From the IMG/VR virus record IMGVR_UViG_2861069343_000006: a stretch of DNA of 14,882 nucleotides. One strand, written 5' to 3'. How positions within the stretch are numbered: position 1 is the first letter of the stretch; every line of letters starts with the position of its first letter. The notes beneath the pieces were generated by a model. The model saw only the letters and a list, made by a program, of their open reading frames with translations, did no database searches and had not been told where the DNA came from. This document shows, piece after piece, positions 1 through 14,882 of this stretch. The DNA is from a virus. Lineage: Duplodnaviria; Heunggongvirae; Uroviricota; Caudoviricetes. Both the position numbers and the translations under genes were made by a program.

Positions 1-405
1 ATGGATCAGGTCGTTGTTTTTCAAAAGATGTTTGAGCAAGTGAGAAAAGAGCAAAACTTCTCCTGGTTTTATTCAGAATTAAAACATCACCGTATTGCAC
101 ATTACATTTATTATCTGGCTACGGATAACATCAGAATTATTACTCACGATGACACGGTTTTGTTATTAAGAGGAACCAGGAACCTGTTAAAAGTTAGTAC
201 GACCAAGAACCCTGCTAAAATAAAAGAGGCCGCATTGCTTCATATTTGCGGAAAATCTACATTTCGGGAATACTGTTCAACACTAGCAGGCGCGGGCGTT
301 TTCCGGTGGGTTACTGATGTTAATCATAACAAACGCAGTTACTACGCCATTGACAATACGCTTTTATATATTGAAGATGTAGAAAATAATAAACCATTAA
401 TCTAG
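1..405 (+). CDS. Small hypothetical protein, 134 aa (possibly the YcgX-like gene of the icd-locus flank)
   Basis: Complete ATG-initiated ORF starting at window position 1. Its length and its position beyond the IraM-like ORF and the icd fragment fit the E. coli order icdC-iraM-ycgX as I recall it. No motif recognised; assignment is by synteny and length only. Confidence 0.45.
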   Translation: MDQVVVFQKMFEQVRKEQNFSWFYSELKHHRIAHYIYYLATDNIRIITHDDTVLLLRGTRNLLKVSTTKNPAKIKEAALLHICGKSTFREYCSTLAGAGVFRWVTDVNHNKRSYYAIDNTLLYIEDVENNKPLI

Positions 406-609
406 CTAAAGTTGGATGCTTAAGAAATGCTTCATAATTCAGTAAGGCATTAGCATAATGGGAATAAAAGTACAGAGACTATCCCTATGGATGATAAATA
501 CTGTCCTTTTATTGCTACCCATAAATAATCACCATGCCAATACTATCAAATTGATATTTGAAATGTGATCACTTGACTTTCTATACGTTATTTTATAACG
601 GTTAATATA

Positions 610-643
610 TTTATAAAAACAACGGGTGTGCCATACGCCCGTT
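610..643 (-). terminator. Terminator-like GC hairpin followed by a T-tract on the minus strand (copy A of a ~50-bp repeat)
   Basis: AACGGGTGT-gccat-ACGCCCGTT stem-loop at 621-643; the preceding A-run at 610-620 gives the U-tract on the minus strand. About 85% identical to the hairpin immediately downstream of the icd fragment (1474-1522). Confidence 0.4.
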
Positions 644-1100
644 TCAATACTTAACGCACATGTGTTTTGGTTTAGTCATCATCCAGTTATATGTATTTTA
701 GCCAGGAACAGGTTAAACCTTTCCTATATAACTCAAAAATTGAAACCTTATTCTCATGTCATGCTTATATTCATTATTATCGTTATATAAAAAGGCAACC
801 ATAATGTTTAGCAAATTGGCACAAAGTAGCATAAAGGCTATGTTTTAATTACAGGATGTTCAGTCATTTGAATGTATAACATTATAGCTAAACAAATCTA
901 AAACGAAGTGAATAATTTATTGTTTTCTCTAAATCTCATTTTGTTTAACATCCATTGAGATTCCTTGCTTTAAATTTTGTTTTATATAAGCAATCGTTTT
1001 AATTAATTTATTTTTTGAAGGGGTAATATACTCATATGCAAAATAAAGAAATGAACATCCAAATGAACTATATTAAATACCGTGGGATAAGACATAACAA

Positions 1101-1424
1101 ATGAAGTGGATAGTAATTGACACGATAATTCAACCTTCATGCGGCATATCTTTTTCAGCCATATGGGGTAATATGAAAATGATCATCTGGTATCAATCTA
1201 CTATATTTCTCCCTCCTGGCAGTATATTTACACCGGTTAAATCTGGAATTATCCTTAAAGATAAAGAATATCCTATTACTATTTATAACATCGCACCATT
1301 CAACAAGGATTTATGGAGTCTACTCAAAAGCAGTCAAGAGTGTCCTCCAGGAGAAAGCAAAATAACAAATAAATGTTTGCATAATAGTTGCATTATAAAA
1401 ATATGCCCATATGGGCTCAAGTAA
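1101..1424 (+). CDS. iraM: IraM-like anti-adaptor protein (RssB inhibitor), 107 aa
   Basis: ATG-initiated 107-aa ORF ([23 protein letters not shown]...) matching my recollection of E. coli IraM/YcgW in length and N-terminal sequence. Sits next to the displaced icd fragment on the opposite strand, as at the K-12 icdC-iraM locus. Confidence 0.55.
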
Positions 1425-1470
1425 AGGGTTTTATATAAATATGCTCGATATGCTATTAATAATACCTACA

Positions 1471-1503
1471 TAAATAAAACAACGGGCGTGTTATACGCCC
1501 GTT
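1471..1503 (-). terminator. Rho-independent terminator of the displaced icd 3' end (copy B of the repeat)
   Basis: AACGGGCGT-gttat-ACGCCCGTT hairpin at 1481-1503 with a T-tract on the minus strand (A-run 1471-1480 on plus), directly downstream of the icd stop codon at 1531-1533. Confidence 0.55.
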
Positions 1504-1530
1504 GCAATATTAAACACATGTAGTGATTAC

Positions 1531-1692
1531 ATGTTCTTGAGGATCGCATCACCAAATTCTGAACATTTCAGCAGTTTAGCGCCTTCCATCAGACGTTCGA
1601 AGTCATAGGTTACGGTCTTGGCATTGATTGCGCCTTCCATACCTTTAACAATCAGGTCTGCGGCTTCGGTCCAACCCATGTGGCGTAACAGT
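1531..1692 (-). pseudogene. icd: Isocitrate dehydrogenase 3'-terminal fragment (icdC-like), a relic of prophage integration into icd
   Basis: Minus-strand translation [53 protein letters not shown] matches the C-terminus of E. coli Icd. Similarity stops abruptly near 1692, with AT-rich non-coding DNA beyond. The e14 family is known to integrate into the icd 3' end and leave such a fragment. Confidence 0.8.
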
Positions 1693-2390
1693 ATATAAAA
1701 ACATTAAGTTCAAGTCATTGATATTTAATGATAAAAATTATTTTATTGTTTTTTTATTAGCCAAAATCAACTTTATTCAACCGTTTGATTTCATTGACGT
1801 TCGTTTTTATTTTGGGGAAAGGTTTTCTCTACCATTTATATCCAAATTACAAGTCTACATTTTATTAACATCTCAATACATGTGAGGCCTTGCAGACCTT
1901 TGTGAGACCTTATGTGTCTCTGTTTTGTCCCAACTTATGTTAAGAGGCACATAATTAAAAATAAGATAACGATGCCGCCAAGCAGTGCAAAACCTTGTTT
2001 ACTCCACGACTGTCTGCCCCATTATCTGCATACATAATTATCTTCCATAACTGAGATAAATGTCGGTTATGAGCGAACAACAGACGTTTAGTTTATGATG
2101 GCTGTGTCTATACATTAAACATAACATCCATTACCGGCACCGCTTATTAATTGCTATCTGATATTGTCACTAAAAAATAGGCATTCCCCGATATAATAAT
2201 CACAAAGAAGCTTTTGGTGCTGGCAATCGGTATACCTAATAGTGGACTGCGACTTTCCGGACTCGACAAGGATATATCAATGTATGAGCAGGAAAATTAG
2301 ACCGTGGTGCGTCATATGATGACTAAGCACGGATAACAGCTACTTAATTGAAACTATTGATTATATTACAGCCAGTGCCTTATAGGATGG

Positions 2391-3512
2391 TTAGTCATCA
2401 ACCGCGACTCCTGCACAATCATGGGCTATTGCCAGCAATTGTTTTTTAATTGCTTTAGCATCTACCGTCATATCTACTGTAGCAAAATGGATCTTATGTC
2501 CCTGAGTGACAACATACTCATTAAGCATATAGCCAACAGCTGGATGAAGTAGAAGACCAGCGGCATTGAGCGAAAGCGGATCCGTCTTGTTCTCCTGTGT
2601 TCTAAGGTAGGTATATAGCTGATAAATATAGCCATTACGTAGTGATTGCTCCCGATGCCAACCCTTTGTCAGAATCGAATTAAATTTGGTATCGATAATA
2701 ATACGCCGCTGGGCAGTCTTGTGTTCCAGAATAATGTCTGACTTCATTGTCGGGAAAATCTCTGCACTACCTGCACTTTGATCGCTCAACGCCCATTTCA
2801 GCTCTTTCCCTGCAGAGACCTGCCAAGTTGTTTTGGCAAGGTGTACACGATATAAGCCAGCGATACCTTTTTCAAATAGTCTTCTCATCCAGTAAAGGTT
2901 ATTTGAGGGCGCAGGTAAAAGATATTGGCCTTGATCTTCGGTCGGCATCAGCAGTTCAAAAGCTAATCGTGCGGCATCGACCATCGGTTTATCTGCGGCA
3001 TCATGGCGTCCAAAACGCCACACTGAGGGTAATTCGTGGGGGGCAGGATATCCTCCATTTATCCCCTCACGGCGAAGTGATATTGCCATAAAATGGCAAT
3101 CTGCCGCCAAAGACGGTTTCACTATGATTGAGGCCAGACGTTCTAACGCACAGCGAACATAGCGATTTCGGGGGGTGTTGAGGGTTATGTCTTGAAAATG
3201 GCAGGCAACCTGTCCCCGTTCCAGTAGTTGATGACTGGCAGTATACAGTATGTCAATGCGCCCTCTCACTCGGTTCAGGGCCGCATGACAAGTTTGGTAT
3301 CCCATATTTAAATTGCGACGTCGGCGCAGCGTAATCTCATGAAGGAGGATTGTCGCCACCAGGTCGGGGATTTCTGCTGGGTTATCTTCTACTGCGATCT
3401 GATTGCGCCCTAACTGACGAAACAGATCTGAAGCGTACAGCATCAGCATCCAGATATTTCGCATGGGAATACGTGATGCTGTATGTTGCTCACTCCCGGT
3501 TATTGTCGTCAT
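2391..3512 (-). CDS. mcrC: McrC-like subunit of a McrBC-type modification-dependent (type IV) restriction system
   Basis: 373-aa ORF with McrC-like blocks (IPMRNIWMLMLYA; DIILEHK...RIIIDTKFNSIL; YIYQLYTYL...GLLLHPAVG) comparable to E. coli McrC. Its start overlaps the stop of the upstream McrB-like gene (ATGA), indicating a translationally coupled operon. Confidence 0.85.
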   Translation of the reverse strand: MTTITGSEQHTASRIPMRNIWMLMLYASDLFRQLGRNQIAVEDNPAEIPDLVATILLHEITLRRRRNLNMGYQTCHAALNRVRGRIDILYTASHQLLERGQVACHFQDITLNTPRNRYVRCALERLASIIVKPSLAADCHFMAISLRREGINGGYPAPHELPSVWRFGRHDAADKPMVDAARLAFELLMPTEDQGQYLLPAPSNNLYWMRRLFEKGIAGLYRVHLAKTTWQVSAGKELKWALSDQSAGSAEIFPTMKSDIILEHKTAQRRIIIDTKFNSILTKGWHREQSLRNGYIYQLYTYLRTQENKTDPLSLNAAGLLLHPAVGYMLNEYVVTQGHKIHFATVDMTVDAKAIKKQLLAIAHDCAGVAVDD

Positions 3513-5491
3513 TTTGCTAATAACACTTTTCTGGCTTCATCGACTTTATTTGGAGCATCGAACCAATATTCGGCGAGCAAAGGGCAGATCTCTGTATCAA
3601 CGACTTGTTCATACCAAGCCTGGGCATCGTTGATTTTTTGGCCGATAGCTGGGGTGACATAGCTGTGACCGATACAAAACTGTGGTCCTAAGGTAACATC
3701 TTTTGCCAGCATATCGTTAAGTACCGTCAGTCGAGATTTGATGAATGCTAACATGTCAAAATCAATTGCGTAATTATAATTTACCCAGTTTCTCCACGCG
3801 TCATTAAAAGCTGGCTTTAGATCGATAAACGCGAAACGACGGCGCAGCGCTAGGTCAAGTAGTGCGAGTGAGCGGTCTGCAATATTCATCGTACCGATGA
3901 TATATAGATTCTCAGGAATGTATATTTTTTCATCATCATTTTTAGGATAGGAAAGAGATAATGCCTCAGTCGGCGTGCGTTTATCTGCTTCCATCAACGT
4001 GAGTGTTTCACCGAAGATTTGCGCCGGATTGCCACGATTAATCTCTTCAATTATCACCACATATTTCGAGGTAGGATTATTGACTGCAGTTTTGATTGCA
4101 TTTACAAAAGGTCCATCAATTAGCGTCAATTGCCCTTCTTTACCTGGACGCCAGCCGCGAATAAAGTCTTCGTAAGAGAGGTTCGGGTGAAATTGCACCG
4201 CGCTAATACGCTCAGGTGCTTTTTCTCCCATCAAGCAGTACGCCAGACGTCGCGCTAACCAGGTTTTTCCAGTTCCGGGTGGTCCTTGTAATATCAGGTT
4301 TTTCTTGTCGATCAGGCGCTGAAGTGTGAGTTGGATCTTAGCCTCTTCCAAGAAACAGCCATCCTGCACCAGATGACTGATGTCATAAGGAACGTGAGTG
4401 AGTTTTGGCAACGGCGCACTCTCTTCGACAGTTTCCTCAGTTATCGTCTGGGATTCATTTTTCTCAAAATTCAGGTATTCATAATTTCCGGACTCAAGGG
4501 ACTTTAACTCATCATCATTGCATAGTTTCTGTAGATAAAAGTAGATTGAGCTTGTAACTGTTTTGCTCTCAGGATGCTCTACCTTGAATACGTCCAAGTA
4601 GTTTTCTTCCAACTCCGAAGCAGTGAAATAAGGGCCATTTTTTTTCAGGCATAACGCCTTAATTTTATTCAGTAAAGAGGCTTTCCACGTTCTATTTGCC
4701 ACCTCATCTTTAGACTGGCTAAGATCTGTATTCCACGCTGATAAAGAAAGTTCTGGGAAAGAATGAACCGGATAGTTTGGTTGGGTAAAGACCTCGTTCA
4801 GCGCCCGCATAAGACTCAGGTAACTTTGTCCACTACAGCGACCTTTTGCCCCGTTTTTAATGATCTTAATGTTTAACACTGTCTGAATGTAATACTGCGA
4901 CTGGCTATCTAAAGTAGGGTAGAACCAAGGACGGGTCCAGTACAACCCCATGGTGAGATTCCAACCGACATTCATTACTGTAGAAGCAATGTCATATGCG
5001 GCAGTGAAGTCTGCAGAGTTAGTATTCTGGTTATCCGCAAAGGTCATTGCCTGCGAGAACATTTCCCACAAGCATTCAATGTCATTAGGGTCGCGTGACT
5101 TTTCATAACCAAAGAACCAAGATTTTTGGTTATTCAACAGCGGGATTCCGGCAAAGGAGTCAGGAATCGGTTCGTTCACGCCCAACAAATTCGCTAGCTT
5201 GGCAGCAATAATTTTGCGATTGCTGTCGGTCAAGTTACGATTGAACAAGCCCATAGTAGTAAACGGACAAATGTCTTTTAAGGGAAAGATCTCTCCCATA
5301 ATAGATTTGTCCTGCAGATGGGACATTCCTTCCACACCTGAGGCAATTAGATGAATACCTTTGACTAATTCATCTCTACGATTTCGCCAAGTCAGTAACG
5401 CGTTGGCAAAAGCCTCATAAAAACTAGCCCAAGCAAATTTGCCATCATGTTCTGCTGTATCCACGGGAACTCCATTATACTTGTTGAGCAA
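3509..5491 (-). CDS. mcrB: McrB-like GTPase (AAA+ family) with an extended, unrecognised N-terminal domain of about 390 aa
   Basis: The C-terminal ~265 aa are close to E. coli McrB: KKNLILQGPPGTGKTWLARRLAYCLMGEKAP, IIEEINRGN, IPENLYIIGTMNIADRSLALLDLALRRRFAFIDL. The first ~390 aa show no resemblance to the E. coli K-12 McrB N-domain. Start is uncertain: TTG at 5491 is the longest extension, GTG at 5464 has a weak upstream SD. Confidence 0.85.
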   Translation of the reverse strand: MLNKYNGVPVDTAEHDGKFAWASFYEAFANALLTWRNRRDELVKGIHLIASGVEGMSHLQDKSIMGEIFPLKDICPFTTMGLFNRNLTDSNRKIIAAKLANLLGVNEPIPDSFAGIPLLNNQKSWFFGYEKSRDPNDIECLWEMFSQAMTFADNQNTNSADFTAAYDIASTVMNVGWNLTMGLYWTRPWFYPTLDSQSQYYIQTVLNIKIIKNGAKGRCSGQSYLSLMRALNEVFTQPNYPVHSFPELSLSAWNTDLSQSKDEVANRTWKASLLNKIKALCLKKNGPYFTASELEENYLDVFKVEHPESKTVTSSIYFYLQKLCNDDELKSLESGNYEYLNFEKNESQTITEETVEESAPLPKLTHVPYDISHLVQDGCFLEEAKIQLTLQRLIDKKNLILQGPPGTGKTWLARRLAYCLMGEKAPERISAVQFHPNLSYEDFIRGWRPGKEGQLTLIDGPFVNAIKTAVNNPTSKYVVIIEEINRGNPAQIFGETLTLMEADKRTPTEALSLSYPKNDDEKIYIPENLYIIGTMNIADRSLALLDLALRRRFAFIDLKPAFNDAWRNWVNYNYAIDFDMLAFIKSRLTVLNDMLAKDVTLGPQFCIGHSYVTPAIGQKINDAQAWYEQVVDTEICPLLAEYWFDAPNKVDEARKVLLAK

Positions 5492-5814
5492 TGATAATTT
5501 ATCTGTGTGAGTTTTAACATATTACTATCAGTTATAGAAAAATTTAACTACCCGATACAGAGAGCGGCATGCTGAATTTGACCTGACTTGCTTCCAACTA
5601 ATTAAAATCAACTTATTTATCAATTGGTTATTTTGGCGCATAGCGGTCATCAAGGGAATATCGCGTTGTCATAAGGTGTCGAGGCTCGGAGGTTCAAATC
5701 CTCTCATGCAAAAAATAAATAAAATTAATGACGGTTGGAAATTATTCAATACATACACTCTCGAAAGTGCATCAGCCAACCGCAGCACGTCTTGCATACG
5801 GCGTGTCTGCAGTT

Positions 5815-6370
5815 TTATATAATCCTGGCTGGAAACCTCTTATACAAAGTAGATACACCAATATCATAGATGATCGCCACCTTCTGACGCGGGACTTTTG
5901 ATGCAATTAATCGCCCGGCCTGCGCCCATTGTTCTGATGTAAGTTTAGGACGACGTCCACCAATTCCTCCCTGTGCGCGAGCATCTTCCAGTCCAACTTT
6001 TGTCAGTCATCAATCAGTTCACGCTTCATTTCAACCAGGGCTCCATCACATGGAAAAATAAAAAAAACCATCGATGTTGACGTGTCAATGTTACCTGTCA
6101 GGCTACGGAAATCCCCCCCTTACCCGCAGCTACTCGGTAAGTATAATAAGATGTTTCCTGCTCCTTCCTAACCTGTCCAGTTTCCAGACAATTAAAGTAT
6201 CACCTTATATAAGAGACTGCAGAGCGCACTTTAACCTAGGTCGTTCTGAAATAGTTGCAGATTCGATTAATCAACGATTATACTCCCCGGCACTCCAGAG
6301 GATCTGGTAAACATAAAGTCAGAGCTTGGGTATACTGGCACACAAATGGCAGATCTTGCAGGTGCAGCCA
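5815..6370 (-). pseudogene. Serine recombinase (Pin/Hin/Gin-type DNA invertase) pseudogene with multiple frameshifts and stops
   Basis: Minus-strand translations in shifting frames give GDTLIVWKLDRLGRS, FFIFPCDGALVEMKRELIDD and GGIGGRRPKLTSEQWAQAGRLIASKVPRQKVAIIYDIGVSTLYKRFPA, collinear with Pin-family invertases. No continuous ORF of 60 aa or more exists, and the N-terminal region is not recoverable. Boundaries are approximate. Confidence 0.55.
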
Positions 6371-6505
6371 GTCATAGCCAGTGGCGAAAATACACGAGTG
6401 GTTCTGAGCCCCGCGCCATGTCATCACATATCTTGTTTTTTTATTGCTACCAATCTGACTTTGAGTACTAATGAGCTAGATAGAATTGTTGGTAATGACT
6501 CCAAC

Positions 6506-7009
6506 TTACTGATAGTGTTTTATGTTCAGATAATGCCCGATGACCTTGTCATGCAGCTCCACCGATTTTGAGAACGACAGTGACTTCCGTCCCAGCCTTG
6601 CCAGATGTTGTCTCAGATTCAGGTTATGTCGCTCAATGCGCTGAGTGTAACGCTTGCTGATAACGTGCAGCTTTCCCTTCAGGCGGGATTCATACAGCGG
6701 CCAGCCATCCGTCATCCATACCACGACCTCAAAGGCCGACAGCAGGCTCAGAAGACACTCCAGTGTGGCCAGAGTGCGTTCACCGAAGACGTGCGCCACA
6801 ACCGTCCTCCGTATCCTGTCATACGCGTAAAACAGCCAGCGCTGACGTGATTTAGCACCGACGTAGCCCCACTGTTCGTCCATTTCAGCGCAGACAATCA
6901 CATCACTGCCCGGTTGTATGCGCGAGGTTACCGACTGCGGCCTGAGTTTTTTAAGTGACGTAAAACCGTGTTGAGGCCAACGCCCATAATGCGTGCACTG
7001 GCGCGACAT
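6506..7009 (-). CDS. insB: IS1 transposase InsB
   Basis: 167-aa translation ([58 protein letters not shown]...) matches IS1 InsB nearly residue for residue. Confidence 0.9.
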
Positions 7010-7203
7010 CCGACGCCATTCATGGCCATATCAATGATTTTCTGGTGCGTACCGGGCTGAGAGGCGGTGTAAGTGAACTGTAGTTGCCATGTTTTACGGC
7101 AATGAGAGCAGAGATAGCGCTGATGCCCGGCAGTGCTTTTGCCGTTACGCACCACGCCTTCAGTAGCGGAGCAGGAAGGACATCTGATGGAAATGGAAGC
7201 CAC
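6928..7203 (-). CDS. insA: IS1 protein InsA
   Basis: 91-aa translation [58 protein letters not shown]... matches IS1 InsA. Confidence 0.9.
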
Positions 7204-7253
7204 GCAAGCACCTTAAAATCACCATCATACACTAAATCAGTAAGTTGGCAGCA

Positions 7254-7742
7254 TTACCTTGTTAGTTTGTCTTTTGTGTTTACCTGATTCGGGTAAACGC
7301 CTTTACCTGATTTAGGTAAACTTTTCTTACCTGATTCAGGTAAATTTACCTCTTTCAGGTAAACTTTATTTTTCTTACCCGATTCGGGTAATGTTGACCA
7401 TTCACTGACCACATTATTGATGCCGATATTCCGCCCGCTCTGAATAAAAATCCCACGCTTTACCAGAACACTTTTTGCAGCAGAACACTTGTGCGGCAAT
7501 ATCCCGGTTAATTCGGAAAGTTGCTCGTTGCTAACCCAATCCAGTTTTTTATTAAAGCCATATGTTTTGCGCATGACAGCCAGAAAGACCAGAAGCTGGT
7601 GCTGTGTTAATCCGGCCAGCATCACAGCTTCCAGCAACTCATTTGCAATGCGCGTATAACCATCATCGAGATCTGCCACGCGCCGCTCCTTTTGTGCCAC
7701 ATCCGGCACAGGAAAATTGAATATCTCAGCAGTGTTTGCCAT
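7254..7742 (-). pseudogene. O: Lambda O-like replication initiator, N-terminal portion only, truncated by IS1
   Basis: From ATG at 7742 (SD GGGAGGA upstream): MANTAEIFNFPVPDVAQKERRVADLDDGYTRIANELLEA...LLVFLAVMRKTYGFNKKLDWVSNEQLSELTGIL parallels the lambda O N-terminal domain. The frame runs through the iteron array and ends with a stop inside the IS1 terminal repeat. The C-terminal P-interacting domain is absent. Confidence 0.75.
7280..7391. repeat. Five ~18-bp dyad-symmetric iterons (consensus TTACCTGATTCAGGTAAA), an ori-like array inside the O-like gene
   Basis: Copies at 7280-7297, 7303-7320, 7327-7344, 7346-7363 and 7374-7391, each TTACC-N7/8-GGTAA, spaced about 19-24 bp apart within the O-like reading frame. 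This mirrors lambda-type origins, which lie inside O. The flanking AT-rich portion is cut off by IS1. Confidence 0.6.
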
Positions 7743-7828
7743 AATTCCTCCCGCAATGAGTGTGTTACGATTTGCACCTGAAAGTCGGTTCTGTTCCCGC
7801 AGACCGACTTTCGCCATTTCTGAACCTG

Positions 7829-8368
7829 TCATATTGCCCCCAGCATGGTGGTGACCATCGCCATCAATGGACCAGCCAGATCCGGGTCCACTCGAAACAT
7901 CGACACAATGCCTTCACTCATCTCCTTCAGTTTCTGGTGGCGTGGTGCGTTGAGAATGACCGCCTGCTTTGCCTCACAGAGTTCCTTTTCCATTTCAGCC
8001 AGCCGAGCCATGAAGCTATCCTGCTCAACCAGGTGGCCGCGATATTCCAGCGGTAGTACCGCCAGAATTGCCGGGGTCAGTTCACGCACGTTATTTCGGT
8101 ATTTTTCAGAATCGAATTTGTTATCGAGGAAGCGGAACAGCTTCTGGCGTGCACGGCTGACATCATCAGGGAAATCGATAGTGCCGCCGCCCTGCTCCCG
8201 ATACTCATTCACAATGAGTGTGGCAACGACATCCTGATTATCTTCAGCCGACCAGGCGCGGACGGCATCACGGATTTTTTCGTGGCCTGGCACCTGTTTT
8301 GTTTGAGAACGATTTATCACCGCAGTCGGGCTAAATCCGCTAGTCTGTTGGTATGTAAGTAGTTGCAT
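7829..8368 (-). CDS. YdaT-like prophage protein (Rac ydaT family), 179 aa
   Basis: ATG at 8368 preceded by AAGGAG. Segments NEYREQGGG...RQKLFRFL...LTPAILAVLPLEYRGHL resemble my recollection of Rac YdaT. It sits immediately upstream of the O-like gene, as ydaT precedes ydaU in Rac. Confidence 0.5.
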   Translation of the reverse strand: MQLLTYQQTSGFSPTAVINRSQTKQVPGHEKIRDAVRAWSAEDNQDVVATLIVNEYREQGGGTIDFPDDVSRARQKLFRFLDNKFDSEKYRNNVRELTPAILAVLPLEYRGHLVEQDSFMARLAEMEKELCEAKQAVILNAPRHQKLKEMSEGIVSMFRVDPDLAGPLMAMVTTMLGAI

Positions 8369-8579
8369 AATTGACTCCTTTAGTTTGAATTGACTGTTAA
8401 GTTGATTGCTTATTGTTAAAGAGCGTGAAATGGAAATTTAAGCTGCGTTCTTTTCGGTGTGTGGAAACAACTTCGGAAGATCCGGGCGAATCTGGTATGC
8501 CTTCACTACTCCACCAGTAGCCGTAACAATGCTGCCGACATGTTCAGGGGATACCTTTGCTTTGTTGTGAAGCCACTTA

Positions 8580-8862
8580 TATCTATGACAAGGATGAAGC
8601 CGAGCGCATTGTCGAAAATACCGCATACACTGCAGAACGTCAGCCGGAACGCGACATCACTCCGGTTAACGATGAAACCATGCAGGAGATTAACACTCTG
8701 CTGATTGCCCTGGATAAAACATGGGATGACGACTTATTGCCGCTCTGTTCCCAGATATTTCGCCGCGACATTCGCGCATCGTCAGAACTGACACAGGCCG
8801 AAGCAGTGAAAGCTCTTGGATTCCTGAAACAGAAAGCCTCTGAGCAGAAGGTGGCTGCATGA
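8580..8862 (+). pseudogene. bet: Lambda Bet (Red-beta) 3' fragment, C-terminal ~93 codons only
   Basis: [93 protein letters not shown] matches the C-terminus of lambda Bet. Similarity starts abruptly near 8580, and upstream sequence is unrelated in this frame. The stop overlaps the exo start as in lambda. Confidence 0.85.
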
Positions 8863-9539
8863 CACCGGACATTATCCTGCAGCGTACCGGGATCGACGTG
8901 AGAGCTGTCGAACAGGGAGATGATGCGTGGAACAAATTACGACTCGGCGTCATCACGGCTTCAGAAGTTCACAATGTGATAGCAAAACCCCGCTCCGGTA
9001 AAAAGTGGCCTGACATGAAAATGTCCTACTTTCACACCCTGCTGGCTGAGATTTGCACCGGTGTGGCTCCGGAAGTTAACGCTAAGGCGCTGGCCTGGGG
9101 AAAACAGTACGAGAATGACGCCAGAGCCCTGTTTGAGTTTACTTCCGGCGTGAATGTTACTGAATCCCCGATCATCTATCGCGACGAAAGTATGCGCACC
9201 GCCTGCTCTCCCGATGGTTTATGCAGTGACGGCAACGGCCTTGAGCTGAAATGCCCGTTTACCTCCCGGGATTTCATGAAGTTCCGGCTCGGTGGTTTCG
9301 AGGCCATAAAGTCGGCTTACATGGCCCAGGTGCAGTACAGCATGTGGGTGACACGAAAAGATGCCTGGTACTTTGCCAACTATGACCCGCGTATGAAGCG
9401 TGAAGGACTGCATTATGTCGTGGTTGAGCGGGATGAAAAGTACATGGCGAGTTTTGACGAGATGGTGCCGGAGTTCATCGAAAAAATGGACGAGGCACTG
9501 GCTGAAATTGGTTTTGTATTTGGGGAGCAATGGCGATGA
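8859..9539 (+). CDS. exo: Lambda-type exonuclease (Red-alpha), intact 226 aa
   Basis: [64 protein letters not shown]...GFVFGEQWR is essentially the bacteriophage lambda Exo sequence over its full length. Confidence 0.95.
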
Positions 9540-9601
9540 CGCATCCTCACGATAATATCCGGGTAGGCGCGATCACTTTCGTCTACTCCATTACAAAGCG
9601 A

Positions 9602-9628
9602 GGCTGGGTATTTCCCGGCCTTTCTGTT
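9602..9628 (+). terminator. tL3-like rho-independent terminator downstream of exo
   Basis: GGCTGGG-tattt-CCCGGCC hairpin followed by TTTCTGTT. The surrounding ~140 bp after exo matches the lambda sequence downstream of exo as I remember it from Red-recombineering constructs. Confidence 0.5.
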
Positions 9629-9690
9629 ATCAGAAATCCACTGAAAGCACAGCGGCTGGCTGAGAAGATAAATAATAAACAGGAGGATAT

Positions 9691-10755
9691 ATGAGTCAGG
9701 TTGGTAATCATTCATTCGAATTTCCGGCATCGCAAGGTGTACAGGGTGGTACTGTTACACTCTTCCTTACCATACCAGGAAGATCGCTGGCTCGTTTCCT
9801 CGCTTCAGATAATTACGGCCATACACTGGAACGCTCTCAGCGAGAAATTAATCCAAATCGAGTACGAAAATTTTTAAATTATCTCACTAACGCAGACTCA
9901 AGAAATGAGTCTTTTATCATTCCCCCTCTCGTAGGTAACTGTGATTCGAATATAGAATTTGTACCGTTTGGCAACACAAATGTTGGTATAGCCAGAATTC
10001 CCCTCGACGCCGAAATAAAACTTTTTGATGGCCAACATCGTGCAGCTGGCATTGAGATATTTTGCCGAAGTTCCCCATCAACGCTCATGGTTCCCATGAT
10101 GCTTACAATGAATCTGCCGCTAAAAACCCGGCAGCAGTTCTTTTCGGACATAAATAACAACGTTTCTAAGCCATCAGCGACCATCAATATGGCGTATAAC
10201 GGCCGGGATGATATTGCTCAGGGAATGATATCCTTCCTGACCCAACATACTGTATTTGCCGATATAACCGATTTTGAACACAACGTAGTGCCATTAAAAA
10301 GTAATATGTGGGTGAGTTTCAAGGCACTCACTGATGCAACGTCAAAGTTTGCTAGGAACGGCAATCAACAACTTGAAATGGGATATATAGAATCTGTCTG
10401 GGAGGCATGGATTACACTAACTCAGATTGACTCAATCCGACATGGTGTACACCACGCTACGTACAAGCGCGATTATATTCAGTTCCATGGAGTAATGATT
10501 AACGCTTTCGGTTTTGCGGTTCAACAGATGATGGTTAATCATTCCATCGCAGAAATAACTTCTATGATCGAAAAACTCTGTGCAACTACCAGCTCTGCAG
10601 AAAGAGAGGATTTTTTTCTGATGGATAACTGGGCGGGGATCTGCACGAAAGCCAGCCAGGAAAAACTATCGGTTATTGCCAATGTGGCAGCGCAGAAAGC
10701 AGCAGCAAACAGACTGATACAAGCTTTTACCAAAGGAAGTCTGGAAACAACTTAA
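9691..10755 (+). CDS. DGQHR-motif protein (DndB-like, ParB/sulfiredoxin-fold superfamily), 354 aa, no partner genes
   Basis: ATG preceded by a strong SD (AGGAGG). Contains the literal motif KLFDGQHRAAGIE that defines the DGQHR/DndB-like family. No dndCDE, dpd or ssp partner genes are present in the window. Flanked by terminators on both sides. Confidence 0.75.
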   Translation: MSQVGNHSFEFPASQGVQGGTVTLFLTIPGRSLARFLASDNYGHTLERSQREINPNRVRKFLNYLTNADSRNESFIIPPLVGNCDSNIEFVPFGNTNVGIARIPLDAEIKLFDGQHRAAGIEIFCRSSPSTLMVPMMLTMNLPLKTRQQFFSDINNNVSKPSATINMAYNGRDDIAQGMISFLTQHTVFADITDFEHNVVPLKSNMWVSFKALTDATSKFARNGNQQLEMGYIESVWEAWITLTQIDSIRHGVHHATYKRDYIQFHGVMINAFGFAVQQMMVNHSIAEITSMIEKLCATTSSAEREDFFLMDNWAGICTKASQEKLSVIANVAAQKAAANRLIQAFTKGSLETT

Positions 10756-10832
10756 TGAATCAACATTGTCTCATATCAGCATGCTGTACGGCGTCTTTAA
10801 GGAACGGTGAGCATGAAAAACAAAATCATCAT

Positions 10833-10856
10833 GGAGCTACAGGCTCCTTTTTTATT
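10833..10856 (+). terminator. Rho-independent terminator downstream of the DGQHR gene
   Basis: GGAGC-tacag-GCTCC hairpin followed directly by TTTTTTATT. Confidence 0.5.
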
Positions 10857-10908
10857 ATTCGCATTCACCCTCAAGCGTATTAACCAACAATTCAGGGATT
10901 AATGAAAG

Positions 10909-11127
10909 ATGGCAGACATCATTGATTCAGCATCAGAAATTGAAGAATTACAGCGCAACACAGCAATAAAAATGCGCCGCCTGAACCACCAGGCTATATC
11001 TGCCACTCATTGTTGTGAGTGTGGCGATCCGCTAGATGAACGAAGACGCCTGGCCGTTCAGGGTTGTCGGACTTGTGCAAGTTGCCAGGAGGAGATCGAA
11101 CTTAAGAACAAACAATGGGGACTGTGA
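10909..11127 (+). CDS. TraR/DksA-family C4 zinc-finger protein, 72 aa (phage TraR-like RNA polymerase-binding regulator)
   Basis: CCECGDPLDERRRLAVQGCRTCASCQ fits the TraR/DksA C4 zinc-finger signature (CxxCGxxI/L...RR...CxxCQ). Size and location in the exo-xis region are typical of phage TraR homologues. Confidence 0.6.
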   Translation: MADIIDSASEIEELQRNTAIKMRRLNHQAISATHCCECGDPLDERRRLAVQGCRTCASCQEEIELKNKQWGL

Positions 11128-11174
11128 TGGCCTCAAAGCAGCAAATTTCAACATCGTCCAACTGAGGTGTAAAA

Positions 11175-11414
11175 ATGTTCAGAATCATTTTTCCTAACAC
11201 CTGGTACGTCGACCACCACGGCACTCCCTGCAAAATCCTGCGTTCTACCCACAACAAAGTTCACTACATCCGAAAAGGCAGAACATGTATCGCCAGCATG
11301 TTCCGCTTTAATCATGACTTTGAACCTGTGAATAAAGCTGATGCAGATCGGATAGCAGAAGAGATCGAAACGGCAGAACACATTAAGAAGTTACGTGCCA
11401 TACGCAGGAAATAG
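11175..11414 (+). CDS. Small hypothetical phage protein, 79 aa
   Basis: ATG preceded by a GAGGTG SD 6 nt upstream, co-directional with the neighbouring phage genes. No motif recognised. Confidence 0.35.
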   Translation: MFRIIFPNTWYVDHHGTPCKILRSTHNKVHYIRKGRTCIASMFRFNHDFEPVNKADADRIAEEIETAEHIKKLRAIRRK

Positions 11415-11553
11415 AAAAATTGATAAATTCAATACTGCATTTCTCAGCATTAAATTTATCTCTATGACCAGTCAAGAGATGTACCTGCCATGAGCTTAAT
11501 ATCATGTCAGATATATCGGTCACAAACTCCCTCAGCAGCTAAGAGGAGGACAA

Positions 11554-13781
<2,228 letters not shown>

Positions 13782-14882
13782 TTATATTGCAAATTAGATA
13801 AGCGAACCGGAAAGGTATATTGGCAATACAAACATCCACTATCCGGTCGTTTTCATAGCTTAGGAACTGATGAGAATGAAGCAAAACAAGTTGCTACTGA
13901 AGCAAATACCATTATTGCTGAACAACGTACCAGACAAATATTAAGCGTCAATGAGCGTCTGGAAAGAATGAAAGGCAGGCGCTCAGACATTACGGTGACA
14001 GAATGGCTTGATAAATATATTTCTATCCAGGAGGACAGGCTGCAACATAATGAACTAAGACCCAACTCCTATCGGCAAAAAGGCAAACCCATTCGTCTTT
14101 TCCGTGAGCATTGTGGAATGCAACACCTCAAGGATATTACCGCACTTGATATTGCCGAAATAATTGATGCTGTAAAGGCTGAAGGTCATAACAGGATGGC
14201 GCAAGTCGTGAGAATGGTGTTGATCGACGTCTTCAAAGAAGCACAACACGCAGGACATGTTCCGCCAGGATTTAACCCAGCGCAGGCAACAAAACAACCG
14301 CGAAATCGAGTAAACCGCCAAAGATTGTCACTGCCCGAATGGCAGGCAATATTTGAAAGCGTAAGCAGACGGCAGCCCTATTTAAAATGCGGCATGCTAC
14401 TTGCTCTTGTTACTGGACAACGTTTAGGCGATATCTGCAATTTGAAATTCTCTGATATATGGGACGACATGTTGCACATTACTCAGGAAAAAACCGGTTC
14501 AAAACTTGCTATTCCGCTTAACCTGAAATGCGATGCTCTGAATATTACCCTTCGTGAAGTTATATCTCAGTGCAGGGATGCTGTTGTTAGTAAATATCTG
14601 GTCCATTACCGTCACACTACCTCTCAAGCAAACAGAGGAGACCAGGTTTCTGCAAATACTCTGACAACGGCTTTTAAAAAGGCCAGGGAAAAATGTGGCA
14701 TAAAATGGGAGCAAGGAACTGCGCCCACATTTCATGAGCAGCGATCTCTGTCAGAACGGTTATATCGGGAACAGGGTCTGGATACGCAAAAGTTGTTAGG
14801 CCATAAATCCAGAAAAATGACCGACCGATACAATGATGATCGTGGTAAAGACTGGGTTATCGTAGATATCAAAACAGCATAG
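13782..14882 (+). pseudogene. int: Lambda-family tyrosine integrase, 3' portion (C-terminal ~366 codons), disrupted by IS100
   Basis: LALVTGQRLGDICNLKFSDI, KTGSKLAIP, HEQRSLSERLY and LLGHKSRKMTDRYNDDRGKDWV parallel lambda Int, including the catalytic region. The reading frame is joined to the 11780-11827 fragment only if IS100 is removed. The six-frame ORF start at 13731 lies inside the IS100 right end. Confidence 0.8.

Follow-up and report, generated by a model that had tools for sequence, protein, structure and literature searches.

Elements of the e14 and phage 21 kind carry a replacement icd 3' end together with its terminator, and upon their integration the chromosomal end of icd is displaced to the far side of the element. 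The resulting icd/icdC duplication, a product of e14 (and phage 21) integration, was reportedly described in E. coli K-12 by Hill et al. in 1989. It is established that e14 lies between icd and an icdC fragment, and that these two recombine on excision (PMC13626634). A second line of earlier work concerns iraM, which codes for an anti-adaptor linking low-Mg2+/PhoPQ signalling to RpoS stability. K-12 has this gene, whereas CFT073 lacks it (Hryckowian et al. 2014, PMC4045071). In the same study, the IraL/IraM/RssC anti-adaptor family was characterized as evolutionarily labile and horizontally acquired, and iraM was stated to be one that "is found on the e14 prophage" (PMC4045071). No paper pairing iraM with icdC was found in the searchable literature (that is, outside subscription-only sources).

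The locus described here brings both subjects together. Two copies of a terminator hairpin, hereafter copy A and copy B, surround iraM next to a displaced icd end. They are probably two generations of the icd terminator, stacked by repeated integration of elements into the icd 3' end. The mechanism by which an integrating element displaces the 3' end of its target gene is already known; the novelty lies in an older and nearly erased case of it, which would account for both the origin and the loss of iraM.

The stretch of DNA that was analysed in full, referred to as the window, comprises 14,882 nucleotides of the genome of Escherichia coli WCHEC035148 (NZ_CP029369.1, positions 2681966-2696847; locus L016). 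Its features are as follows.

1-405, plus strand: ycgX, coding for a DUF1398 protein (open reading frame and RefSeq annotation)
458-568, plus strand: small open reading frame ymgL (RefSeq annotation mapped from L016)
613-664, minus strand: copy A, with its hairpin at 621-643 (positions 6-53 of the icd-end profile)
665-1100, plus strand: region upstream of iraM, including the annotated small open reading frame ymgK at 804-848 (72% match to the long allele; RefSeq)
1101-1424, plus strand: iraM, coding for the anti-adaptor IraM (99-100% identity to annotated IraM)
1425-1473, plus strand: 3' flank of iraM, closed by a deletion junction at the A-run that precedes copy B (similarity to the long allele stops at 1474)
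1474-1522, minus strand: copy B, with its hairpin at 1481-1503 (fold, terminator call and conserved 23-nt core)
1527-1690, minus strand: displaced icd 3' end, an icdC-type pseudogene made of the last 54 codons and the stop (matches the Icd C-terminus)
1691-14882, no strand assigned: degraded lambdoid prophage integrated in icd (RefSeq annotation of L016)

The icd remnant (165 nt) is annotated in RefSeq as a partial dehydrogenase. Together with copy B (1474-1690 for both), it covers positions 4-226 of a profile derived from 14 icd ends. The current prophage has its right junction at 1690/1691, and divergence from intact icd starts after GGCGTAACA. This prophage contains an mcrC/AAA-ATPase pair, an IS1, bet and exo, xis, an IS100 insertion and an integrase gene (13758-14882). 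It also has its own hairpin, located between the integrase gene and functional icd; this third hairpin and the functional icd end occupy positions 32940-33302 of L016, about 60 nt past the end of the window. Scanning the window's genome with the icd-end profile revealed three nested layers, namely positions 3-365 for the functional end, 4-226 for copy B with icdC, and 6-53 for copy A. With this profile, the 18 kb further left, which extend through the bluRF/ycgZ-ymgAB cluster, showed no older icd-end fossil.

The original prediction placed the two hairpins at 613-664 and 1474-1522, and both were recovered there by exact string match. Their common orientation, the distance of 860 bp from start to start and the position of iraM (1101-1424, plus strand) between them were confirmed as well. 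The intervening gene had been called "iraM-like", and it turned out to be iraM itself. The two copies had further been qualified as nearly identical: the repeat is real, but the wording is somewhat generous for an identity of about 83%. Without gaps, 36 of 43 positions are identical (616-658 versus 1476-1518), and in a gapped alignment 43 of 52 columns are. This match lies far beyond chance: when window positions 1-3000 were shuffled 60 times with dinucleotides preserved, no direct pair of 43-mers exceeded 29 identities (mean of the best pairs 27.1). The similarity includes some 20 nt of non-palindromic 3' UTR next to the hairpin, itself a short GC-rich palindrome within AT-rich intergenic DNA. 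Beyond about 50 bp, local and anchored alignments within the window were no better than background, so that the argument for a displaced end leans on the rare long allele (see below).

Copy B is situated on the minus strand, 4 nt from the stop codon of the remnant, in agreement with its proposed nature as the terminator immediately following the displaced icd 3' end. A U-run follows its minus-strand fold, which reached -27.3 kcal/mol (z = -6.3). The corresponding values for copy A were -11.4 kcal/mol (z = 0.13); it kept its U-run, and its stem is damaged in this strain. A terminator scanner called copy B and did not call copy A in this strain. A stable GC-rich hairpin with a U-run, the usual signature of an intrinsic terminator, is therefore predicted for copy B only. 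The 23-nt core of copy B is identical in E. albertii, Citrobacter and E. coli with an empty site. In prophage-free strains, copy B directly follows intact icd. Copy B is thus best taken for the icd terminator in prophage-free strains and for a relic behind a pseudogene in the present one. Moreover, because iraM converges on it, it probably still stops iraM transcription too. As for copy A, it had been noted that there is no minus-strand gene for it to terminate, and indeed none precedes it in the list of open reading frames. No terminal inverted repeats were found at the ends of the A-B unit by an inverted-repeat scan. A transposon target-site duplication and an integron cassette were both rejected, as the repeat measures about 50 bp or more and is accompanied neither by terminal inverted repeats nor by a recombinase gene.

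A comparison of the locus across genomes had been proposed as a check, and a clean filled/empty polymorphism for iraM was found in 5,426 complete E. coli genomes. Three alleles of the interval between ycgX and icd were distinguished.

Short allele: 3,871 of 5,426 genomes with at least 80% of the iraM-specific segment; organized as in the window and in K-12
Empty allele: 1,037 of 5,426 genomes, including ST131; one hybrid hairpin and no iraM
Long allele: 17 of 5,426 genomes (represented by L049, L050 and L053); about 6 kb of interval up to icd

The remaining genomes include IS1-mediated deletions. A candidate third arrangement, seen in L006 and H90 and displaying the copy B flank with no iraM, was rejected, as it results from IS1-mediated adjacent deletions. 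In the empty allele, the single hairpin combines the left flank of copy A with the apex and right flank of copy B and runs straight into the icd stop codon. The small open reading frame ymgL lies outside the iraM unit and was found in filled and empty alleles alike, including the iraM-less loci L001 and L002.

The long allele displays the order bluF, bluR, ycgX, copy A, an IS3-like fragment, a gene of the YmgB/AriR family and iraM, followed by a different terminator belonging to iraM, trkG, an IS5 remnant, a gene for a hypothetical protein of 455 amino acids, an e14-type arm of about 40-85 nt, the hairpin and intact icd. Its carriers are E. coli proper, their Icd and NudJ proteins being identical to those of the window's genome. 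Between the long and short alleles, housekeeping flanks are about 96-97% identical, whereas the ycgX-iraM part is only 72-86% identical. Window positions 1-654 align with L049 positions 10001-10636, which puts copy A at the same place after ycgX and ymgL in both alleles. Window positions 711-1072 are 72% identical to L049 positions 10926-11279, a region where the long allele has some 440 additional nt including the YmgB/AriR-family gene. The stretch upstream of iraM (665-1100) is taken to belong to the remnant of the element. On the other side of iraM, the 4.8 kb that separate it from the hairpin in the long allele are gone from the short one, and both end points of this loss carry CTA(C/A)CAAAAA. 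Both edges of the short unit are deletion junctions relative to the long allele, the icd fossil and the IS3 fragment having disappeared to the right of copy A. These junctions also explain why the repeat seems to end neatly at the terminator; any deletion extending further on the copy B side would destroy the terminator of icd.

The long allele also provided the clearest indication of the nature of copy A. There, copy A stays similar to the icd end, in register, across the 3' UTR, the stop codon and the final four codons (ACATATTCTTGAT). This match amounts to 29 of 37 positions, a score attained by none of 20,130 random placements (maximum 21). Likewise, the icd-end profile covered copy A over positions 7-73 in the long allele and 6-53 in the short one. 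The signature CAATACTTAA is common to copy A of both alleles and absent from every icd-adjacent copy, and all copies A share derived characters (a GCC apex, ATAC and ACGCAC). These comparisons argue that copy A is the terminator belonging to an icd 3' end displaced in the past, and it would then be neither an att site within a terminator nor an independent terminator. Damage to its stem is lineage-specific: the stem is intact in some lineages, such as MSB1_8B and A3, and mutated without compensation in others, including the window strain and K-12. Such uncompensated changes suggest that the hairpin of copy A is not under selection, and the main effect of this decaying relic today may be to supply homology for the precise loss of iraM.

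What was found around iraM corresponds in several respects to an icdC-type fossil. There is homology to the icd 3' end, terminator included. Direct copies surround cargo of phage families, the inner one being attached to working icd in prophage-free strains. In related genomes (about 1,037 E. coli, and Citrobacter), the site is single-copy. The preserved icd coding sequence is short: about 15 nt stand beside copy A in the long allele and none in the short allele, where a crossover of the e14/phage 21 type is expected to leave 165 nt. A candidate for a further icd remnant beside the long-allele copy A was weak (p of about 0.03 against shuffles, with 8 of 222 control chunks scoring at least as high). 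An nhmmer search recovered no further remnant reaching the att core there. This icd fossil is adjoined by a fragment of the IS3 family. Neither integrase nor excisionase genes were found between copies A and B in the short or the long allele, and no phage structural gene survives there in any allele. The element can consequently not be typed by its recombinase, and its identity rests on its arm and cargo. Their absence fits a remnant that has decayed completely.

Elements that integrate at icd were found to carry the hairpin themselves. Its distal flanks were of several types, on the ycgX side, on the iraM side, next to an integrase gene, or of the e14 type. The integrase-adjacent flank, rich in TTTTGGGG, was encountered in the window's prophage, in L010, in E. 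albertii and in Escherichia sp. MOD1, the last two of which retain integrase fragments beside it. Integrase-adjacent hairpin copies were recorded in L010, L012 and L013. A flank reading GATAAAATTTTGATAACCGTTAGCA accompanies a third copy in S. flexneri and also occurs in Citrobacter. In K-12, this GATAAAATTTTGATAACCGTTAGCA flank, i.e. the e14-type arm, is part of e14 and adjoins the icd 3' end which that prophage supplies. The e14 hairpin of K-12 is a variant whose stem was kept through compensatory changes, AACGGGAGCG TTA CGCTCCCGTT, and the same applies to the stem of the Citrobacter hairpin. The e14-type arm also borders icd in Citrobacter, where a single copy was detected. This arm could be an old chromosomal flank captured by e14, and not the reverse. 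In strain JMK_KBN3987, the iraM-side flank is joined to an inverted apex of the phage type, indicating that recombination inside the hairpin does occur.

IraM belongs to the PmrD-like fold family PF11183 and matched phage protein family phrog_4407 (E = 4e-52). The TrkG-like protein and YcgX likewise matched phage families (phrog_1916 and phrog_413, respectively). Relatives of IraM, with 57-71% identity, were situated in late regions of lambdoid/Stx prophages, between Q or stx and the lysis genes. In active lambdoid phages, DUF1398 genes were located near lysis or terminase genes. Around the phage-borne iraM-like genes, no homology to the hairpin or to its flanks was found, the nucleotide homology being confined to the coding sequence (window positions 1086-1420). 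Those phages are hence relatives of the gene and not of the locus. In agreement with PMC4045071, relatives of IraM were found under E. coli labels only. A living element combining the cargo and the arm of the long allele was found neither among complete E. coli genomes, where the sequence occurred in long-allele genomes only (about 19), nor, as far as such cargo is concerned, in the phage collection.

In both K-12 and the window, the displaced icd end stands between iraM and the current element, so that iraM is not part of that element; strains that have no prophage at icd also possess the gene. It appears to be leftover cargo of an ancient e14-like element that had integrated into icd. Comparison of the alleles suggests the following order of events. 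In the ancestral state, ycgX would have stood beside a single terminator and icd; accordingly with this layout, ycgX is best regarded as a chromosomal flank that already neighboured icd before iraM arrived. An element of the e14 family would then have integrated, bringing a YmgB/AriR-like gene, iraM and trkG, and leaving the original icd end (copy A) stranded beside ycgX and ymgL. Loss of the integrase and structural genes would have produced the long allele of about 6 kb. Deletions of the icd coding fossil, of the YmgB-like gene and of the 4.8 kb would have led to the short allele, in which iraM ended up 50 bp from copy B. In some lineages (ST131 and, according to the literature, CFT073), homologous recombination between A and B would have removed the 860-bp unit and left one hybrid hairpin. 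The last event, which can be read directly from the sequence, was the arrival in this strain of a later prophage that displaced copy B along with 165 bp of icd and added a third hairpin just outside the window. In substance, this supports the original prediction that recombination at the icd attachment region brought in or rearranged iraM, given the successive icd ends, the phage-borne gene family and the filled/empty polymorphism. The detail has to be amended, however: in place of att sites enclosing a small iraM cassette, the repeats are what was left of an element remnant of about 6 kb once deletions had trimmed it on both sides.

One alternative concerns the loss of iraM. Layered integration might hold while the empty allele of ST131 and its relatives represents an ancestral, never-occupied state persisting as an old polymorphism, which we consider unlikely. 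Gene order in a Citrobacter sp. was pdeG-like, ycgX (71% identical), icd, rluE, nudJ and mnmA, without iraM, and its ycgX-icd gap consisted of an 800-nt spacer with a single related terminator. This arrangement indicates that the unoccupied layout is ancestral at the genus level, as the alternative supposes. It also goes against the scenario that had been named as a refutation, namely an ancestral iraM with a repeat that merely reflects noise from local duplication. Two further outgroups based on YcgX were rejected as non-syntenic, the E. albertii homologue lying in a lambdoid prophage and that of Escherichia sp. E10V10 at the fli/yedE locus. A never-occupied site would also account for the empty hairpin being consensus throughout and matching those of E. 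albertii and Citrobacter, and for the flanks of empty alleles forming a single clade; by sequence alone, an unoccupied site and a precise A x B deletion look the same.

Yet, the flanks of the empty allele differed from those of the short one by 13-24 of 615 nt, no more than short alleles differed among themselves, the long allele being about 20% divergent. A ycgX tree, for which Citrobacter and the long allele served as root, grouped empty alleles with the iraM-bearing short allele A3, inside the short cluster. Furthermore, all short-allele copies A share 4-5 fixed changes, which implies that the duplication, and with it the integration, is much older than the short-allele cluster and the spread of these flanks. 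Taken together, these three observations make a secondary and precise 860-bp deletion the best reading of the empty allele, most likely produced when A and B recombined within the left 15 nt or so, which they have in common. Polarity based on the tree could be blurred by recombination at the locus, considering the divergence of the ycgX-iraM part against similar housekeeping flanks. As recombination is frequent there, some weight was kept on the never-occupied site.

Direct integration of a cassette of about 810 bp was judged still less probable, to the point of being quite improbable. Here, iraM would have entered the icd terminator by site-specific or Campbell-type recombination through its own terminator-like site of about 50 bp. 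Under this reading, copies A and B are taken for attL/attR hybrids and the empty allele for an unoccupied attB. The clean filled/empty polymorphism with its single hybrid hairpin would fit, and so would a copy A that is consensus-like on the left and derived on the right, as expected of a crossover hybrid; in the window, moreover, the repeat spans just the terminator and the 3' UTR. This limit does not hold in the long allele, where the repeat runs into icd coding sequence and iraM sits in an interval of about 6 kb ending in an e14-type arm instead of an 810-bp unit. Compared with that allele, the short unit is bounded by a deletion on either side; the unit has no associated recombinase, and phage iraM-like genes share coding sequence only, with no hairpin nearby.

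The suggestion that the hairpin might be a small dispersed repeat was refuted by its copy number and contexts. With a 63-nt query around copy A, the 5,426 complete E. coli genomes displayed a median of 2 and a maximum of 4 places per genome, and an icd 3' end adjoined every copy inspected. When one genome from each of 185,579 species was scanned for the exact pattern, 12 loci were obtained, each of them adjoining an icd 3' end and belonging to E. coli/Shigella, E. albertii, another Escherichia species, three Citrobacter species and two probable contaminant contigs. Matches in plasmids were uninformative, being mostly chromosome-sized or chromosome-derived records, or small pieces with a hairpin fragment near sitABCD. 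A GC-rich palindrome in AT-rich intergenic DNA superficially resembles REP elements, but a generic REP/BIME-like repeat, of which tens to hundreds of scattered copies would be expected, or a convergently similar terminator paired by coincidence around iraM, can be set aside almost entirely in view of these few, invariably icd-linked places and of a similarity extending to non-palindromic 3' UTR and, in the long allele, to coding sequence.

With two stacked generations of icd terminator as the preferred reading, the connector between PhoPQ signalling and RpoS gains a sequence-level origin, as apparently ancient cargo of an icd element and not, as the literature states, part of today's e14. The uneven distribution of iraM, which about a fifth of the complete E. 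coli genomes lack, is explained as well: the gene can be lost precisely via two short repeats, and among the genomes lacking it is ST131, a major extraintestinal pathogenic lineage. The icd site becomes a readable, layered record of successive integrations, with three layers in this genome, which may be useful for dating acquisitions at hot spots and for annotating small "orphan terminators". No new mechanism is revealed by these fossils. A more speculative extension, to which we attach little probability, is that the A/B repeats make iraM precisely deletable and that its loss was selected in ST131, CFT073 and relatives, perhaps together with the gain of the paralogue IraL on another island. 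The fossil terminators would thereby serve as an inherent switch through which RpoS stability is rewired from one lineage to another, and the PhoPQ-to-RpoS connector would be domesticated cargo of the e14 family and not a gene of e14 itself.

Three described systems come close to this locus. Regarding the IraL/IraM/RssC family, its reported presence and absence match the polymorphism counted here. In contrast to PMC4045071, iraM was located outside e14 in this study, and that paper mentions neither the repeats nor an older fossil.

The icd/icdC pair of e14 and phage 21 shares the essential features: an element residing in the icd 3' end provides a substitute end, the chromosomal one is left as a pseudogene fragment, and the two ends are direct repeats able to recombine and delete the DNA between them. 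Copy B with positions 1527-1690 corresponds exactly to such a fragment, and copy A would be an older one. Differences are that copy A keeps the terminator and 3' UTR, its coding part being lost in the short allele or reduced to about 15 nt in the long one; that the A-B element has no integrase or phage structural genes, its retained cargo, iraM, being a host-integrated regulator; and that recombination between A and B relies on only some 15-45 bp of homology instead of 165 bp.

Grounded prophages have been the subject of a review (PMC6379469). Such grounded (cryptic) prophages and phage accessory genes ("morons") domesticated by the host resemble the locus through their decay by deletion to a few useful cargo genes, and through AT-rich cargo with its own promoter whose families also occur in active lambdoid phages. 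What sets the present case apart is that a single gene is left, and that its origin is visible only via terminator fossils and a rare longer allele.

Beyond the right end of the window, the locus of its own genome (L016, E. coli WCHEC035148) carried a third, prophage-borne hairpin, preceded by a short repeat array in the order integrase, repeats, hairpin:

L016 32885-32935, three direct repeats of GTTTTGGGGAA(A/G), just outside the window
L016 32949-32971, third hairpin, about 67 nt past the right end of the window

The apex of this third hairpin read CGTATAACACG, the exact reverse complement of CGTGTTATACG found in copies A and B, and was thus inverted. The same inverted apex also occurred at the copy B position in strain JMK_KBN3987 (L029). 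Its presence at both sites implies either a flip of the hairpin apex or recombination among hairpin copies. The GTTTTGGGGAA(A/G) repeats, directly upstream of the phage-borne hairpin, were likewise displayed by the corresponding flank in three other loci (L010, L012 and L013), and may represent arm-type integrase binding sites in attL.

Copy A is dispensable, since it was wholly missing, together with ymgL, from the long-allele genome GCA_009898965.1, where, at L048 9186-9270, about 40 nt stood in place of the equivalent of window positions 446-706. The long allele also displayed an additional gene just upstream of iraM, as in two of its loci:

L049 11242-11496, extra YmgB/AriR-family gene
L053 9681-9908, extra YmgB/AriR-family gene

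The paralogues of this gene, ycgZ, ymgA and ariR, are located a few kb to the left, which hints at a common origin of these small connector proteins. A search for an icd-end fossil near the ycgZ-ymgAB cluster found none.

On the copy B side, all that was left of the iraM unit in some genomes was its final ~45 nt, with an abutting IS1 and a deletion running from pdeG through iraM:

L006 1380-1440, IS1 joined to the iraM-unit end beside copy B
L037 4246-5040, IS1 joined to the iraM-unit end beside copy B

Both are IS1-mediated adjacent deletions, with an end point just short of the icd terminator. A further hairpin remnant was present, together with sitBCD, on NZ_CP098209.1, a small record (14.8 kb) that bears a plasmid label:

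L038 387-467, hairpin/icd-end fragment of 81 nt

The sit island is located at icd in some iraM-less strains (e.g. DETEC-P793), and this record may be an excised or misassembled part of such an island.

Many lambdoid prophages (L017-L027, of which L024-L027 are Stx prophages) contained genes resembling iraM (57-71% identical), located either immediately next to stx2 A/B or in the interval from Q to the lysis genes; in one Stx2a phage record, such a gene is even annotated as iraM. Some E. coli may thus carry phage-borne RssB anti-adaptors that would be expressed upon induction.

The prophage of the window itself displayed both cargo genes and insertions:

2391-5491, minus strand, mcrC-like gene and 650-aa AAA ATPase (McrBC-type restriction pair)
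6506-7203, IS1 copy interrupting the replication region
9691-10755, plus strand, gene for a 354-aa DGQHR-domain protein, in the early region beside exo/bet
11914-13715, IS100 (istA/istB) copy between the excisionase and integrase genes

With its IS1 and IS100 insertions, this prophage is probably immobile. The DGQHR-domain protein may be a further cargo gene, related to defence or DNA modification. The McrBC-type pair lies at the prophage end adjoining the displaced icd fragment, a position equivalent to that occupied by mcrA in e14 of K-12, so that defence cargo at the displaced-icd end seems to be interchangeable among icd-integrated elements.

What the first reader, a model, noticed from the sequence alone, without database searches (positions are those of the whole stretch)
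9540..10860. Orphan DGQHR (DndB-like) protein as a terminator-bracketed cassette in the exo-xis accessory slot
A 354-aa protein carrying the literal DGQHR motif sits as a self-contained unit: its own strong SD, a tL3-like terminator upstream and its own hairpin terminator downstream. Similarity to lambda ends near 9680, about 10 bp before its start codon. DGQHR proteins normally act inside multi-gene DNA-modification systems (dnd phosphorothioation, dpd 7-deazaguanine), but no partner genes are present here. The exo-xis interval of lambdoid phages is a known accessory-gene hotspot. A stand-alone DndB-like protein there is a plausible single-gene defence, anti-defence or DNA-modification sensor that I cannot match to a named system. 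The cassette is retained in an otherwise gutted prophage.
Basis: partly seen in the sequence, partly recalled or inferred. Interest (0 to 1): 0.7.

Follow-up and report, generated by a model that had tools for sequence, protein, structure and literature searches.

The report
Partner-less DndB-like gene in prophage remnant
An intact gene for a DndB-like (DGQHR, ParB-fold) protein of unknown function sits in the early operon of a decayed lambda-like prophage; it is not a self-contained cassette, and its relatives travel alone in phages and in the first-entering region of conjugative plasmids, which points to a role in helping mobile DNA get established.

Summary

The "terminator-bracketed cassette" reading is wrong. 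Both hairpins are lambda backbone sequence. The upstream hairpin lies inside the DUF1317 (orf60a) ORF, whose stop overlaps the DGQHR start (ATGA). The 1.09-kb module replaces lambda orf63 and orf61 in the pL operon. In this remnant pL, N and cI are deleted, and no promoter above chance lies upstream.

The family is phrog_7901, function unknown. The gene occurs in 284 of 5426 complete E. coli genomes. Relatives at 55-73% identity sit in early-left operons of temperate phages across Enterobacterales. Relatives at about 40% identity sit in conjugative-element leading regions, beside ArdA, PsiA, antirestriction and ssb genes, including pOXA-48.

No dndCDE or dptFGH gene was found near any surveyed homologue. 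A DNA methyltransferase follows within four genes in 7 of 20 phage lineages, though not in this one.

Best reading: an early-expressed establishment or counter-defence factor acting on DNA. This copy is probably silent.

The parts
8581..8862 (+). Truncated bet (3' end only). The deletion junction at 8581 removed pL, N, cIII, kil, gam and cI.
   Evidence: RefSeq annotation of the identical record. The lambda alignment starts at 8580.
8859..9539 (+). exo (lambda exonuclease), the first intact gene of the surviving operon fragment.
   Evidence: 96% identity to lambda.
9530..9694 (+). DUF1317 protein, homologue of lambda orf60a. Its stop codon TGA (9692-9694) overlaps the DGQHR start codon.
   Evidence: Pfam PF07026, E 4e-31. 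phrog_1998. ORF list. Sequence.
9600..9622 (+). GC-rich hairpin in the lambda tL3 region, inside the DUF1317 ORF. This is lambda backbone, not part of the module.
   Evidence: Fold energy -18.5 kcal/mol, z -3.5. Identical in lambda.
9682..10774 (+). Non-lambda module (about 1.09 kb). It comprises the Shine-Dalgarno sequence, the DGQHR ORF and 19 nt. It replaces lambda 30748-31193 (orf63, orf61 and 91 nt). GC is 41-44%, against 52-55% in exo.
9681..9686 (+). AGGAGG Shine-Dalgarno sequence, 4 nt upstream of the ATG. Lambda has GAGGGG at the same place, before orf63.
9691..10755 (+). DGQHR/DndB-like protein, 354 aa (WP_001678641.1).
9691..10290 (+). N-terminal ParB/Srx-fold NTPase-like domain (residues 1 to about 200). 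Invariant motifs are SQRE 49-52, DGQ(H)R 113-117 and QFFSDINNNxSKP 149-161.
10027..10041 (+). Codons for D113-G-Q-H-R117.
   Evidence: D, G, Q and R are invariant, and H is 48 of 49, among 49 homologues.
10291..10752 (+). C-terminal all-helical domain (residues 201-354) with a conserved K-[RK]-D-Y-I-Q-F-H motif (259-266). It is homologous to the same region of DndB. A HEPN assignment is unproven.
10833..10853 (+). Weak hairpin plus T-run downstream of the gene. It is identical in lambda, so it is backbone.
   Evidence: -8.6 kcal/mol.
10909..11127 (+). TraR/DksA-type zinc-finger protein (lambda orf73-region homologue), the next gene of the operon.
11175..11414 (+). DUF4222 protein.
11554..11790 (+). 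Excisionase. It is followed by an IS100 insertion (istA/istB, 11914-13715) and then int (13758-14882).

Best explanation
What it is (shown):
- The gene encodes a stand-alone member of the DGQHR/DndB-like branch of the ParB/Srx NTPase superfamily (phage family phrog_7901).
- It is a 1.09-kb mosaic module that replaced orf63 and orf61 in the exo-xis stretch of the pL (early-left) operon of a lambda-like phage integrated at icd.
- It has no promoter of its own. Its start codon overlaps the stop codon of the upstream orf60a-like gene. In an intact phage it would therefore be made early after infection or induction, together with the recombination genes. It would not be made in the lysogen.

How it most likely works (inferred):
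- It is an establishment or counter-defence factor of mobile DNA.
- It is an NTP-gated, DNA-associated ParB-like protein that acts on the element's own newly entered or replicating DNA.
- My most specific guess is that it assists or tunes DNA-modifying enzymes, such as orphan methyltransferases or DndC-like enzymes. This is what its two characterised relatives do: DndB works with DndC-E, and DpdB works with DpdA. Failing that, it blunts host restriction in some other way.

In this window (inferred):
- The prophage has lost pL, N and cI.
- No recognisable promoter precedes the operon fragment.
- This copy is therefore most likely a silent passenger rather than a domesticated host function.
For: Identity:
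- Pfam DndB, E 3e-46.
- NCBIfam DGQHR domain, 189 bits against a cut-off of 58.9.
- phrog_7901 matched over its full length, E 1e-214.
- The motifs are invariant across 49 homologues.

Operon embedding:
- ATGA overlap with DUF1317.
- The same -4 or -8 overlap occurs in 57 of the 72 related loci that have a same-strand upstream gene.
- The lambda alignment shows a gene-for-gene replacement.

Early-left context elsewhere:
- Salmonella SPN1S, a Klebsiella phage and Vibrio phages.
- Serratia, Tatumella, Hafnia, Citrobacter, Escherichia sp. and Lelliottia prophages.

Conjugative-element context:
- pOXA-48-type IncL/M plasmids carry the gene co-oriented with ssb and an antirestriction gene. It is transcribed toward oriT.
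- In Buttiauxella the order is ArdA - x - x - DGQHR - PsiA, followed further on by a relaxase.
- Salmonella plasmid pRSE21 has it next to psiA and hok.
- A Xenorhabdus ICE carries it with TopB, DUF3577 and a T4CP.
- Leading regions are documented anti-defence islands (PMC11541004).

Link to DNA-modifying enzymes:
- MT-A70, Dam or Dcm lies within 4 genes downstream in 39 of 85 loci, which is 7 of 20 lineages.
- A Dcm lies next to the gene in a Vibrio phage.
- A DndC-like PP-loop protein lies two genes downstream on a Citrobacter plasmid.

Silent here:
- pL is deleted.
- Promoter-like hits are at or below chance.
Against: - No experiment on any member of this subfamily was found. 'DGQHR' appears in only 8 papers, and none concerns the phage or plasmid proteins.
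- Two-thirds of the lineages, including this one, have no adjacent modification enzyme.
- The intact relative in E. coli C4 shows no annotated methyltransferase between the capsid genes and int.
- Methyltransferases also occupy the exo-xis slot in phages that lack the DGQHR gene, e.g. PhiR30_1. Adjacency may therefore be positional.
- The gene is dispensable in places: an internal stop in C4, an ISKpn26 insertion in S115, and IS1 disruption in the common 63.6-kb pOXA-48.
- Guilt by association with ArdA, PsiA and ssb is not function.
- NTP binding, DNA binding and any nuclease or RNase activity are untested.
Confidence: 0.5

Rival explanations
1. Conflict weapon against competitors, or defence. 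On this view it is an Osa-like ParB/Srx ATPase-DNase, or a ParB-HEPN abortive-infection-type effector. It would degrade or block superinfecting phages or rival plasmids and so benefit the element, or, in the remnant, the host.
For: - ParB/Srx proteins in mobile elements include Osa, an ATPase-DNase that mediates plasmid 'sexual conflict' (cited in PMC10853773 and PMC5512222).
- The DUF262/DGQQR modules of GmrSD, SspE and BrxU are defence NTPases, and they are weak structural neighbours.
- Makarova et al. 2013 describe DndB as ParB-like plus HEPN.
- A K/R-x(5-6)-H motif with an invariant His sits at the start of a long helix.
- The gene survives in two independently decayed prophages at icd.
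Against: - There is no own promoter, and the gene is translationally coupled in a lysogeny-repressed operon.
- No recognisable nuclease domain lies beyond the ParB fold.
- The basic residue of the motif is Lys, or R/K-variable.
- PADLOC matches only the DndB model.
- The gene is a pseudogene in an intact prophage.
- The whole exo-int block is retained, not this gene alone.
Confidence: 0.2
2. Phage developmental regulator. Like DndB, it would be an ATP-modulated DNA-binding repressor. Like other exo-xis genes (orf60a, orf61, orf63, ea22), it would bias the lysis-lysogeny decision or host physiology rather than deal with host immunity.
For: [quoted passage not shown]
- The gene replaces orf63 and orf61, which influence lysogenisation and induction (PMC3824215, PMC6213356, PMC5575149).
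- It keeps the position and translational coupling of orf63.
Against: - The same family sits in plasmid and ICE leading regions, where lambda-type decisions do not exist.
- No HTH was detected by Pfam.
- No conserved operator-like repeats were looked for or seen.
Confidence: 0.12
3. Displaced component of a host dnd or dpd system encoded elsewhere in the chromosome.
For: - Pfam and PADLOC label it DndB.
- dndBCDE-dptFGH islands exist in 207 of 5426 E. coli genomes.
Against: - It fails the DndB equivalog cut-off, 108.6 against 328 bits.
- It is 23% identical to the dnd-linked E. coli DndB.
- Dnd islands carry their own dndB.
- Complete phage genomes and plasmids carry the gene with no dnd genes.
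- None of 15 species-representative loci has DndC/D/E or DptF/G/H within 10 kb.
Confidence: 0.03

Closest known systems
DndB / DptB of the dnd phosphorothioation system (PF14072, TIGR03233)
   Same: - Homologous over about 290 residues. This covers the ParB-like N-terminal half with DGQHR and FxD(I/L)N motifs, and the helical domain with a D-Y-x-x-x-H-G motif.
- Similar length (354 vs 361 aa).
   Different: - 23% identity.
- Fails the equivalog cut-off.
- Never next to dndCDE in the surveyed loci.
- Encoded by phages and plasmids, in early-expressed operons.
DpdB of the dpd 7-deazaguanine DNA-modification system
   Same: A DGQHR/ParB-like ATPase that serves a DNA-modifying enzyme (own knowledge of Thiaville 2016 and later work). 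This is the functional precedent for the 'modification helper' idea.
   Different: - No DpdA (TGT-like) or DpdC gene appears in any Pfam-annotated locus.
- No NCBIfam hit other than the DGQHR and DndB models.
DUF262 (DGQQR) NTPase modules of GmrSD, SspE and BrxU type IV restriction enzymes
   Same: - Same superfamily and the same three-motif NTPase core.
   Different: - Those carry a C-terminal HNH/DUF1524 nuclease and are host defence genes.
- This protein has a helical C-terminal domain with no nuclease signature.
Osa of IncW plasmid pSa (ParB/Srx ATPase-DNase, fertility inhibition)
   Same: A stand-alone ParB/Srx-fold protein encoded by a mobile element and used in inter-element conflict.
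   Different: - No detectable sequence relationship was tested or seen.
- Osa is much smaller, and its activity is directed at rival DNA.
ParB-fold / DNA methyltransferase fusions of phages and plasmids
   Same: - A ParB-type NTP-binding module is coupled to a DNA methyltransferase. Such fusions bind ATP (PMC12704722).
- Here the two are separate neighbouring genes in 7 of 20 phage lineages.
   Different: - Not fused.
- A different ParB subfamily (DGQHR/DndB).
- The window lineage has no methyltransferase.
Lambda orf63 and orf61 (exo-xis region genes)
   Same: Same slot, same upstream partner (orf60a/DUF1317), and a start-codon position collinear with orf63.
   Different: - Unrelated proteins. 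orf63 and orf61 are about 60 aa.
- The DGQHR module is a non-homologous replacement.

Membership tests
DGQHR domain family (NCBIfam TIGR03187) | Score above the curated cut-off; DGQHR motif present. | tested here: met
   189.4 bits against a cut-off of 58.85, covering residues 13-281. D113-G-Q-H-R117.
Pfam DndB (PF14072) | Score above the gathering threshold. | tested here: met
   158.4 bits against 29.1, E 3e-46, residues 11-286.
DndB proper (NCBIfam equivalog TIGR03233) | Score above the equivalog cut-off. | tested here: not met
   108.6 bits against a cut-off of 328. 23% identity to the dnd-linked E. coli DndB.
DndB proper (NCBIfam equivalog TIGR03233) | Encoded next to dndC, dndD and dndE. 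| tested here: not met
   None in the window. None in 15 GTDB loci within +/-10 kb by BLASTP with E. coli DndC/D/E and DptF/G/H. None in the annotated phage and plasmid loci read or the Pfam-annotated contigs. A positive control shows the expected dndBCDE order.
DndB proper (NCBIfam equivalog TIGR03233) | ATP-modulated repressor of the dnd promoter. | not testable with these tools
   This needs EMSA or a reporter assay.
DpdB (dpd system) | Neighbouring dpdA (TGT-like) and dpdC. | tested here: not met
   No TGT-family Pfam hit in any Pfam-annotated locus. No DpdB model hit.
ParB/Srx superfamily | ParB/Srx alpha+beta fold with a phosphate-binding Arg motif. | tested here: met
   [not shown]
ParB/Srx superfamily | NTP binding or hydrolysis. 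| not testable with these tools
   A bacterial DndB-like protein binds ATP and GTP in DRaCALA (PMC12704722). This protein is untested.
HEPN domain (claimed for the DndB C-terminus, PMC3632139) | Four-helix HEPN fold with a conserved Rx4-6H motif. | tested here: inconclusive
   [not shown]
GmrSD / SspE / BrxU type IV restriction enzymes | DUF262 NTPase fused to an HNH/DUF1524 nuclease. | tested here: not met
   No nuclease domain. Only weak fold similarity.
PHROG phrog_7901 | Full-length profile match. | tested here: met
   E 1.2e-214, residues 1-353 on profile positions 1-353 of 355. Category 'unknown function'.
Lambdoid exo-xis accessory genes | Located between exo/orf60a and xis in the pL operon, in the same orientation. 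| tested here: met
   Intact-prophage example: E. coli C4.
Leading-region (early-entry) genes of conjugative elements | On the leading side of oriT, co-oriented with ssb, psi and ard genes. | tested here: met
   Met for homologues at about 40% identity: pOXA-48 type, Buttiauxella, pRSE21. Not applicable to the window copy itself.
Known anti-phage defence systems (PADLOC-DB v2) | Match to a defence-system protein model other than a Dnd component. | tested here: not met
   Only the PADLOC DndB model matches.

The most novel reading that the evidence does not exclude
Stand-alone DGQHR/DndB-like proteins could be an unrecognised, widespread class of early-entry counter-defence factor, shared by temperate phages (pL-type operons) and conjugative plasmids and ICEs (leading regions, including pOXA-48). 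They would be NTP-gated ParB-like proteins that work in one of two ways. They could escort orphan DNA-modifying enzymes (MT-A70, Dam, Dcm, DndC-like) onto incoming DNA. Or they could neutralise host immune systems built on the same ParB-NTPase module or on DNA modification (Dnd, Ssp, Dpd, GmrSD).
Probability: 0.3. Interest if true: 0.75.

Novelty: new variant of a known kind. Interest (0 to 1): 0.5.

Why it matters
DGQHR proteins are known only as accessory subunits of multi-gene DNA-modification systems (Dnd, Dpd). Here the same module circulates alone, in two places:
- the early operons of temperate phages across Enterobacterales and Vibrio;
- the first-transferred region of conjugative plasmids, next to classical anti-restriction and SOS-inhibition genes. 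One such plasmid is pOXA-48, a clinically dominant carbapenemase plasmid.

If the protein helps mobile DNA survive entry, it would add a new family to the anti-defence repertoire. It would also offer a handle on how ParB-fold NTPases cooperate with DNA-modifying enzymes.

For this particular window the finding is modest. The gene is already annotated, has unknown function and is probably silent.

Tried and rejected
- Sequence search of the PDB with a 49-sequence profile gave no hit at E<=1.
- Rfam scan of 8400-12000 on both strands gave no RNA family at E<=0.1.
- Promoter scans gave counts at or below the shuffled expectation, so no own promoter could be claimed.
- Literature: I searched 'DGQHR', 'DndB-like', DndB with prophage/exo-xis, with leading region/anti-defence, with HEPN, with crassostreae, and with pOXA-48. 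No study of the phage or plasmid stand-alone proteins turned up. Only open-access papers are searchable.
- Co-occurrence of the prophage gene (284 genomes) with dnd islands (207 genomes): the tool lists at most 60 rows. The expected overlap in the listed subsets is below 1, so the absence of overlap says nothing.
- The methyltransferase adjacency was considered as proof of a two-gene system and rejected as proof. It holds in 7 of 20 lineages, three unrelated MTase families alternate beside one DGQHR allele, and MTases fill the slot without DGQHR elsewhere.
- My first crude ORF picker mis-called antisense ORFs where MTase genes overlapped the DGQHR stop. This was corrected.
Full report
**Where the window comes from.** The window is 100% identical to the chromosome of E. 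coli AR437 and several ST-related clinical and sewage isolates. It covers ycgX-iraM, a lambdoid prophage remnant integrated at icd (the e14 site), and the prophage integrase. The remnant contains, on the minus strand:
- a McrBC-type pair (an AAA ATPase plus McrC);
- a decayed invertase;
- IS1;
- a truncated replication gene;
- a YdaT-domain gene;
- a cro-like fragment.

On the plus strand it contains a 3' fragment of bet, then exo, a DUF1317 gene, the DGQHR gene, a TraR/DksA zinc-finger gene, a DUF4222 gene, xis, an IS100 insertion and int. pL, N, cIII, kil, gam and cI are gone.

**The observation.** The ORF 9691-10755 (+) encodes 354 aa, with FDGQHR at residues 112-117. AGGAGG sits 4 nt before the ATG.

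BLASTN against lambda shows two matched blocks:
- window 8580-9693 matches lambda 32307-31194 at 96.3%;
- window 10775-11104 matches lambda 30747-30418 at 95.5%.

Base-level alignment shows that near-perfect identity ends at about 9681. The Shine-Dalgarno region differs, and the ATG is collinear with the orf63 ATG. The module of about 1.09 kb therefore replaces lambda orf63, orf61 and 91 nt.

The "terminator-bracketed, self-contained cassette" was not:
- The upstream hairpin (9600-9622) is base-for-base lambda sequence (the tL3 region). It lies inside the DUF1317/orf60a ORF, whose TGA overlaps the DGQHR ATG.
- The downstream hairpin (10833-10847 plus T-run, only -8.6 kcal/mol) lies inside the resumed lambda homology and is identical in lambda.
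- Both are backbone features that N-antiterminated pL transcription would read through.
- In 57 of the 72 related loci with a same-strand upstream gene, that gene overlaps the DGQHR start by 4 or 8 nt.

The gene is operon-embedded, not autonomous.

**What the protein is.**
- Pfam DndB: E 3e-46.
- NCBIfam DGQHR domain: 189 bits against a cut-off of 59.
- NCBIfam DndB equivalog: only 109 bits against a cut-off of 328.
- PADLOC matches only its DndB model.
- PHROGs places it full-length in phrog_7901, 'unknown function'.
- It is 23% identical over 292 residues to the dnd-linked DndB of E. coli NADC 6564. It is a paralogous branch, not DndB.

Invariant motifs across 49 homologues correspond to the three NTPase motifs of the DUF262/DndB superfamily:
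- SQRE at 49-52;
- DGQ(H)R at 113-117;
- QFFSDINNNxSKP at 149-161.

The C-terminal 150 residues form a confident helical domain (pLDDT 86.8). It carries a conserved K-[R/K]-D-Y-I-Q-F-H motif that aligns with DndB. Makarova et al. called this region of DndB a HEPN domain. I could not confirm that:
- the basic residue is Lys or variable;
- no HEPN profile matches.

**Distribution and context.** The gene occurs in 284 of 5426 complete E. coli genomes, always at >=99% identity. It appears in independently decayed remnants. It also appears in an apparently intact prophage at icd in strain C4, in the order gam-bet-exo-DUF1317-DGQHR-TraR-DUF4222-xis-int. There it carries an internal stop.

Homologues at 55-73% identity are spread over Salmonella, Klebsiella, Citrobacter, Enterobacter, Serratia, Cronobacter, Hafnia, Erwinia, Tatumella and others.

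In the prophage and phage contexts examined at this identity level, the gene lies in the early-left operon, downstream of the recombination genes and upstream of xis/int. I examined:
- complete phages SPN1S and ST101-KPC2phi6.3;
- chromosomal prophages;
- 80 viral-collection loci;
- GTDB species representatives.

One exception in this identity range, P0107 at 56%, lies on a relaxase-bearing, plasmid-like contig.

A profile search of 1.84 billion cluster representatives finds 823 relatives, 81 of them below 1e-30.

More distant relatives (about 40% identity) are on conjugative elements. There are 1071 plasmid records, mostly conjugative.
- In IncL/M pOXA-48-type plasmids the gene lies among a RadC/JAB gene, an HTH gene, DUF4942, Hha, DUF1380, an antirestriction gene and ssb. 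All point toward oriT, with mobA and traI on the far side. That is the leading region.
- In Buttiauxella it sits between ArdA and PsiA, upstream of a relaxase.
- In a Xenorhabdus ICE it sits among TopB, DUF3577 and a coupling protein.
- In Salmonella pRSE21 it is next to psiA and hok.

Leading regions are established anti-defence islands (PMC11541004).

**Partners.** BLASTP with E. coli DndC/D/E and DptF/G/H found none within 10 kb in 15 species-representative loci. None is annotated in the phage and plasmid records or Pfam-annotated contigs that I read. No TGT-like DpdA appears in the Pfam-annotated loci.

One recurrent neighbour is a DNA-modifying enzyme:
- MT-A70, phage Dam (PF05869) or Dcm lies within four genes downstream in 39 of 85 loci. 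That is 7 of 20 lineages at 95% identity.
- A Dcm lies next to the 539-aa Vibrio phage homologue.
- A DndC-like PP-loop protein lies two genes downstream on a Citrobacter plasmid. It is 29% identical to E. coli DndC, including the C-x-x-C. That DndC-like family is itself on 2750 plasmids.

The association is facultative. It is absent from the window lineage, three unrelated MTase families alternate beside one DGQHR allele, and MTases fill the exo-xis slot in phages without DGQHR. It could be positional.

**Mechanism.**

Shown:
- a ParB/Srx-fold DGQHR protein;
- operon-embedded, so expressed early in an intact phage;
- partner-less;
- family members located in early-entry regions of phages, plasmids and ICEs.

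Inferred:
- It acts on the element's own DNA at entry or early replication, as an NTP-gated DNA-associated factor.
- The most specific proposal is assistance or tuning of DNA-modifying enzymes, by analogy with DndB and DpdB.
- The alternative is direct interference with host restriction.
- I put about 0.5 on the umbrella of early establishment or counter-defence, and about 0.25-0.3 on the modification-helper version.

Rivals:
- an Osa-like or ParB-HEPN conflict effector or defence, 0.2;
- a DndB-like developmental regulator of the exo-xis type, 0.12;
- a displaced dnd component, 0.03.

In this window the copy lacks pL, and no promoter-like site above chance lies upstream. It is probably not expressed. 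Its retention is that of the whole int-proximal block.

**Novelty and score.** The gene is annotated ('DGQHR domain-containing protein'), and its family is catalogued, so the object itself is not new. I found no description of a partner-less, mobile-element-borne branch of the DndB family that occupies early operons and leading regions. A 2025 survey of the ParB-CTPase fold reports only that a bacterial DndB-like protein binds ATP and GTP. I rate it a new variant of a known kind, with interest 0.5. The window instance is ordinary. The family-level pattern is a testable lead for a new anti-defence or modification-helper family that includes a gene on pOXA-48.

Noticed in passing
[not shown]
   Followed up: partly
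window 11914-13715 (+) and 6506-7203 (-): IS100 (istA/istB) is inserted between xis and int. IS1 is inserted next to the truncated replication gene. Sister genomes (e.g. WCHEC020031) lack the IS100 copy.
   Followed up: partly
window 1527-1694 (-): A partial duplicate of the icd 3' end (an icd' pseudogene) marks the far attachment site of the icd-integrating element.
   Followed up: no
window 7829-8581 (-): A YdaT-domain 'toxin' gene is followed by a cro/YdaS-like fragment. The N-terminus of that fragment was removed by the same deletion that truncated bet at 8581.
   Followed up: no
L013 (NC_021488, pKPoxa-48N1) 6989-8272; 63.6-kb pOXA-48 records: IncL/M pOXA-48-family plasmids carry a 427-aa DGQHR homologue (about 42% identity) in the leading region. 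In the common 63,589-bp pOXA-48 variant it is split by IS1, so it is dispensable for the spread of that plasmid.
   Followed up: partly
L115 (NZ_OW969878) 6983-10505: On a Citrobacter plasmid a 356-aa DGQHR protein lies two genes upstream of a 669-aa DndC-like PAPS-reductase/PP-loop protein (29% identity to E. coli DndC). No dndD or dndE is present. Relatives of that DndC-like protein are on 2750 plasmid records, mostly conjugative.
   Followed up: partly
L071 and 15 other viral loci, the gene immediately downstream of DGQHR (cluster c7, 154 aa): An unannotated 154-aa protein with Cys-rich motifs (CDIC...CCPACC) and no Pfam hit sits between the DGQHR gene and the methyltransferase in 16 loci.
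   Followed up: no
L095 (NZ_CP010121, E. coli C4) 20001-21065: An apparently complete lambdoid prophage at icd carries the same DGQHR gene with an internal stop codon.
   Followed up: no
L099 (NZ_CP017251) 6608-7768: The E. coli dnd island has, besides dndB, a second DGQHR-type gene between dndE and dptH. It is annotated in two pieces (DGQHR domain protein plus 'DndB').
   Followed up: no
L003 (Klebsiella phage ST101-KPC2phi6.3) 4088-6978: The DGQHR gene is flanked upstream by a second, classical ParB-HTH protein and downstream by a dATP/dGTP pyrophosphohydrolase (DUF550-type).
   Followed up: no
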